64,000 nucleotides of DNA from NCBI GenBank assembly GCA_044870765.1, contig JBIOZG010000012.1, forward strand, positions 32,001 to 96,000. The letters are read 5' to 3'. How positions within the stretch are numbered: position 1 is the stretch's first letter; each line of letters begins with the position of its first letter. This DNA is from Nitrososphaeraceae archaeon. Its GTDB lineage: Archaea > Thermoproteota > Nitrososphaeria > Nitrososphaerales > Nitrososphaeraceae. Of the stretch, positions 1 to 64,000 are shown in pieces. The notes below the pieces were generated by a model. The model made no database searches. It was not told where the DNA came from and was given only the letters and a program-made list of their open reading frames with translations. A program made the position numbers and the translations under genes.

Positions 1-599
1 AATGTAAGTTGCTCCTTGTACAACTGAGGACTTTGTGCCAAGTATGCTTTCTTTGAGAAATACTCAAAATCAAAAAGATCCGCACCTCCCTCAGTCGCAC
101 TTCCTATTATCTTGGGCGTATTAACTTCTATGAACATTCTTGAATACAGGAATTTGCGAATCAAAGAAAGGACATATGATCTGATTCTGAAAATATTGGA
201 AATCCTATAGTTCCTCAAATCGAGGGCCCTGCAGTCCAGTCGATTATCCATTAATGATTTTACCCTTCCTGTTGGATCAATCGGAAGTGGATTCACTGCC
301 TTCGACAGGATTTTTATTTTTTCTACCTTTACCTCAACCTTAAAATTCTCCGCCCTAGTCTCTTGTATGGTTCCTTTTATCAGAATAATACTTTGCCTTT
401 GTACTTCCCTAAACTCAGATAACATTTCCCCAATAACTACACCCTGAAAATTTCCAGTCATGTCTCTGACTGTAATGAAACCGATTTTTCCCATGTCTCT
501 AAAGTCTTCAAGCCATCCAACTAGGCTTACGTTTTTTCCAATGTGGTCTCTACTGAGTGTTGAAGAAAATATTCTGTCCCTAATGTCGACTTGTTGCAT
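1..599 (-). CDS. aspS: Aspartyl-tRNA synthetase (archaeal type), 5' part; runs off the window edge
   Basis: Manual translation from ATG at 599 gives MQQVDIRDRIFSSTLSRDHIGKNVSLVGWLEDFRDMGKIGFITVRDMTGNFQ (OB-fold), then DNRLDCRALDLR, INTPKIIGSATEGGADLF and LAQSPQLYKEQL. Confidence 0.93.
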   Translation of the reverse strand, partial: MQQVDIRDRIFSSTLSRDHIGKNVSLVGWLEDFRDMGKIGFITVRDMTGNFQGVVIGEMLSEFREVQRQSIILIKGTIQETRAENFKVEVKVEKIKILSKAVNPLPIDPTGRVKSLMDNRLDCRALDLRNYRISNIFRIRSYVLSLIRKFLYSRMFIEVNTPKIIGSATEGGADLFDFEYFSKKAYLAQSPQLYKEQLT

Positions 600-603
600 G
601 GTA

Positions 604-1113
604 TTACTTTCCTGCAATCTCTACTACAAGTTCTATTTTTCTTACGGCGTTCACAATTCTTTTTATCTTCTCGATTATGCTAATGAATTTTTCATAATCT
701 TTACTCTCTATGGTAACTTGTGTTACCTGATTTCCGTCAGGCAGCCAAATCATGTTGGTTTTCAAGAGTCTGATAGGAAAGAAGAGATTTTCAAGAAACC
801 TTCTTATCGAGCTATTTGCTTCGACGAACCATACTTTTCCTTTAAATACTTCTTCAACTGAACTTAGAAGTTTATCATTTGAGTTTATGTGACTTACATT
901 TGAGTCCTTCAATATTAGTACATAGTCTTCATCTATTTTTTGAGATCCAATTAAATTCAATTTATCTATATCTTGATTCTTATGCGAGAGTTTGATAAGT
1001 TTGATAGAGCATTCTACATCAACATCAGATAGCTCCCCATTTTTCAATCGACTTTCACATTTTGGGCATAAAACACCCGTCTTGGCATCAAATGTGCAAA
1101 TGGGTACTTTCAA
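604..1113 (-). CDS. Archaeal NusA-like KH-domain protein with N-terminal Cys motif
   Basis: Start MKVPICTFDAKTGVLCPKCE is typical of the TACK NusA-like family; co-oriented with aspS, 4 nt gap. Confidence 0.75.
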   Translation of the reverse strand: MKVPICTFDAKTGVLCPKCESRLKNGELSDVDVECSIKLIKLSHKNQDIDKLNLIGSQKIDEDYVLILKDSNVSHINSNDKLLSSVEEVFKGKVWFVEANSSIRRFLENLFFPIRLLKTNMIWLPDGNQVTQVTIESKDYEKFISIIEKIKRIVNAVRKIELVVEIAGK

Positions 1114-1224
1114 ATTTCGACAGTTTGTCTAATATTTTTACCATATATATGTCCAATAGTCCAATTAAGCATAAAAGATTAGGTGAAATAGATACTTATA
1201 CGGTTAAGATCGATAAGAAATTGT

Positions 1225-2172
1225 TTGGATTTTGCTCTTTCAGTAAATAGTTTAAGAGTCTACTATTTTTCGCAATTTGGTACGGTTAAGGCCGTTGATG
1301 ACGTTTCATTTACTGTTGGAAAAAATGAATCGATAGGAATCGTTGGTGAGTCCGGATGTGGAAAGAGTACGCTTGGAACAGCACTTCTGCGATCGGTCCC
1401 ATATCCGGGTAGGATTGTTAGTGGTCAAATTATGCTTGGAGGACAGGACATTACAGGAATGACAGAAGAGGAATTTGACAATAAAGTGAGATGGAAGAAA
1501 ATATCTATGATTTTTCAGGGAGCGCTTAATTCCTTAGATCCTGTCTTTACAATAGGATCACAAATGAAAGAAATTTTGAAGCAGCATGGTTACTCTAGGG
1601 ACCAATCTGAAACAATCCAAAATTCTTTGAGCAGTGTTCTATTAGACCCAAGTGTCATGAAAAAATATCCTCATGAATTGAGTGGTGGTATGAAGCAAAG
1701 AGTTTCCATTGCAATGGCTTTGTTACTGAACCCGGAGATATTGATTGCGGATGAACCAACTACTTCTCTGGATGTCATGGTTCAGTCCCAAATTATCAAT
1801 TTATTAAAAAGACTAAAGACAGATCGAAATATGTCTATCGTATTCATATCCCATGATCTGGGTGTTATCTCAGAAGTCTCAGAAATTATTGCTATAATGT
1901 ACAGAGGTCAAATAGTTGAATTAGGAAAAGCGCATGAAGTCTACAAGAATCCAAAACATCCATACACTGAAAAACTTGTTTCATCAATTCCAAGCATAAA
2001 AAATAGAGAGAATAAATTACAAAATCCTAGCGAAAAATCAGCAGATACCCTTGGAAGTGAAATAGGATGTAAATTCTATGACGCCTGTCCTTATGCAAAA
2101 GAGACTTGTCGAAAGGATCCTCCCGTAATAAAACATAAGAATGGATTTGTACGTTGCTGGTTATTTGAATAG
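1225..2172 (+). CDS. Oligopeptide/dipeptide ABC transporter ATP-binding protein (OppD/DppD-like)
   Basis: GESGCGKST, LSGGMKQRV, DEPTT, HPYT and a C-terminal Cys cluster (C..C..C..C). Confidence 0.93.
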   Translation: MDFALSVNSLRVYYFSQFGTVKAVDDVSFTVGKNESIGIVGESGCGKSTLGTALLRSVPYPGRIVSGQIMLGGQDITGMTEEEFDNKVRWKKISMIFQGALNSLDPVFTIGSQMKEILKQHGYSRDQSETIQNSLSSVLLDPSVMKKYPHELSGGMKQRVSIAMALLLNPEILIADEPTTSLDVMVQSQIINLLKRLKTDRNMSIVFISHDLGVISEVSEIIAIMYRGQIVELGKAHEVYKNPKHPYTEKLVSSIPSIKNRENKLQNPSEKSADTLGSEIGCKFYDACPYAKETCRKDPPVIKHKNGFVRCWLFE

Positions 2173-2291
2173 GTCATTGCATAATTTTGGTGCATCGCTA
2201 CTTACCTTGCTTTGCACTTTGTTACCTGAAGTTTCATGTTAAAACAAATCATAAGAATTTTAAACTACACCTATTTAATAGTCTACGGAAT

Positions 2292-3380
2292 ATGAAAATC
2301 ACACTCTCAGCTATTAAGGCTGATATCGGAGCCATAGGTGGCCATACTAAACCCAGTGACGAACTAATAGAAGCGGTTAAAAAAGTGGTAAAGGACAACT
2401 CGAAATTATTATTAGATTATTATTTAGGTTATACCGGAGATGATATACACATTATTATGACACATACCAAAGGAACAGATAACAAGGAAATCCATAAGAT
2501 GGCATGGGATGCATTCACTGAAGGTACTAAAATTGCCAAAGAACAGGGCTTGTATGGTGCAGGACAAGACTTACTAAAAGATGCCTTTTCGGGAAATGTT
2601 AGAGGGATGGGTCCAGGAGTAGCTGAGCTGGATATAGAAGAGAGACCTAGTGAAGTTTTCTGTGTGTTTGCCGCCGATAAGACAGAACCAGGTGCTTTTA
2701 ATTTCCCCTTATGGAGAATGTTTGTAGATGCCAGAAGCAGTACCGGATTATTGATAAACGAAAAATTAGCAGAAGGAGTTAAGTTTAGAATAATGGATGT
2801 TATGACAGGAAAAATCGCAGGTCTGAAATTATGGCAAGACAAGCCAGAATTAGAAGCAGCCTTGATGTATCCCGGTCGATATGTTGTGCACTCCATTCTT
2901 ACTTCAGACGGTGAGCAGATTGTTTCTGCATCAACTGACAGATTACACAATATTGCTGGAACCTATGTAGGTAAAGACGATCCTATTGCCATAGTAAGAA
3001 CTCAGAAAAACTTTCCTGCCACAGAAGAAGCTGGTAGTGCATTCAATGACCCTCATTACGTTGCTGGGAACACTAGAGGAAGTCACCATATGCCTTTGAT
3101 GCCAGTGAAGCTCAATTCTGCAGCAAGTTTAAACTACGCTATTCCAATCGTGTCATGCCTCGTATTTAGCATGCACAATGGACTTTTGACTGGACCCCAT
3201 GACGGTTTCGGTACCGCCGATTGGGACCTTCAAAGACTTTGGGCTTCGGAGAGAGCAATGATTATGCGAAATCAAGGATTTATTCATCCCGCTACACTCG
3301 TTCCAGAAGAACTGGAATATAACAAGGGTTATGAAGCTAGGATAAAAAAATTAAATAGCAAGTTTGAAGACCTCACCTAA
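2292..3380 (+). CDS. fbp: Bifunctional fructose-1,6-bisphosphate aldolase/phosphatase
   Basis: Likely start MKITLSAIKADIGAIGGHT at ATG 2292; motifs GLYGAGQDLL, ADKTEPGAFN, YVGKDDP, RGSH. Confidence 0.96.
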   Translation: MKITLSAIKADIGAIGGHTKPSDELIEAVKKVVKDNSKLLLDYYLGYTGDDIHIIMTHTKGTDNKEIHKMAWDAFTEGTKIAKEQGLYGAGQDLLKDAFSGNVRGMGPGVAELDIEERPSEVFCVFAADKTEPGAFNFPLWRMFVDARSSTGLLINEKLAEGVKFRIMDVMTGKIAGLKLWQDKPELEAALMYPGRYVVHSILTSDGEQIVSASTDRLHNIAGTYVGKDDPIAIVRTQKNFPATEEAGSAFNDPHYVAGNTRGSHHMPLMPVKLNSAASLNYAIPIVSCLVFSMHNGLLTGPHDGFGTADWDLQRLWASERAMIMRNQGFIHPATLVPEELEYNKGYEARIKKLNSKFEDLT

Positions 3381-3388
3381 ATTTTAAT

Positions 3389-4063
3389 ATGATAATTTTT
3401 GACAAGCCATTAATAATTAATCTCAAAAATTATAACGAGATATCTGGAGAGAATTCATTAAAGATAGTTGAAGATGCGAAGAAAGTCTGCCTATCGAATC
3501 ACAAGAACATCATTATTGCTCCACCGCCGTCAAGTTTATTGGCATTATCTAAACAAGGTTTGCCCATTGTAAGTCAGCACGTAGACGATTCGACCATAGG
3601 AGCAACTACAGGCTTTATTATACCTGAAATCTTGAAATCTTATGGCGCTGTTGGTTCTATTATTAACCATAGCGAGCATAAAATAGAACATTCACAAGTC
3701 AAAAATCTAGTTAAACGCTTACGTGATCTGGATATGATTTCAATTGTATGCGCTGACGATATGGACGAAGTCGAGGCAATTTCACGATTTTCGCCGGATT
3801 ACCTTGCAATAGAACCACCGGAGCTCATAGGAAAAGGAATAGCAGTGTCTAAAGCAAATCCATCAATTATAAGGGATTCTGTACGACTAGTAAAGCAGAT
3901 TTCTTCTGCAGTTAGAGTCCTTTGTGGAGCAGGTATCGTCGACAAGAATGATATAGAAAAAGCCTTAGAGCTAGGTTCCGAAGGTATTTTAATTTCTAGC
4001 GGAGTGGTAAAAGCCCCTTCGTGGTATAACAAAATTCTAGAGTTATCTTCAGTTTTAAAATAA
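3389..4063 (+). CDS. tpiA: Triosephosphate isomerase (archaeal type)
   Basis: INLKNY, NHSEH, AIEPPELIG, LCGAGI; operonic with fbp. Confidence 0.95.
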   Translation: MIIFDKPLIINLKNYNEISGENSLKIVEDAKKVCLSNHKNIIIAPPPSSLLALSKQGLPIVSQHVDDSTIGATTGFIIPEILKSYGAVGSIINHSEHKIEHSQVKNLVKRLRDLDMISIVCADDMDEVEAISRFSPDYLAIEPPELIGKGIAVSKANPSIIRDSVRLVKQISSAVRVLCGAGIVDKNDIEKALELGSEGILISSGVVKAPSWYNKILELSSVLK

Positions 4064-4094
4064 ATTTAGGAAATAAAGTTGGAGGAAATGTTCT

Positions 4095-4355
4095 TTATAC
4101 GCCTATTTCCTTTGCTATTTTTACTATTTTCTTGCCATCGGTAGTTAATTTGTTGAAGACTTTGTTTTTAACAGTCTTTCGATCAACTAATCCACGTTTT
4201 TGTGCCTTAAGCAGTAGTTTGTGTCCATAACCATAGGCACCCAACTTTGTCAAAAGTTCTCTAGTTGGATATTCTCTTCCCGAACCAATGGTCTTCAGTA
4301 ACTTTACCAATGCCTTTTCCTCAACAAGGATTTTTAACAGTCTTGTGTCTTTCAT
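4095..4355 (-). CDS. Small basic winged-helix-like protein
   Basis: 86 aa, Lys-rich; GLVDR...LTTDGKK resembles a wHTH wing. Confidence 0.6.
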   Translation of the reverse strand: MKDTRLLKILVEEKALVKLLKTIGSGREYPTRELLTKLGAYGYGHKLLLKAQKRGLVDRKTVKNKVFNKLTTDGKKIVKIAKEIGV

Positions 4356-5022
4356 CGCATACTAAGTTAGATACCTAATTATATAATTGTTACACTTTAC
4401 TAGATAAAAATACCGTACCTAGGACTTTTGAATCTGTAAACCAAGGCAAGCATTCGAAGAGTTTAGACTTATTTGTGTCACTAAGTTATAAACGTTCTAT
4501 TTAATCATACGTTTATATTGTAGGTAAAGTAATTACTGGAGATATTCAAGGATTCAAATCTATTTAAATCCTAAAAACAATATTAAATTGATGAGAGTTT
4601 GATATCATAACAGCACCAAAAATATGGCGGATCCCAAAAAATAGTAATGGAAAGAACGGTACTCTACAACGACCCATACTAATTTTGATCTTGGGGTAAA
4701 AACATCAGCTTTGCTTTTACTGGAATTTGAATGGATAATACAGAGTCATCTGTGTATATATTAGTAAGAAATTTGGCTAAACTGTACTAATCCTTAAAAT
4801 TTAGTAGAGATCTACAAAATAGGCATGATTAATTGAGTCTTCTTACTAAACTAAACATTTATAGATTCTTATTTAAGAAAGAAAAATAGGATTTTGCCAC
4901 GGATTTCTACTATAATCCATAATTTTTATTCCTTTTCTAATTTAATATGTATTATGCGAGTATTCTCTGATTTCTAGAAAAACTATTGATAATAAAAGAA
5001 TCAACTTAATCTAAGATTAGAG

Positions 5023-5976
5023 ATGGCTTTAGATGATAGCAAGCAAATTCAAAATCGAAAAACTCCGGAAACTAATGCAACTGGTAGGATACAATGCAAT
5101 CAGTGTCAAAATTACTCTTTAGTTTTAGATGTACTCTCAAGTGAATATGTTTGTAGTACATGCGGATGTGTATCTACCGAAAAAATTTACAATAATGAGA
5201 TACCATATTTCGAAAAAGGGGAATATAAAGATAAATCTAGACTAGGTATGCCAGAATCACTAACGATAAGTCACAAAGGACTTTCTACATTAATTGGACT
5301 GAATGACACCGATGGAAGAGGTAAAATGTTGGATCCGGTGCAAAAAGAAACGATCCAGAGATTAAGAACATGGAATAACAGATCCCAGCTTAATGATTCG
5401 ATTTCAAGGAACCTGGATAAAGCTTTAAAATATCTCAATAATTTCGGTGATAAACTTTATCTGAGTCCAGCTGTTATGGAAAATGCGGCATACATATATC
5501 GGAAAGCCGCTATCAAAAAGCTAGCAAAAGGTAGATCTACAGTTTCACTTGTTGCAGCCTCTATTTATGCAGCTTGCAGGGAGATATCAATACCAAAAAC
5601 AATATCCGACATAGCCTTTGTATGCAATATTCCAAGTAAGGAAATCATGTCACACTACAAATTGATCCTCAAAGAACTATCGTTAAAGATTCCTGTTATT
5701 CAAGGTATCGATTATGTAACACTAATATCAAATAGATTGAGATTGGCTGAAAAAACAAAGAGGGAAGCGATCAGAATATTTTCTTTGGTGCAACACAGTA
5801 GAATTTCAATTGGAAAAAACCCACGTGCATTCGCCGGAGCTATAATATATATTGCTTCACAGGAATGTAATGAATTCTTGCGACAAGTTGAAGTATGCCA
5901 GGTTGCAGATATTTCTACAGTTTCTTTGAGAAAAAGGTGTAAGGAAATAAAATTCATCCTCGATAGTCAGCAATAG
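5023..5976 (+). CDS. tfb: Transcription initiation factor IIB (TFB) paralogue
   Basis: Zn ribbon CNQC...CSTCG, B-reader/linker (HKGLST, RLRTW), two cyclin repeats (KGRS..AASIYAACR; GKNP..AGAIIYIA). Confidence 0.93.
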   Translation: MALDDSKQIQNRKTPETNATGRIQCNQCQNYSLVLDVLSSEYVCSTCGCVSTEKIYNNEIPYFEKGEYKDKSRLGMPESLTISHKGLSTLIGLNDTDGRGKMLDPVQKETIQRLRTWNNRSQLNDSISRNLDKALKYLNNFGDKLYLSPAVMENAAYIYRKAAIKKLAKGRSTVSLVAASIYAACREISIPKTISDIAFVCNIPSKEIMSHYKLILKELSLKIPVIQGIDYVTLISNRLRLAEKTKREAIRIFSLVQHSRISIGKNPRAFAGAIIYIASQECNEFLRQVEVCQVADISTVSLRKRCKEIKFILDSQQ

Positions 5977-6108
5977 AATACCGTGAAAGGGGTCAATTTT
6001 TTCTCAGTTTTATCTTAATTAGTTGAGCAAAGCAATATTTACCGAATAACCATCTTAAATCGAATCAAAAGTGTTATAATATCTATCAAACAAAATTAAT
6101 AATTAATA

Positions 6109-6384
6109 ATGCTTCCTGAAAGGTGCTCCATATCGGTCAAAGGGCGAGCATGTGCACTCCCCCCTTCTCTAATCGTTTCCATAATATCTGGAGATGAAGA
6201 GTATATGATAGGCTTAGCTTGCAGCGAACATGTTATGCTTATGAAGACTAGAGCCCTTTCAATGCAGAATTCGGGAGAATTAGGTATGGGAAAAATAAAA
6301 TTTCAAAAAATAAAGCCTGTGATGACCGATTGTGTTCTTAATCAAAAAAATATAGACCACAAAGGTAATTGTCTTCAAGAATAG
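6109..6384 (+). CDS. Hypothetical protein with Cys/His residues
   Basis: ATG start behind an AT-rich TATA-like region; C-x7-C...C-x2-H pattern. Confidence 0.6.
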   Translation: MLPERCSISVKGRACALPPSLIVSIISGDEEYMIGLACSEHVMLMKTRALSMQNSGELGMGKIKFQKIKPVMTDCVLNQKNIDHKGNCLQE

Positions 6385-6567
6385 TAATCGCGTAATTTTT
6401 TAGAGCAGAATTTAATTAAATAATCATTAAATTTATTTTATGGAACAAGAATTGAATGTAAAAGTACAATAGATGGTTATTCTAATTTTTGTAGTCGAAT
6501 CTTGACATTTATGTTTCTATTTAATAGTTTCACTCCAGTTATATTGTATACCTTCAGTTAATGGACA

Positions 6568-6876
6568 ATGAAAAATAGAAGCAAGTACGGAGTCATAGCA
6601 GCGATATTAAGATCTGCAACGAGAGAAGAGACACGAACTAAGATAATGTACAAGGCAATGCTAAGTAATGATCAATGTAGAAACTATATAGATTCCCTTT
6701 TGAATTTTGGGCTCATAATGGAACATGATAATGGAGCAAAGATGGTCTATAAGGTTACAAATAAAGGAACTACATTTCTAGATTACTACGAACAGATGAT
6801 GCATTTGTTACCAATGTCACTGGAAGAGAACTCTGAGGAAGATCCTTACAATATAAAATTACAAAACATGATTTAA
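6568..6876 (+). CDS. Winged helix-turn-helix transcriptional regulator (archaeal HTH_45/ArnR1-like)
   Basis: RSK..IAAIL...TRTKIMYKAMLS...L...GLI...YKVTNKG..FL pattern. Confidence 0.85.
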   Translation: MKNRSKYGVIAAILRSATREETRTKIMYKAMLSNDQCRNYIDSLLNFGLIMEHDNGAKMVYKVTNKGTTFLDYYEQMMHLLPMSLEENSEEDPYNIKLQNMI

Positions 6877-8238
6877 TTGGATCTGTGGAACTGAACTTGC
6901 GATATATGCCCCGAATAGAGCGGTGGATGGAATTGAACATTTTAAGAAAAGAGTTCCACCCTTTAGTATAAATCTTAAATAAATGTCTGACTCAGCATAA
7001 TATTTTTCTAAATTAACATTTGAATTTAGAATTAGGATTGATAGTTCAAACTTCTTTCTAACAAATTCACAAAGCTCTTCAATATCAGAACGTGTTGAAA
7101 TGATATTATCTAAGGATTTTGTTTGAATTAAAGTGATTAATTTTTCATTTTCTGGAAGTCCTGAGATTAATTTGGAGAGATATTTGTAATAATTATCTTT
7201 TTGTTTTATTCCATTTTGAGGATATTTTTCACTCGAGGCGTGTTTTTCTATGGTATATAATTTGCCGTTGTTCTGAATATTTAGTCTGTACTTTTGCGTT
7301 AACTCATTTTTGATAGTAGTGTCTAAAAGTAAGCTGTAATGTCTCCTAAAAAAATTGTTTAACAAATCATTTACAAATAACAGTATTATGTCGTTTGACA
7401 AAATGCTGTCTTTTTCAATTGTTATCAATCCATTTCGTGGTAAAGTACCTCCAATGTGATTGTCGAGATCGTGATATCCTGTCTGCAATATGTGCTTGGG
7501 AGAATTTACCACGTTTGGTATCTTATCTTTCATATTATTACACCTAAATTCTCTAGGGTCATAACTCCCAAAACATCGCAGAAACCTATCTTTTAGAGTA
7601 AAGTAATAGATGGACCTCTTGACTGGAACACCTCTTAATTTTTTAAGAAATAAACTCCTAATTCGAGTTTCATCTATAAATTCGTAGTTTAATTCTACAA
7701 CCCCGTCTACAATAGATTCCAAACTAGATTCCGTTGATTCCTCACTTGTAAAAATCAACTTTGCCTTAGCTCTCTCTCTCCAAGTTTGGAGCACTCTTTC
7801 ATTGTTTAGCCGCGCTTCTCTATCCATTAATGAAGCAACAGAATCCCAGCTGTCAATTATTATTACAGGATTCTTTACGTCCATTAACTGGTTGGTTACC
7901 CTTTCAAATAGCGATTCAGGTTCATCCAGACGAGCATCCTCAAATGATGAAATATTCTGTCCAATTTCCTCCTTGTCAATATCCTTGTTCGATTGTTTGG
8001 TGAATTTTCGCAACCATGGATAGTGTTCAAATAATTGTTTTGGGGACGACCGAGTAGAAATATAGAAAAAATTGTTCCTTGCCTTCAACGAACAGAGAAT
8101 ACTTAGAGAAAGAGTTGTTTTGCCTGTCCCCGATCTGCCCTTAATAAGTAAGGAATAGGTATCGTTTCTCACAAATTCTCGAAGTTCATGGGGGATGTCT
8201 AAAAAACTATAATTGGTTCTATTAACTATACTAACCAT
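6859..8238 (-). CDS. GvpD-like / RAD55-KaiC superfamily P-loop ATPase
   Basis: Walker A GRSGTGKTT, Walker B IIIDSWD, VDGVVEL, LKKLRG, then a degenerate second domain starting TGYHDLD. Confidence 0.82.
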   Translation of the reverse strand: MVSIVNRTNYSFLDIPHELREFVRNDTYSLLIKGRSGTGKTTLSLSILCSLKARNNFFYISTRSSPKQLFEHYPWLRKFTKQSNKDIDKEEIGQNISSFEDARLDEPESLFERVTNQLMDVKNPVIIIDSWDSVASLMDREARLNNERVLQTWRERAKAKLIFTSEESTESSLESIVDGVVELNYEFIDETRIRSLFLKKLRGVPVKRSIYYFTLKDRFLRCFGSYDPREFRCNNMKDKIPNVVNSPKHILQTGYHDLDNHIGGTLPRNGLITIEKDSILSNDIILLFVNDLLNNFFRRHYSLLLDTTIKNELTQKYRLNIQNNGKLYTIEKHASSEKYPQNGIKQKDNYYKYLSKLISGLPENEKLITLIQTKSLDNIISTRSDIEELCEFVRKKFELSILILNSNVNLEKYYAESDIYLRFILKGGTLFLKCSIPSTALFGAYIASSVPQIQLNHVL

Positions 8239-8542
8239 AGCTGTTCTTCATCGATTTGACATTACTGACACTTATAGATATTTAATAAATCGCCTAGATT
8301 GTTATTCTTAATTCTTACAAAATCATCACAAATACCCATATATAACAAGAATACTGCTTTCAAAAGTAACCACAATCCGTAGAACTTTAAAAATGCTTCA
8401 AGTATTCTCATATTTTTTTCGTATACCTTCTTTTGGGTATTTTTTGTGACTATCGTGTCGACGCGTATACCAAAATAATGCTAAATTAAGTCATACTTGA
8501 GTCTTCAATACTTTAAAATACAGTATACTATTGATTTTGACC

Positions 8543-10030
8543 ATGGTTATTATTGAGCCTGAAAATAATTTTTCATCTTTGAAAACACAACTTTTGGTAA
8601 ATTATGTCTTCACCAATGATGTTTCATCGCTATCACTCTCAAAAGTTACGCCAGATTTTGATCCTATTATTGGAGAAATTATTGAGTCTAAAGAATTCAC
8701 TGCTAAAGATGGAACAATGTGCATTATTCATAACAAGGTAGGATCGGATATCAAGCGTGTTTTACTATTAGGAATGGGAAACAGAGAGAATTTGGATACT
8801 GAAAAAACTAGAAATTTGACCGGAAAAGTGGTCAATAAAGCAAAAGAATTGGCGATAAGCGAGTTTGTGTTAGCTACATTTGATGAAATGGATGAAGATC
8901 ATCTGTCAGCTATTGTGGAAGGAATCAAATTATCGGACTATTCATTTAGTAACTACAAGAAAGATGAAGACAAATTTGAGCTAAATCAAGTTAGGATCTT
9001 GACTAGAGTGGACTTGGCCAGCAATCAGAAAGTTATTCAACGTTCGTCGATTATATCTGACGCGGTAATCCTCACCCGCGATATTAGCAATTTACCCCCC
9101 AATGATTGCTCGCCAAAAGACTTGGCAAATTTCGCAGGTAAATTGTCGACAAACAAAAAGACAAAGGTGAGAGTCATCGACGAACAAGAATTAGAAGCAA
9201 ATGGATTTGGTGGTATTATGGCCGTAGGTAAAGGAAGTACCAATTCTCCCAAACTAATAGTAATAGAATACTCTGGTTCACCACAAGACGAAAAGCCTGT
9301 AGTGATTGTAGGAAAAGCTGTAACATTTGATACTGGAGGTATTTCGATTAAACCACCTGATAAAATGGAAGAAATGAAATTTGACAAATGTGGCGGTTGC
9401 AATGTTATAGGGATTATGAAAGCTGTGTCGGATCTAGACCTCGATAAGAATGTAATAGGGTTAATACCTGCTGTTGAGAACATGCCATCTGGAAGCTCCT
9501 ATAGACCAGGCGACATAATCAAGATGTATAACACAAAAACGGTAGAAGTGTTAAACACCGATGCAGAGGGAAGAATAATCCTAGGAGATGCTCTCGCATT
9601 TGCAGTAAAAACCTTCTCACCAAGAGTCATAATCGATATGGCGACGTTGACGGGAGCTGCCATTATTGCTCTTGGTTCAAACGTTGCTGCACTTGTCGGT
9701 AATAACGAAGAACTGGTAACGAAAATCCTTGAATACTCAAACAAGACTGGTGAAAAAATTTGGGAACTGCCACTTTTTGAAGACCACAAAGAACAACTAA
9801 AGAGCTCAAATGCAGACATAAAGAATATCGGAGGTCGATCTGCAGGAGCCATCACTGCTGCAGCATTCTTGTCCCACTTTGTTGATGACACTCCTTGGGC
9901 GCACTTGGACATTGCTGGCACTGCTTGGAATCAAGAGGGCACTAGGGAAAAAACATATAATCCTAAAGGAGCTACTGGTTTTGGGATCAGAACTATTGTA
10001 AAATACATTGCGAGCTACAAGGTGCATTAA
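8543..10030 (+). CDS. pepA: Leucyl aminopeptidase (M17)
   Basis: GKAVTFDTGG, MKFDKCG, NTDAEGR, ATLTGA, WAHLDIAG; ATG at 8543. Confidence 0.96.
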   Translation: MVIIEPENNFSSLKTQLLVNYVFTNDVSSLSLSKVTPDFDPIIGEIIESKEFTAKDGTMCIIHNKVGSDIKRVLLLGMGNRENLDTEKTRNLTGKVVNKAKELAISEFVLATFDEMDEDHLSAIVEGIKLSDYSFSNYKKDEDKFELNQVRILTRVDLASNQKVIQRSSIISDAVILTRDISNLPPNDCSPKDLANFAGKLSTNKKTKVRVIDEQELEANGFGGIMAVGKGSTNSPKLIVIEYSGSPQDEKPVVIVGKAVTFDTGGISIKPPDKMEEMKFDKCGGCNVIGIMKAVSDLDLDKNVIGLIPAVENMPSGSSYRPGDIIKMYNTKTVEVLNTDAEGRIILGDALAFAVKTFSPRVIIDMATLTGAAIIALGSNVAALVGNNEELVTKILEYSNKTGEKIWELPLFEDHKEQLKSSNADIKNIGGRSAGAITAAAFLSHFVDDTPWAHLDIAGTAWNQEGTREKTYNPKGATGFGIRTIVKYIASYKVH

Positions 10031-10050
10031 ATATCTACTGATATGCAGCC

Positions 10051-10650
10051 GTGTACCTAACAATGTTGGTTTATTTGCCAATTCTTCAAATTAAAGAAAT
10101 AATTGATTTGTTAGGTCTAGACGAGATAAAGTGCAGAATAGGAAAATTCGATTCTGATATACCTGCATTGTTCAAACCGTACTACGAAAAATGGTTAGCA
10201 AATAGAGATGGTTTTATTCTAATGCTTTCTGGAGGTATTGATTATATTGGTTCTGAAGACGTTGTAAGAATGGGCCCTTTCCACAATATCTATTGTCTTG
10301 TACAAAATCAGTATCTAGTTGAAAATGACCTTAACCACCAAAATTTATTGAATTGTAAACTCTGGTACAGTTTAGCTGATGGGATAGTAAAGCAGGCAGG
10401 GTGGAGTGGAAGCATTTTGGCTGAAAGATTGACAAAAGATGAGCGTATCAGCAAATTCTTATTTCAAAACTTAAAGTCTGATGTTACAAGAACTATTTCA
10501 GTTCGTGTCGTCAACCTTGCCTGTCTAATAGAATGTAGAATATGGCACCCTAGAGAATTTGTCTTACTTTACGAAATTTTAGATCGCATTGCCCTGAATA
10601 TACAAGATTTGCTTGGGGACGTGCATGTAGGAGAAAAAATCAACCGATGA
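10051..10650 (+). CDS. Hypothetical protein
   Basis: 199-aa ORF directly downstream of pepA in the same orientation; no recognisable motif. Confidence 0.65.
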   Translation: MYLTMLVYLPILQIKEIIDLLGLDEIKCRIGKFDSDIPALFKPYYEKWLANRDGFILMLSGGIDYIGSEDVVRMGPFHNIYCLVQNQYLVENDLNHQNLLNCKLWYSLADGIVKQAGWSGSILAERLTKDERISKFLFQNLKSDVTRTISVRVVNLACLIECRIWHPREFVLLYEILDRIALNIQDLLGDVHVGEKINR

Positions 10651-10688
10651 TTTACATTTAATATTAAATCCTAAACAATGTTTTAAAA

Positions 10689-10804
10689 TGCCAGCACTGC
10701 TGCTTCCCAACCACTCACGTAGATCAGTAACACAGCAGCGATAACAGGTTTGACTTCCGGGTTCGGAATGGGACCGGGTCGCACCCTGCTACTATGGCCG
10801 GCTT
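10689..10804 (-). rRNA. rrf: 5S ribosomal RNA (not linked to 16S/23S in this window)
   Basis: Reverse complement reads GCCGGCCATAG...CCCGGTCCCATTCCGAACCCGGAAGTCAAACC...GGGAAGCAGCAGTGCTGGC with the conserved CCGAAC loop and a paired terminal helix; ends approximate. Confidence 0.95.
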
Positions 10805-10969
10805 AACAATGCTAAACATGAGGAGCTAATTTAATGTTGCCTTGCTCATGCTTGCGACTATTGGCTTTCTTGGTTTACATATGGGGTAATTGCTATTTTA
10901 TCGAGTTACGGGGTTTAATTCGATAGATGTACCATAACGTATAATTTCTCTGAAATAGTTGAGCCTTAT

Positions 10970-11524
10970 ATGCGCCGGACTGTCAATCATAAGGAATTGT
11001 TCCAGTGCGTGAACCGTTGTGCAGTAATTGCGATTGCCTTGTTTTTCATGTATGTTTTTTTGAATACGATACCTCAACTTGTTCCGACCACAATTGTACG
11101 TAACATCGTATTTGCCGGAGGCAGTAAAGGACACTTCAATGAGGATGATTTCAAAATAATAAAGTTCGGGATTGGGACTGACGGCAATCCGTTTTTGACT
11201 GTGGAAGGAAAGGCAGGCGGATCTACACCGCAGAAAGAAGATACTGGGCTTGCCTATGTATTTGTAACAAATAATGGAACTTATGCAGCTACATCAGACT
11301 GGATGTATACAAAGTGGCATGCTCACGAGTTAACACTAGATGAGAAGAACTGCGTGAAATCCATGAACATGAACTCAGGGGTAGGTGTTGAAATGGGAGA
11401 CAACGTAAAAATCACCAACGCAAATGCAACAAAGCTCAAAAATGTCATGACTGTCGAGTTTGGGCTTGATAATAAAGACGGATCGATATGCGCTAATCAA
11501 ATATTCGATATGGCCCCAAAATAA
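10970..11524 (+). CDS. Hypothetical exported or membrane-anchored protein
   Basis: Hydrophobic N-terminal segment, WHAH motif, two C-terminal Cys; true start uncertain. Confidence 0.6.
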   Translation: MRRTVNHKELFQCVNRCAVIAIALFFMYVFLNTIPQLVPTTIVRNIVFAGGSKGHFNEDDFKIIKFGIGTDGNPFLTVEGKAGGSTPQKEDTGLAYVFVTNNGTYAATSDWMYTKWHAHELTLDEKNCVKSMNMNSGVGVEMGDNVKITNANATKLKNVMTVEFGLDNKDGSICANQIFDMAPK

Positions 11525-11895
11525 AATAATTATTACAACATTGTTGTGAATCAAATCCGATTATTGCACGGGGGCTCTAACCTAATTCACAACTCAAGTT
11601 GTTGTCTTAGTTTTTCATACTTTGAAACGCATTAATACAAAAGTAAGTCGACAATGCAGCGACTGCGATAGATAACGAAATTACCTTGGAGTTAGACCAA
11701 AAGATTCGCTTACATTGCTCCTTAATTCCGGTGTGTTCAATTCATGTTCTGTATGCGCACCAGTAGTTGCTGCCTTGTTTATCGTAAAACCAACTCGATA
11801 ATTTAGATCATATAGATTGAATCTTTTTATTGTTACCTTTGCGTTCCAAAAACTATATTCTGTATCTAATGCACCTTAACAATTATAATACATTC

Positions 11896-11903
11896 TTTTA
11901 TAA
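11896..11903 (+). promoter_or_regulatory. Putative TATA box of the rli1-trm5 operon
   Basis: TTTTATAA 19-26 nt upstream of ATG 11922, consistent with a leaderless transcript. Confidence 0.5.
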
Positions 11904-11921
11904 TCACTAGTACAGTTACAT

Positions 11922-13718
11922 ATGAAGTCTAGTTCTACTCACAGGGTAGCCGTTTTGGACGAAGAACTCTGTCAACCAAAGAAATGTGGATTGGAATGTA
12001 TCATTTACTGTCCAGTTAACAAGACAGGTGGAGAGTGTATAGTACAGAGGCCCGAAGATGGGAAGGCGGTTATTTCTGAAGAATTATGCACGGGATGCGG
12101 GATTTGTATAAAAAAGTGCCCTTTTGATGCCATAGTAATCGTTAATCTAGCTAAGGAGATTGGAGACCACAAGATACATCAATATGGTATCAATTCTTTC
12201 AGACTTTACCACATTCCTTTACTTAAAAAAGGTTCAGTAGTGGGACTATTAGGACGAAATGGAATTGGTAAATCAACACTTTTGAATATATTGTCAGGAA
12301 ATATCAAACCGAATTTTGGAAATTATGATTCTGAGATACATTGGGATGATATTATAAAGAATTTTCAGGGTACTGAGTTAAAGCCTCATTTTGAAAAAAT
12401 TTCTTTAGGTAACTTACGAACCTCTATCAAGCCTCAAATGGTTCAACTAATTCCCAAGGCTTTTAAAGGAACTGCTGGAGAACTTTTGACAAAGTATGAT
12501 GAAAGGGGCATGATCGATACTTTAATAGATCAATTGTCTCTTACCAACTCTTTAGACCGTTCACTCTCTGAACTGAGTGGCGGAGAATTGCAACGATTAG
12601 CAGTTGCAGTAGCGGTCAACAAGGATGCTGATTATTATTTCTTTGACGAACCGTCTTCCTATAACGACATTTATCAACGTCTGGCTGTTGCAAGAACCAT
12701 CAAACAACTTGCTAGCGATGGCAAAAGTGTGATGGTCGTTGAACATGATTTAACACTACTTGACTACCTGTCAGACTATATTCATATCTTGTATGGTGAA
12801 CCAGGAGCATATGGCATAGTTGCACCCATACAGGGAACAAGAGTAGGCATAAACGCCTTTTTGGATGGTTTTATACCTACAGAAAATATCAGATTTCGAG
12901 AAAAATCATTCAAATTTGAGAGTTCGAGCATAAATGAAGAATTGATTGTTGATAGACCGATGACAAAGTTTTCCCAATTGACTAAATCATTTTCTTCCTT
13001 TGAACTAAATGTTTCTCCTGGAGAGATAAGAGAGGGCGAGATAGTCGGGCTGGTAGGAGCAAATGCATTGGGAAAAACTACATTTATGAAAATGATCGCT
13101 GGTATGGAGAAAGCAGATAGTGGCCAAATAGATATTCATGCCAGTTTATCGTACAAACCACAATACTTGCAAAACGAATATGATGGTAATATTCAATCTC
13201 TTTTGAATGTTGCTCATCAAGGACCAATAGAAGGTTCTACGATGGAACAGCAAATTATAGTACCAATGGGTATCAAGAAACTTTATGAGAAGAGAGTAGA
13301 TACATTGAGTGGCGGTGAGCTACAGAAGGTCGCGGTTTGTTGTTCGCTTATTAGACCTGCTGATATTTATGCACTGGATGAACCATCCGCATTTTTGGAT
13401 GTAGAGGATAGAATCAACATTGCTAAATTTTTGCACCGATTTGTAAAATCACAGGGAAAGTCGGCGATAATTGTAGATCATGATATGCAACTGATTGATT
13501 TGGTCTCCGATTCACTAATGATTTTTTCAGGAACACCAGGTGAGAAAGGATTTGCGGGCTCCCCTATCAAGAAGGATCTTGGAATGAACAAGTTCCTTGA
13601 GAACTTGTCAATAACCTACAGACGAGATGAAAATACCGGACGTCCAAGAATCAATAAACTTGGCGGAAGATTAGACAGGGCTCAAAAAAATTCCGGAGAT
13701 TATTACCAGAGGACTTGA
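11922..13718 (+). CDS. rli1: Ribosome recycling ATPase ABCE1/Rli1
   Basis: N-terminal 2x[4Fe-4S] Cys motifs (CQPKKC...CP; CTGCGICIKKCP), two ABC domains, C-terminal RPRINK. Confidence 0.97.
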   Translation: MKSSSTHRVAVLDEELCQPKKCGLECIIYCPVNKTGGECIVQRPEDGKAVISEELCTGCGICIKKCPFDAIVIVNLAKEIGDHKIHQYGINSFRLYHIPLLKKGSVVGLLGRNGIGKSTLLNILSGNIKPNFGNYDSEIHWDDIIKNFQGTELKPHFEKISLGNLRTSIKPQMVQLIPKAFKGTAGELLTKYDERGMIDTLIDQLSLTNSLDRSLSELSGGELQRLAVAVAVNKDADYYFFDEPSSYNDIYQRLAVARTIKQLASDGKSVMVVEHDLTLLDYLSDYIHILYGEPGAYGIVAPIQGTRVGINAFLDGFIPTENIRFREKSFKFESSSINEELIVDRPMTKFSQLTKSFSSFELNVSPGEIREGEIVGLVGANALGKTTFMKMIAGMEKADSGQIDIHASLSYKPQYLQNEYDGNIQSLLNVAHQGPIEGSTMEQQIIVPMGIKKLYEKRVDTLSGGELQKVAVCCSLIRPADIYALDEPSAFLDVEDRINIAKFLHRFVKSQGKSAIIVDHDMQLIDLVSDSLMIFSGTPGEKGFAGSPIKKDLGMNKFLENLSITYRRDENTGRPRINKLGGRLDRAQKNSGDYYQRT

Positions 13719-13733
13719 TCAACAAGCAAAAAC

Positions 13734-14576
13734 ATGACAAGAATGCTAAAACAGGTTTTGCAAGAAAAACTTGATGTTACCGAGATTGATAACCTGTCTT
13801 CCTCCTTTGACATAATCGGCAGTATCGCCATTATTAAAATTCCAGAAAAATTGTCATCAAAGAAAACACTTATTGCAGACACATTAATCGAAGAAATCAA
13901 ATCAGTAAAAACTGTATTCTCTCAAGTATCAGCAATTGAGGGAGATTACAGATTGCGTAAGTTGGAATTTTTATCAGGAGAAAATACTCCAATTACCATC
14001 TACAAGGAACATGGATGTACGTTTAAAGTGGATGTTATCAATACATACTTCTCTCCGAGGCTTTCAACCGAACGACTCAGGATATCAAATTTGGTAAACC
14101 CTGATGAAGTCATCGTAAATATGTTTGGAGGCGTAGGAACATTCTCCATTGTAATAGCACGTAATAACAGGTCGTTGAAAATCTATTCTATAGATTCAAA
14201 TCCAATTGCTTATAATTTATGTAAAGAGAATACAGAGATAAACAAATTATCGAATAATGTTATTCCAATTCTCGGTGACGCTAAGGAGATAATACCCAAA
14301 AAGCTTAGAGGAATCGCCACCAGAGTTCTTATGCCATTACCTGAGAAAGCAAAAGAGTTCGTTGACTCTGCAGTAAGTTCACTTGTAAATAGTAATGGCA
14401 TTGTACATTATTTTGCTCATGTAGGAGCAGAGAATAAGAAGAATGCTATCCAAAGCGCATTATTAGACACAACAGCATCGTTCGGTGATTTCAACCACAT
14501 TATTAGAAATATCAGAGTTGTGAGAGAAGTAGGTCCGCGATTTTATCAAATCGTTTCTGACGTAGAAGTAATCTAA
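13734..14576 (+). CDS. Trm5/Taw2 (Met-10+) family SAM-dependent tRNA-modifying transferase
   Basis: FDIIGSIAI, KEHGC.F.VD, YFSPRLSTER, NMFGGVGTFS, RVLMPLP. Confidence 0.9.
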   Translation: MTRMLKQVLQEKLDVTEIDNLSSSFDIIGSIAIIKIPEKLSSKKTLIADTLIEEIKSVKTVFSQVSAIEGDYRLRKLEFLSGENTPITIYKEHGCTFKVDVINTYFSPRLSTERLRISNLVNPDEVIVNMFGGVGTFSIVIARNNRSLKIYSIDSNPIAYNLCKENTEINKLSNNVIPILGDAKEIIPKKLRGIATRVLMPLPEKAKEFVDSAVSSLVNSNGIVHYFAHVGAENKKNAIQSALLDTTASFGDFNHIIRNIRVVREVGPRFYQIVSDVEVI

Positions 14577-14584
14577 TCTGCTAG

Positions 14585-14809
14585 TCATTTATCCCGTGGA
14601 GCGGTAGCCATTGTATAGCCCATCCATACAAGTACTGTCATGATAATCCCGACGATGATTATCAAAGTTAATTTTATTACAAATATGTCCCAATGTGTAA
14701 ATAACATCAAATATGAAAATACAATGAAAAAAAGTGATGGAACGACAAGTAATATTAATCCAATAATCTTATTTTCTCTCCTACCTGTTGGGGCGTTTGC
14801 TTCACTCAT
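14585..14809 (-). CDS. Small two-TM membrane protein
   Basis: Two hydrophobic helices, C-terminal WMGYTMAT; 4-nt overlap with the acetyltransferase stop. Confidence 0.75.
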   Translation of the reverse strand: MSEANAPTGRRENKIIGLILLVVPSLFFIVFSYLMLFTHWDIFVIKLTLIIIVGIIMTVLVWMGYTMATAPRDK

Positions 14810-15303
14810 GGTAATTCCAATGCCATCAAGTACGCATCCTCGCCGTCTCTATAATACGATTTCAGCTTTGACCTCACCTTGAAATTTAGTTTCTCATACA
14901 TTTTTATTGCTGCCGAATTGCTAACCCTCACTTCTAGGTAGACTTCTTCAGTTCTCCTTGAAACAAGACCATTTACTGCTTCTTCCATAAGTATAGTCCC
15001 TACTTTCCTACCTCGATGTTCTTCCAATATTGCGATGGAAACAACATGTCCCTTTTTTACGAAGCCTAATTTTCTGAAGTTTGAAAATCCAAATTCTATC
15101 TTGCACATTACATAACCAACTATCTTTCCATCATGTTCAGCAAGAATAAATGATTCTGGCAACTCTTTGAGAATTGACTCGAAAAAATACTCAGTGTAGT
15201 GTTCAGGAAGTGAATTTAAATTAATTTCAATAACAGAATGTAAGTTGTCTTGACCACACCTATAAAAGACATAGTCTCCATTTTTTCGTAGGCAGCTCTG
15301 CAA
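14806..15303 (-). CDS. rimI: N-terminal acetyltransferase (RimI/Ard1 GNAT family)
   Basis: LPEHY, KGHVVSIA, RGRKVG, LEVRVSN, YYRDGEDAYLM. Confidence 0.93.
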   Translation of the reverse strand: MQSCLRKNGDYVFYRCGQDNLHSVIEINLNSLPEHYTEYFFESILKELPESFILAEHDGKIVGYVMCKIEFGFSNFRKLGFVKKGHVVSIAILEEHRGRKVGTILMEEAVNGLVSRRTEEVYLEVRVSNSAAIKMYEKLNFKVRSKLKSYYRDGEDAYLMALELP

Positions 15304-15361
15304 ATTATCAAATTAATGATAATTAATTATTTTAACTTTGGCTTTTCAAACCTCACTTGAC

Positions 15362-16477
15362 TCAACTTGTAACATTGTTTTTGAATATAGCAACGTTTGG
15401 ATCAAGAGCTATTGAAATCTTATGACTCTTACCATTAATTTCAAGTATTTTATCTGCTGCCTCCTGAATATTAGAAAATATTTTAAAGCCAAACGTTTCT
15501 TTCAGATAATACTTGGGTAAGGAAGAAAGAATTGAGATCGTGAATTTTTCCTTCAACTCTTTGATATACAGGATATGTTCGAGGCCGTCGATGTAGTTGG
15601 AATTTTTGTAATCATCTAATTTTATTTGTCCATATGCGAATTTTTCTATTGCAGAGCTTCCAAAACCTTTGTTATTTTCTGAAACAATAACTACAATGGA
15701 ATTTTTTCTTAGAATACGAATCGAGTTCCATAGCAATTCCAATGAACTTGATAAGGTCGAACTTGAATTGGTATCAATATTTGTACCGATTATCAGAGAT
15801 TTTTGTTCATGTTCATTTTCAAGTGACAACTCATTTAGTTTTTCAATTCCTCTGTGGAAAGAATGAGCTAATTCACCATAGAAAAAATTGTTAATGCCGG
15901 AATTATTTGACACTATCTCAATGGACATAGCACGCATATCTTCACAGAACTTTTCTGCAATTTCGATCGGCGGTCCTTTATCACCCGGGTGAGGAAGATC
16001 GTCCATTCTTACACTGAAGGCTTCATTCATTTTGACCCCCCCGAATTCTCGGAGGAGTTTGGTAGGAGTACCGGAATAACCAAAAAAGGGATCAATGTTT
16101 GTTTTTGAAATAAAAATAGTGTCCTTATTATTTGTGCGTTCCAGGAAATGATCGCTTTTTTTTTCAAACAAGGCAATATTTTGATTCTGTATTTTACTTG
16201 ATAACTGCTTACGTGCTTTTAGGATTGATTCAATAGACAACTTAATTCCTTTAGTTTCGGCAAAGGAAACCAATCTGGAAGTGAGTTGAATCGTAGAATT
16301 TGAGGCATCTAGAGGAATGAGTATTGTGTTATCATTCATGTCAATAGATTCGATTTTTTGATCTAGGCTTTCAAGTGCCAGTGTATCAAATTTTGAATTT
16401 TCAATAAGTGAAAGATTCTCTACCTTAAGGTCTACTATGATGTCGGTGCTACCGTAATTTAGCCATAATTCAGGCAT
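15362..16477 (-). CDS. LarA/DUF2088-like protein (degenerate lactate racemase fold)
   Basis: N-terminal WLNYG, PFFGYSG..KL, C-terminal SEN..GFGS resemble the LarA family. Confidence 0.6.
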   Translation of the reverse strand: MPELWLNYGSTDIIVDLKVENLSLIENSKFDTLALESLDQKIESIDMNDNTILIPLDASNSTIQLTSRLVSFAETKGIKLSIESILKARKQLSSKIQNQNIALFEKKSDHFLERTNNKDTIFISKTNIDPFFGYSGTPTKLLREFGGVKMNEAFSVRMDDLPHPGDKGPPIEIAEKFCEDMRAMSIEIVSNNSGINNFFYGELAHSFHRGIEKLNELSLENEHEQKSLIIGTNIDTNSSSTLSSSLELLWNSIRILRKNSIVVIVSENNKGFGSSAIEKFAYGQIKLDDYKNSNYIDGLEHILYIKELKEKFTISILSSLPKYYLKETFGFKIFSNIQEAADKILEINGKSHKISIALDPNVAIFKNNVTS

Positions 16478-16521
16478 GTTCGAATCGAAGTATAGGAGAA
16501 TTCAATTGATGAAAAGATAGG

Positions 16522-17085
16522 TTAACCTTCATAGATCATTAAATTCTTCTCTTCAAGTAAGTCATGCAAATTGTGGACAGCCCTGTAGACTTCCGATTCC
16601 TTTTTAGCCCCTGTGCACACCAATTTCCCACTCGCGAAAAGAAGAATGACCGTTTTTGGGTCAAGCATCCTGTGAATTAGACCAGGAAACTGTTCAGGTT
16701 CATACATACTACGCGGCAACACTCTCGCAGCTAATTCTAAATGGATTTTACCACCCAGACTTGCAGACGCAACAATATTTTGTATTTCTATTTGAGGTTC
16801 ATTTTCAATAGGAATACTGCCTTTTCTCAATTTCTGGACCACATTTTTTACTGCCTTTATAGCCTGTTCTTCAGATTTTGCACCAGTACAGACCATTTTG
16901 CCTGAACTGAAAATCAATGTTGCAGTCTTTGGAGATTTTAGTCTAAAGACAAGCCCTGGAAACTGATCTGGATGATATTCCACATCTGGAAAGATTTGAG
17001 TAATTAAATTAAGATTTACAGTCTGATTGACAGTCGCCGAAGCTACAACATTTTCGATACTAACAATGGGCTTAGTTTCAGGCAT
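16522..17085 (-). CDS. tbp: TATA-box-binding protein
   Basis: Two repeats: IENVVAS..YHPDQFPGLV..LIFSSGKMVCTGAK and IQNIVAS..YEPEQFPGLI..LLFASGKLVCTGAK. Confidence 0.98.
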   Translation of the reverse strand: MPETKPIVSIENVVASATVNQTVNLNLITQIFPDVEYHPDQFPGLVFRLKSPKTATLIFSSGKMVCTGAKSEEQAIKAVKNVVQKLRKGSIPIENEPQIEIQNIVASASLGGKIHLELAARVLPRSMYEPEQFPGLIHRMLDPKTVILLFASGKLVCTGAKKESEVYRAVHNLHDLLEEKNLMIYEG

Positions 17086-17110
17086 ACTAGGTTCGCTTTA
17101 TAAATGGAAG

Positions 17111-17118
17111 TATATATA
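17111..17118 (-). promoter_or_regulatory. Putative TATA box of the tbp operon
   Basis: TATATATA 26-33 nt upstream of the tbp ATG. Confidence 0.5.
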
Positions 17119-17196
17119 CGTGTTTGGAACCGGCCTCAAATCACATAACATGTTTTAGCTCGGAGCAAAATAATTCGAAAATAAGTCCACTCTTGA

Positions 17197-17550
17197 CTAA
17201 AGTAATTTAAGTTCTGAAGTTACTTTATCTATAATATACGATGGAGCAGGACCAATTCCAATACACGTGACAGTTCCTGATGGAATCTGTGTCAGGCCCA
17301 TGTCTTGAACTATTACTTGCGGTATCATGAATTTTTCTGCCTTGCGGCTTATTTGAAGTAACTCTTCCAAGCTGTTTACCTTTACAACTATCTTTGGTTG
17401 TCCTTCATTTAACCAACTTCGTACCCATACATTGTCGAATTTTTTGGATTCGTCAACGCCCAGTACCGCTGCGTGTCCGACTTGGGCCGCTATTTTTCCA
17501 ACGCCCATGCGAAGGTCTTTTCTTACAACAATGACTTGTTTGAACTCCAC
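17197..17550 (-). CDS. pth2: Peptidyl-tRNA hydrolase Pth2
   Basis: KQVIVVRKDL.MG.GKIAAQVGHA, GQPKIVVK, D.GLTQI, GIGP. Confidence 0.96.
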   Translation of the reverse strand: MEFKQVIVVRKDLRMGVGKIAAQVGHAAVLGVDESKKFDNVWVRSWLNEGQPKIVVKVNSLEELLQISRKAEKFMIPQVIVQDMGLTQIPSGTVTCIGIGPAPSYIIDKVTSELKLL

Positions 17551-17598
17551 TTCAGGTTAGTTAATAAAATGATGAAATAATTGTTTTCCTTGTAGGCT

Positions 17599-18783
17599 AT
17601 GGAATACTATGATGTATTAATCGCAGGAGGGAGTGTAGCGGGTCTTACAACCGCAAGAGAATGTTCCTCCAATGGTAATTCAACGATTGTGATAGAAGAG
17701 GATCACGAAATTGGAACTCCAGAACATTGTGGTGGAATGGTTAGCCTGAGTGGACTACAAAAATTGGGCCTTATGCTTGACTCAAACAATTTTCAAAATG
17801 CAGTACCAATAGCCAGAATTAGGTCCAAATCAGCTAGTTTCGAACTGTCTGCCGAAAAACAAAATGTTATTGTGGTAGATAGGAGGGGTTTGGACAAACA
17901 AATCGCTAAACAAGCAGAGGACGCAGGAGCCCAAATTAGAACACGGTGTACATTCAAGTCTATTGCCAAAAAGGAATCAAAATATACTATAAAGACTTCT
18001 GATGGGGAAATAGAATGCAAATACTTTGTCGATGCCAAAGGATTAGGTTCACTAAAAGATGCGAGTCAAAATGGCATTCTAGCTTCTGCTCAATTCGAAG
18101 TTTACGCAAAATGGATTGAAGGTAAAACCGTAGAGATTCTTTTTGACTCTGATAAATATCCCGGATTTTTTATGTGGATAATACCTATGGGCGATGGTAG
18201 AGGCAAGATCGGAGTTGCGGGAAAGGGAATAAATACTTCAGTTGCACTGCATGAATTCATAAGATCAAAGGGAGAGAAATACTCGATAATTAGAAAGATC
18301 TTTGCTCCGATTTGGATCGGGGGACCGAAGTCTCAGTTTGTTTTTGATAGGACCTTAATAGTTGGTGATGCTGCTGGGCAGACAAAACCAACAACAGCCG
18401 GAGGAATTTTTAGCTGCGGAATGGGAGGGGTTTTTGCTGGTCAAGCAATTTCTAATGCGATTGAAAAAAATGACGATACCTTGCTTTATGAATATGAGAA
18501 AAGTTGGAAGTCTATGTTTCAAAAGGAATTCCAGTCCATGTTACTTGCAAGAAAAGTACTAGAAAGGTTGGATAATAAGGCTATAGATGGTATTTTCTCT
18601 TCACTTTCAAAAAAAGCGATTACCGATGTCTCGAATTTTTCAGATTTTGATTTTCACTCTAGCGCTCTGTCCCTCTTTCTTAAATCAAAAATTGCTACTA
18701 ATTTGACAAAAATATTAATCGGAAATGAATTTAGAAGGGTATTTGGCAGTAGGAATGATGATGACAATTCAATTCATCAATAA
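17599..18783 (+). CDS. Geranylgeranyl reductase family FAD-dependent oxidoreductase
   Basis: FAD-binding N-terminus, PEHCGG, DR..LD, VGDAAGQTKP.TAGGI. Confidence 0.88.
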   Translation: MEYYDVLIAGGSVAGLTTARECSSNGNSTIVIEEDHEIGTPEHCGGMVSLSGLQKLGLMLDSNNFQNAVPIARIRSKSASFELSAEKQNVIVVDRRGLDKQIAKQAEDAGAQIRTRCTFKSIAKKESKYTIKTSDGEIECKYFVDAKGLGSLKDASQNGILASAQFEVYAKWIEGKTVEILFDSDKYPGFFMWIIPMGDGRGKIGVAGKGINTSVALHEFIRSKGEKYSIIRKIFAPIWIGGPKSQFVFDRTLIVGDAAGQTKPTTAGGIFSCGMGGVFAGQAISNAIEKNDDTLLYEYEKSWKSMFQKEFQSMLLARKVLERLDNKAIDGIFSSLSKKAITDVSNFSDFDFHSSALSLFLKSKIATNLTKILIGNEFRRVFGSRNDDDNSIHQ

Positions 18784-18867
18784 TGACTAATTTATTGTTG
18801 TAAAACCCCCAGCAAAGTTATCAGGATAATCTTTCACTAATTCAAGCAAGATATAAATTCGGATTAA

Positions 18868-19062
18868 TTGAATGTGCATTTTGTGTCGAAATCCTTACAA
18901 TTGCCAGTTTGTACCTCCTGCAACAGGCCGATTATAGCAAATGACGAATGTGTGAAATACTATTGTCCAAATTGCGGTTATGTTTTGATTTGGAGATGTC
19001 AAAGTTGCAGACAATTTGCTAGATCCTACAGATGCATCGGATGCGGATTTGAAGGGCCATAG
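18868..19062 (+). CDS. Zn-ribbon protein (DUF1610/HVO_2753 family)
   Basis: CTSC, CPNCG, RCQSCR, CIGCGFEGP; directly upstream of EF-1beta as usual in archaea; start may be GTG 18883. Confidence 0.9.
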   Translation: MNVHFVSKSLQLPVCTSCNRPIIANDECVKYYCPNCGYVLIWRCQSCRQFARSYRCIGCGFEGP

Positions 19063-19064
19063 AT

Positions 19065-19346
19065 ATGTCCAAACTAGTTGCCAGGATAAAGATCCTTCCT
19101 TCTGAATCAGAAGCAGATATTGATTCAATTCCCAATCTTTTGAAGCAGACGCTCCCAGATGGATTCAAACTATTAGCGCATACAAAGGAACCAATTGCAT
19201 TCGGACTCTATTCCATCTTGGCTGATTTCACACTAGACGATTCAGAAGGCCAGATGGATTTATTAGAAGAAGCCATAAGGAAGATAGATGCAGTTGGAGA
19301 AATAGAAGTAATAAACGTAAGCCGACAATCTGTCAACATAAAATAA
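19065..19346 (+). CDS. ef1b: Translation elongation factor aEF-1beta
   Basis: KILP, EPIAFGL motif, 93 aa. Confidence 0.94.
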   Translation: MSKLVARIKILPSESEADIDSIPNLLKQTLPDGFKLLAHTKEPIAFGLYSILADFTLDDSEGQMDLLEEAIRKIDAVGEIEVINVSRQSVNIK

Positions 19347-19410
19347 GTAGAGTTTAATTTATTTTTTGAAATCGTTACTTATTACAATAATGTCTAAGCA
19401 GACAATTTAA

Positions 19411-20295
19411 CTAGAATCTGTAGTAGAATAAGGAATCAAATGCAAGCGAAACAAATATGATTACCAGATAAGGTGCTGTAATCTTGTACGCCTTCCATGC
19501 AAAATCTGGGTTGGGATATTTTGTTAGTTTATAATGATATACGAGCATCAACGATCCTGAAATTGCTGCAGTAATGAAGTACACCGCACCTAAGCCGAAT
19601 AGATATAATGATAGTGAATATGGTAACAAAATTGCAGTGTTTGCGAATATATATCCTGCGGTCTTTTCGTTACCTATAAGTACCGGTAGCATAGGAACTT
19701 TTACCGATTCGTATTCCTCCCTTGACTTTATTGCAAAAGACCAAAAATGAGGTGGTGTCCATAAAAAGACCAACAACCCAATCAGGAAACCTAGGATATC
19801 CATAGACCCTGTTGTAGTTGCCCACCCCGCCATTGATGCCGCGCTACCAGCAAATCCACCAACAACAATATTCGAAACATTTGAGCGTTTGAGCCATAAT
19901 GTGTACACGAATACGTAAAAGAATATCCCCAAAGCAATCATACCGGTTGCCATTAGATTTAAGGTTAAGAAAGATATTACAACAGAGCTGATACAAAGGA
20001 TGATACCATAAACAATTACGTTTTTGGGACTCAATCTGCCCGATGGGATCGGTCTTTTTATTGTTCTGGACATTATTTTGTCAATATCTCGATCAAAATA
20101 ATGGTTTAGCGCACTTGATCCCATTGATGCTAAGCAGCCACAAATTGCGAGAAATGCAAGATGGTATGCGGAAATGTCCCAAGCTGTAAATGGAGTGGAA
20201 TCGAATCTGGTAGCAGCTAAAGAACTTGTTATCGCCGTAATAGCTAATACTACAACTATCCTTGGCTTTGATACCTCGATGTAATCAGATAACAT
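19411..20295 (-). CDS. ctaB: Protoheme IX farnesyltransferase (heme O synthase)
   Basis: KPRI, N..FDRDID.IM.RT..RPIPSGR, LWLKR, FLWTPPHFW. Confidence 0.95.
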   Translation of the reverse strand: MLSDYIEVSKPRIVVVLAITAITSSLAATRFDSTPFTAWDISAYHLAFLAICGCLASMGSSALNHYFDRDIDKIMSRTIKRPIPSGRLSPKNVIVYGIILCISSVVISFLTLNLMATGMIALGIFFYVFVYTLWLKRSNVSNIVVGGFAGSAASMAGWATTTGSMDILGFLIGLLVFLWTPPHFWSFAIKSREEYESVKVPMLPVLIGNEKTAGYIFANTAILLPYSLSLYLFGLGAVYFITAAISGSLMLVYHYKLTKYPNPDFAWKAYKITAPYLVIIFVSLAFDSLFYYRF

Positions 20296-20577
20296 TCACA
20301 GATAATTTAATCTCTTAATTGTAACATTTAACTTATTCGCTAAGTCATTCAGGCGCCAATATTAAAACCAAATAATAGAATTCAATATTTCGTTATTGTG
20401 TATCAAACCAGAGGCAAGAATCCTCGGACGATTAATTCTTTTAAGTTCAGGTTTTCAACTCCGAGTTAGTATGATAGCTTGCGCAAATTGCACCTGAACT
20501 GTGTTTTCAAACAAAGTGCCACAAATAGAATATTCAATGTGATTTATAAGCCAGTTAATTAATATCCAATTTGAATC

Positions 20578-20745
20578 ATGGGAAGAAGAAAGAGTACCTC
20601 AAGACCACATAAGACTAGAAGAACAGTTGAAGGCCGTTGTCCAAAGTGCACCACAATTGTTAGATTTAATGTAAGTGGGCCTGTTGGAAGTGAAATTTAC
20701 GAATGTATAGGTTGCAGATCCAAATTCCCCATTGACGAATTATAA
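20578..20745 (+). CDS. Small basic Zn-ribbon protein, 55 aa (not in ORF track)
   Basis: Manual translation MGRRKSTSRPHKTRRTVEGRCPKCTTIVRFNVSGPVGSEIYECIGCRSKFPIDEL; two CxxC; TTTATAA about 30 nt upstream. Confidence 0.8.
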   Translation: MGRRKSTSRPHKTRRTVEGRCPKCTTIVRFNVSGPVGSEIYECIGCRSKFPIDEL

Positions 20746-20797
20746 TCCAAACAGAATTTACATAAGGAACTATACATAGACGATTCATTAGATAGAA

Positions 20798-21058
20798 ATG
20801 GATGCAAAGATAGAGTACGTAGGTAAAGTATATCTTTACAGTAGTGGAATGTCCGCCGAGCTTGTAGAAAGGAGCAAGGTAGTACTGAAAGAACATGGTG
20901 TTAACCCTAATGATATTGTGCTTATTGAATCTCCCGAAGGAGTTCCCGAAGGTTCTATCATTATCACCATATGGCCACATTATCTATCGGTTGCAAAAGT
21001 AAAAAGGGTAAGAGAGGGTTCGATATATGCGCCACAATTATTCAATATTGATATATAG
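20798..21058 (+). CDS. Hypothetical protein
   Basis: 86-aa ATG ORF with protein-like composition, co-oriented with the Zn-ribbon gene. Confidence 0.7.
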   Translation: MDAKIEYVGKVYLYSSGMSAELVERSKVVLKEHGVNPNDIVLIESPEGVPEGSIIITIWPHYLSVAKVKRVREGSIYAPQLFNIDI

Positions 21059-21182
21059 TAATTATTTCAAGAAAAAATACTACATAGATAATATTGCCGT
21101 CATACAAGATATGGAACTAAATGTTAACCCGTGGTTTTTTCCATTCTAGAAATTACTAAAATTAAGAACAAGACTGCAAGTC

Positions 21183-21593
21183 TTAGTCTAAATGCATTGT
21201 AATCATTTCTGCTATTTTATTTTTAGATACCGATCCGATAATCTTGTTTACTGCTTGTCCTCTCTTGAACAATAACAGAGTTGGAATACTCGAAATGCCG
21301 AACTGTCCTGCTACCAATGGATTTTCATCAACATTTATTTTACCTACAACCAATTTGCCCAAGTAGTCTTTACCAATTTCGTCAATGATTGGTGACATCA
21401 TCCTGCAAGGTCCGCACCACGGTGCCCAAAAGTCTATCAACGTCAATGGAAATTTGTTGATAGTCTGAGAAAACGTAGAGTCACCCAGAACGATTGGCTC
21501 TTTAATATTTTTTAACTGTTCTTTTTCATTAATCAGTTCTTGTAATTTTTTTATTTTTTTCTCATTTAACATCTTTAATTCTTCGTCTTCCAA
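21183..21593 (-). CDS. trxA: Thioredoxin
   Basis: DFWAPWCGPC, SIPTL; N-terminal helical extension. Confidence 0.95.
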   Translation of the reverse strand: MEDEELKMLNEKKIKKLQELINEKEQLKNIKEPIVLGDSTFSQTINKFPLTLIDFWAPWCGPCRMMSPIIDEIGKDYLGKLVVGKINVDENPLVAGQFGISSIPTLLLFKRGQAVNKIIGSVSKNKIAEMITMHLD

Positions 21594-21700
21594 TTTATGT
21601 TAGAACACTAACAGCGCTTGAATTGGTTTATTATGTTTTTTGATCTTACAATCATTCAGCGATAGATAATTATCTTAGAGAACTCAAAACATTCTCGATC

Positions 21701-22348
21701 TTGCTCGATTTAACGAAAAATGATGAAGATAATTCAAACTCTGAGATTGCAGGAAGCGAATCATTAAAAAAACAGATAGAGAGTGATGGGCTCGAAGATG
21801 AGGAGAACTCTGAGATTGCAGATAGGGAGGTACTGAAAAGAGAAATAGAGTTCTTGAAAAATGAGATTGAAAAAGAAAAAGAAGTTTCGGAAAAAAACCT
21901 ATCAAAGCTGAGATACCTTATGGCAGATTTCGATAATTATAGGAAACAAATAGGAAGGCAGATGGAATCAAAAATTGAAGAAAGTAAGGGCCAACTTTTT
22001 CTTAAACTACTCAAAGTTTACGACGATTGTGAATTGGCCCTTGAAACAATAAAAAATGGCCAATATGATTCCACATTGTTAGGTGGAATTCGTGGTATTA
22101 TGACAAACTTTGAGAGTTTGATGAAAGACGAAGGCTTGGTCGAAATTGAAACTTTGGGCACACCCTTTGATCCTAATGTACATGACGCGATTGGTTTTGT
22201 AACAAATGAATTGGCCCCGGACAACACAATAATTGAGGTCGTAAGGAAAGGATATCTATTAAACAATAAAGTTTTAAGACCTTCTTCAGTCATTTTATCT
22301 AAAAGAACAGTTACAAATAAAGATATTAATGAAAAAGATAAGGAGTAG
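21701..22348 (+). CDS. grpE: Nucleotide exchange factor GrpE
   Basis: [26 protein letters not shown]. Confidence 0.95.
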
Positions 22349-22359
22349 TGAAGAGAAAT

Positions 22360-24228
22360 ATGGGTAAAATTATTGGAATAGATCTTGGAACAAGTAATTC
22401 TGCAGCTTCGGTTATGATTGGAGGAAAACCCACAATAATACAAGCTGCTGAGGGAACTTCAGTAGGTGGAAAAGCATTCCCTTCATATGTAGCATTTACT
22501 AAAGATGGTCAATTACTGGTGGGCGAACCGGCAAGAAGGCAGATGGTTACAAACCCTGAAGGTACCGTAATTGCAGCCAAACGCAAGATGGGAACTGATT
22601 TCAAATTTAAAGTATATGGGAAGGAGTACACTCCCCAACAGATATCCTCTTTTATTTTGCAAAAGATAAAAAGAGATTCTGAAGCCTACGTAGGAGAAAC
22701 TGTTGACAAAGCTGTAATTACAGTCCCGGCGTATTTTAATGACAATCAACGACAGGCGACTAAAGACGCAGGCGAAATTGCAGGTCTGGAAGTCGTAAGA
22801 ATTATCAATGAACCTACCGCTGCCTCACTTGCATATGGTCTGGATAAAGTAAACAAAGACTTGAAGATAATGGTATTCGATCTCGGTGGCGGAACTCTAG
22901 ATGTCACCATAATGGAAATGGGAGGAGGTGTATTTCAAGTAAAGAGTACGTCTGGGGATACCCAATTGGGTGGAACAGACATGGATAATCTAGTTGTTGA
23001 ATACATTATCCACGAATTTCAAAATCAAAATTCTATAGATGTTCATAATGACAAAGCGGCATTGATGAGAATAAAAGAGGCGGCAGAAAAAGCAAAAATT
23101 GAACTTTCTAATGTTATGACAACGGAAGTAAATCTCCCATTCTTATCATATGATTCATCTACAGGTCCCAAAAATTTGGTTATGACACTTTCCAGGTCAA
23201 AGTTGGAGGAATTGCTGAGACCAATAATTGAAAAATGTAAGGGACCCATGCTTCAAGCAATTGAGGACGCAAAGATGAAACCCGCAGACATTGACAAGAT
23301 TATTTTGATTGGAGGTCCGACAAGAATGCCAATAGTAAGACAAGCCATTACAAATGTAATGGGTAAGGAACCTGAAAGAGGAATTGATCCAATGGAAGCA
23401 GTGGCCATGGGAGCTGCCATTCAAGGAGCAATCATAGCAGGGGATGTAACCACAGATATTCTGCTTGTAGACGTGACACCGCTAACTTTAGGAGTTGAAG
23501 TACTCGGAGGACTAAAAGAGCCACTTATCGAAAGAAACACTACAATCCCTACGAAGAAAAGCAAAGTCTTTACTACTGCTGCAGACTACCAAAATGCAGT
23601 AACTGTACATGTTGTTCAAGGGGAAAGGTCAATGGCATCCGATTGTGTTTCTCTAGGCATGTTTAATCTATCAGGAATACCGCCGGCACCCAGAGGAATT
23701 CCCCAAGTAGAAGTTACCTTTGACATCGACGCAAATGGGATTCTTAATGTTACTGCAAAGGACCTAGCCACTTCAAAGGAATCAAAAATAACAATTTCTG
23801 CAAATACGAAGTTATCCAAGGATGATATTGAAAGACTCAAGAAAGAATCAGAGCAATTTGCAGAACAAGATAAACAAAAGAAGGAACAAGCAGAAGTGAA
23901 AAATGAAGCAGATAATCTAATGTATACTGCAGAAAAATTAACTCAGCAAGACCTAAAAGATAAGATTAAACCTGAACAAGTTGAAAAAGTTAATAGTGCA
24001 GTCAAGGAATTGAGAGAAGCTGTCTCATCAAATAATATTGAAGAAATTAAGAAGAAAATAGAAGGTCTAAAAAATATAGTAGGTGAAATAAGTACCGAAG
24101 CATATAGAGCCGCTGGTGCAGCTGCATCTCAACAGGCGCCCTCTCAAAATTCAGATAGTGCCAATCCGACTTCAGATAGTGCCAATCCGACTTCAGATAG
24201 TGCTAACCAATCTAATACCCAGCAATAA
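22360..24228 (+). CDS. dnaK: Chaperone DnaK
   Basis: [29 protein letters not shown]; ATG at 22360. Confidence 0.98.
24151..24213 (+). repeat. 21-bp in-frame tandem repeat in the dnaK tail (SDSANPT x2 plus a degenerate third copy)
   Basis: TCAGATAGTGCCAATCCGACT at 24151 and 24172; TCAGATAGTGCTAACCAATCT at 24193. Confidence 0.9.
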
Positions 24229-24289
24229 CAAGATGTTACAAAGGCCAACCTGATATGTATCCATTATTTTTAATCAATGGTTTCTTACC

Positions 24290-25405
24290 ATGAGTACAAA
24301 GCGTGACTATTACGAAGTCTTGAATGTAGATAGGAATGCTACTAAAGAAGAAATCAAAAGCAAGTATAGGAAATTAGCTCTACAATACCATCCTGACAGG
24401 AATAAGAGCTCAGATGCCGAAGAAAAGTTTAAAGAAATTTCAGAAGCTTATGCTGTTTTGTCCGATGACGACAAGAGAAAAAAATATGATAAATATGGTC
24501 ATGTAGGATCGGAGGAAGTTTTCAGAGGATCAGAGTCTAATTTTGATGAAATCTTCAGAGATATAGGATTTGGTGGGATTAAAGATATTTTTGAGCAATT
24601 GTTCGGAGGAGGATTTTCAGCCAGAAATAGAGGTGATCCCTTTGGCTTTGGTTTTAACTTTGGAAGAAGCAACAGAGGTGAGGACGCAGTTATTGATTTA
24701 TCCCTCACATTAGAAGATGTAGTAACCGGAAAGAAGGAAATGATTGAAGTCCCATCATTGGAAAAGTGTTCAGAGTGCAATGGAAGTGGTTGTTATCCTG
24801 GTACGAAACGTAAAAAATGTATGACGTGCAATGGACTTGGTCAGACAAAAAGGGTCTTTAATGAAAATAGGTTTTCAACTTTTGTTACCGTGGAAACTTG
24901 TAGAACATGTAGAGGAATGGGAGAAATAATTGAAAAACCATGTAAAAATTGTAAAGCATCAGGCAACGTTCCAGCTAGAAAAAAAATACAGGTAGAGATT
25001 CCTCCGGGTGTTGAGGATGGTATGACACTACAACTAAGCGGTAGAGGTATTTCTTACGAAAATGGAGTTCCAGGAGACCTCTTCATTCGAATCCATATCA
25101 AACCTCATCAAACTTTTGAAAGACTTGAAGATGGCCATTTACTTTATACTTTGAAACTGAAATACACAGAACTGGTATTGGGCACGGAAATAATAATACC
25201 TACGCTAAATGGAGGCGAAAAGTTGAAAATCCCTGCAGGCTCCCAAGCAGATTCAATTTTTAATTTAAGAGGAAAAGGAATACCTGTACATGGTAGACGA
25301 TCTAGAGGAGACCAAATTGTAAAAATTAAACTTGATATACCCACTAAACTTAGTGAAAGGCAAAAGTGGCTAATCAAAGAACTGGATGATACGAAGAATA
25401 CTTGA
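24290..25405 (+). CDS. dnaJ: Chaperone DnaJ
   Basis: J domain with HPD, G/F region, four CxxCxGxG-type motifs. Confidence 0.97.
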
Positions 25406-25443
25406 GATGTGTTGTTTGTAATATTTATATCTAATAACTCAAG

Positions 25444-26037
25444 ATGATAATCATGTCTAGTCCGTTTGATGAGTGGTTTGGGCGAAGAAGATCCAATTCT
25501 TGGTTTCCAGATGTGGATTCCATGATGAAGGAAATGGAAAAGTTAATGCAAGAGGCCGTTAAGAACATGGATCAAAATGTTCCAAAGAATCTGATAAGGG
25601 AACGGAAGCTTGATGACGGATCCGTTGTGCGCGAAATGGGTCCAATTGTTTATGGGTACTCATTTAAGATTGGTGAAGACGGTAAACCGATCGTCAGAAA
25701 ATTTGGAAACCTAAACACTTTCCCAAGCTCTCTAACTGGCAGATTTTCAGTCAGTGATCAAAGAGAGCCTGTTGTGGACATCATAAAGGATGTTGACAAA
25801 TTGAAAATTATTGCCGAACTTCCAGGCGTAACTAAAAGTGATTTGAGGATAACTGCTAATGAAACTTCATTGACAATAGAGTCTCTTTCAGGAGAACGTA
25901 GATACAACAAAAAAATAGAACTTCCGAATGAAATCGAACCATCTTCAGGAAAATCATCTTATAAAAACGGAATATTAGAGGTAACATTCAAGTTAAAAGA
26001 TTCAAAAGACCACGGAGTTTCTATTAACGTAGAGTAA
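25444..26037 (+). CDS. hsp20: Archaeal small heat-shock protein Hsp20
   Basis: GPIVYGYS..IG.DGKP..FGN, REP.VD, AELPGV, YKNGILEV. Confidence 0.93.
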   Translation: MIIMSSPFDEWFGRRRSNSWFPDVDSMMKEMEKLMQEAVKNMDQNVPKNLIRERKLDDGSVVREMGPIVYGYSFKIGEDGKPIVRKFGNLNTFPSSLTGRFSVSDQREPVVDIIKDVDKLKIIAELPGVTKSDLRITANETSLTIESLSGERRYNKKIELPNEIEPSSGKSSYKNGILEVTFKLKDSKDHGVSINVE

Positions 26038-26119
26038 ATTGAAGAGGATTAATATTCAATGTCGTCACACCGTCTTGTCGTATTAACTTTTTAAAATCAG
26101 TTATTTATCTACAGATATC

Positions 26120-27049
26120 ATGAACGCAGTACAGGCTGTTGAAGTTACAAAAAGGTACAAAGGATCAAAATCGTATGCCATAGACAACATTTCCTTAAAT
26201 ATAGAACCGGGAAGAATCTTCACCCTTCTTGGAAGAAATGGTGCAGGAAAGACTACATTCGTCAGAATTTGTGCAACACAGCTATTACCAACTTCTGGAA
26301 CTGTAAAAATATTTGAAAACGACCTTGTCAGAGATACTGAGAAAATAAGGAATCAGATCTCCATTGTACCGCAGGAGGGAAGACCATTACGCGCTCTCAC
26401 CCCGTGGGATCATGTTTATTTTTGGCTAAGGATTAGAGGGGTGAATAAGCATGAAGCATCAATAAGAACCAAAAAGATCCTTCAAGATTTTGAATTATAC
26501 GATGTGAGAAGTAAACTTGCGATGTATTTGTCAGGAGGAATGAAGCAAAAAATATTAGTGGCAATGGCTATGGCAGTAGATTCGAGATTGCTTTTTCTAG
26601 ATGAACCGACTATCGGACTTGATCCCGTTTCCAGACGCCAAATCTGGAAAGCTATCAAGGAAAAAAAGGAAAATGGAACGACAATCCTGCTTACAACCCA
26701 TTATATGGACGAAGCAGAAGTATTGTCAGATGATATAGTCATAATAGACAAAGGGACCGTTATTTCAAAAGGAACACTCTCAGAAATTAGGAAGAATATT
26801 AAAGAAAATATTAAAATTGAAATTCCAAGATCGGCAATCGAAAGTGATATTTTAAAATCATACGGAACTGTAATAGATACCGGGACCGATATATTAAAAC
26901 TATTTACCTTTGAATCGAATATGCAGGAGATATCTGCAATTGCAATAAAGAAAAATTTCTTTTTCAGGGTATCCCCAATTACCCTGGATGATGTGTTTGT
27001 TGCTCTGGTTGGAACCGAGAGCAATAGTGTCGATCAGGATAAGGATTAG
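26120..27049 (+). CDS. ABC-2 (DrrA-like) exporter ATP-binding protein
   Basis: GRNGAGKTT, LSGGMKQ, LDEPTIGLDP, LTTHYMDEAE. Confidence 0.92.
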   Translation: MNAVQAVEVTKRYKGSKSYAIDNISLNIEPGRIFTLLGRNGAGKTTFVRICATQLLPTSGTVKIFENDLVRDTEKIRNQISIVPQEGRPLRALTPWDHVYFWLRIRGVNKHEASIRTKKILQDFELYDVRSKLAMYLSGGMKQKILVAMAMAVDSRLLFLDEPTIGLDPVSRRQIWKAIKEKKENGTTILLTTHYMDEAEVLSDDIVIIDKGTVISKGTLSEIRKNIKENIKIEIPRSAIESDILKSYGTVIDTGTDILKLFTFESNMQEISAIAIKKNFFFRVSPITLDDVFVALVGTESNSVDQDKD

Positions 27050-28254
27050 TTCGTGGAGTTCAGGTTAGGGTAAATTTTAGCTACCGAGTTCTTGAGATAT
27101 CCATAATATTCTGTCGGAGTTAGCGTTCCATTTTGATTTAATATTAAATTGAAGCTGGCAGGTTCAGCATCTTGGTAATCCCATTTCCAGAAGGACGAGG
27201 CAGTGATATTTGAATTCTTAAAGGTTTCCAGCATCGTATCTGTCGTTTGCTGGTCAAGTCCGCTCTTTGCAGGATCAAGCTGAAATACCCCATTAACTTG
27301 TGTGCGTGCAACGTTATTCCATTCACCAATATAGAGTGGTTCACCTGTTAGTTCGCGAGTTTTTAAGAACATATCCCATCGTTCTTTTTGATATTTATCT
27401 CTGTCTGGAATGCCATAGACACTAATCTTAAACCAAACATTATCTTTATTTGAAGGAGCCATTTTTGCAAGATTTTCTGGCGTTAATTCTATAGGTCCGC
27501 CAAGATCCACAGGAACATTCATACTATAAACTATGGTCTTGTTAGTTAAGCTTCGTAATTCATCAGTGATAAATGAATTAAAGTTCCCAATTTTTTCCCA
27601 TTGATCTGCGCTTTCTACATGGGGCTCGCTCAAGATTTCATATCCGAAAGTGCTAGGATGCCCATCCACTTTTGTAACAACCTTTTTCCAAAAGTCAGCA
27701 AGTAAAGTCCATGCGTCCTTTCCTTGGCCATCCTTTACTGAACCATCCCAAAAGTTACTCCACCACAGCTTTGCAACAGGCTCTCCTTCTTTACCCCCGC
27801 TATTCATCGGATACAGTTGTGAATTATTCTCAAAAAGTGCGGATGGAAAACCTGTTCCCCTCTTTTCAAGCCAGGAGGATGTATGCCACTGATGATTATC
27901 ATAAATAACCTTAATGCCATATTTATCTGCAATATTTGCAACCTGTTCGATTTCATTCATGAATGCTTGTGGGTTCTTTTCATATGCTTCCCAATAAAAC
28001 AAGAACCTAACTTGATTTAGTCCTGCCTCTTTTATCAACTTGAAGCTTTCATCGAAATAATTAGCAGGAGGTAGTGCAGTATCGGGCCTGTTTTGTTTTT
28101 GATCCACATATGCGCCCTTCATCGCTGCACCAACTAAAGTATTGTCGGCTGCAGATGGCTGGGCAGAAGCGACGATAATACCATTTGTCATGAACAAAGA
28201 CATTACAAGACTTAAACCAAACAAGACAGGCGTATTTTGTCGAAAACTACTCAT
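27046..28254 (-). CDS. Secreted glycoside hydrolase, clan GH-A (GH5/cellulase-like)
   Basis: Signal peptide; G.N.VR, DNHQ, GYEILSEPH (acid/base), YIGEW (nucleophile), FWKW. Confidence 0.82.
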   Translation of the reverse strand: MSSFRQNTPVLFGLSLVMSLFMTNGIIVASAQPSAADNTLVGAAMKGAYVDQKQNRPDTALPPANYFDESFKLIKEAGLNQVRFLFYWEAYEKNPQAFMNEIEQVANIADKYGIKVIYDNHQWHTSSWLEKRGTGFPSALFENNSQLYPMNSGGKEGEPVAKLWWSNFWDGSVKDGQGKDAWTLLADFWKKVVTKVDGHPSTFGYEILSEPHVESADQWEKIGNFNSFITDELRSLTNKTIVYSMNVPVDLGGPIELTPENLAKMAPSNKDNVWFKISVYGIPDRDKYQKERWDMFLKTRELTGEPLYIGEWNNVARTQVNGVFQLDPAKSGLDQQTTDTMLETFKNSNITASSFWKWDYQDAEPASFNLILNQNGTLTPTEYYGYLKNSVAKIYPNLNSTN

Positions 28255-28450
28255 GGCAAATATATCGAAATTTAGTTTATATATATATTATGAATTAGGC
28301 ATCCATTATCTGATTTTGAGTTCAAAATAGGCGTTACAGTACTAGTTCCAAAATTATTATTTAGGGATATAATTATATCTCTATAAATAAATATCAATTG
28401 TCGTCGGTGGAGATAAGTTATAGAATGTCATTCACGAGAGGTGATAACTA

Positions 28451-28993
28451 GTGAAGCGAATTGTTCTAGCCGCAGGATTAATATCCTTATTAATCGGAGT
28501 AACGATAATTTCTATTTCTTCCATTCGTGTTCCTGACCCTCTTCATACTTCAAGTTCAGTGTATAACGGAAAAATAAATAATGATACCAGAGCTGTCATG
28601 GTACTGAAAGACATCCAAAAAGGAAAAAACATCTCATTATCTGTTACCCCACAAAATACTGTAAACGTATTTAACATTAAGATCATAAATTCAAAAGGAA
28701 CTGTTTTGTTTGATTTGAATTCATCACAACCATTGTTTACCACGATCACCCCACCCATAAGCGGAAATTATTCAGCGGTTTTAACTAATCTCAAGAATGA
28801 GGATACTTATGTCCAGAGTATATTCGCTAGCTCAGTTCTATTTGATAGTAATAAAATTCCAAAAATAGAAATTAACGCAATTATGATAGGAGTAATTATT
28901 TTGCTAATAGGAATTGTGATATGCATTATTTGGATACTCATGGAATTTTTTGAAACACTAAAAGAAAGGACGAGGTACAAACAGTTGTCTTGA
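28451..28993 (+). CDS. Hypothetical membrane protein (N- and C-terminal TM helices, extracellular beta domain)
   Basis: Hydrophobic termini; GNYSAVLTN beta-strand motif. Confidence 0.65.
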   Translation: MKRIVLAAGLISLLIGVTIISISSIRVPDPLHTSSSVYNGKINNDTRAVMVLKDIQKGKNISLSVTPQNTVNVFNIKIINSKGTVLFDLNSSQPLFTTITPPISGNYSAVLTNLKNEDTYVQSIFASSVLFDSNKIPKIEINAIMIGVIILLIGIVICIIWILMEFFETLKERTRYKQLS

Positions 28994-29165
28994 GAGATAT
29001 TTTGTTCAAGTTCAACAACAATCCAATTTAATCAGAATTGTAAAATTCAAACACCGATACAATAGCAGGATAGTGGATCAAACGATACTTTCAAGATGAC
29101 TTAATATTATCGTTGCTTCTAAGTACGTAGTCATATGCAAATTGTTTGAAATAAGTTTAATTGTC

Positions 29166-31088
29166 CTATCCATTTGCTTTTTGGAGGTACTCTGTCAATT
29201 TTGCTATTAGTTTTTTATTAACTTTCTCACCATCAATCTTTCCTCTTAATACTTCCATGCACCTGCCCATCAAAAGGCCCACTGAATCTAAACCTTTTTG
29301 AGAAATTACATTTGAATTTTCATGTATTATTTTACTTATAGTTTGATCTACATATCCTTCGCTAATGCTTTCAGTCCCAAATGAACTTATTATTTCATCA
29401 ACATCCATAGACTCATTTTTTAGGAGCTTCTCGATTACCAGTGGAATAGATTCTTTAGTTATTCGTGAATTATCAAGTTCTGTAAATAGACAAAATAGCA
29501 CATCTTCAGAAAGAATTGAACTGTCATAACCCTCTCTTTCCATGCTCACTAGGTCCTCCGTAAGTTTAGATATTACAAAAGAGGGGCTAGTTGACGTGTG
29601 TGAGACTATTTTTTCGAAAAGTGAAAAATATTTAGAATCAAAAATATTTTCTGCCAAAGTCTTATTAATATTATATTTCTTGCAGATTTGATCAATGATT
29701 TCGTTCCACGGTTGAGGTGTATCTTGAGATAATTGTTTTAGCTTTCCTTCGTCTATTGAGATGTACGGAATATCGGTTTCCGGGTACATTCTTGATGAGC
29801 CAGGTTTAGGTCTACTAAATACTGTAACTCCATCCAATCTTGCTGAACGTGTTTCAGGAACAATTCCACTAAAACCTTTTTTGATTCTAGTAAATAATTC
29901 AAGTAATACTGTGTTTAGGGATTTTGTCGGTCCGCCTATTAATACAAAAGCATCATTCTTATCCATTCTTAGAACGTCTGATATAGACTCAACGTCTTCC
30001 GTCGTAATTCCATAGTTCGGTAATTCATCGGAGTGAAATATTCCACCAATTCCGTAAACTTTTACCAGATCACCTAATTCTTTCCCCAATCTAATTCCTG
30101 GATAGGGTTCAAAAGACAATATTCCTTTGAATCTCCGCAGAACGAATGCCGTGAATCTAGAATCACCAGTGAGAATCTTCTTTACTACTTTAGAGGATGA
30201 TTTACTTAATAGATGAGTTACGTCCGCAACATTGTCTATGAAACTTGATTCGTCAATATCACGTTTTTTGAGTTCATTTGCAATTTGATTTAATGCGTCT
30301 TGTCTCTTTCTTTCATATTCAATTACAAGAGGCAGCTGTGACAATTGCTGAACACCTTTCACTTCTACTACAGGTCCATTCTCTGTTGAAATGTTAACAT
30401 CCTGTCTGATACTTCCCAACCCACGAGTAACTTTTTTAGTAGATCTTAGTAATCGTCCGACTGTTTGAGCAACGTTCGTAACAAAAATTGGAGAATTAGA
30501 AATAGGTTCAAGTGCAATTTCAATAAGTGGTATTCCTAATCTATCCAAAGAATAAGCCTTGTTCTCATCCTCTTTTTTGTCTTCATTTATTATTCTCGCA
30601 GCATCCTCTTCTAAGCATACACTTTGGATTCCTACCCTGATACCCTCAACCTCCAAAAACCCGTTTCTGCCAACTAGTATTGTTCTTTGAAATCCAGTTG
30701 TGTTCGAACCGTCTATTACTATCTTTCTCATTATATGTAATTCATCTTCAATGGTGCAATTGAGCGCCAGAGATATTGTCAGTACGAGTTCGAGTGCTTC
30801 ATTGTTTACCGTCCTAGGAGGTTCTTCATCAGATTCAATGAGGCAGTTTGCATTTTTAGAAGATTGATATTTTACCGTCTTAATTTTTTTTGATTCGAAT
30901 AAAGCAGCTTGGTCGTAAGATCCCATCTCGCTTTGAGTCGGACGCAGGTTCCTTTTGAAGGTAAAATCATATTCATTAGATTCAAGTATTTTGCAATCAC
31001 AAAACAATTTATTTTTTGTAGCCAATTGTTGATGGATTTCAAGTCCAACCTTTAGTTTATCTTGAGCAATAGTTTCGTTTTTAACCAA
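29166..31088 (-). CDS. gatE: Glu-tRNA(Gln) amidotransferase subunit E
   Basis: GLEIHQQL, KLFC, RKIVIDGSNTTGFQRT, LDRLGIPLIEI, RGLGSIRQD, RMYPETDIP. Confidence 0.97.
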   Translation of the reverse strand: MVKNETIAQDKLKVGLEIHQQLATKNKLFCDCKILESNEYDFTFKRNLRPTQSEMGSYDQAALFESKKIKTVKYQSSKNANCLIESDEEPPRTVNNEALELVLTISLALNCTIEDELHIMRKIVIDGSNTTGFQRTILVGRNGFLEVEGIRVGIQSVCLEEDAARIINEDKKEDENKAYSLDRLGIPLIEIALEPISNSPIFVTNVAQTVGRLLRSTKKVTRGLGSIRQDVNISTENGPVVEVKGVQQLSQLPLVIEYERKRQDALNQIANELKKRDIDESSFIDNVADVTHLLSKSSSKVVKKILTGDSRFTAFVLRRFKGILSFEPYPGIRLGKELGDLVKVYGIGGIFHSDELPNYGITTEDVESISDVLRMDKNDAFVLIGGPTKSLNTVLLELFTRIKKGFSGIVPETRSARLDGVTVFSRPKPGSSRMYPETDIPYISIDEGKLKQLSQDTPQPWNEIIDQICKKYNINKTLAENIFDSKYFSLFEKIVSHTSTSPSFVISKLTEDLVSMEREGYDSSILSEDVLFCLFTELDNSRITKESIPLVIEKLLKNESMDVDEIISSFGTESISEGYVDQTISKIIHENSNVISQKGLDSVGLLMGRCMEVLRGKIDGEKVNKKLIAKLTEYLQKANG

Positions 31089-31186
31089 TATATGGATAAT
31101 AAATATAGCCTTCTTATATTATTATTATTATTTACAAATTCGAGAAATCTTTAATTTCCTGCCCACAACAATATTTATCACCGAAA

Positions 31187-31339
31187 ATGCTAGGTAATAT
31201 TTTCTGGATGTTATATGCTATTTTACCAAAGGGTACGGTAAAAGATGAAAGTACTTTTTTCATACTGGTTTCCATTTTGCTTGGATTAATTGCAACGGCA
31301 TACATAATGAGGTGGAGAAGAAATAAAGAACCTCAATAA
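31187..31339 (+). CDS. Putative 50-aa membrane peptide (not in ORF track)
   Basis: MLGNIFWMLYAILPKGTVKDESTFFILVSILLGLIATAYIMRWRRNKEPQ; TM helix followed by a basic tail. Confidence 0.5.
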   Translation: MLGNIFWMLYAILPKGTVKDESTFFILVSILLGLIATAYIMRWRRNKEPQ

Positions 31340-31405
31340 ATTTTGATTATTCTGAAAAGTTTTGGTTTTATTTTCTAAAAATCATATACTTATCATCTGG
31401 ATATC

Positions 31406-31981
31406 TTAAATTGTAAATCTAGAAAATTTAATTGATTTAACTATATTTGTAATTTCACTTTTTAATGAGTCGATATTTATGTCGTGATATCTCCCATTAG
31501 AGTTATTCAATTTAGCAAAGGCCCTATTCATAATAGAAATGCAAATTCCTTGTTCGCCTTTTTGGTAATGTACTAAGGCAGCTGCAACTAGTATGAGCCC
31601 ATTCAACAAATCTCTTTCATCACCATAGGTGTGTTTCCATACACCTTCAAGAACTTCATGTGTTTTCCAATATTTTTCATTGTTAAAAAGTACACGAGCC
31701 ATTTTTATTGATTCATTTTTATCAATTTCCTTCTCGGCAATTCTGTCGATTTCTATTAATGGACCTATATTGGACAGTTTTGAGCTTATAGCATCTAATG
31801 TCGATTCGGAAGATACACTGATATCAAGCTCAAGAAAATTGCTTGCCACCCTTACATCTCTAATTATGATATTTAAGTCACGTAAAACATTTCTAGACGT
31901 AGTAAGGATATTAGTTGCGTCTTGAGGTGAGTATTTCTCGTTTTTGAGATAAATCATATACCTTAGCAATGCCTTTACCAA
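31406..31981 (-). CDS. DUF309 domain protein
   Basis: LFN.EKYW.THEVLE.VW...GLIL.AAALVH motif. Confidence 0.88.
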   Translation of the reverse strand: MVKALLRYMIYLKNEKYSPQDATNILTTSRNVLRDLNIIIRDVRVASNFLELDISVSSESTLDAISSKLSNIGPLIEIDRIAEKEIDKNESIKMARVLFNNEKYWKTHEVLEGVWKHTYGDERDLLNGLILVAAALVHYQKGEQGICISIMNRAFAKLNNSNGRYHDINIDSLKSEITNIVKSIKFSRFTI

Positions 31982-32131
31982 ATCTCTTCTATATGGTTAT
32001 GTGGCACATACCAAAATAAGTTATTGCATCATTCACAACGCATTCTAGATTAGTTTAAGCAATCTGAAGAAATCTAAAATTGCGGTGAATTTGAAATTAC
32101 ATGTCTTTTGTTTTGAAAAGTAAGCAATTTT

Positions 32132-32959
32132 CTAATATTTCAGGAGCGTAAACATGTAGGGAGTCTCTTTTTTTTCATCAAGTGTCCAAGAACTCGGTAG
32201 ACTTAGACTTGCTAATACTTTCAATTCAAAGTCAGCTATGAATTTACCCCATCCGTACATGGATTTATCTCTGGAATATTTCCTGTATGTGTGACTTCCC
32301 ATTAGAGTAATACCTACGTTATGCAATTTGCCCCTATACATTTTAAGTTGATTTAGTACGCCATATGCTATCATTTCTCCTAATTCAGGTAGAGCCGAAA
32401 TAAAGATCATGGTATTTTCTAGATTAAATTGCGAGTAGTTTATTGAATTTGAATCACCGTGAATCACATTGTATTTTACGTTACTACTAATAGAAATTTC
32501 ATTTTGTAGCTCGCAAAGATCTTTATCAATCTCTACTCCCGTTGAATCAAGACCAAGTATGCTGCCACAATATAACAATCTTCCATCACCTGACCCCATA
32601 TCTAAAATGTTTTGGAATCCAAGATTTTTTACTGCAAGACACATAACAAGAGCAGATAATCCCCATGTCGGAAGAAATGGTTGATAATTAGTGTCATATT
32701 TTTTGGAACTTAGCCAAAATTGATTAACATCTCCTTCATAAGACGTACAAGGAATATCAGCTAGTGTGATAGCCTGTTCCTTGTAATATATACTGTTATG
32801 TTTGAAAAATGTGTGTAGTTTTTCTAAATGCGATTTGTCTATCATATTTTGTTTATTAGGAACAGGAACAAACTCTCGGATAGGATTGTATGAATGAAAT
32901 TCCTCAAGATATTCATTTTTAAGGTCTACTAAATTCTTCACTAAGCAGTTAAGATCCAA
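32132..32959 (-). CDS. Class I SAM-dependent methyltransferase-like protein
   Basis: ILDMGSGDGR, GVEID, HGD. Confidence 0.75.
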   Translation of the reverse strand: MDLNCLVKNLVDLKNEYLEEFHSYNPIREFVPVPNKQNMIDKSHLEKLHTFFKHNSIYYKEQAITLADIPCTSYEGDVNQFWLSSKKYDTNYQPFLPTWGLSALVMCLAVKNLGFQNILDMGSGDGRLLYCGSILGLDSTGVEIDKDLCELQNEISISSNVKYNVIHGDSNSINYSQFNLENTMIFISALPELGEMIAYGVLNQLKMYRGKLHNVGITLMGSHTYRKYSRDKSMYGWGKFIADFELKVLASLSLPSSWTLDEKKETPYMFTLLKY

Positions 32960-33189
32960 CTATTCTCACAATGTTATGTATTAATTGAAATTGGATGTAC
33001 CATATTAGTATAATTGATATAATTACAGTACTGATATAAATACACATAATTCATAATCATACTAACTCTTCATTATCCAATTCGTTATAAATTGAATTAG
33101 AATAATCCACTTATTGTTACTATATTAATGAACATATTTTGATGTGTGTAAGGACATAAAGTGGTGTTGTATCCAAGTTAGTCAAATGG

Positions 33190-34104
33190 TCATTTCATTA
33201 ATTTCATAAGTATGCTTGGAACTTCGGCGGGTCTTTTTGCTACTGGGATATTAACTCTGGAGAAACTGGAAATTTTTGATTCTGCTGAACCATAATTTCC
33301 ATAGACAATTGCACCTGCATGGCCCATTCTTTTTTCCTTTGGTGCAGATCGACCAGCGACGTAAGCTACAACAGGTTTAGTGAAACCGGTTTTTTCTATA
33401 TACTGCACTAAGGATTCTTCAGCATCACCTCCAATCTCACCTACTACTACCACTGATTCAATATCGTCTCTATCACTTATTAGATTAAATGCTTCAATCA
33501 GATTTGTCCCGTTTATTGGATCTCCGCCTATTCCAAGAGCTATCTTTTGACCTATCCCTGCCTTTGACAAATAAAATGAAACTTCATACATGAGAGTTCC
33601 ACTTCTAGAAAAGACTGCGGTATTTCCCTTTTTGAATGGTTGAGAAGGCATTATTCCGATTTTATTCACGGAAGGTACAATTACCCCAGGTGTATTTGGA
33701 CCAATTATTTTTGCACCGTTGGTCTGTGCATACTCCAAGGATTCCATTGCGTCACGTACCGGAACGTGTTCAGGAATCGCTACAAGTAATTTAATCCCAT
33801 TATTCACAGCGTCTTTCACTGCGGAAAGAAAAAATTGAGCAGGAACAAATATTCCGGATATTTTTGCATTAAAGGTCTTGCTAGCATCTTTTACAGAATC
33901 GAAAACAGGTATGCCTTCAAAAGATTGACCGCCTTTATTGGGAGTTACACCTGCTACAATGTTTGTACCATATTCTCTCATCAATCTGGTGTGAACGGAG
34001 CCGAAATTTCCTGTTATTCCCTGAATTATTACGGGCTTATTACCATAATCAGGATCTTCTGGTTTACCTACTAGAATATCAAAAATGTCAAATTTATTGT
34101 TCAT
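33190..34104 (-). CDS. sucD: Succinyl-CoA synthetase alpha subunit
   Basis: QGITG, GVTP.KGG, GPNTPG, SRSGTL, GIGGD, RMGHAGA. Confidence 0.96.
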   Translation of the reverse strand: MNNKFDIFDILVGKPEDPDYGNKPVIIQGITGNFGSVHTRLMREYGTNIVAGVTPNKGGQSFEGIPVFDSVKDASKTFNAKISGIFVPAQFFLSAVKDAVNNGIKLLVAIPEHVPVRDAMESLEYAQTNGAKIIGPNTPGVIVPSVNKIGIMPSQPFKKGNTAVFSRSGTLMYEVSFYLSKAGIGQKIALGIGGDPINGTNLIEAFNLISDRDDIESVVVVGEIGGDAEESLVQYIEKTGFTKPVVAYVAGRSAPKEKRMGHAGAIVYGNYGSAESKISSFSRVNIPVAKRPAEVPSILMKLMK

Positions 34105-34105
34105 T

Positions 34106-35218
34106 CTATTTGCTCATCCTCATAAATTGCACTAACGATGAAATCGCTTCCTCTACTGTATCATATAATTTTGCATTACTGTTAGAAAGCATTTTTTTAG
34201 ATTTCTCCGATTCTGCACCTGAAATTCTGGCATATATAGGGACACTTATCATACCGTCCTCGTATGCGTTAAGTATAGCTTGGGCTACCAGGTCGGTCCT
34301 AACAATGCCACCGAACAAATTTACCAAGATTGCCTTTACTTTAGATAATTTGCTTATCACTTCTAAGGCCTTGTAAATTGTTTCCGTAGTAGCGCGACCA
34401 CCAAAATCTAAAAATGCACCGGGTTTTCCACCTGCATCATTAACGATATCCAAGGTTGACATGACGAGACCTGCTCCATTACCTATTATTGCTATATCTC
34501 CATCTAATTCAACGAAAGAGAAACCATTCTTTTCCGCCTGCTCTTGCAACTCAGAAATTTGTATATACTTCCCTAGCTCAGGATGTCTGAATATTGAATT
34601 ATCATCTATGATTACCTTTGAATCCAGTGCCAGACAAGTACCGTCTTTAAGAATAGCAAGAGGATTTATTTCAGCCAACTCTGCTTCTTTTTCTCTTACG
34701 AGTTTGGCAAGCTTTATGACTATATTGGAGAATGACTCAATAGTTACACCACTTAAACCTAGTTTTTTTGCAATGGTTTCTGCACTTGATTGCGTTAAGC
34801 CGGAAATAGAAATGTCCTGGATTACCTTATTCTCCACGGCTTCAATGTCCATACCTCCCTCAGAAGAGGAGATCAACGAGTATGTCCTTTTTCCTCGATT
34901 TAGGAACAAGGAGAGATAAAGTTCCTTATCTATATTCACAGCCTCTTCAATTAGGATTAACTTTGGGAGCTCTCCCTTTACTTTTTTATTTAATAACTCT
35001 GTAAACTTTGGTACTAGCTCTTCCTTATTTGCGCATTTTAAAATTGCGCCAGCCTTTCCTCTTCCACCAGTTGTTAATTGCGATTTAAGTACAACAGGAT
35101 ATTCAAGTTTGTCTTTAATTTGATTCAATTCAGATTGGTTCCTTGCTAGATATGATTTTGGAACTGCAATATTATACTCTGTAAATAATTCTTTACCCTG
35201 GTATTCTAATAACTTCAT
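34106..35218 (-). CDS. sucC: Succinyl-CoA synthetase beta subunit
   Basis: MKLLEYQGK, GGRGKAG, EINPL, GNGAGLVMSTLD, FGGIVR. Confidence 0.96.
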   Translation of the reverse strand: MKLLEYQGKELFTEYNIAVPKSYLARNQSELNQIKDKLEYPVVLKSQLTTGGRGKAGAILKCANKEELVPKFTELLNKKVKGELPKLILIEEAVNIDKELYLSLFLNRGKRTYSLISSSEGGMDIEAVENKVIQDISISGLTQSSAETIAKKLGLSGVTIESFSNIVIKLAKLVREKEAELAEINPLAILKDGTCLALDSKVIIDDNSIFRHPELGKYIQISELQEQAEKNGFSFVELDGDIAIIGNGAGLVMSTLDIVNDAGGKPGAFLDFGGRATTETIYKALEVISKLSKVKAILVNLFGGIVRTDLVAQAILNAYEDGMISVPIYARISGAESEKSKKMLSNSNAKLYDTVEEAISSLVQFMRMSK

Positions 35219-35311
35219 TCAGCAAGAATGTGAAGCCTATGTGGTGACTTATAATCCTATTTAAGCGGAGGAATTTGAAAATTTATATATCTACAACTAA
35301 ATCCGTATCCT

Positions 35312-35479
35312 ATGGCTGAAAAAATGACTGCAGTATGGCTCATTATATTGACGATAATTGCATGTGCTGCAATACCTGCTGTCATGATATGGTTGACAAC
35401 AACTCCTACAGCGTCTAAACCCCATCTTCTATTAGGAATCACTGAATCTCTACCTTCAGGAATTAGTCTCTTAAACTAG
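35312..35479 (+). CDS. Putative 55-aa single-pass membrane peptide (not in ORF track)
   Basis: MAEKMTAVWLIILTIIACAAIPAVMIWLTTTPTASKPHLLLGITESLPSGISLLN; TTTATATA at 35282-35289. Confidence 0.6.
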   Translation: MAEKMTAVWLIILTIIACAAIPAVMIWLTTTPTASKPHLLLGITESLPSGISLLN

Positions 35480-35597
35480 AGACCATTTACATGAGTATAA
35501 TCCTTTCAATATCCTCATTCTTTATTGATAATGAGTATTACATATCGAGTATCAATATTGCTAGATGTTTGAAAATACGAACGAGTAATAGATAAAG

Positions 35598-37241
35598 GTG
35601 AGGGATGAAAACATAGTAAGCATGACAATAGCCTTAAAGGTGCATCCATCTTTTTTCAAGGAATTTGCAACAAAGACATGGGTTTCTCCTGCGGACGTTA
35701 TTAAGGAGTTGATCGAAAACGCCTTTGATGAGGACGCTACTCGAGTTCTCATAACCATTCTCAATGATAATTCTATTTCAATAGAGGATAATGCTGGAAT
35801 GGATGAAAGCGAGATTCAAAAGTTTTTGTTGCTTGGTTCACCACATAAGAAACTTGATTCGATATCGCCGAAGTTTAAAAGAATTAGAACAGGTAGATAT
35901 GGAACGGGTAGACTTTCATTTCTGACATCATTTGAAAAAATGAAAATCAGAACCCGAAAAGGTAACTATCATAAAGCATTTTTGATAGATACAAGTTCTC
36001 TTGATGCTTTATTTACCGGTAAATCTAATTTGCGCGAGATAAGGGAATCGCGATTATCTAGAGATGGAACTGAGATAATGGTAAGCGACGCAAAATCACT
36101 TGTGGATGAATTAAGGTTGATAAAGGAAATTAGAAAGTTAGCTGTACTTAGGCATCCACTTTTTGAAGTATACATTAAGAAATCAGAGAAATTTAAAGAA
36201 TGGAACTTTACAAACTCTGAGCTGATAAGGGTACCTGATATCCAGGGTCATAAAATACCGTTAAATTTTGACAAAGGAAACATTGTTGGTGAAATTACAG
36301 TAGCTCGTAGACCTTTAACAGAAGATGAGCGAGGAATCGCCGTAATGGTAGGTGGTCATATTGTTATGAGAACATTGTTCGGTTATGATACCAAGATACC
36401 CAGGGTAACGGGATTTGTAAGATGTGATTCACTAACTTCCAGATTTGCTGATAAATCTGCTATAATAGAAGATAAAGAATTTGAAAGGTTTTCAAGCGTA
36501 ATGAAAAAATTCATAGTTGATACGGTCATACCCAGTTTAACTCTTTATGAAGACGTTCTTGTGACTAGAGAAGAATCAAAAATTTATAAGCAAATTGACA
36601 AGGTCTTGGGTCAGGCGGTAATTGAGACTCTCGAACCCTTTGAGGAGATAGAAGGATACGAGATAGTGGAAACCAAAAAAGTAGTATCAAGACCCAGCAA
36701 AAAAACTTCATCTATACCTGCGGAGGATAATTTGTTTGATAAATCGGTTGAAGAGGAGTATAAGGACTTGACTAAGAAGGAAATCAAATGGTCTAGGGAT
36801 TCGCTGGATGAAAAAGGAGGAATTCAGCAGACCGCAGGAATTGAGGATAACACTTTGCCCAATTATCTTAACAGTAATCAAAACAAGGATAATAATAATT
36901 ACGAAAACGTAACAGTTACTACACAGATAAAAAAACCGCTGATAAAAAAAACATTTGCATTGAAAAAAATTGGATACAAGATTATCCCTTACGAAGATGA
37001 AACTGATTCAAGATATAGCTTCATAAACGAAAATGTCGTATTCGTAAATAAGGCAAATCCAACATACAAGGCGGAATCGTCCCGAGGGGATGAATTCCTT
37101 TTGAGACATATTATGAATATAGTGGCACAGGCTGTAGCTACGTCGAGGCATCCTGAAGGGAAGGAGGCGCTAGAGCTACAAAACAGGCTAGTTTCTGAGG
37201 CAATAAGGATACATGATACATTCCTATCTAAAACGCCTTGA
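35598..37241 (+). CDS. GHKL (HATPase_c, MutL/MORC-like) ATPase
   Basis: KELIENAFD, EDNAGM, GRYGTG, DGT motifs; S5-like domain; acidic linker; C-terminal VNKANP domain. Confidence 0.82.
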   Translation: MRDENIVSMTIALKVHPSFFKEFATKTWVSPADVIKELIENAFDEDATRVLITILNDNSISIEDNAGMDESEIQKFLLLGSPHKKLDSISPKFKRIRTGRYGTGRLSFLTSFEKMKIRTRKGNYHKAFLIDTSSLDALFTGKSNLREIRESRLSRDGTEIMVSDAKSLVDELRLIKEIRKLAVLRHPLFEVYIKKSEKFKEWNFTNSELIRVPDIQGHKIPLNFDKGNIVGEITVARRPLTEDERGIAVMVGGHIVMRTLFGYDTKIPRVTGFVRCDSLTSRFADKSAIIEDKEFERFSSVMKKFIVDTVIPSLTLYEDVLVTREESKIYKQIDKVLGQAVIETLEPFEEIEGYEIVETKKVVSRPSKKTSSIPAEDNLFDKSVEEEYKDLTKKEIKWSRDSLDEKGGIQQTAGIEDNTLPNYLNSNQNKDNNNYENVTVTTQIKKPLIKKTFALKKIGYKIIPYEDETDSRYSFINENVVFVNKANPTYKAESSRGDEFLLRHIMNIVAQAVATSRHPEGKEALELQNRLVSEAIRIHDTFLSKTP

Positions 37242-37311
37242 TTGCCCGCTGAGTCTATAGGTGAATCGACGAAACGACTAAATCTAACTACATCCACTAC
37301 TAACCAATCAC

Positions 37312-37908
37312 ATGGCCTTTCAATTTATGCCAGGCGCTACTGCTATAGGATTAACTTACCAGGATGGTATTGTCCTTGCAGCAGAGAAGCGCATAACTTA
37401 TGGAAATTTTGTAGTAAACAAGAATACCAAGAAAATATTCTCTATAACGGATCAGGTTGCCAGTGCATGTGCTGGAATGGTCGCAGATATGCAAGTTCTG
37501 ACAAGACAAGTAGGTGCACTAGCGAAAATTAGAAAATTAGAAACAAGGAGAGAGATGGCTACCAATTCTGTAGCAAAATTAATGTCAGTCATTATGTTCG
37601 AAAGACGATATTTTCCTTTACTCACCCAGGTAATTGTAGGAGGCGTACATGATGTGCCTGAAATCTATACACTAGATCCATTGGGTTCACTTCTTCCTGA
37701 TAATTACGCAGCCGTCGGTACGGGTGCAGAATTAGCATTAGGATTAATTGATTCTGAGTACAAGAAAAGCATGTCAGAAGACGCATCAAAAAAACTTGCT
37801 ATCAAGGCAATAAAGTCGTCAATACAAAGAGATTCAGCAAGCGGAGACGGTATCGATATCTTGACGATAACCAAAAAAGGGATTGCAGAAGAATCTCTCG
37901 ATCTATGA
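37312..37908 (+). CDS. psmB: Proteasome subunit beta (Thr1 replaced by Ala)
   Basis: GATAIG, AAEKR, KKIF, AG.VAD.Q, LDPLGS, RDSASGDG. Confidence 0.94.
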   Translation: MAFQFMPGATAIGLTYQDGIVLAAEKRITYGNFVVNKNTKKIFSITDQVASACAGMVADMQVLTRQVGALAKIRKLETRREMATNSVAKLMSVIMFERRYFPLLTQVIVGGVHDVPEIYTLDPLGSLLPDNYAAVGTGAELALGLIDSEYKKSMSEDASKKLAIKAIKSSIQRDSASGDGIDILTITKKGIAEESLDL

Positions 37909-37945
37909 TTTGAAAATCAATTCAGAATTATTAATTTCAAAATAA

Positions 37946-38428
37946 TCAAACTCGGATAGTTTTTTTCATTTCCCAGTATATATCGCCAATATGATGTATA
38001 TTGTTCAAGATAACCCCCTTCTCCATATTTCTTGCACTGACATCATCAACTAATGACATACATACTGCAAGCTCCTTTTTGTGAGTTTGGTCTTTGACTA
38101 GCACAATTTCGGATTCTTTAAAGGGCGTAAAGTCAGTTATGCCAGGCCTCATAATATTGGCTCCATTGCATACAAATTTCACTGCGTTCATATCAACTTG
38201 TACTGATGAAAAATAATTCAATAACTTGTGTTGACTTAGATGGGGAATGATAATGTCCGGTGCTAATTGAATAGCAATGAAATTATTTCCAACTAGCAGT
38301 CGTTTATTTTCATCTACTACGTAGGCCTGTAGATTCTTAACTGGTACATTAGAATTTGCTGGCCATGTCCTACCAATACAATCATTGATATCATGTATTT
38401 CTCTCTTTGATAAAGAATGTACCTTCAA
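37946..38428 (-). CDS. PUA-domain RNA-binding protein (DUF1947/MCT-1-like)
   Basis: VDMNAVKFVCNGANIMRPGI, HHIGD.YW. Confidence 0.9.
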   Translation of the reverse strand: MKVHSLSKREIHDINDCIGRTWPANSNVPVKNLQAYVVDENKRLLVGNNFIAIQLAPDIIIPHLSQHKLLNYFSSVQVDMNAVKFVCNGANIMRPGITDFTPFKESEIVLVKDQTHKKELAVCMSLVDDVSARNMEKGVILNNIHHIGDIYWEMKKTIRV

Positions 38429-38525
38429 TTATTTTGTTCTTGTTTTTCAAATATTTATCGATATCCATGCACCATTTCCCGAAAATACATTAAATAGCTA
38501 ACTCTAATGTAAAAAGTTTAGAGTT

Positions 38526-39059
38526 TCAGATTTTTTTATGGTGAAAAGAATTTGATATTTTTTTCACTCTATCTACACCATTGATCTTTTCGATTATTCT
38601 AAGAGACTGCTCGGGAACAAACTGAGTCCATTTAATATTTTTCAACATTCTCCGTCTAATCTCACTTCCAGAAAAATGTACGCGATTAACGAGTTTAGGT
38701 TCTAGGACCCTGATATTTCTTTGGATAAAAAGGTATCCAGTAAATGAGTTATTTGTAAAAACAGCATCATATTGGGGAACTAACATGTCAACTGTGTGAG
38801 TCCATGTTGAGTGGATATTTGTATCCGGAATAGGAATTATCAGGGTTTTTTTGCAATCAATTGTAGGGTCAGCATTTAGTGAATTTTTAATCATAGATAA
38901 TCTTTCTCCAGCGGTAAATGGGTTGTCTGGTTCGTAGCTTGCCTGAGAACTACCAATTACAATTATAAGTTCATCAACCTTCGTGAATGCAAATCGAATC
39001 GCTGCAATATGACCCAAATGAAATGGTTGAAACCGACCGATGAATAACGCTCTTGACAA
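38526..39059 (-). CDS. nadM: Nicotinamide-nucleotide adenylyltransferase (NadM family)
   Basis: GRFQPFHLGH, GSSQ, NPFTAGER, SGSEIR. Confidence 0.94.
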   Translation of the reverse strand: MSRALFIGRFQPFHLGHIAAIRFAFTKVDELIIVIGSSQASYEPDNPFTAGERLSMIKNSLNADPTIDCKKTLIIPIPDTNIHSTWTHTVDMLVPQYDAVFTNNSFTGYLFIQRNIRVLEPKLVNRVHFSGSEIRRRMLKNIKWTQFVPEQSLRIIEKINGVDRVKKISNSFHHKKI

Positions 39060-39141
39060 ATTAGTATAAAATATAAGACGAATAATTTAAATTTTGAAAT
39101 GTAACTCAATATTTATATTATGTTTGAAGAACAAGAGATTT

Positions 39142-39939
39142 GTGGTTTTTTTACAAATACATAACTTGTCTGCGAATATTAATGGTAAAGAAATTCTTAA
39201 TGATCTTTGTTTTGAATTAGAGAGGGGTCAAGTGCACGCTATAATGGGTCCCAACGGTTCTGGAAAAAGCACTCTTGCAAATGTAATCATGGGGCATCCA
39301 AAGTATACCGTTACATCCGGAAGTATTTTGGTTGATGGCGAAAACATACTTGACATGAGTACAGAAGAAAGAGCAAAGAGAGGTCTTTTCTTGGGATTTC
39401 AATATCCTACTGAAATTCCAGGTGTTGGCTATAGTCATTTTCTGAGGAACGCATACAATATACTGAACAAAAGTCTGAGTGGAAAGCAAAAAGATAGAGA
39501 AGTATTCTTGACTGTAAAGGAATTCCATGAGTATCTCAAAAAGAACCTAGATAGCGTGGGACTTCAGTCCACATTTTTAAGCAGATATCTGAACGAAGGT
39601 TTTTCTGGAGGGGAGAAAAAAAGATCCGAGGTTATGCAAATGCTGGTCCTCAAACCATTAATTGCCATTCTCGATGAACCCGACTCTGGTTTAGATATTG
39701 ACGCAATCCAAGCAGTCGCTGAAGCCATAAACATTTTGATATCAACTGGTGCAGGAGTACTAATCATCACTCATTATGCTAGAATTCTAAGATATTTGTC
39801 AAAACTCGATAAAGTACACGTCATGTCAAAAGGGCAGATCATCAAATCAGGAGGAAAAGAGCTTTCCGAAGAATTAGAAGTAAAAGGATATGGCTGGATA
39901 GGATTAGCTGACGATACTAGCACAGCCCAACCGCACTGA
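39142..39939 (+). CDS. sufC: Fe-S cluster assembly ATPase SufC
   Basis: MGPNGSGKSTL, FQYP.EIPGV, RYLNEGFSGGEKKR, LDEPDSGLDID; likely GTG start at 39142. Confidence 0.95.
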   Translation: MVFLQIHNLSANINGKEILNDLCFELERGQVHAIMGPNGSGKSTLANVIMGHPKYTVTSGSILVDGENILDMSTEERAKRGLFLGFQYPTEIPGVGYSHFLRNAYNILNKSLSGKQKDREVFLTVKEFHEYLKKNLDSVGLQSTFLSRYLNEGFSGGEKKRSEVMQMLVLKPLIAILDEPDSGLDIDAIQAVAEAINILISTGAGVLIITHYARILRYLSKLDKVHVMSKGQIIKSGGKELSEELEVKGYGWIGLADDTSTAQPH

Positions 39940-39940
39940 T

Positions 39941-41167
39941 TTATAGATTAGTCTCGTTCGTTTCCTGAGATTTTATTTTCTGGACGTACGATCTAGAAAA
40001 TACTGGGGCCATTATTGTTGTGATCCAGCCAATTGTTACGGTAATAGAGAATAGAGTAGAATCAATAATACCTGAAGTAAATCCAATAGCTGCTATGACC
40101 AGTTCCACCATTCCTCTACCATTCATGATAAAGGCAATTGCAAAACTTTCGTCCTTTGTAAATTTAATTAATCTAGAACCGATGTATCCTCCACCTATCT
40201 TGGACAGAACGGCAGCGATTCCTAGAATTATGAAAAGCGGAAGGTTGTTTACGATTGAATCCATATTGATATTTACTCCAATTGTGGCAAAAAATATGGG
40301 AGCAAAAAAACCAAAGGTGATAGCCGATATTATTCCGTAAACTCTCTCGAAATTTTCCTTTCTGATAATTTCCTTGTATACTATCAAGCCTGAAAAAAAG
40401 GTACCTATGATAAAATGTAACCCAATAACTTCTTGTGCGATAACAGATACCAAAATGGTAGATATAAGTAATATTCCAAATGCTGCTTCTGGTGTATGTA
40501 ATTTATCAAAGAAATATGCACCACGACGTTGGAGCCAAACGCTTGTCTTTCTAAATAAAATATCAACAAGAAATATACCGCCAATAAACAATGATATCTT
40601 TATTATTGAATTAATTAGTTCCCCAGCAATATTCACAGGTGTTCCGCCTGCTTCATTCAGCTGTAGAACAAGTGACAGTACAACTAGTGAAAAAATATCG
40701 TTTATTACAGCCGCAGTAATTACAGTGTTACCCAGTTTGGTTTCCAATATTCCAAGTTGCATTAGGACAATTGTAGTCACTGGAACAGCAGTTATTGACA
40801 ACAACAATGCAACAAACAATGATTGAATCATGGGAAGACCGAAGAAATAGGCTACTGCAAATCCACTTGCAAAAGGTATTGAAAACGCTATTACAGATAA
40901 AACTGCTGCATGTAGTCCAGCCTTTCTTATTTCCCTTGGATCCATCTGTAATCCTGCCAATAACATAAGAAAGAATACTGCCAAGTCTGAAAGTACACCT
41001 AGACTCTCATTTGGAGCGATTAATTTCAAAATATATGGGCCAATTATTATTCCAGCTGCTAGCTCCCCTACCAGAGGAGGCATTTTGAGCCTTTGGAAGA
41101 ACTCACCTAGTAAGCGTGCAGCTACCAAGATTATAACTACACTGATGAACAGCTGCTCTGTGGCCAT
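39941..41167 (-). CDS. Cation:proton antiporter (CPA2/NapA-like)
   Basis: PPLVGELAAGIIIGP, AAVINDI, PIFFATIG, RGMVELV; many TM helices. Confidence 0.92.
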   Translation of the reverse strand: MATEQLFISVVIILVAARLLGEFFQRLKMPPLVGELAAGIIIGPYILKLIAPNESLGVLSDLAVFFLMLLAGLQMDPREIRKAGLHAAVLSVIAFSIPFASGFAVAYFFGLPMIQSLFVALLLSITAVPVTTIVLMQLGILETKLGNTVITAAVINDIFSLVVLSLVLQLNEAGGTPVNIAGELINSIIKISLFIGGIFLVDILFRKTSVWLQRRGAYFFDKLHTPEAAFGILLISTILVSVIAQEVIGLHFIIGTFFSGLIVYKEIIRKENFERVYGIISAITFGFFAPIFFATIGVNINMDSIVNNLPLFIILGIAAVLSKIGGGYIGSRLIKFTKDESFAIAFIMNGRGMVELVIAAIGFTSGIIDSTLFSITVTIGWITTIMAPVFSRSYVQKIKSQETNETNL

Positions 41168-41564
41168 GATTTATCAAATTTATCCTAACTAGATTTATCC
41201 TTATCCATTTGGAACTGCCAACTTGTTCATATTAGATGGTTTGCGATACTTTTTCGGTTTTATTGTCATATTTGAATAAAGATGTCAGCTTAACATATCA
41301 ATCAATTCACTTCACCCAGTCGTGGCAAGATATTGTCATAAAGTAATCAATAGAAATTAAGTCAAATTTTTATCCATGTTTCTTTAAGCTGGTAACTTCA
41401 TTTTTAGATAGTACAATCCAAATCACCATTCGGAATATGCCCCTTCTAATATTAATAAGAAATAATATTACTACTTTTGGTATCTACACAAATATATCGA
41501 TCGACAAGTATTTCTTGATCAGCATTGGTCGACAGTAAGTACTTGCTAAAAAATATTGGTCATT

Positions 41565-42317
41565 TTATGGCTCGCGCCATAAAGCCTTTACTTTAGCTAA
41601 AAACACAAAACCTATCAGGTATAATACTTGAACCAGCAATCCAAGCTCAATTGACCACTCCTTTGGAGTAGAAATTCCCATTGTACTTTGAATTATCAGG
41701 GATGCATGTGTCGTTGGTACAAAGTAAGAGACGTATTGTAATTGAATGGGCAATCTTTCAATACTGTAAAAAACTGGTGGTATTATAGAAAGGATCACGT
41801 TAACAAACGAAATTATCTGTGACACGTTACGCATGTGTAGCATATGTGAGGATAGAAAAAATCCCATTGATGACATCGATCCCCATACGAGAAATATAGT
41901 TACTAGAAGTAGTGGAATGTAAATGGAAGAGGATAAGAAGAAAGTAGCTAATGTTATCAATACCAATAATGCAGGTAATCCGAAAAGTATCTGAGAAATC
42001 GCCAAGCCAATCATGTAAGTAATTGGAGACACAGGTGATGCAACAAAGACATCCTGAATCTTGTACTCGTTCTTGTAAAAAGAGATATCTTGGCCCAATG
42101 ATAACCCATATCCAACTAACGCCATTACCAGACTGCCGGTAATAGAGAGTGGTAAATACCTGCCTTCACTAATAATAAACAAAATAAACAATAAAGAGAA
42201 CGGACTTATGGCAGAGAAAATCAATGATAATGGATTCCTTTTTAACCAAAGAATACCCGTCAAGTAGGCAATGAGAAAGGTTTGCATTAATGCATTCTTG
42301 ATTTTTGTGATAATCAT
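41565..42317 (-). CDS. ABC-2 type exporter permease
   Basis: Six TM helices, SPVSP..Y, PPVFY..LP, PTTHA; likely ATG at 42317. Confidence 0.88.
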   Translation of the reverse strand: MIITKIKNALMQTFLIAYLTGILWLKRNPLSLIFSAISPFSLLFILFIISEGRYLPLSITGSLVMALVGYGLSLGQDISFYKNEYKIQDVFVASPVSPITYMIGLAISQILFGLPALLVLITLATFFLSSSIYIPLLLVTIFLVWGSMSSMGFFLSSHMLHMRNVSQIISFVNVILSIIPPVFYSIERLPIQLQYVSYFVPTTHASLIIQSTMGISTPKEWSIELGLLVQVLYLIGFVFLAKVKALWREP

Positions 42318-42371
42318 GCCAAGCAAATCATGTATTCCAGATATATAGGATTTTGTTCTGCTGAATATCAA

Positions 42372-42629
42372 ATGCCAAAGGAAAGAAAATCGCCAAGTCG
42401 GAAGAGATCAGGCAGGAGTACGGCATTATCCACAAGAACTAAAAAACAAATTGATTCTTTACCTAAGCATGCGCAGCATATTTTTACCAAGACACATACC
42501 AATGCGGTAGAACAATACAAAAATCCGGACAAAAGACGAGGAGGGAAACGTCAGAGTGTTGAAGAAGTCGCCCACAAGGCAGCATGGGCAGCTGTTAAAA
42601 ATCAATACAGAAAAAAAGGCGATAAATAG
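42372..42629 (+). CDS. chaB: ChaB family protein
   Basis: LPKHAQHIF, EEVAHKAAWAAVK..Y; ATG at 42372. Confidence 0.9.
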   Translation: MPKERKSPSRKRSGRSTALSTRTKKQIDSLPKHAQHIFTKTHTNAVEQYKNPDKRRGGKRQSVEEVAHKAAWAAVKNQYRKKGDK

Positions 42630-42731
42630 GTAAGAAAAGAATGAAATGTTTGATGACTTGATTATTAGTTTGTGTTCGTATGATAATAGAGCGAAGTTTC
42701 TAATCAAATTTATTAGCGTTTTTGATTAGGC

Positions 42732-42899
42732 ATGATATTGAAACGTTCAGAATGTGGTTGTAGTCATGATGACTGCAAAGCAAGTGTATCTCCCATTGAC
42801 TATACTGGGTGTTTTTTGGATGAATGTTGTTGCAAGTTGATAGTCAATTTTAACAATCAAGTATTTCTTAAATTGGAAGAAAAATCGTTGAAAAATTAA
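42732..42899 (+). CDS. Cys-rich small protein, 55 aa (not in ORF track)
   Basis: MILKRSECGCSHDDCKASVSPIDYTGCFLDECCCKLIVNFNNQVFLKLEEKSLKN; 7 Cys and 1 His within 27 residues. Confidence 0.55.
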   Translation: MILKRSECGCSHDDCKASVSPIDYTGCFLDECCCKLIVNFNNQVFLKLEEKSLKN

Positions 42900-42966
42900 A
42901 CAATTCAATTGAAAAGTAGATATTGAAAAACAGCAAATTATGAACGAAATTACCGTTTGGTTAGTT

Positions 42967-43464
42967 TTACATGTTGGCATGAAATTGCTCAAAACTGTGT
43001 GAATAGATTTCAATTATATTTCCAAAAGGATCTGAGCAAAATACGAGTTTATGGTGTTTTTTAGGATTCAATTCGTAAATATCACTTAGTTGTCTTCCTC
43101 CAGTTTCAACAATCCTTTTTGTCAAATCCTCAATATTTCTTTCAGTGATGGCTACATGGATAATCCCGCCAGCCCAGTATTTAATTTGTTGATTTTTGAT
43201 CACTTGTTTGGGTTCAATAAACTGAAAAATTTCAAACCCTATATTATTTCCTGATGACATCCATACAATCCTTAATCTCCTAAATTTAGATCCGAAAATA
43301 TTCCGAAGAACGTTACCTATCCAGGTATCATTGATGTCTAATTCGGCGGGACCCCTAACCACTGTGAAACCCATTACTTCTTGATACCATTTCATACCTT
43401 TCTCTAAATCTGGAACGCTAATAGCAATGTGATTGATTATTTTTGGGGGATGAATTGGACACAT
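42967..43464 (-). CDS. VOC/glyoxalase family protein
   Basis: NHIAISV.DLE...WY, FEIFQF, HVAI, DPFGNIIEI. Confidence 0.9.
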   Translation of the reverse strand: MCPIHPPKIINHIAISVPDLEKGMKWYQEVMGFTVVRGPAELDINDTWIGNVLRNIFGSKFRRLRIVWMSSGNNIGFEIFQFIEPKQVIKNQQIKYWAGGIIHVAITERNIEDLTKRIVETGGRQLSDIYELNPKKHHKLVFCSDPFGNIIEIYSHSFEQFHANM

Positions 43465-43524
43465 GGGTAATGATTATTGATAACACTCTGTCTTTTAATT
43501 TTATTGAGTTTTAATTCAGATTAG

Positions 43525-43851
43525 CTAAGTCTTGTCATGCTGTATAACAAAATCACTGTATTCCTCACCTTGTTCACCATATTCAATTTTTACCCCATCC
43601 ACTCTGGAATTCTCAGGACCTATTTTGCTCCATTGCACAACGTTGTTAACATCAATTTTATTTCCGCTCAACAAAGCCTCCACCTGCCCATCAGGTAGAT
43701 TTCGTACCCAGCCTACTACAGAATTTTTCTTTGCAATTTGTTGCATATTAAATCTAAAATAAACTCCTTGAACTTTACCCTTAATCAACAATCGAGCAGA
43801 AATAATCTCTTTATTGTCTCTCGCTGTATTCTTAGAGTCTCGGTAACTCAC
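43525..43851 (-). CDS. acyP: Acylphosphatase
   Basis: GKVQGVYFR, GWVRNLPDG.VE, GP. Confidence 0.94.
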   Translation of the reverse strand: MSYRDSKNTARDNKEIISARLLIKGKVQGVYFRFNMQQIAKKNSVVGWVRNLPDGQVEALLSGNKIDVNNVVQWSKIGPENSRVDGVKIEYGEQGEEYSDFVIQHDKT

Positions 43852-43992
43852 AATATTTTTTGCGCAATGCTATTTTATATATATTCAATGAAAAGTTTTG
43901 GTTAGGGAATTTAGATCTTCTATTAGATTTCTTTAGGATGTAACTTATCCAAACCTTATATACTCAAATGATATGCATAATTCCATTATAAA

Positions 43993-45072
43993 ATGAGGAC
44001 TAAATTCGGCTTTACTCAAGGATTAAATATTGCCAGACTGGGTCTGGATGAAATACAAATTATGACAGCTTGTCAAATTGCCGACAGAATTGATTTTGAT
44101 TCAATCTGGTCAATGGATCATTCAAATGTACCTCAGTGGAAAAATGCAGTTGTTAATGATGCATGGTTGTTACTGGCGGCAATTGGTGCAGTCACAAGAA
44201 ATGTGGAATTAGGGACTTGCGTAACTGATGCAATTAGGCGACATCCCTCTACCATTGCTCTTTCATCAATTACATTGGATAGATTAACTAATGGCAGAGC
44301 TATTTTGGGTATTGGCGCAGGAGAAGCACAAAATGTAGTCGATTTTGGTATAGAGTTTAAAAAGCCGGTAACTAAATTTAAAGAGCAACTAGAAGTTATT
44401 GAGGCCCTTTTTGATTCCGATCCTGACAATAGAGTAAACTATAATGGTGAATACTACAAATTGATTAACGCATGTTTGCAGGCAAAGAGCATTAGAAAAC
44501 CTAGACCTCCAGTATATATCGCAGCAGGTGCCCCAAAGACCCTAGAACTGTGTGCGATTTATGGAGATGGTTGGATACCAATAGGTTATACTCCTGCATT
44601 GTTCCAACACCATGCAAATATTATCAGAGATCATGCAAAAAGAATTGGAAGAGATATAAGTGATTTTCAATTCGCAAATGACGTAGATGTCTATTTTACG
44701 GATGATGGCGAAGAAGCGTGGAATAAGATGAAGAATGCAGTCAAGGTTAGTCTATACAAACCAGAGCTGCTGAAGGTCCACAATATACAACAGGATTCAG
44801 AATTTGATTTCCGTAGGTACTTTACTGAGTATGCAATGAATAAACCAGAGCTAATGGAACAAATGAAAAGAGCTGCAATGCAAATCCCAGACGATGTAGC
44901 AAGAAGTGCAATAGGCGTTGGCAAACCGGATGACGTGATAGAAATGCTAGAACGATTTATGGAGGCTGGAACAAATCACTTTATAATTAGATTCTGGGGC
45001 GATGGATATTTTAAAAACATAGAAATGTTTGGTAAAAAGGTAATTCCCTATTTCAGAGAACAGGAAAAATAA
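43993..45072 (+). CDS. LLM-class (probably F420-dependent) oxidoreductase
   Basis: DH, LGTCVT, RHP, TLD.L.NGRAILGIGAG, PPVYIAA, DGWI. Confidence 0.9.
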   Translation: MRTKFGFTQGLNIARLGLDEIQIMTACQIADRIDFDSIWSMDHSNVPQWKNAVVNDAWLLLAAIGAVTRNVELGTCVTDAIRRHPSTIALSSITLDRLTNGRAILGIGAGEAQNVVDFGIEFKKPVTKFKEQLEVIEALFDSDPDNRVNYNGEYYKLINACLQAKSIRKPRPPVYIAAGAPKTLELCAIYGDGWIPIGYTPALFQHHANIIRDHAKRIGRDISDFQFANDVDVYFTDDGEEAWNKMKNAVKVSLYKPELLKVHNIQQDSEFDFRRYFTEYAMNKPELMEQMKRAAMQIPDDVARSAIGVGKPDDVIEMLERFMEAGTNHFIIRFWGDGYFKNIEMFGKKVIPYFREQEK

Positions 45073-45134
45073 CTGTAGACATATGTATAGTAAAGATAGA
45101 TAATGAACGTTCTAATAATTAGATGTCAATAAAT

Positions 45135-46166
45135 TCAAGGATTTGATTTAGTAAAAAAAGTGTCTAGTTTAATCATAGTTTTATTTCTTTTTTCCGTCTT
45201 ACGAATAAGTGGATCCGCATCAAATCCCAATAGGTTTAAGTTTTCGGCAAAACTTTCAGCAAACCCGTGAAAAGTATAGATCTTTTCTGGGTTGCACTTC
45301 TTCACTACGGATATTAGATCATTATAATCACAATGGTCACTGAGAGGCAAACAATGATCCAATCCTAATGCATACTTGTAATATGACTTTACGGCCCATC
45401 CACTAAATCCGATGGATATGGCACCATATTTCTTCTTAATATATTTTAGAAAGCCATTTTTGCATGATGTAATTGGAGCTATTAATAACCACGGTTGGTG
45501 AGAAGAAAGCATGTCGGATCTTTCTGCGTCAGAGAATGTAACATAATTGTCCATACTGACCCCAAACTCTGAATAAAGTTTATTCATCTCATCTATAGAA
45601 TCATGCACGATTAATGGTTTCCAATGCCTAAATACATTTGTTAGAATTTGTGCTTTCCCTAGAGTGTACCCTAACAAGATAACTGGAAGACCACGGTGAT
45701 ACATTTCTGATATTATCAAATTAGCCTTGTGTATCGTGGTTTCAAAATTTGGAAAAACGTAATCAGGATGGCCGAAGGTAGATTCTATTATGAGAATTTT
45801 TGCTTTGGGTACTACCGCCGCATCCATAAATGCTCTTTTTCTTATTGATATATCTCCAGTGTAATACATTTGATCTTTTATGAGCAGTCCATTTGATCCG
45901 AGAATATGTCCTGAATTTAGTAATTCAAATCCATGTTGTTCAAACGTTTCCCCATATTTGTATCCGCGATGCATTGCAATTTTGTGAGTTATCTTTGAGG
46001 TGATAATCTTATTACCGTTTTCCTTAACGCATTTATATAGATGATCGGTATGTGCGTGAGAAATGAAAATGAGATCAGAATTTGGCTGCCTATTTGGATC
46101 AAGGTATAACTTTTTACCCTTGCTGTCGACAGTTATACCATAGTTATCCACACAAACATCAAGCAT
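45135..46166 (-). CDS. Metallo-beta-lactamase (beta-CASP-like) nuclease
   Basis: SHAHTDH, GHILGS, YTGD, ESTFG, LSDHCD, TFHG. Confidence 0.9.
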   Translation of the reverse strand: MLDVCVDNYGITVDSKGKKLYLDPNRQPNSDLIFISHAHTDHLYKCVKENGNKIITSKITHKIAMHRGYKYGETFEQHGFELLNSGHILGSNGLLIKDQMYYTGDISIRKRAFMDAAVVPKAKILIIESTFGHPDYVFPNFETTIHKANLIISEMYHRGLPVILLGYTLGKAQILTNVFRHWKPLIVHDSIDEMNKLYSEFGVSMDNYVTFSDAERSDMLSSHQPWLLIAPITSCKNGFLKYIKKKYGAISIGFSGWAVKSYYKYALGLDHCLPLSDHCDYNDLISVVKKCNPEKIYTFHGFAESFAENLNLLGFDADPLIRKTEKRNKTMIKLDTFFTKSNP

Positions 46167-46315
46167 CAGTTTCTTTGAATTTTGCTGAGTATATTAATTT
46201 TAGTACATGAATTTCGATAAAAAATTGTTAACTTTTTTTAGGTTGGTCTTGAACGATAATAAACAATGGTTGCTGAAGTAAAATTTAAGTTATATTAAAT
46301 TTCTAGTTTTGAGTA

Positions 46316-46978
46316 ATGATACTGACTCGATATTGGTTTATTATTTCTGTTATAAGTTTGAGTGCAGTACTTGTTATTTTTGAGATTTTTATTTTTTATC
46401 CGCATAATGATTTTGATTCCTATGTCTATGGACAGACTCCCGTTACCGAACTTCCTAATTTGGGTGTCGAGCGAACAAACTCCTCTTTCAATGCTGAGGG
46501 AACAATAAACACTGTCTTGTTTTTGAGAGGTGAATCCAATGACACACAACCAGTAGTTAATGATATCAATACGAACCTTTCTTCAAAGTATCTTCTTGGA
46601 GGGAAGTGGAGAGCCGATGTCTTAAGGGACAATGTAACATATTTTAAAACCAACTTTACTATGATTGAAACTGATGGCCGCAATATTCATTATCACACGA
46701 TTGTCTATAAGCCAATTTCAAAACAATCAGTAAGTCAAGACATGCAAGGTAAACTAGGGACTTTTTTTAAAAATAAGGGTAGCAACTCTTCAGGGTTTAA
46801 TTGCAATGTGGATGTATATACAAATGGGGTATTAGAATGGGAAAACGTTCCTATAAGAGTATCATTCATAAATTCAAAAGTAATAATGATTGATATAAAA
46901 GATGAAAAAACTGTTGAACATTTTTTGAAAAGTCCTATTTATGGATTGATAAATTCGATCGATCTTACCCAGCAATAG
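46316..46978 (+). CDS. Hypothetical membrane-anchored protein
   Basis: N-terminal TM; F.MI..DG...H.H and HF...PIYG motifs resemble proteins I associate with Nitrososphaerota. Confidence 0.7.
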   Translation: MILTRYWFIISVISLSAVLVIFEIFIFYPHNDFDSYVYGQTPVTELPNLGVERTNSSFNAEGTINTVLFLRGESNDTQPVVNDINTNLSSKYLLGGKWRADVLRDNVTYFKTNFTMIETDGRNIHYHTIVYKPISKQSVSQDMQGKLGTFFKNKGSNSSGFNCNVDVYTNGVLEWENVPIRVSFINSKVIMIDIKDEKTVEHFLKSPIYGLINSIDLTQQ

Positions 46979-47065
46979 AATTTATTGAATGACTGTCACG
47001 TCAATTCATGACCACTTAGTCATTCGAGTGATGTGTATTTCGAACTATAAAGTTCGTATTCAATA

Positions 47066-48094
47066 CTATGTGATTACCCTATTTAGTTTTCTTTTATCAA
47101 TTGCGTTTTTAATTTCAAAGGCAATTCTCCTACCCATACTCATGTCATGTTGAAAAAGGAAATCAGAATATTGAGAACCAGAAACGTAGAGATTTGTCCC
47201 AGCAACTATTCTAGCAGAAAACTCAAAGGCAATAAACTTTGCATCCTTAGTATATACCCCTTCCAAACAAAATGGTCCAGGGATACCTGGAGGTATTAGC
47301 CTTTCAGAAGCTCGCACAAAATTATCGCCCATCTTATACACATCGTCGAGAAGTGATTCTCTGAGAACTAATGGAATATTTCCAATTACGTTATAGGTAG
47401 GCTCCATTGGATCATTAAGCTGATGCTTTGAAGGAATTCTAGAAATTCCATCAATATCAGATTCATACCTTCTATCTACGCCCATGAATTCTATATCTCC
47501 GGATATTGGAGAATAAAAGTAGTGTAGGAATACTGGAACTCCCTTAACATATTCTTGTATATATAGATCATTTTCATCTTTAATGACGTTTTCATTCAAG
47601 AGCTTGTTGTACCCTTCATCAAAACCATTCCGATCTGATGCAAGAAAATATCCTTTGCCCCCGGCAGCTCCATGTAACTTTACAATGCAAAGATCCTTGA
47701 TTTCAGCCTTAGATCTTATAGTTGTGGGTATATTTAATTTTGATTCTAACATCAGTTTTTCTTTAAGGTTTCTATCTGCCTCCCACCTTAAAATGAGTTT
47801 ATTACCAAAAAAAGGTACATCAATATTTTCTATTTCTTCGGAGCTTAAGGATGAGATGAGAGTACCGTGAGGGATAAGGATACATTCCAATTTATTCAAT
47901 CTTTTTTGGAAATCTGATTCTAGTATATCCCTAAATTTATCTACCAGCATAACATGATCAATAAAGTTAAATCTTTTGTACACATGATAACGCTTTTTTT
48001 CAGTTATCAGAAGCGTCCTAAATCCTTCATCCTTTGCGCCTTTCAGTACCTGAAGTGAACAATGAGATCCTAGAGTTCCAATGATCTTTGTCAA
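47066..48094 (-). CDS. purP: Formate--AICAR ligase (PurP family, ATP-grasp)
   Basis: SHCSLQVLKGAKDEGF, IPHGT, GAAGGKGYF, DRRYES, FEFSARIVAGTN. Confidence 0.93.
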   Translation of the reverse strand: MTKIIGTLGSHCSLQVLKGAKDEGFRTLLITEKKRYHVYKRFNFIDHVMLVDKFRDILESDFQKRLNKLECILIPHGTLISSLSSEEIENIDVPFFGNKLILRWEADRNLKEKLMLESKLNIPTTIRSKAEIKDLCIVKLHGAAGGKGYFLASDRNGFDEGYNKLLNENVIKDENDLYIQEYVKGVPVFLHYFYSPISGDIEFMGVDRRYESDIDGISRIPSKHQLNDPMEPTYNVIGNIPLVLRESLLDDVYKMGDNFVRASERLIPPGIPGPFCLEGVYTKDAKFIAFEFSARIVAGTNLYVSGSQYSDFLFQHDMSMGRRIAFEIKNAIDKRKLNRVIT

Positions 48095-48172
48095 ACTAAC
48101 TATCGTATGGATTACTAAGACTAGGAAATTAATATTATTCGAAATTTTGTTAATTTGGCCGAAACTTTCTAG

Positions 48173-48361
48173 TTATTTGCCCGAGCTTGTTAGAAATTCT
48201 GCAATCAGTTTTATGACAAAAGCAATACCGCCCACGAAGCCTATACCCAATAGCACTAGTCTTAGGTGAGTCATATAGTCATCCTTGCTAGTTTTTTTTG
48301 CTAGTTTCAATGTCTGAATTATTTCTACTACTTTATGTTGTACGAATGACAAAAATTCCAC
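48173..48361 (-). CDS. secE: Protein translocase SecE/Sec61-gamma
   Basis: LKLAKK...DY..HLRLVLLGIG.VG.IAFVI. Confidence 0.85.
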   Translation of the reverse strand: MEFLSFVQHKVVEIIQTLKLAKKTSKDDYMTHLRLVLLGIGFVGGIAFVIKLIAEFLTSSGK

Positions 48362-48697
48362 ATTTTATCGCATTATTACATTATTTGAATCTACCGAAAT
48401 TGAAAAAACAACTACGCGAGTGGAATATCGGAGGATGAATGGATGATAAGTAGTCTTATAAATAGTGAGAGTAAAAATTACTAATAGGCGAAATAATGTT
48501 TTAACATTTAGGGGCAAATAAAGCATTGTCAATTTTCTTGACTTAAAATGGCGTCCAAATTCATGTCTTTTATCTCACATGCAATCTGGGAGACGGATCT
48601 CATTACCAAATATGGATTTTAGCGCCATATTGTGTTACTGCATTCGGCTATATCACGTTTCGTTAATTGTTTGCTCTTCTTAGGCGTGAATGACAGA

Positions 48698-49150
48698 TTA
48701 TGAAGTGAATACGCGATCTTTTTCGGTTCTTTGCATCTCAACGAACGTTTCAGTATTTTGAACTCCTTCTATCTTGCCAATTTGTTTTATAACAACGTTG
48801 TGGAGTTCTTCGAGAGTGGTAGCACTGATAGCTACCAAGATATCGAACCTACCTGTCACCTCAGATATTGATATTATTTGAAATATTTTCAAAAGTGAAG
48901 TATGTATTTCTCTTTTTAATTTGGGATCTCTATTTATTCCAACGACGGCCTTGACATTTATTCCCAAAAGAGGTTCGTTCACGATTATAGTCGATTTTTG
49001 GATCAAATTTCTTTTATAAAGACGCTTAATTCTGCTATACAGGACTGAAGAATTGGTTGATAATAGTTTACTTAATCGAGGCACCGAAATATTAGCATTC
49101 TTACACAGTTCCGACAATATTTTCATGTCTAAATCGTCGAATTTTTGCAA
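48698..49150 (-). CDS. Lrp/AsnC family transcriptional regulator
   Basis: DDLD.KIL..L, RIKRL...I, VTGRFD, TET. Confidence 0.92.
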   Translation of the reverse strand: MQKFDDLDMKILSELCKNANISVPRLSKLLSTNSSVLYSRIKRLYKRNLIQKSTIIVNEPLLGINVKAVVGINRDPKLKREIHTSLLKIFQIISISEVTGRFDILVAISATTLEELHNVVIKQIGKIEGVQNTETFVEMQRTEKDRVFTS

Positions 49151-49401
49151 TATCTAGTCAATAATAATCCGAGTATTAATAAATGTAGTTTTTAGCAAGA
49201 TTTTGTTAACTATAAAACTAGTAAAGGACACACTGGAAAAAGTACAACCAATTCTTAAATGGAAATTAAAATATCACTTAATTTGTTCATGATTGAGTTG
49301 AATATCAAAAAATATCTTGAAACTGTATGCCTACTTATTGCGCTGTACCAAATTATTGAAAAAACTATATATATTTAAGAAGCCATATTTAGGCTCACCT
49401 A

Positions 49402-49809
49402 ATGCTACTTCCATCAGAAATTGAATCTAAATTATTAATACCTGCAGTAAGAGCAATATTATCGAAAGAGCTTGTAATCGAAAAAGGATTAAAGGAAGAG
49501 GAGGTAGCAAGATTACTTGGGATAACTCAAGCTGCAGTAAGCAATTATCTGAGAGGCACGCGTGGTGATAATGAAATAATAGCAAAACTATTATCATTAA
49601 GCGAAATCATGAGTATGATAAAAGAAATTCGCGATGATCTTTCTACAAATAGGGCATACACTGCAAAGACACTATCTAAATTTATTGCACTATGCAATTA
49701 TATGCGCTACTCACTCATCATATGCGACGCACATCATAGTCTTGAAAGAAACATTGATGAAAAGGTATGTGAACAATGTAAAGTTACCCTGACTGGTACC
49801 AAACAGTAA
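49402..49809 (+). CDS. HTH transcriptional regulator (COG2522-like) with C-terminal Cys/His
   Basis: PSEIE..IPAVR, VARLLGITQAAVSNYL.G.RG, C..H...C..C. Confidence 0.85.
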   Translation: MLLPSEIESKLLIPAVRAILSKELVIEKGLKEEEVARLLGITQAAVSNYLRGTRGDNEIIAKLLSLSEIMSMIKEIRDDLSTNRAYTAKTLSKFIALCNYMRYSLIICDAHHSLERNIDEKVCEQCKVTLTGTKQ

Positions 49810-49834
49810 ATAACTGTTGCAAACAGTAGAAATT

Positions 49835-51124
49835 CTATTTCGGTTTTTCGGTACGAATCATATTCAAGACATTTGGGATAACTTCCGACCCTTTTAGGGT
49901 TCCAATCGATCCCTTATTTGCCCATGATTCGGTAAAGCGCTGACTTCCATCACCTTTGATACCATCTCCAGATACCAATAATGGAATTGGGTCATCCGTG
50001 TGTGATTTTTTAACGCAAGGTGTAGAGTGATCACCAGAGATTACTACGACGTGTTGTCTTGACATGTATTTCAAAAACATGCCAAAGAAATTTTCATCGA
50101 TTGATTCAATGTTAGATTTCTTGCCCAATGCGTCGCCATCATGTCCAAATTCGTCTGGTCCTTTAATGTGAACATAAACAAGATTATAAGAGTTAAGAAT
50201 TTCTGCGACTTCTTTTGCCTTTTGTTTATAATCATCTATTTTTTCTGAACGAAATAGATCCATCCCTATTATTTTAGCTATTCCAATCTCTACAGGCATA
50301 TCGACTAGGCAGGAGGCGGAAATTCCAAACTTCTCGTTAATCGGCTGGAGATGCGGCACACTATTCCCTGCATCTCGTAGCAATATTACGTTCATCGGTT
50401 TCTTACTGTTTGAAATTCTAGCCAGATTTACTGGATGTTCCTTCATCAAGACAATGGATTTGCAAGTAAATTCATTGACAATTCTTGCGGACAGCTTGGA
50501 GGATTCAGAATCTTCTTCTGGCTGAGATTCTTGAACTTCCATATTCTCAACGTTAGTATTGGCAATTCCAATTCCGTTCAATTTACCGTAGGCAGGATCG
50601 GTATTAGTTATTTTATCAGAGAGAAATTTCTTGTTATGTCTAAATTTAATAATTACACGGTGAGAAATAGTTGGATTTATTTTAACTGACACACCTGGAT
50701 CGTCAAATTTTAAATTTTGTACTAGATATGAACAGATATTGTTGGCTTCTTGCCTTGTGATATCCCGACCCGCACGCCTATCAATTATTTTATTGTCATC
50801 TAAAGTGGCAAAGTTTCCTCTTAATGCAAGGTCTCCATCACGGAAATCAATGTCAGATCCTACTATTTCCACAATTCCTCTTCCAGCATACTTTTTCCCC
50901 TCAAAATTATAACCTAGCATATTAAATACGGCAATATCTGATTGAGGGGATATTCCTTTTCCTACGCTTATCACTTGACCCATTTTTCCCTTTCTTGCCA
51001 GAGAATCAATATTCGGAGTCGTTGCTGCCTCAAGTGGAGTATGACCATTCAATTGAGGATTCGGAAGATCGCCTATTCCATCAAGTAGAACATACAATAC
51101 TCTCAAATCTGGATTATCAGACAA
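49835..51124 (-). CDS. apgM: 2,3-bisphosphoglycerate-independent phosphoglycerate mutase (archaeal ApgM)
   Basis: LDGIGD, TPLEAA.TPN.D, SD, GRG, DRRAGR, KGPDEFGHDG, GDHSTP; likely TTG start at 51124. Confidence 0.93.
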   Translation of the reverse strand: MSDNPDLRVLYVLLDGIGDLPNPQLNGHTPLEAATTPNIDSLARKGKMGQVISVGKGISPQSDIAVFNMLGYNFEGKKYAGRGIVEIVGSDIDFRDGDLALRGNFATLDDNKIIDRRAGRDITRQEANNICSYLVQNLKFDDPGVSVKINPTISHRVIIKFRHNKKFLSDKITNTDPAYGKLNGIGIANTNVENMEVQESQPEEDSESSKLSARIVNEFTCKSIVLMKEHPVNLARISNSKKPMNVILLRDAGNSVPHLQPINEKFGISASCLVDMPVEIGIAKIIGMDLFRSEKIDDYKQKAKEVAEILNSYNLVYVHIKGPDEFGHDGDALGKKSNIESIDENFFGMFLKYMSRQHVVVISGDHSTPCVKKSHTDDPIPLLVSGDGIKGDGSQRFTESWANKGSIGTLKGSEVIPNVLNMIRTEKPK

Positions 51125-51244
51125 TGTTTGAAGAGAAAAGATACCATGATTTATCTGTAATGTCATTGACAAGAAATCTTTTTTTTGCGAATTTGTGTAC
51201 ACAAAGAATTAAAAAGAACTGAGGCAATAGGTGTTTAAGACAAA

Positions 51245-51541
51245 TTGAGAATCATGGCTATTGGGAGTAGAATTTTTGTAACAAGCTTTCAATTAGCAGG
51301 TGTCGAAGGTATTAAGGTTGAATCTGCAACCGAGGCTCTTCATCATATTAATGGCTTAGATAACGTTAGTGATGTGGGCCTTGTTCTAATAAGCGAAGAC
51401 ATTGGCAAAGAAATTCGAACCCAACTAACAAATATCAGAGCTAAACGTCCAATTCCACTAATTTTTGAATTACCTGCACCTGGCGGCAGTAGGGAAAATG
51501 TAGATTATAGAGCTTTACTAAAACAGATTTTGGGTGTGTAA
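51245..51541 (+). CDS. atpF: A/V-type ATP synthase subunit F
   Basis: I..IG...FVTSFQLAGV, DVGLVLI, P.IFELP, LKQILGV. Confidence 0.9.
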   Translation: MRIMAIGSRIFVTSFQLAGVEGIKVESATEALHHINGLDNVSDVGLVLISEDIGKEIRTQLTNIRAKRPIPLIFELPAPGGSRENVDYRALLKQILGV

Positions 51542-51680
51542 TTTAATTTCTATTTTAACTTGACTGTGGATGCTAAACTGAAATCTTGAAAAATCAATCT
51601 ATCAGATCATTAATTATTATGAACTTGTTTTTTTTTTGAAAGCGTATAGTCTATATTTTCCAATTAATTAACGATAGCAA

Positions 51681-52883
51681 TTGCTCGATATAGTGCTGCT
51701 TGCAGTCCTGATACCAATTAATGTTGGAATTCTTGCTTGTTGGACTTATTTTCTTATTTTTATCATCTGGTCAATTTCCAGGTCACCAAAACTGGAATGG
51801 TCCGCACGATTTCGAATAGATTCAAAACCCAAGGTTAGCATTATAGTTCCTGCGAGAAACGAAGAAGGTACAATATTAAAATGTCTGCAATCTCTGTTAT
51901 CGCAAGACTATGACAAATATGAAGTAATTGCGATCGATGATTCATCGACCGACAGGACCTTGTCAATCATCTCAAAATTGTCTGAAATAGATAATAAATT
52001 GATAACAGTGAAATCACCACCAAGACCTAATGATTGGGTTGGTAAGAATTGGGCATGTTTCCAGGGATATAAAAAATCGACAGGAGAAATCCTATTGTTT
52101 ACTGATGCCGATAGTGTCCATAAACCTGATGCACTATCATCTGCAATTAATACAATGATCCATGATGATCTGGATGCGGTCACACTCGTCCCTAAATTAT
52201 TATGCTATGATTTGATTACGAAATTTACTTTACCCGTACTATCTGTGTTTTTACATTCCAGATACTCACCACTTCGGGTAAATAATCCAAAAAACAAAAT
52301 CGGCTATTTTTTTGGCAGTTTTTATCTTATATCTAAAAAGAATTATGAGAAAATCGGCACACATGAGCAAGTGCGTCAGGAATTAGTCGAAGATGGAGCT
52401 CTTGGACGTAGAGTGAAAGAGCAAGGAATGAAATTAAGATTAGTTAGAGGTGAAAATTATGTTGAAGCAACCTGGGCTCGTGATCCCCGTTCTCTCTGGC
52501 ATGCCTTGCGTCGTATAATTATCCCGTTGCGATCACAAAAAAGAAAATCTGCATTAATGGCTACAGCTTTTATCTTCTTTATCTTATTGGAGCCAGTTCT
52601 AATTCTACCGCTTTCCTTGTTATATTTTCCAGATAGTCAGTTCAGAGGACTTTTACTAACTGTCAATTTGCTAATAATTTTCCTGTTGCTTGCATGTGCA
52701 GTTGTACAGTCTCATTTCGGTCTCCTACAAAAATCGATATATGGAGCAGGTTTTGTAGTAGGATGTACGGTGATAACGGTTTGCTTCTTATTATCCGTAT
52801 TTGAGTTAAAGGGGAATAGAGTAGTAAAGTGGCGCGATAGAAGTTATTTTGTCGGCACCAAGCAGCATCCATTTCATCTATAA
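51681..52883 (+). CDS. Membrane glycosyltransferase family 2
   Basis: IVPARNEE, DDSSTD, GKNWA, FTDAD, EDGALG; N- and C-terminal TM helices. Confidence 0.92.
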   Translation: MLDIVLLAVLIPINVGILACWTYFLIFIIWSISRSPKLEWSARFRIDSKPKVSIIVPARNEEGTILKCLQSLLSQDYDKYEVIAIDDSSTDRTLSIISKLSEIDNKLITVKSPPRPNDWVGKNWACFQGYKKSTGEILLFTDADSVHKPDALSSAINTMIHDDLDAVTLVPKLLCYDLITKFTLPVLSVFLHSRYSPLRVNNPKNKIGYFFGSFYLISKKNYEKIGTHEQVRQELVEDGALGRRVKEQGMKLRLVRGENYVEATWARDPRSLWHALRRIIIPLRSQKRKSALMATAFIFFILLEPVLILPLSLLYFPDSQFRGLLLTVNLLIIFLLLACAVVQSHFGLLQKSIYGAGFVVGCTVITVCFLLSVFELKGNRVVKWRDRSYFVGTKQHPFHL

Positions 52884-52969
52884 GTGTGTCAAAAAGAAAT
52901 GAAATTAGAAATGACAATCATTCGTTGAAACAAATTATTAATAATAATGCCCATCAATAATAATGGGCA

Positions 52970-54160
52970 TTGAAATCTCGGCTGGACGCAATAGATCTGG
53001 TGACATCTAACGACCTTGTTCAAAGAGTACAGGATTTCCCAATAAGTAAGGAAGAGATTATTGAATTAGTAGCCCGATATGACACAAGATCGCTATGCAA
53101 TTTTGCACAAAAACTTAGAGACATTTGCAAAAATGGTCCGATCACATACTCTAGGAAGGTGTTCATAAATTTGATAAATCTCTGCAGGGATAGCTGCTCT
53201 TACTGCACCTATAAGAAAGAATTATCAGATTTTGACTTGTCAATTTTGACGAAGGAGCAAGTTCTAAACATAGCAAGGTTAGGCAAACGTCTGAAATGTA
53301 CTGAGGCATTAATCGTCACTGGGGAAAGGCCTGAACAAAAATATCCCGAATTCAAAGAATGGTTAAGTAAATACAATTGCTCAACCACTGCTGAATACGT
53401 TGAACAAATAGGCGAGTTAATATTGGTAGAAACAGGGCTGTTACCACATACAAACGCTGGTACATTAAAGTATAATGAATTATCTCTACTCAAAAAATCC
53501 AATGTAAGCCTAGGATGTATGCTAGAGACATCAAGTGAAAGACTCGCTGGTAAGAACATGCCTCACGAATTTGCACCCAGCAAAAATCCAAGAGCTAGGA
53601 TAAGAGTTCTCGAAAACGCAGGCAAATTGAAAATCCCTATTACAACAGGGCTACTCGTTGGAATAGGCGAAACATTGGAAGAAATAATTGAATCATTGAT
53701 AGTTATTAGAAGTTTAAATCAAAAATATGGAAATATTCAGGAAATAATAATCCAAAACCATATCCCCAAGTATAATACTAAAATGAGGAACTCTTTGCCG
53801 CCCACACATGATTCATTTTTATTAACTATCGCATTGGCAAGGATCATCATGCCGCACATGAACATTCAGGTTCCACCTAATCTCAGCCCTAAAGTTTATT
53901 CTACCTATGTTGGTGCAGGAATCAATGATTGGGGAGGTATATCTCCGTTAACAATTGATTTTGTAAATCCAGAATCGCCTTGGCCCGAGATCAGTGATGT
54001 AAAACATGTTACTGAAAAGGAGGGACATATCTTTAGAGGAAGACTTCCAATTTACCCGGAATTTGTTAAGAATAAAAAAGAGTTCATTCCAAAGAATCTT
54101 TGGAAATATGTTTCGCAGATGTCTGATAGCACTGGATTGGTAAAGGAGGAGCTATGTTAA
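52970..54160 (+). CDS. cofG: FO synthase subunit CofG (radical SAM)
   Basis: TYSRKVFI, CRDSCSYC, EAL..TGE.P, LLPHTNAG, QVPPNL, DWGGISP.T.D.VNPE. Confidence 0.95.
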   Translation: MKSRLDAIDLVTSNDLVQRVQDFPISKEEIIELVARYDTRSLCNFAQKLRDICKNGPITYSRKVFINLINLCRDSCSYCTYKKELSDFDLSILTKEQVLNIARLGKRLKCTEALIVTGERPEQKYPEFKEWLSKYNCSTTAEYVEQIGELILVETGLLPHTNAGTLKYNELSLLKKSNVSLGCMLETSSERLAGKNMPHEFAPSKNPRARIRVLENAGKLKIPITTGLLVGIGETLEEIIESLIVIRSLNQKYGNIQEIIIQNHIPKYNTKMRNSLPPTHDSFLLTIALARIIMPHMNIQVPPNLSPKVYSTYVGAGINDWGGISPLTIDFVNPESPWPEISDVKHVTEKEGHIFRGRLPIYPEFVKNKKEFIPKNLWKYVSQMSDSTGLVKEELC

Positions 54161-55404
54161 TGCTTGAATCAATATTGAGAGACCTAGATCCTGTTATTTC
54201 CGATATACTAAATCAGTCACTAGATTCAAAAAATATTTCTATAAAACAAGCTATTGAATTGTTACAAACAACGGGGACTGAAATGATAATGACTGCTATG
54301 GTCGCTGACAATTTAAGAAGAAAAGCAGTAGGTGATAATGTGACTTTCGTAATAAATAGAAATATCAATTTTACAAATGTCTGTATTAAAAGATGTGGCT
54401 TTTGTGCTTATAGTAGAGACTTTAGAAATGAAGAAAGTTATTTTCTACCTACAGAAGAAGTTGTAAGAAGAGCTAAGGAGGCATGGAATTTAGGTGCAAC
54501 TGAAATTTGTATCCAGGCAGGGCTACCTCCAAAGATGGACGGCTTCTTATATGTTGACATATGTAAGGCGATAAAAAAAGAGTTACCAAATATACATATT
54601 CATGCGTTTTCTCCTGAAGAGATCATGTATGGTTCCTATAGATCAGGACTATCTGTGAAAGAATTCCTGAGGATGTTAAAAGAATCTGGACTAGGAAGTT
54701 TGCCAGGAACTGCGGCTGAAATACTGGACCAAGATGTTCGCGATCTGATATCTCCAGGTAGAATCACGGTTGCTGATTGGCTCAATGTTATAACAACCGC
54801 ACACAAATTGAAAATACCTACCACTTCAACTATAATGTACGGCCACGTAGAAACAATGGAAGATAGGGCTAAACATTTGGATTTATTAAGGTCAATTCAA
54901 AAACAGACAAATGGATTCACAGAATTTGTACCATTGAGCTTTGTACATAAAGAAGCTCCAATGTATAATCATAATCTTGTCAAGGGGATTGCGCCGGGTC
55001 CAACAGGTCAGGATGTGATAAAAATGCATGCAGTTTCGAGAATTATGCTCAACAATTTCATAAATAACATTCAGGTTTCTTGGGTCAAGGAGGGAACAAA
55101 AATGGCCCAATTGCTTCTTGAGGCCGGAGTAAACGATTTTGGCGGCACCTTAATTAATGAAAGTATTTCTACATCTGCAGGATCTGAGTTTGGACAATTA
55201 ATGAGACCAAAGGAGATAAGATCGGTGATACAATCAGCTGGTCGAATACCAGCACAAAGAAACTCAGTCTACGGAATCATAAAAGTTTATGACGGAATTA
55301 ATGATGAAAACGAATCGTTACTAGATAGTGCAGAAACAACACAATTTGGCTCTTATCATGAATTGATAAAATTAGATAAATTCAGATATAAGCGTACGAA
55401 ATGA
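54154..55404 (+). CDS. cofH: FO synthase subunit CofH (radical SAM)
   Basis: NRNINFTNVC...CGFC, HIHAFSP.E, PGTAAEIL, TIMYGH, IQVSWVK, DFGGTL.NESI. Confidence 0.95.
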   Translation: MLMLESILRDLDPVISDILNQSLDSKNISIKQAIELLQTTGTEMIMTAMVADNLRRKAVGDNVTFVINRNINFTNVCIKRCGFCAYSRDFRNEESYFLPTEEVVRRAKEAWNLGATEICIQAGLPPKMDGFLYVDICKAIKKELPNIHIHAFSPEEIMYGSYRSGLSVKEFLRMLKESGLGSLPGTAAEILDQDVRDLISPGRITVADWLNVITTAHKLKIPTTSTIMYGHVETMEDRAKHLDLLRSIQKQTNGFTEFVPLSFVHKEAPMYNHNLVKGIAPGPTGQDVIKMHAVSRIMLNNFINNIQVSWVKEGTKMAQLLLEAGVNDFGGTLINESISTSAGSEFGQLMRPKEIRSVIQSAGRIPAQRNSVYGIIKVYDGINDENESLLDSAETTQFGSYHELIKLDKFRYKRTK

Positions 55405-55707
55405 AATGAATGTATACCTTGATGTATTGCCCTTCTGTTCCAATAGGAAGAGTAGATTCTGTCTTCTGCTATGGGATCCCAAATCAACCGTGAATGTCGA
55501 GCTGAATTATCGGCATTTCCCATAATCATTCGGGGATTCAAGAGTCAAGATTGATTTTTTAAAGAATTGATACTAAAAGAGTGTTATTTCAAGAAAATGA
55601 AGCGAGCCAATATAATAAATTATTTAATATTTAGATAATTGTTATAGGCATGAACCTCCCAATTTTTCATTACATTTAAGAATCTCAACCATACACATTA
55701 GGAGAGT

Positions 55708-56325
55708 TTGATTAACCTAGGAATCTTGATATCCGGTAGAGGCAGCAATATGGAATCAATTTTGAATTTTCTAAAGGAACACATGACATCCAACATAAGT
55801 CCTAAAATAGTAATCTCCAGTAAAGCTGAGGCAGAAGGTCTTCAGAAAGCCTCAAAATTTGAAATTCCAACAAGCACTATTTCTATCAATTCAAAAAGTT
55901 GGGATTATGATAAGGAAATAGTAAAAAAATTGCAAGAACATGATGTGTATCCTGAAAATGGACTTGTATGTTTGGCCGGTTATATGCGTCTGCTGAGTCC
56001 AGAATTTGTAAGAAAATACAAAATGAGAATTATGAATATCCATCCCTCGCTTTTGCCTTCATTTCCTGGTCTTAATTCCCAAAAAAAAGCGTTGGATTAT
56101 GGAGTAAAAGTTACAGGATGTACTGTTCATTTTGTTGATGAAGGATTAGATTCAGGTCCAATTATCGCACAAAGACATGTCTCAGTGTTGGACAATGACA
56201 CACATGAGTCATTGTCTGACAGGATACTTGAGCAGGAGCATATTCTGTATCCCTATTGCGTGAACCTATTTGCTGAACAAAGATTACTTGTTCACGGCAG
56301 AAGGGTAATTGTTATTGGGCAGTAA
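55708..56325 (+). CDS. purN: Phosphoribosylglycinamide formyltransferase
   Basis: ISGRGSNM, LAGYMR, NIHPSLLP, GCTVHFV, DSGPII. Confidence 0.96.
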   Translation: MINLGILISGRGSNMESILNFLKEHMTSNISPKIVISSKAEAEGLQKASKFEIPTSTISINSKSWDYDKEIVKKLQEHDVYPENGLVCLAGYMRLLSPEFVRKYKMRIMNIHPSLLPSFPGLNSQKKALDYGVKVTGCTVHFVDEGLDSGPIIAQRHVSVLDNDTHESLSDRILEQEHILYPYCVNLFAEQRLLVHGRRVIVIGQ

Positions 56326-56388
56326 ATGCAAAACCAGTGAATAAAAAATAGTAAAGCAAAAAAATAGCTTTGTGAAATTTTAGAATAT

Positions 56389-57249
56389 TTGGGACAACTT
56401 ATAGACGGAAACCTAGTATCTCAAAAAGTAAAACTAACAATCAGAGATGAGGTTTTAGATTTAGTAAACAGAGGTATTCAACCTTGCTTAGCTACAATCT
56501 TAGTTGGCGATAATCAAGCATCCACGACATATGTTAAGAATAAACAGACCGCAGCAAACAGTGCGGGAATATTAACTAGAGATTTCAAACTGCCAGAGAA
56601 TGTCACTCGGAACGAGCTTATAAGCATTATAGAGGAATTAAATCGCGATGACAAAGTACATGGAATACTTGTACAACTTCCATTGCCACCCCAGATTGAA
56701 ACTTCCATTACTAATATGGTAAACCATGAGAAAGATGTCGATGGTTTGACATCTCACAATTTGGGTTTATTGTTGAAAGGCACTCCAAAACTAGTACCTT
56801 GCACTCCCTTAGGTATCATTGAGCTTTTAGATTTTTACAACATAGATGTTAAGGGGATGGATGTGGCCATATTAAACAGAAGTAATTTAGTTGGAAAACC
56901 TTTAGGTATCTTACTCATGAACCGTGATGCAACAGTAACGTTTTTCCATTCAAAATCAAAAAATATCGAGAATAAATTAAGAAACTTTGATTTCATCATT
57001 ACTGCTGTAGGTGATCGACAGAAATTTATTCTCCAAAAAGACATGATCAAAGAAGGTGCCATAATTTTTGATGTTGGAATTTCTAGAGCTAACGGAAAAA
57101 TCAAAGGAGATGTAGATTTTGAATCAGTTTCAGAAAAAGCAGCCTACATTACTCCCGTTCCTGGCGGAGTAGGACCTATGACCGTTACAATGCTATTAAA
57201 AAATACTGTGCTAGCTGCCAATCTCATACATAAAATTACCAAACAGTAG
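56389..57249 (+). CDS. folD: Methylene-THF dehydrogenase/cyclohydrolase
   Basis: YV..K, GILVQLPLP, KDVDG, PCTP.G, RS.LVGKP, TPVPGGVGPMT. Confidence 0.96.
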   Translation: MGQLIDGNLVSQKVKLTIRDEVLDLVNRGIQPCLATILVGDNQASTTYVKNKQTAANSAGILTRDFKLPENVTRNELISIIEELNRDDKVHGILVQLPLPPQIETSITNMVNHEKDVDGLTSHNLGLLLKGTPKLVPCTPLGIIELLDFYNIDVKGMDVAILNRSNLVGKPLGILLMNRDATVTFFHSKSKNIENKLRNFDFIITAVGDRQKFILQKDMIKEGAIIFDVGISRANGKIKGDVDFESVSEKAAYITPVPGGVGPMTVTMLLKNTVLAANLIHKITKQ

Positions 57250-57253
57250 TAAT

Positions 57254-57841
57254 ATGAAATTAGAAAATGAAGAAAAGTCGCTTTTGAGAAAAGAGGTTCT
57301 TCACAAGAGAAACTCTATGAGCCACTTTGAAATATCCATGAAGAGTAAGTTAATTCAGCAGAAGCTCATTGAAAGCCCCGTGTTTAATCAATCAAAATCT
57401 ATAGGACTTTACCTTGCCATTGGTTCAGAAGTTCAAACCCGGGAAATTATTAATTATGCTTTAGATTTAGGAAAGACGGTATTGTTACCACGAATTATGT
57501 CAAACGATCTGCGATTTTATGTGGTGGATCAAAAGGATTTCGAAGAAAGTTCATTTGATGTTAATAGGTTTGGAATCAAAGAACCAAAGATAGACAACAA
57601 GCCTGCAGAATTCATTGATTTACTGATCATCCCCGGTATTGTTTTTGATACGTATGGATTTAGGATTGGTTATGGTTATGGGTATTATGACAAATATTTG
57701 ACCATCAACAAATATTCAAAAAGTATTGGCCTGGCTTACGATTTTCAGTTTATTAAAAAACCCATTCCAATTCTTCCGCATGACAGAAAAATAGATGTCT
57801 TAATTACTGAAAGTGGATTTAATGTATTTAATTCCTTTTGA
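57254..57841 (+). CDS. 5-formyltetrahydrofolate cyclo-ligase
   Basis: EV.T, LPR, FGIKEP, IPG..FD..G.RIGYG.GYYD, PHD..ID..ITE. Confidence 0.93.
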   Translation: MKLENEEKSLLRKEVLHKRNSMSHFEISMKSKLIQQKLIESPVFNQSKSIGLYLAIGSEVQTREIINYALDLGKTVLLPRIMSNDLRFYVVDQKDFEESSFDVNRFGIKEPKIDNKPAEFIDLLIIPGIVFDTYGFRIGYGYGYYDKYLTINKYSKSIGLAYDFQFIKKPIPILPHDRKIDVLITESGFNVFNSF

Positions 57842-59113
57842 AGCAATATCCTTTCTGAAGTATTCTTCATTTTTTCCCCAGTGAATTTGAGATGCTGTTA
57901 AATATGCTTCCTTTTTAGCAGCTTCAAGGGTGTCACATAGTGAAGTAACTGATAAAACTCTTCCTCCATTTGTAAGGACACCTCCCATAGAATCTTTTTT
58001 AGTCCCCGAATGAAATACGTAGGTGTTACAATCAAATGCAGAATCTAAGCCATGAATAATTTCTCCTGTATGATACTTCTCAGGATATCCTTTTGAGGCC
58101 ATTACTACACAGACAGAACTTTTATTTGTCCAGTTGATCGGTGGCATTGAGTCAAGTCTTTCATCCATAGCCGCCTCCAGATATTCCAACAAATTCGAAT
58201 TCATCCTTGACAGAATAGATTGACATTCCGGGTCTCCCATTCTAACATTAAATTCAAGCACGTACGGTTCATTCGTACCATGTTCTATCATGAGCCCTGC
58301 ATATAGGAAACCTCGGAATTTTATTCCAAGATCACTTAATCCCTTTATTGTAGGCCGCATCACATTCTCCATTATCTTTTCTTCAAGTCTATCAGTGATG
58401 AGGGGGGTAGGAGAATAGCTTCCCATTCCACCTGTGTTCGGACCTCTATCTCCATCGTAGATATTCTTATGATCCTGGCTTGATGCTAATGGGATGATAG
58501 ATTTTCCATCACATAGAGCGATAAAAGATGCCTCGTCTCCATAAATTCTCTCTTCGAGTACAACTCTACTGCGAGAATTAGCGAATTCCTTGTCAATAAA
58601 GATCCTTCGAATAGCTTCGGTTGCTGACTTGACGTTATCGCATACAAACACTCCCTTACCTGCTGCAAGTCCGTCAACCTTGACAACCACATTTTTTGAA
58701 GTTGATTGGACATGCTTTATTGCACTTTCAGCGTTTGAATAGATTGAGAAGGGAGCTGTTTGAATTCCTATGCTACGCATGAAAAGCTTTGCGAACACCT
58801 TACTGGATTCTAACCTGGAAGCGCTTTTGTTTGGACCAAATATAGGTAATTGATTCTTATGAAATAAATCAACGATACCAAGCGATAGAGGCTTTTCAGG
58901 GCCCACTACAGTAAAAGAATTATGCTCTTTGGCAAATTCACAAAGTCTAATTAAGTCGCTGGAATCCACTGGAATGTTTTTTTCTGTGCCCCCATTCCCT
59001 GGAGCATAAAATATACTCTTGTTCGAATCATTAGAGAGCTTCCATCCTAAAGAATGTTCTCTTCCCCCAGAACCAATTATCAAGATTGTATCATATGGTT
59101 TCAATTTCATCAT
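57800..59113 (-). CDS. purD: Phosphoribosylamine--glycine ligase
   Basis: GSGGREH, APGNGG, VGPE.PL, LESSK, DGLAAGKGV, GPNTGGMG, EFNVRMGDPE. Confidence 0.97.
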   Translation of the reverse strand: MMKLKPYDTILIIGSGGREHSLGWKLSNDSNKSIFYAPGNGGTEKNIPVDSSDLIRLCEFAKEHNSFTVVGPEKPLSLGIVDLFHKNQLPIFGPNKSASRLESSKVFAKLFMRSIGIQTAPFSIYSNAESAIKHVQSTSKNVVVKVDGLAAGKGVFVCDNVKSATEAIRRIFIDKEFANSRSRVVLEERIYGDEASFIALCDGKSIIPLASSQDHKNIYDGDRGPNTGGMGSYSPTPLITDRLEEKIMENVMRPTIKGLSDLGIKFRGFLYAGLMIEHGTNEPYVLEFNVRMGDPECQSILSRMNSNLLEYLEAAMDERLDSMPPINWTNKSSVCVVMASKGYPEKYHTGEIIHGLDSAFDCNTYVFHSGTKKDSMGGVLTNGGRVLSVTSLCDTLEAAKKEAYLTASQIHWGKNEEYFRKDIASKGIKYIKSTFSN

Positions 59114-59142
59114 TTTTTAAGAAATCGGCAAAACTTTACAAT

Positions 59143-59418
59143 TCAAGATAAGTCCCCTGTTTCATTACGAATAACAAGGTAATTATCATTTACCAGTGAT
59201 TTAATAAAATAATAATATTCTGAATCAGAAAAGCGGACAACGTCTGCGTTTGAATTTGATTTTTTCTTTGCAAAATCTAAATGATAACATATCCCTTGAC
59301 CAGAAAGCGTTCTAAAGTAGTAATCATTGCACGAACAGTATTCCAAGTCTAAATCAATCCAATATTCATTATGTTTTCCCACAATAGTCCAAATAATTTT
59401 CTTGCTGGGTTCAAACAA
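59143..59418 (-). CDS. SWIM zinc-finger protein (5' end probably frameshifted; see findings)
   Basis: YCSC..YY......C.H SWIM motif. Confidence 0.75.
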   Translation of the reverse strand: MFEPSKKIIWTIVGKHNEYWIDLDLEYCSCNDYYFRTLSGQGICYHLDFAKKKSNSNADVVRFSDSEYYYFIKSLVNDNYLVIRNETGDLS

Positions 59419-59473
59419 GTGACATTTTAGCGATGGAAATATTGGTGATGAGCACCCCTTGACTCATAATCTC

Positions 59474-59863
59474 TCATGGAGTCCGGTTAATAAATATGAT
59501 TTCACCTGAATCACTTGATTCTAACAAAATGGGATCTTCCACACAATGACCAATGTGATTCATGGTAATACCTTTGGTATCCTGTAATACAATACAAATT
59601 GATCCGTTAGAAACCATGAATCCCAGATCTCCCTTTTTAAATAATGATTTCTGTTTTTCCGCTCCAACAGTTAATCCTGTTTCCACGTAAGCTAATTTAC
59701 GGTCCAAAAAGTGCAGCCTCCCAGAAATTGGCATTACTTTGATAATATTTGAAAAAGTGATTGGTGATAGATGACGAACAAATTCCAACGCTACTTTCCC
59801 CTTGCTGCCAACTGCGAAATCGACATGAATTCTCGAGACAGTATTTGAATTACTCCACGTCAT
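59474..59863 (-). CDS. Cyclophilin-like fold protein (DUF369-like)
   Basis: RHLSP.T, P.SGR, GAEK...F.KGD..F....SIC. Confidence 0.75.
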   Translation of the reverse strand: MTWSNSNTVSRIHVDFAVGSKGKVALEFVRHLSPITFSNIIKVMPISGRLHFLDRKLAYVETGLTVGAEKQKSLFKKGDLGFMVSNGSICIVLQDTKGITMNHIGHCVEDPILLESSDSGEIIFINRTP

Positions 59864-59943
59864 TGTCTACTACTGCAAATGAGTTCTGTATAGCTATTAA
59901 TTTGTTCATTTATTAGCAACATTTAATTATATATTCACTTTTT

Positions 59944-60441
59944 TTGCATTTATTCTTGGTTTTAAGACGTTCTACATCTGATAAAAATAAGGAAAAAAAG
60001 CCCCTCAAAGTAAAAAAACAGCTTAAAGTAAAAGGAGAGACTGCAACTAGGGGCAAGAATCCTCAAGAAAAGGAAAAGAAAAGTAAGAAAACCAAAATTG
60101 AAAAGCCAGAATTGGTCGAAGAGTCAAAAAGTAGCAGGCCGAAAGATGAGGTAGTAGTATATCCAGAGATGGATTTTGAATCTAGAGAAATACCTCTTCA
60201 AGACAGCCAAGTTTTGATAGGACCTCCAACATTGACGCGATTCGAACGTGCAAGAATAATAGGAGCAAGATCATTGCAGCTTTCTCTTGGTGCGCCAATT
60301 TTAGTAAATTCATCAAACAAGTTTCATGATACAATCTCTATTGCTGTGGCAGAACTGAACTCGAAAGTTTTGCCTATTTCCATTAGAAGGGTTTTGCCTA
60401 ATGGCTTATATCAAGACATTCCAATTGATTGGTTAAAGTAA
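59944..60441 (+). CDS. rpoK: RNA polymerase subunit Rpo6 (RpoK) with a long charged N-terminal extension
   Basis: LTRFERARIIGARSLQLSLGAP, A.AEL...LPISIRR.LP; exact start uncertain. Confidence 0.93.
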   Translation: MHLFLVLRRSTSDKNKEKKPLKVKKQLKVKGETATRGKNPQEKEKKSKKTKIEKPELVEESKSSRPKDEVVVYPEMDFESREIPLQDSQVLIGPPTLTRFERARIIGARSLQLSLGAPILVNSSNKFHDTISIAVAELNSKVLPISIRRVLPNGLYQDIPIDWLK

Positions 60442-60587
60442 GCATAATAAAATAATAGCTCCAAATTTTTTCTTTCGTCAGCCAGTATCTTTGACCCCAA
60501 TCAAATCTAACTTATCAATGCCAAAGTGAAAATGCCCGATCATAGATTCAACTTAGGAAAATTTAAATCTCGATATTTTACAACTCT

Positions 60588-61805
60588 ATGAGGGTCAAAA
60601 TTCCTACAATTCATGGTAATCACACAGGCCTTAATGCGATGATAATTTTAGATGATGGTTCAACGTATCGAGGTACAGGATTTGGCTATCCAAAAACAGT
60701 TGGCGGAGAATTTGTTTTTAATACAGGCATGGTAGGATATACCGAGACATTAACCGACCCATCATATAGAGGACAAATATTGTGTATGACATATCCGCTT
60801 ATTGGAAACTATGGTGTACCAAGTAAATCTATCAAGGATGGGTATGGACTGCCAAAATATTTCGAGTCAGATAACATTCAAGTTTCAGGGCTGGTAGTTC
60901 ACGAATTGTCTAACGTAGCGAATCATAGAGAATGCCACAAAACTTTAGATCAATGGCTTTATGATGAAAAAATACCAGGTATTAGTGGAATTGATACACG
61001 TGATCTAACCAAGAAAATTAGAATAAAGGGAGTAATGAACGGTGCTCTTTCAGTTTCAGAAAAACAAATAAATACAAAAACCCTATTGGATACCGTAAAA
61101 AAGACCAGATATGATGGAATTAATTTTATGTCCCAAGTGTCTGTTGACAAGACTATCGAATATGGAGACCGTTCATTAGAACCAATAGTATTAATTGATA
61201 CAGGTACGAAATATAGCATTATACGTAATATTTTACGAATGGGTTATCGGGTTATTCGCGTTCCATGGGATATATCATTTAGCGAGATAATTTCTCATAA
61301 ACCTAAAGGTATCATAATAAGTAACGGTCCTGGAGATCCGAAAATGTGCGATATTACAATAGAAACTGCACTTAAATTGTTTGATTCATCATTGCCAATG
61401 TTGGGAATATGCCTGGGAAACCAAATTATGGCACTTGCAGCCGGAGGTGATACATATAAGTTGAAGTTTGGTCATAGAGGTCAGAATAAAGGATGCACGG
61501 ATGTCAGCACCAATCAGACATTTATTACGAGCCAGAATCACGGATATGGGGTGAAATCAAATACTTTGGACAAAACCGGATTTAAAGTATGGTATATAAA
61601 TTCTGATGACAATACTATAGAAGGTATCAAACATAAATCAAAACCTATAATTGCAGTGCAGTTTCATCCTGAAGCTTCTCCCGGTCCTTATGATTGTGTG
61701 CACATATTCAATAGTTTTAAAGACCTTATTGAACAGAAGAATTCTAACCAAAGTCGACTCAAATCTGTAAAGAAAATGGAGGTGGGAAAATTTTCCAAAG
61801 AATGA
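60588..61805 (+). CDS. carA: Carbamoyl-phosphate synthase small subunit
   Basis: GEFVFNTGMVGY.ETLTDPSY.GQI, SNGPGDP, GICLGNQ, FGHRG.N, SQNHG, QFHPEASPGP. Confidence 0.97.
   Translation: MRVKIPTIHGNHTGLNAMIILDDGSTYRGTGFGYPKTVGGEFVFNTGMVGYTETLTDPSYRGQILCMTYPLIGNYGVPSKSIKDGYGLPKYFESDNIQVSGLVVHELSNVANHRECHKTLDQWLYDEKIPGISGIDTRDLTKKIRIKGVMNGALSVSEKQINTKTLLDTVKKTRYDGINFMSQVSVDKTIEYGDRSLEPIVLIDTGTKYSIIRNILRMGYRVIRVPWDISFSEIISHKPKGIIISNGPGDPKMCDITIETALKLFDSSLPMLGICLGNQIMALAAGGDTYKLKFGHRGQNKGCTDVSTNQTFITSQNHGYGVKSNTLDKTGFKVWYINSDDNTIEGIKHKSKPIIAVQFHPEASPGPYDCVHIFNSFKDLIEQKNSNQSRLKSVKKMEVGKFSKE
61778..61784 (+). promoter_or_regulatory. Shine-Dalgarno sequence for carB
   Basis: GGAGGTG ending 7 nt before the TTT-CCA-AAG that aligns with CarB M-P-K. 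Confidence 0.65.
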
Positions 61806-64000
61806 AACTATAAAGAAAGCATTAGTACTGGGCAGTGGAGCAATAAAAATCGGAGAAGCAGGCGAATGTCAGAAGTTCTGACCGCCAATTTGACTATTCC
61901 GGTTCACAATGCCTCAAAGCCTTATCCGAAGAAGGAATCAAGACAGTACTGGTAAATCCCAACATAGCTACTATTCAAACGGACACTAGATTCGCAAATA
62001 AGGTATATCTGTTACCAGTTAATGTATATTATATACAACAAATAATAGAAAAGGAACTTCCGGATTCAATTATGCTTGGTTTTGGTGGTCAAACTGCATT
62101 AAATTGTGGAGTGTCTTTGCACGATGATGGGATCCTAGATAAGTACAAGATACGAGTGTTGGGAACTCCCGTGAATAGCATAAAGATAACCGAAGATAGA
62201 GAACAGTTTAAAACTGCTATGATAAAGAGTAACGTTCCTGTACTAGAGAGCGCACCGGCTTATAATTTGGAAGAGGCGCTAGGAGTCGCTGGCAAGATAG
62301 GGTATCCGGTAATAATAAGGGTAGCGTACACTCTTGGTGGTAAAGGGGGAGGAGTTGCGCATAACGAATACGAATTGCAAGAAATAGTGCAACGAGGACT
62401 TTCTTTAAGTCTAGTAAATCAAGTCCTTATTGAGAAATATATTGGGAGTTGGAAACAGATAGAATATGAAATGATGAGAGACTCAACAGGCAACACCATT
62501 GCAATTTGTAATATGGAAAACGTTTTAGGAATGAGGGTACATACAGGAGACAATATTGTAATTGCGCCATCGCAGACTATCAATAATGAAGAATATCATA
62601 GATTACGTTCTGCAGCCATTAGAGCAGTGGAATATTGCGGTATAATAGGAGAATGCAATATTCAGTTTGGTCTGGATCCCTTAAGTGAATCCTATTGTGC
62701 AATAGAAATAAATGCCAGGCTTTCAAGGTCCTCGGCTTTGGCGAGCAAGGCGACAGGGTATCCATTGGCATACATGGCAGCAAAAATGGGCCTGGGTTAC
62801 TCTCTTACAGAACTTGTTAATAGTATAACTAAGGCTACCACAGCATGCTTTGAACCTTCTTTGGATTATGTGGTGCTAAAAATGCCTAGATGGGATTTCA
62901 GGAAATTTGAATTGGTTAACAGAAGGATTGGTACTAGTATGAAGTCAGTAGGCGAAGTAATGGCAATCGGTAGAACCTTTGAGGAAGTTCTACAAAAAGC
63001 TATTAGAATGAACGATGGCGGAAAAATAGGTTTGGTTGGAAACGAAGAAAATTCAAAGGAAGAATTAGAATTAGTTGAACAAAAATTGCTGTATCCAAGT
63101 GATGAAATCTTATTCGATGTTGTTAGGGCAATGAGATTGGGAATTCCCGTAACTCGAATTAGTAAACTTTCCACAATAGATTCATGGTTCTTGGAAAAAA
63201 TCAAAAATATTGTGGAGTTATACGATAAATTACATCTGGTAGATGTGTCTGAGATTTCTGAGAATTTATTGCGAGAGGCGAAAAAATATGGATTTTCCGA
63301 TTTACAAATAGGTAAGTGTTTAGGCTTGAAAGAGTTAAGTGCAAGAAAATTGAGACAAAAGTTTGGTATCAATCCAGTCGTAAAGCAGATAGATACTCTA
63401 GCTGCAGAATGGCCTGCGAAAACCAATTACCTGTATTTGACATATGGGGGAGACAAAGATGATATTGTTTTTAGGAAAGAGAAAAATTCCGTAATTGTAC
63501 TTGGTGCAGGACCTTACAGGATAGGTAGTAGTGTAGAGTTTGATTGGGGTACAGTCAACATGGTGTGGGGTCTAAAGAATAATGGCATAAAATCTGTATC
63601 AGTTATTAACTGTAATCCAGAGACAGTGTCTACTGATTACGATATATCCGATAGATTATATTTTGAAGAATTATCATTAGAAAGGATTCTAGATATATAT
63701 GAAAAAGAACGACCAAAGGGAATAGTCACATGTGTTGGAGGTCAGACAGCAAATAATCTTGTTCCTAAATTAGGACAACTAAATATAAACATTATTGGTA
63801 CTGATAGTGTCCATACTGATATGGCCGAAGACAGAGAAAAGTTTAGCAAGTTACTTGACTCATTAAATATAAAACAGCCTCCTTGGAATAAATTTACAGA
63901 TTTAAGTGGAGCAAAGATTTTTTCTCAAAAGGTCGGTTTCCCTGTGTTAGTAAGACCTTCATACGTACTGAGTGGTGCGGCTATGAAGGTGATTTGGAAT
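61792..64000 (+). CDS. carB: Carbamoyl-phosphate synthase large subunit, 5' part, in two segments (61792-61866 and 61889->64000)
   Basis: Segment 1 (F)PKNETIKKALVLGSGAIKIGEAGE; segment 2 FDYSGSQCLKALSEEG...NPNIATIQTD...GGQTALN...TEDR...YTLGGKGGG...GSSVEFDW...RPSYVLSG, apparently open to the window edge. Confidence 0.93.
61867..61888 (+). other. Candidate bulge-helix-bulge pre-mRNA intron, 22 nt (TGTCAGAAGTTCTGACCGCCAA)
   Basis: Central helix GGCG(61861-64)/CGCC(61883-86), 3-nt bulges AAT(61865-67) and AAT(61887-89), inner hairpin GTCAGA-AGT-TCTGAC; removal gives GGC GAA TTT GAC = G-E-F-D. Confidence 0.85.

What the first reader, a model, noticed from the sequence alone, without database searches (positions are those of the whole stretch)
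61852..61900. Candidate BHB pre-mRNA intron interrupting carB: carbamoyl-phosphate synthase that would depend on the tRNA splicing machinery
Seen: the conserved CarB motif GEAGE-FDYSG is split by 22 nt (61867-61888), and the unspliced frame reads GE-CQKF-stop (TGA 61879-81). The RNA can form a 4-bp central helix GGCG/CGCC, two 3-nt AAU bulges on opposite strands and a 6-bp inner hairpin GUCAGA-(AGU)-UCUGAC. The outer exon-exon helix is weaker and imperfect (A61860-U61890, GGAG 61852-55 with UUCC 61897-900). Established: archaeal splicing endonuclease EndA cuts BHB motifs after the second nucleotide of each bulge and RtcB ligates the ends. Applying that rule (GGCGAA^U and CGCCAA^U) removes exactly these 22 nt and gives GGC GAA UUU GAC (G-E-F-D) in frame. 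The well-known archaeal mRNA intron is in crenarchaeal cbf5; I do not know of a described one in carB or another metabolic gene. Inference: CarB, and so Arg/pyrimidine synthesis, depends on splicing, which could act as a regulatory switch. Pipelines would call this gene a pseudogene or truncate it.
Basis: partly seen in the sequence, partly recalled or inferred. Interest (0 to 1): 0.95.

Follow-up and report, generated by a model that had tools for sequence, protein, structure and literature searches.

The report
Spliced mini-intron inside archaeal carB
The only gene for the large subunit of carbamoyl-phosphate synthase (needed for arginine and pyrimidines) in this soil ammonia-oxidising archaeon is broken by a 22-base tRNA-type intron that has to be cut out of the messenger RNA, and most of its relatives carry the same intron.

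Summary
A 22-nt insert (61867-61888) splits GEAGE|FDYSG of the genome's only carB and puts a TGA in frame.

Same-site inserts of 17-52 nt occur in 33 of 33 readable same-genus genomes, in 9 of 23 genomes of other families of the order, in 74 of 78 parsed Nitrososphaeraceae records, and in 57 of 67 genomes of a second family (f13). Lengths fall in all three classes modulo 3. The helices show compensatory changes, and synonymous exon sites that pair are frozen only where the insert is present.

One soil metatranscriptome contig lacks exactly these 22 nt. Contigs of two other RNA libraries keep them. The genome encodes a crenarchaeal-type catalytic EndA, a second EndA-like subunit and RtcB.

A regulatory role is untested. 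My literature searches found only cbf5 as a spliced archaeal mRNA. Earlier notes of this scan report carB mini-introns at the same codon boundary in other archaea, there next to a homing endonuclease gene, which I did not find here.

A side finding is that carB has no ATG/GTG/TTG start. Non-canonical start codons accompany the intron in many lineages.

The parts
60588..61805 (+). carA (glutamine amidotransferase small subunit); its TGA 61803-05 lies 9 nt downstream of the presumed carB start, in another frame
   Evidence: ORF. Pfam CPSase_sm_chain and GATase.
61778..61784 (+). Shine-Dalgarno-like GGAGGTG, 7 nt upstream of the codon aligned with the carB start
   Evidence: Sequence. A GGAGG-like run with conserved spacing appears in the relatives listed.
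61792..61794 (+). TTT at the position where orthologues have ATG/TTG/GTG; presumed non-canonical carB start (inferred)
   Evidence: There is no ATG/GTG/TTG in the carB frame between TAA 61768-70 and the intron.
61792..61866 (+). carB exon 1 (25 codons, (F)PKNETIKKALVLGSGAIKIGEAGE)
   Evidence: alignment with intron-less orthologues.
61848..61860 (+). 5' strand of the exon-exon (outer) helix: 61848-55 and 61857-60
   Evidence: Fold; helix columns 6-13/85-92 are 97% paired and columns 15-18/79-83 are 92% paired. Frozen synonymous sites.
61861..61864 (+). GGCG, exonic 5' strand of the 4-bp central helix
61865..61867 (+). 5' bulge AAU; predicted cut between 61866 and 61867
   Evidence: 5' bulges in 95 unique sequences: AAA 72, AGA 13, AAU 9, AGU 1. 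The cut position follows the established EndA rule and fits the RNA contig.
61867..61888 (+). 22-nt BHB intron
61868..61882 (+). inner (intron-intron) hairpin GUCAGA-AGU-UCUGAC
   Evidence: In one search, 5 of 6 pairs show compensatory changes.
61883..61886 (+). CGCC, intronic 3' strand of the central helix
61887..61889 (+). 3' bulge AAU; predicted cut between 61888 and 61889
   Evidence: 3' bulges in 95 unique sequences: AAU 63, AUU 19, AGU 12, GUU 1.
61889..64000 (+). carB exon 2; it runs off the window and is 1057 codons in the genome
   Evidence: Pfam CPSase_L_D1/D2/D3 and MGS.
61891..61904 (+). 3' strand of the exon-exon helix: 61891-95 and 61897-904

Best explanation
The 22 nt at 61867-61888 are a bulge-helix-bulge (tRNA-type) intron in the carB pre-mRNA of a Nitrososphaeraceae archaeon.

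The transcript folds so that exon 1 (codons for I-G-E-A-G-E) pairs with exon 2 (codons for F-D-Y-S-G). The exonic GGCG pairs with the intronic CGCC, and the middle of the intron forms a hairpin. This presents two 3-nt bulges four base pairs apart.

The cell's splicing endonuclease, probably a heterotetramer of a catalytic and a structural subunit, cuts after the second base of each bulge. RtcB then joins the exons to give GGC GAA UUU GAC, restoring GEAGE-FDYSG. The excised 22-mer is probably circularised.

Unspliced RNA can give only a peptide of about 29 residues. Because this is the only carB, arginine and pyrimidine synthesis depend on the tRNA-splicing enzymes.

Shown: the structure, its conservation and covariation, the presence of the enzyme genes, and one RNA contig with the exact deletion.
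Inferred: which enzymes act, the cut chemistry, circularisation, and any regulatory use.

The intron is old. It is shared by at least two large families of the order and was lost several times.
For: Sequence and fold.

Single copy. The only other match, at 26% identity, lies in a 510-aa open frame on another contig and is not carB.

Distribution of same-site inserts:
- 33 of 33 readable same-genus genomes: 22 nt in 25, 34-35 nt in 8.
- 9 of 23 genomes of other families of the order.
- 74 of 78 parsed records, counted.
- 57 of 67 genomes of family f13.

Features of 95 unique insert-bearing sequences:
- Lengths are 17-52 nt; modulo 3 they split 52 / 22 / 21 for remainders 1 / 0 / 2.
- All 22 inserts whose length is a multiple of 3 carry an in-frame stop.
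- Central-helix pairs 2-4 are standard pairs in 95 of 95.
- The inner helix has at least 4 uninterrupted pairs in 90 of 95.

The unspliced frame stops inside the insert in 94 of 99 sequences.

Covariation: 94.5% of cells paired against 19-45% for slid partners; 117 double-change cells against 47.5 (sd 5), with 0 of 500 shuffles as high.

Pairing synonymous sites are frozen only when the insert is present:
- Across families, with the insert: Gly GGC 92/95, Ile ATC 82/95, Gly GGA 90/95, Ser TCC 75/95. The 14 intron-less sequences are mixed.
- Within family f13, with the insert: ATC 56/56, GGA 55/56, GGC 56/56, TCC 52/56. The 10 intron-less genomes are mixed.

RNA: a 388-nt contig of soil metatranscriptome X3 spans 61590-61999 with 10 mismatches and exactly 22 nt left out at the site.

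Enzymes:
- Two EndA-family genes above the Pfam cut-off.
- One aligns end to end with the Sulfolobus tokodaii, Aeropyrum pernix and Pyrobaculum aerophilum EndA chains (E 7e-43 to 5e-33).
- The other is divergent and has Gln where the aligned chain has the His that I recall as catalytic.
- One RtcB.
- Intron-bearing tRNA genes are predicted.
Against: Direct RNA support is a single assembled contig of depth about 5 in one study. Contigs cannot show strand or abundance. An intron-less DNA allele in a close relative cannot be strictly excluded, although none was seen in 33 same-genus genomes.

Contigs of two RNA libraries of another study keep the 22 nt: X1 record 4 and X2 record 12, with 0 of depth 5.5 and 0 of depth 72.4 showing the deletion. 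These may be unspliced RNA or contaminating DNA.

The outermost central-helix pair is a G-A mismatch in 21 of 95 sequences. The best exon-exon register gives a 4-nt rather than a 3-nt 3' bulge. So the motif is of the relaxed kind in part of the family.

No cleavage assay, circular intron or junction peptide is available.

carB also lacks a canonical start codon, so its expression is unusual in a second, unexplained way.
Confidence: 0.9

Rival explanations
1. Translational bypass: the ribosome hops over the insert, as over the 50-nt gap of phage T4 gene 60, and the mRNA is not cut.
For: There is a stop codon soon after the take-off site and a hairpin in the gap. Earlier scan notes named gene 60 as a comparison.
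Against: No matching landing codon exists: take-off would be from GAA, and the insert ends ...CGCCAA before UUU. The conserved features are pairings between exon and insert and two bulges, not codon identity. An RNA-library contig lacks the 22 nt.
Confidence: 0.02
2. The insert is removed from the RNA, but by something other than EndA and RtcB (another nuclease and ligase, or self-cleavage).
For: No enzyme assay was possible. The G-A mismatch in 21 of 95 sequences and the possible 4-nt bulge depart from the strict motif.
Against: The architecture and the implied cut sites are those of EndA substrates. A crenarchaeal-type EndA pair and RtcB are encoded. An abstract seen in the listing (PMC5829648) says that the (alpha-beta)2 type cleaves non-canonical introns. 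At 17-52 nt the insert is far too small for a group I or group II ribozyme.
Confidence: 0.05
3. carB is a decaying pseudogene, or the insert is an assembly or sequencing artefact.
For: There is an in-frame stop after codon 25 and no canonical start codon.
Against: The same site is interrupted in hundreds of independent assemblies. Exon 2 is open for 1057 codons with all CarB domains. Amino-acid identity is 73-100% within the genus over the first 200 residues, with no stops. There is no second carB.
Confidence: 0.01
4. The spliced-looking contig comes from DNA of an intron-less strain, and the insert-bearing copies are expressed in some other way.
For: Intron-less alleles exist in the order: 14 of 23 genomes of other families, 4 of 78 records and 10 of 67 in f13. 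RNA libraries can hold DNA (caveat printed).
Against: The contig is about 97% identical to the window (10 mismatches in 388). All 33 readable same-genus genomes, including those 73-100% identical in protein, carry the insert. The deletion is exact to the base at the predicted cuts.
Confidence: 0.03

Closest known systems
BHB intron in the cbf5 pre-mRNA of Desulfurococcales and Sulfolobales. Yokobori 2009, PMC2738675: abstract and passages read. Watanabe 2002 and Yoshinari 2006: seen only as titles in a reference list.
   Same: [quoted passage not shown] Its distribution is patchy, with gains or losses among relatives.
   Different: Here the host gene is a metabolic enzyme, not an RNA-modification enzyme. 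The hosts are mesophilic ammonia oxidisers (Nitrososphaerales), where Yokobori's table lists 0 cbf5 introns for Nitrosopumilus and Cenarchaeum. The intron lies 25 codons from the start and often comes with a non-canonical start codon.
BHB introns of archaeal pre-tRNA and pre-rRNA (established knowledge; abstracts of PMC7714728 and PMC5829648 seen in the listing)
   Same: Two 3-nt bulges separated by a 4-bp helix with flanking helices. The implied cut is after the second bulge base. The same enzymes are presumed to act.
   Different: The substrate is an mRNA, so splicing competes with translation, and failure to splice gives a truncated peptide rather than a defective RNA.
carB mini-introns of 17-39 nt at the same GxAGE|FDYSG boundary in small (DPANN-like) archaea, noted earlier in this scan (e1-3172232, e1-4512908, e1-4495987, e1-4495988, e1-4851804; unchecked AI notes)
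   Same: Same gene, same codon boundary and same kind of hairpin insert.
   Different: Those notes tie the insert to a LAGLIDADG homing endonuclease gene wedged between carA and carB. Here carA is directly upstream in 127 of 131 loci, with at most 362 nt between, and the genome has no PF14528 match. So the intron stands alone and looks vertically inherited.
HAC1/XBP1 unconventional mRNA splicing by IRE1 plus a tRNA ligase (RtcB in animals). Recalled; mentioned in passages of PMC13149111 and in the abstract of PMC8718801.
   Same: A protein-only endonuclease-plus-ligase pathway removes a short intron from an mRNA and changes the reading frame.
   Different: That pathway uses a different endonuclease and different stem-loop motifs, and it is a proven stress switch. 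No regulation is shown here.
Phage T4 gene 60 translational bypass (recalled)
   Same: A short stop-containing gap inside an essential coding sequence.
   Different: The gap is skipped by the ribosome, not removed from the RNA. The features that define it (matched take-off and landing codons) are absent here.

Membership tests
Archaeal BHB (EndA/RtcB-spliced) intron | Two 3-nt bulges on opposite strands separated by a 4-bp helix | tested here: met
   In the window, GGCG/CGCC is flanked by AAU and AAU. In 95 unique homologues, pairs 2-4 are always standard. Pair 1 is GC 41, GU 33 and a G-A mismatch 21. The 3' bulge may be 3 or 4 nt depending on the register of the outer helix.
Archaeal BHB (EndA/RtcB-spliced) intron | Flanking helices (exon-exon h and intron-intron h') | tested here: met
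   The inner helix is at least 4 bp in 90 of 95 sequences, with 5 of 6 pairs compensatory. The outer helix is 97% and 92% paired, and its synonymous sites are frozen only in insert-bearing genes.
Archaeal BHB (EndA/RtcB-spliced) intron | Cutting after the second base of each bulge restores a functional product | tested here: met
   Removal of 61867-88 gives GEAGE-FDYSG, as in intron-less orthologues. The rule gives an in-frame junction for every length from 17 to 52 nt.
Archaeal BHB (EndA/RtcB-spliced) intron | A spliced RNA exists | tested here: met
   One 388-nt contig of one soil metatranscriptome lacks exactly 22 nt. This is limited support: one contig at depth about 5. Two libraries of another study show only the unspliced form.
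Archaeal BHB (EndA/RtcB-spliced) intron | The host encodes a splicing endonuclease and RtcB ligase | tested here: met
   Two PF01974 matches at 101 and 86 bits. One is like the crenarchaeal EndA chains in the PDB and one is divergent. One PF01139 match at 586 bits.
Archaeal BHB (EndA/RtcB-spliced) intron | Cleavage by EndA giving 2',3'-cyclic phosphate and 5'-OH ends, and a circular intron | not testable with these tools
   This needs an enzyme assay or circRNA sequencing.
CarB (carbamoyl-phosphate synthase large subunit) | Duplicated preATP-grasp and ATP-grasp units, an oligomerisation domain and an MGS-like domain, next to carA | tested here: met
   Pfam CPSase_L_D2 (E 5e-103, 2 stretches), CPSase_L_D1 (2 stretches), CPSase_L_D3 and MGS on the 1057-aa exon 2. 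carA lies directly upstream.
Homing endonuclease plus mini-intron cassette (as proposed in earlier scan notes) | A LAGLIDADG gene adjacent to the interrupted carB | tested here: not met
   There is no PF14528 match in the 96.65%-complete genome. carA abuts carB in 127 of 131 loci; the other 4 are cut by contig ends. Other LAGLIDADG Pfam families and the region downstream of carB were not searched.
Programmed translational bypass (gene 60 type) | Matching take-off and landing codons flanking the gap | tested here: not met
   The take-off codon would be GAA. The last codons of the gap are CGC CAA (or C GCC AA), followed by UUU.

The most novel reading that the evidence does not exclude
The carB intron and the missing start codon form one co-evolved expression module of ammonia-oxidising archaea.

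The BHB motif needs exon 1 (54-75 nt from the start) to pair with exon 2. A ribosome that initiates early would melt the motif and make a dead peptide. Lineages that keep the intron have therefore drifted to, or been selected for, very weak start codons (CUG, UUU, UCG, GCG, AUU, AUA). The supply of CarB, and so of arginine and pyrimidines, would then be gated by the capacity of the tRNA-splicing machinery.

An alternative, equally novel origin story is that both features are the scar of a lost homing-endonuclease-plus-intron cassette that once sat at the carA/carB junction, as earlier notes describe in DPANN archaea.
Probability: 0.2. Interest if true: 0.88.

Novelty: new member of a known kind. 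Interest (0 to 1): 0.8.

Why it matters
Spliced protein-coding genes are regarded as a curiosity in Archaea. The papers I could search name only cbf5. This case involves an essential biosynthetic gene and an intron conserved across the soil and many marine ammonia oxidisers, organisms that drive global nitrification and of which several are in culture. That makes archaeal mRNA splicing testable in mesophiles by a simple RT-PCR.

It also bears on annotation. Gene callers that accept only ATG/GTG/TTG and no introns will truncate carB or mark it as broken, which can produce false predictions of arginine or pyrimidine auxotrophy. One genomic survey reports carB in only one genus of Nitrosocaldaceae (PMC7819960, passage; its Supplementary Table S4 could not be seen). 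That report deserves re-examination in this light.

Finally, the frozen synonymous sites show that an RNA structure constrains coding sequence on both sides of the intron.

Tried and rejected
- **Genome-wide search for other frame-restoring BHB motifs.** The first script timed out. The vectorised one found 55,180 structural candidates and 2,019 with loose open-frame criteria, far too many to mean anything. Only 4 passed strict criteria. The two with long frames on both sides are ordinary adjacent gene pairs, named by eye from their translations (a hemC-like gene followed by a uroporphyrinogen methyltransferase-like gene; an IPP isomerase-like gene followed by a prenyl synthase-like gene). The other two were not examined. 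The scan recovers carB but cannot exclude other introns near gene ends.
- **Rfam on 61600-62100.** No relevant family. One match was below threshold: an Enterococcus sRNA at E = 0.12.
- **ARAGORN intron boundaries.** These were too imprecise to derive a tRNA BHB consensus for this genome.
- **Run X4.** It gave no cover at the site.
- **The unspliced contigs of X1 and X2.** These cannot be read as regulation or as absence of splicing.
- **Link between intron and non-canonical start.** The raw table is striking: 105 of 147 against 1 of 14 non-canonical. But only 2 independent contrasts lie on supported branches (6 on all branches), so no significance can be claimed. There are also intron-bearing clades with ATG and one intron-less genome with CTG.
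- **CarA-CarB fusion by +1 frameshift or read-through.** Considered and rejected as a general explanation. Some lineages have two in-frame stops between the genes and no start in any frame nearby.
- **C-to-U editing.** It would turn UCG, GCG and ACG into start codons but cannot explain UUU, UUA or CUG.
- **Pattern search in the phylum.** It found the insert only in families f1 and f13. The pattern demands GEAGE and FDY(S)G exactly, so its silence elsewhere is not evidence of absence.
Full report
**What is in the window**

carA (60588-61805) is followed directly by carB. In the carB frame the sequence reads ...PKNETIKKALVLGSGAIKIGEAGE up to 61866. It then reads C-Q-K-F and TGA at 61879-81. From 61889 another frame reads FDYSGSQCLKALSEEG... 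and stays open to the window end. In the genome that frame is open for 1057 codons and holds every CarB domain.

Intron-less orthologues read ...IKIGEAGEFDYSGSQ... without interruption. So exactly 22 nt, 61867-61888, are extra. The genome is 96.65% complete and has no other carB. The only other hit is 26% identical, in a 510-aa open frame on another contig.

**Structure**

- an exon-exon helix;
- a 4-bp central helix whose 5' strand is exonic (GGCG 61861-64) and whose 3' strand is intronic (CGCC 61883-86);
- a 3-nt bulge on the 5' strand (AAU 61865-67);
- an intron hairpin (GUCAGA/UCUGAC);
- a 3-nt bulge on the 3' strand (AAU 61887-89).

The minimum-free-energy fold of 61840-61912 contains all of this at -23.1 kcal/mol, with z = -3.8 and 0 of 200 shuffles as stable. 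The fold also shows that the outer helix is not weak: 61848-55 pairs with 61897-904, and 61857-60 pairs with 61891-95. Cutting after the second base of each bulge (established EndA behaviour, not tested here) removes the 22 nt and gives GGC GAA UUU GAC.

**Taxon and distribution**

Record titles of the nearest relatives name Nitrososphaeraceae, Nitrososphaera, Nitrosocosmicus and Nitrosopolaris.

An insert sits at the same codon boundary as follows:
- All 33 same-genus genomes in which the site could be read carry it: 22 nt in 25 and 34-35 nt in 8. Three further genomes had no readable site.
- 9 of 23 genomes from other families of the order carry it; the other 14 read straight through.
- 74 of the 78 records that my script could parse carry it. 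Four Nitrososphaera records lack it, and two records were not parsed.
- In family f13 (genomes of about 1.1-1.9 Mb, many complete), 57 of 67 genomes with a readable site carry a 20-22-nt insert and 10 do not. Four of the 71 genomes searched gave no match.

A strict pattern found the insert in 36 of 401 genomes drawn across the phylum, all in families f1 and f13. That pattern cannot see variants of the flanking peptide, so its silence elsewhere proves nothing.

Two of the same-genus genomes (G020, G034) are unpublished. They are in the counts, but no claim depends on them.

**Evidence that the insert is a structured, removed element**

Among 95 unique insert-bearing sequences, lengths run from 17 to 52 nt. 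They fall in all three classes modulo 3 (52, 22 and 21 for remainders 1, 0 and 2). Each of the 22 inserts whose length is a multiple of three carries an in-frame stop. The unspliced frame stops inside the insert in 94 of 99 sequences and within 24 codons in the rest. No frameshift or read-through could serve all of these; removal can.

The central helix is kept throughout:
- pair 1: GC 41, GU 33, G-A mismatch 21;
- pair 2: GC 84, GU 11;
- pair 3: CG 92, UA 2, UG 1;
- pair 4: GC 95.

Bulges are A-rich and nearly constant. The inner helix changes sequence while staying paired, for example GUCUC/GAGAC against GUCUG/CAGAC, GCCAG/CUGGC and GUUAG/CUAAC.

On a 93-sequence alignment:
- 94.5% of pair cells are paired, against 19-45% for slid partners;
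- 117 cells show changes on both sides, against 47.5 (sd 5.0) in shuffles, with 0 of 500 as high;
- 5 of 6 inner-helix pairs show compensatory change.

These sequences are related, so the shuffle figure is not a probability. The slid controls and the variety of pair types do not depend on that.

**Exon constraint**

The exonic halves of the helices are coding, and their synonymous positions are frozen only where the insert is present.

Across families, insert-bearing sequences use GGC for the Gly in the central helix in 92 of 95, and ATC 82, GGA 90 and TCC 75 of 95 in the outer helix. Neighbouring Ala, Lys and Ser codons vary freely. The 14 intron-less sequences use all synonyms.

The same contrast holds inside family f13, which removes most of the lineage confound. 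Insert-bearing genomes show ATC 56/56, GGA 55/56, GGC 56/56 and TCC 52/56. The 10 intron-less genomes show ATT/ATA/ATC, all four Gly codons, and TCA/TCG/TCT.

The third positions of the Ala and Phe codons next to the bulge even co-vary: A-U 34, G-C 16, G-U 13, other 30.

**RNA**

Fourteen RNA-labelled runs hold parts of the stretch. Four were laid on it.
- In X3, a soil metatranscriptome, a 388-nt contig spans 61590-61999 with 10 mismatches and exactly 22 nt left out at the site. It is the only contig of that run there, at depth about 5.
- In X1 and X2, two libraries of a different study, contigs cross the site with the 22 nt present (records 4 and 12).
- X4 does not cover the site.

So a molecule with the predicted junction exists in an RNA library. 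This is what splicing predicts, but the support is thin. The unspliced contigs may be precursor RNA or DNA. No other insertion or deletion is listed across carA-carB, including the A4T4 run near the carB start.

**Enzymes**

The genome has two EndA-family genes and one rtcB. The 199-aa product aligns end to end with the EndA chains of Sulfolobus tokodaii, Aeropyrum pernix and Pyrobaculum aerophilum (E 7e-43 to 5e-33). The 198-aa product is divergent. In its best alignment it has Gln at the position of the His that I recall as catalytic (the residue's role is recalled, not tested).

This is the two-subunit arrangement. According to an abstract seen in a search listing (PMC5829648), that arrangement accepts non-canonical introns, and a title in a reference list links it to cbf5 mRNA splicing.

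Intron-bearing tRNA genes are predicted in the genome.

**History**

In a tree of the first 190 residues of exon 2 for family f13, the deep branches all carry the insert. The 10 intron-less genomes fall in about three places. One is a clade of seven that includes a genome (G103) whose two congeners carry the insert. On the larger tree the insert changes state at least 6 times.

The hairpin sequences are lineage-specific. This points to an old intron inherited vertically and lost repeatedly, perhaps sometimes by replacement with an intron-less allele.

Earlier notes of this scan describe carB mini-introns at the same codon boundary in small archaea of other phyla, always beside a LAGLIDADG homing endonuclease gene at the carA/carB junction (unchecked notes). 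I tested that here:
- there is no PF14528 match in the genome;
- carA abuts carB in 127 of 131 loci, with at most 362 nt between; the other four are cut by contig ends.

If a cassette brought the intron, its endonuclease is long gone in this order.

**The start codon, a second oddity**

Between the in-frame TAA at 61768-70 and the intron there is no ATG, GTG or TTG. The codon aligned with the start of orthologues lies 7 nt after GGAGGTG and is followed by Pro-Lys; here it is TTT (61792-94).

Across 161 unique loci:
- Of 147 insert-bearing genes, 42 have a canonical codon at that position and 105 do not: CTG 45, TTT 27, TCG 13, ATT 7, GCG 5, and a few ATA, CTA, TTA, GTA.
- Of 14 intron-less genes, 13 are canonical and one has CTG.

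In some lineages no canonical start exists in any frame nearby, and two in-frame stops separate carA from carB. So a CarA-CarB fusion is not a general answer.

The link with the intron is suggestive, but it rests on few independent events: 2 contrasts on supported branches and 6 on all branches, all in the same direction. There are also exceptions: three intron-bearing clades with ATG, and one intron-less genome with CTG.

A mechanistic reason is conceivable. Early ribosomes would melt the exon 1 half of the motif, which lies 54-75 nt from the start. Simple linkage over 75 nt would also explain it. I leave this as an open lead.

**Literature**

Searches combined the following terms and found no description of this intron:
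- carB or carbamoyl;
- intron, bulge-helix-bulge or splicing endonuclease;
- Thaumarchaeota, Nitrososphaera, Nitrosopumilus or ammonia-oxidizing archaea.

Yokobori 2009 states that splicing had been confirmed for no archaeal mRNA other than cbf5 (passage). A 2025 paper on these endonucleases cites only the cbf5 papers for mRNA (reference list). The library lacks most subscription journals, so this is not proof of absence.

**Verdict**

This is a real, conserved tRNA-type intron in the mRNA of an essential metabolic gene, with first RNA evidence for its removal. It is a new member of a known kind. The scan has seen its counterpart in other archaea before.

Noticed in passing
window 61768-61866 (TTT 61792-94; SD-like 61778-84): carB has no ATG/GTG/TTG start in frame. 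The codon aligned with the start of orthologues is TTT. In relatives that position holds CTG, TTT, TCG, GCG, ATT, ATA, TTA or GTA as often as a canonical start. The upstream GGAGG-like run and its spacing are always kept.
   Followed up: partly
161 unique loci (L004-L140, L164-L229), codon 25 before the end of exon 1: Non-canonical start codons go with the intron: 105 of 147 insert-bearing genes against 1 of 14 intron-less genes. Only 2-6 phylogenetically independent contrasts exist, and there are exceptions, so the link is unproven.
   Followed up: partly
window 61776-61805: carA runs 14 nt past the presumed carB start and ends in TGA inside the Asn-Glu codons of carB (AATGAA). The insert-bearing f13 genomes seen show the same overlap, while the intron-less ones there end carA before the carB start.
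   Followed up: no
L177 (G103) against L178/L179 (G286, G262): The intron-less genome's CarB N-terminal region groups with the intron-less clade of other genera rather than with its two insert-bearing congeners (SH-aLRT 92 and 80). This would fit intron loss by replacement with a foreign intron-less allele.
   Followed up: no
L055 (G045) against L056 (G060), same genus g10: One genome carries a 22-nt insert and the other none, so the state differs within a genus outside the two large families as well.
   Followed up: no
L129, L134, L140 (inserts of 48-52 nt): The longest inserts have very A/T-rich expanded loops and no ORF. The hairpin base and central helix are kept, apart from a weak hairpin base in L134.
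   Followed up: no
runs X1 and X2 on window 60588-64000: Two soil libraries labelled oligo-dT RNA cover the whole carA-carB stretch evenly and hold only the unspliced form. They may contain DNA or precursor RNA.
   Followed up: no
PMC7819960, section 'Other Metabolisms': A genomic survey says carB was detected only in 'Ca. Nitrosothermus' among Nitrosocaldaceae. An intron plus a non-canonical start could make carB invisible to annotation. The paper's Supplementary Table S4 could not be seen.
   Followed up: no
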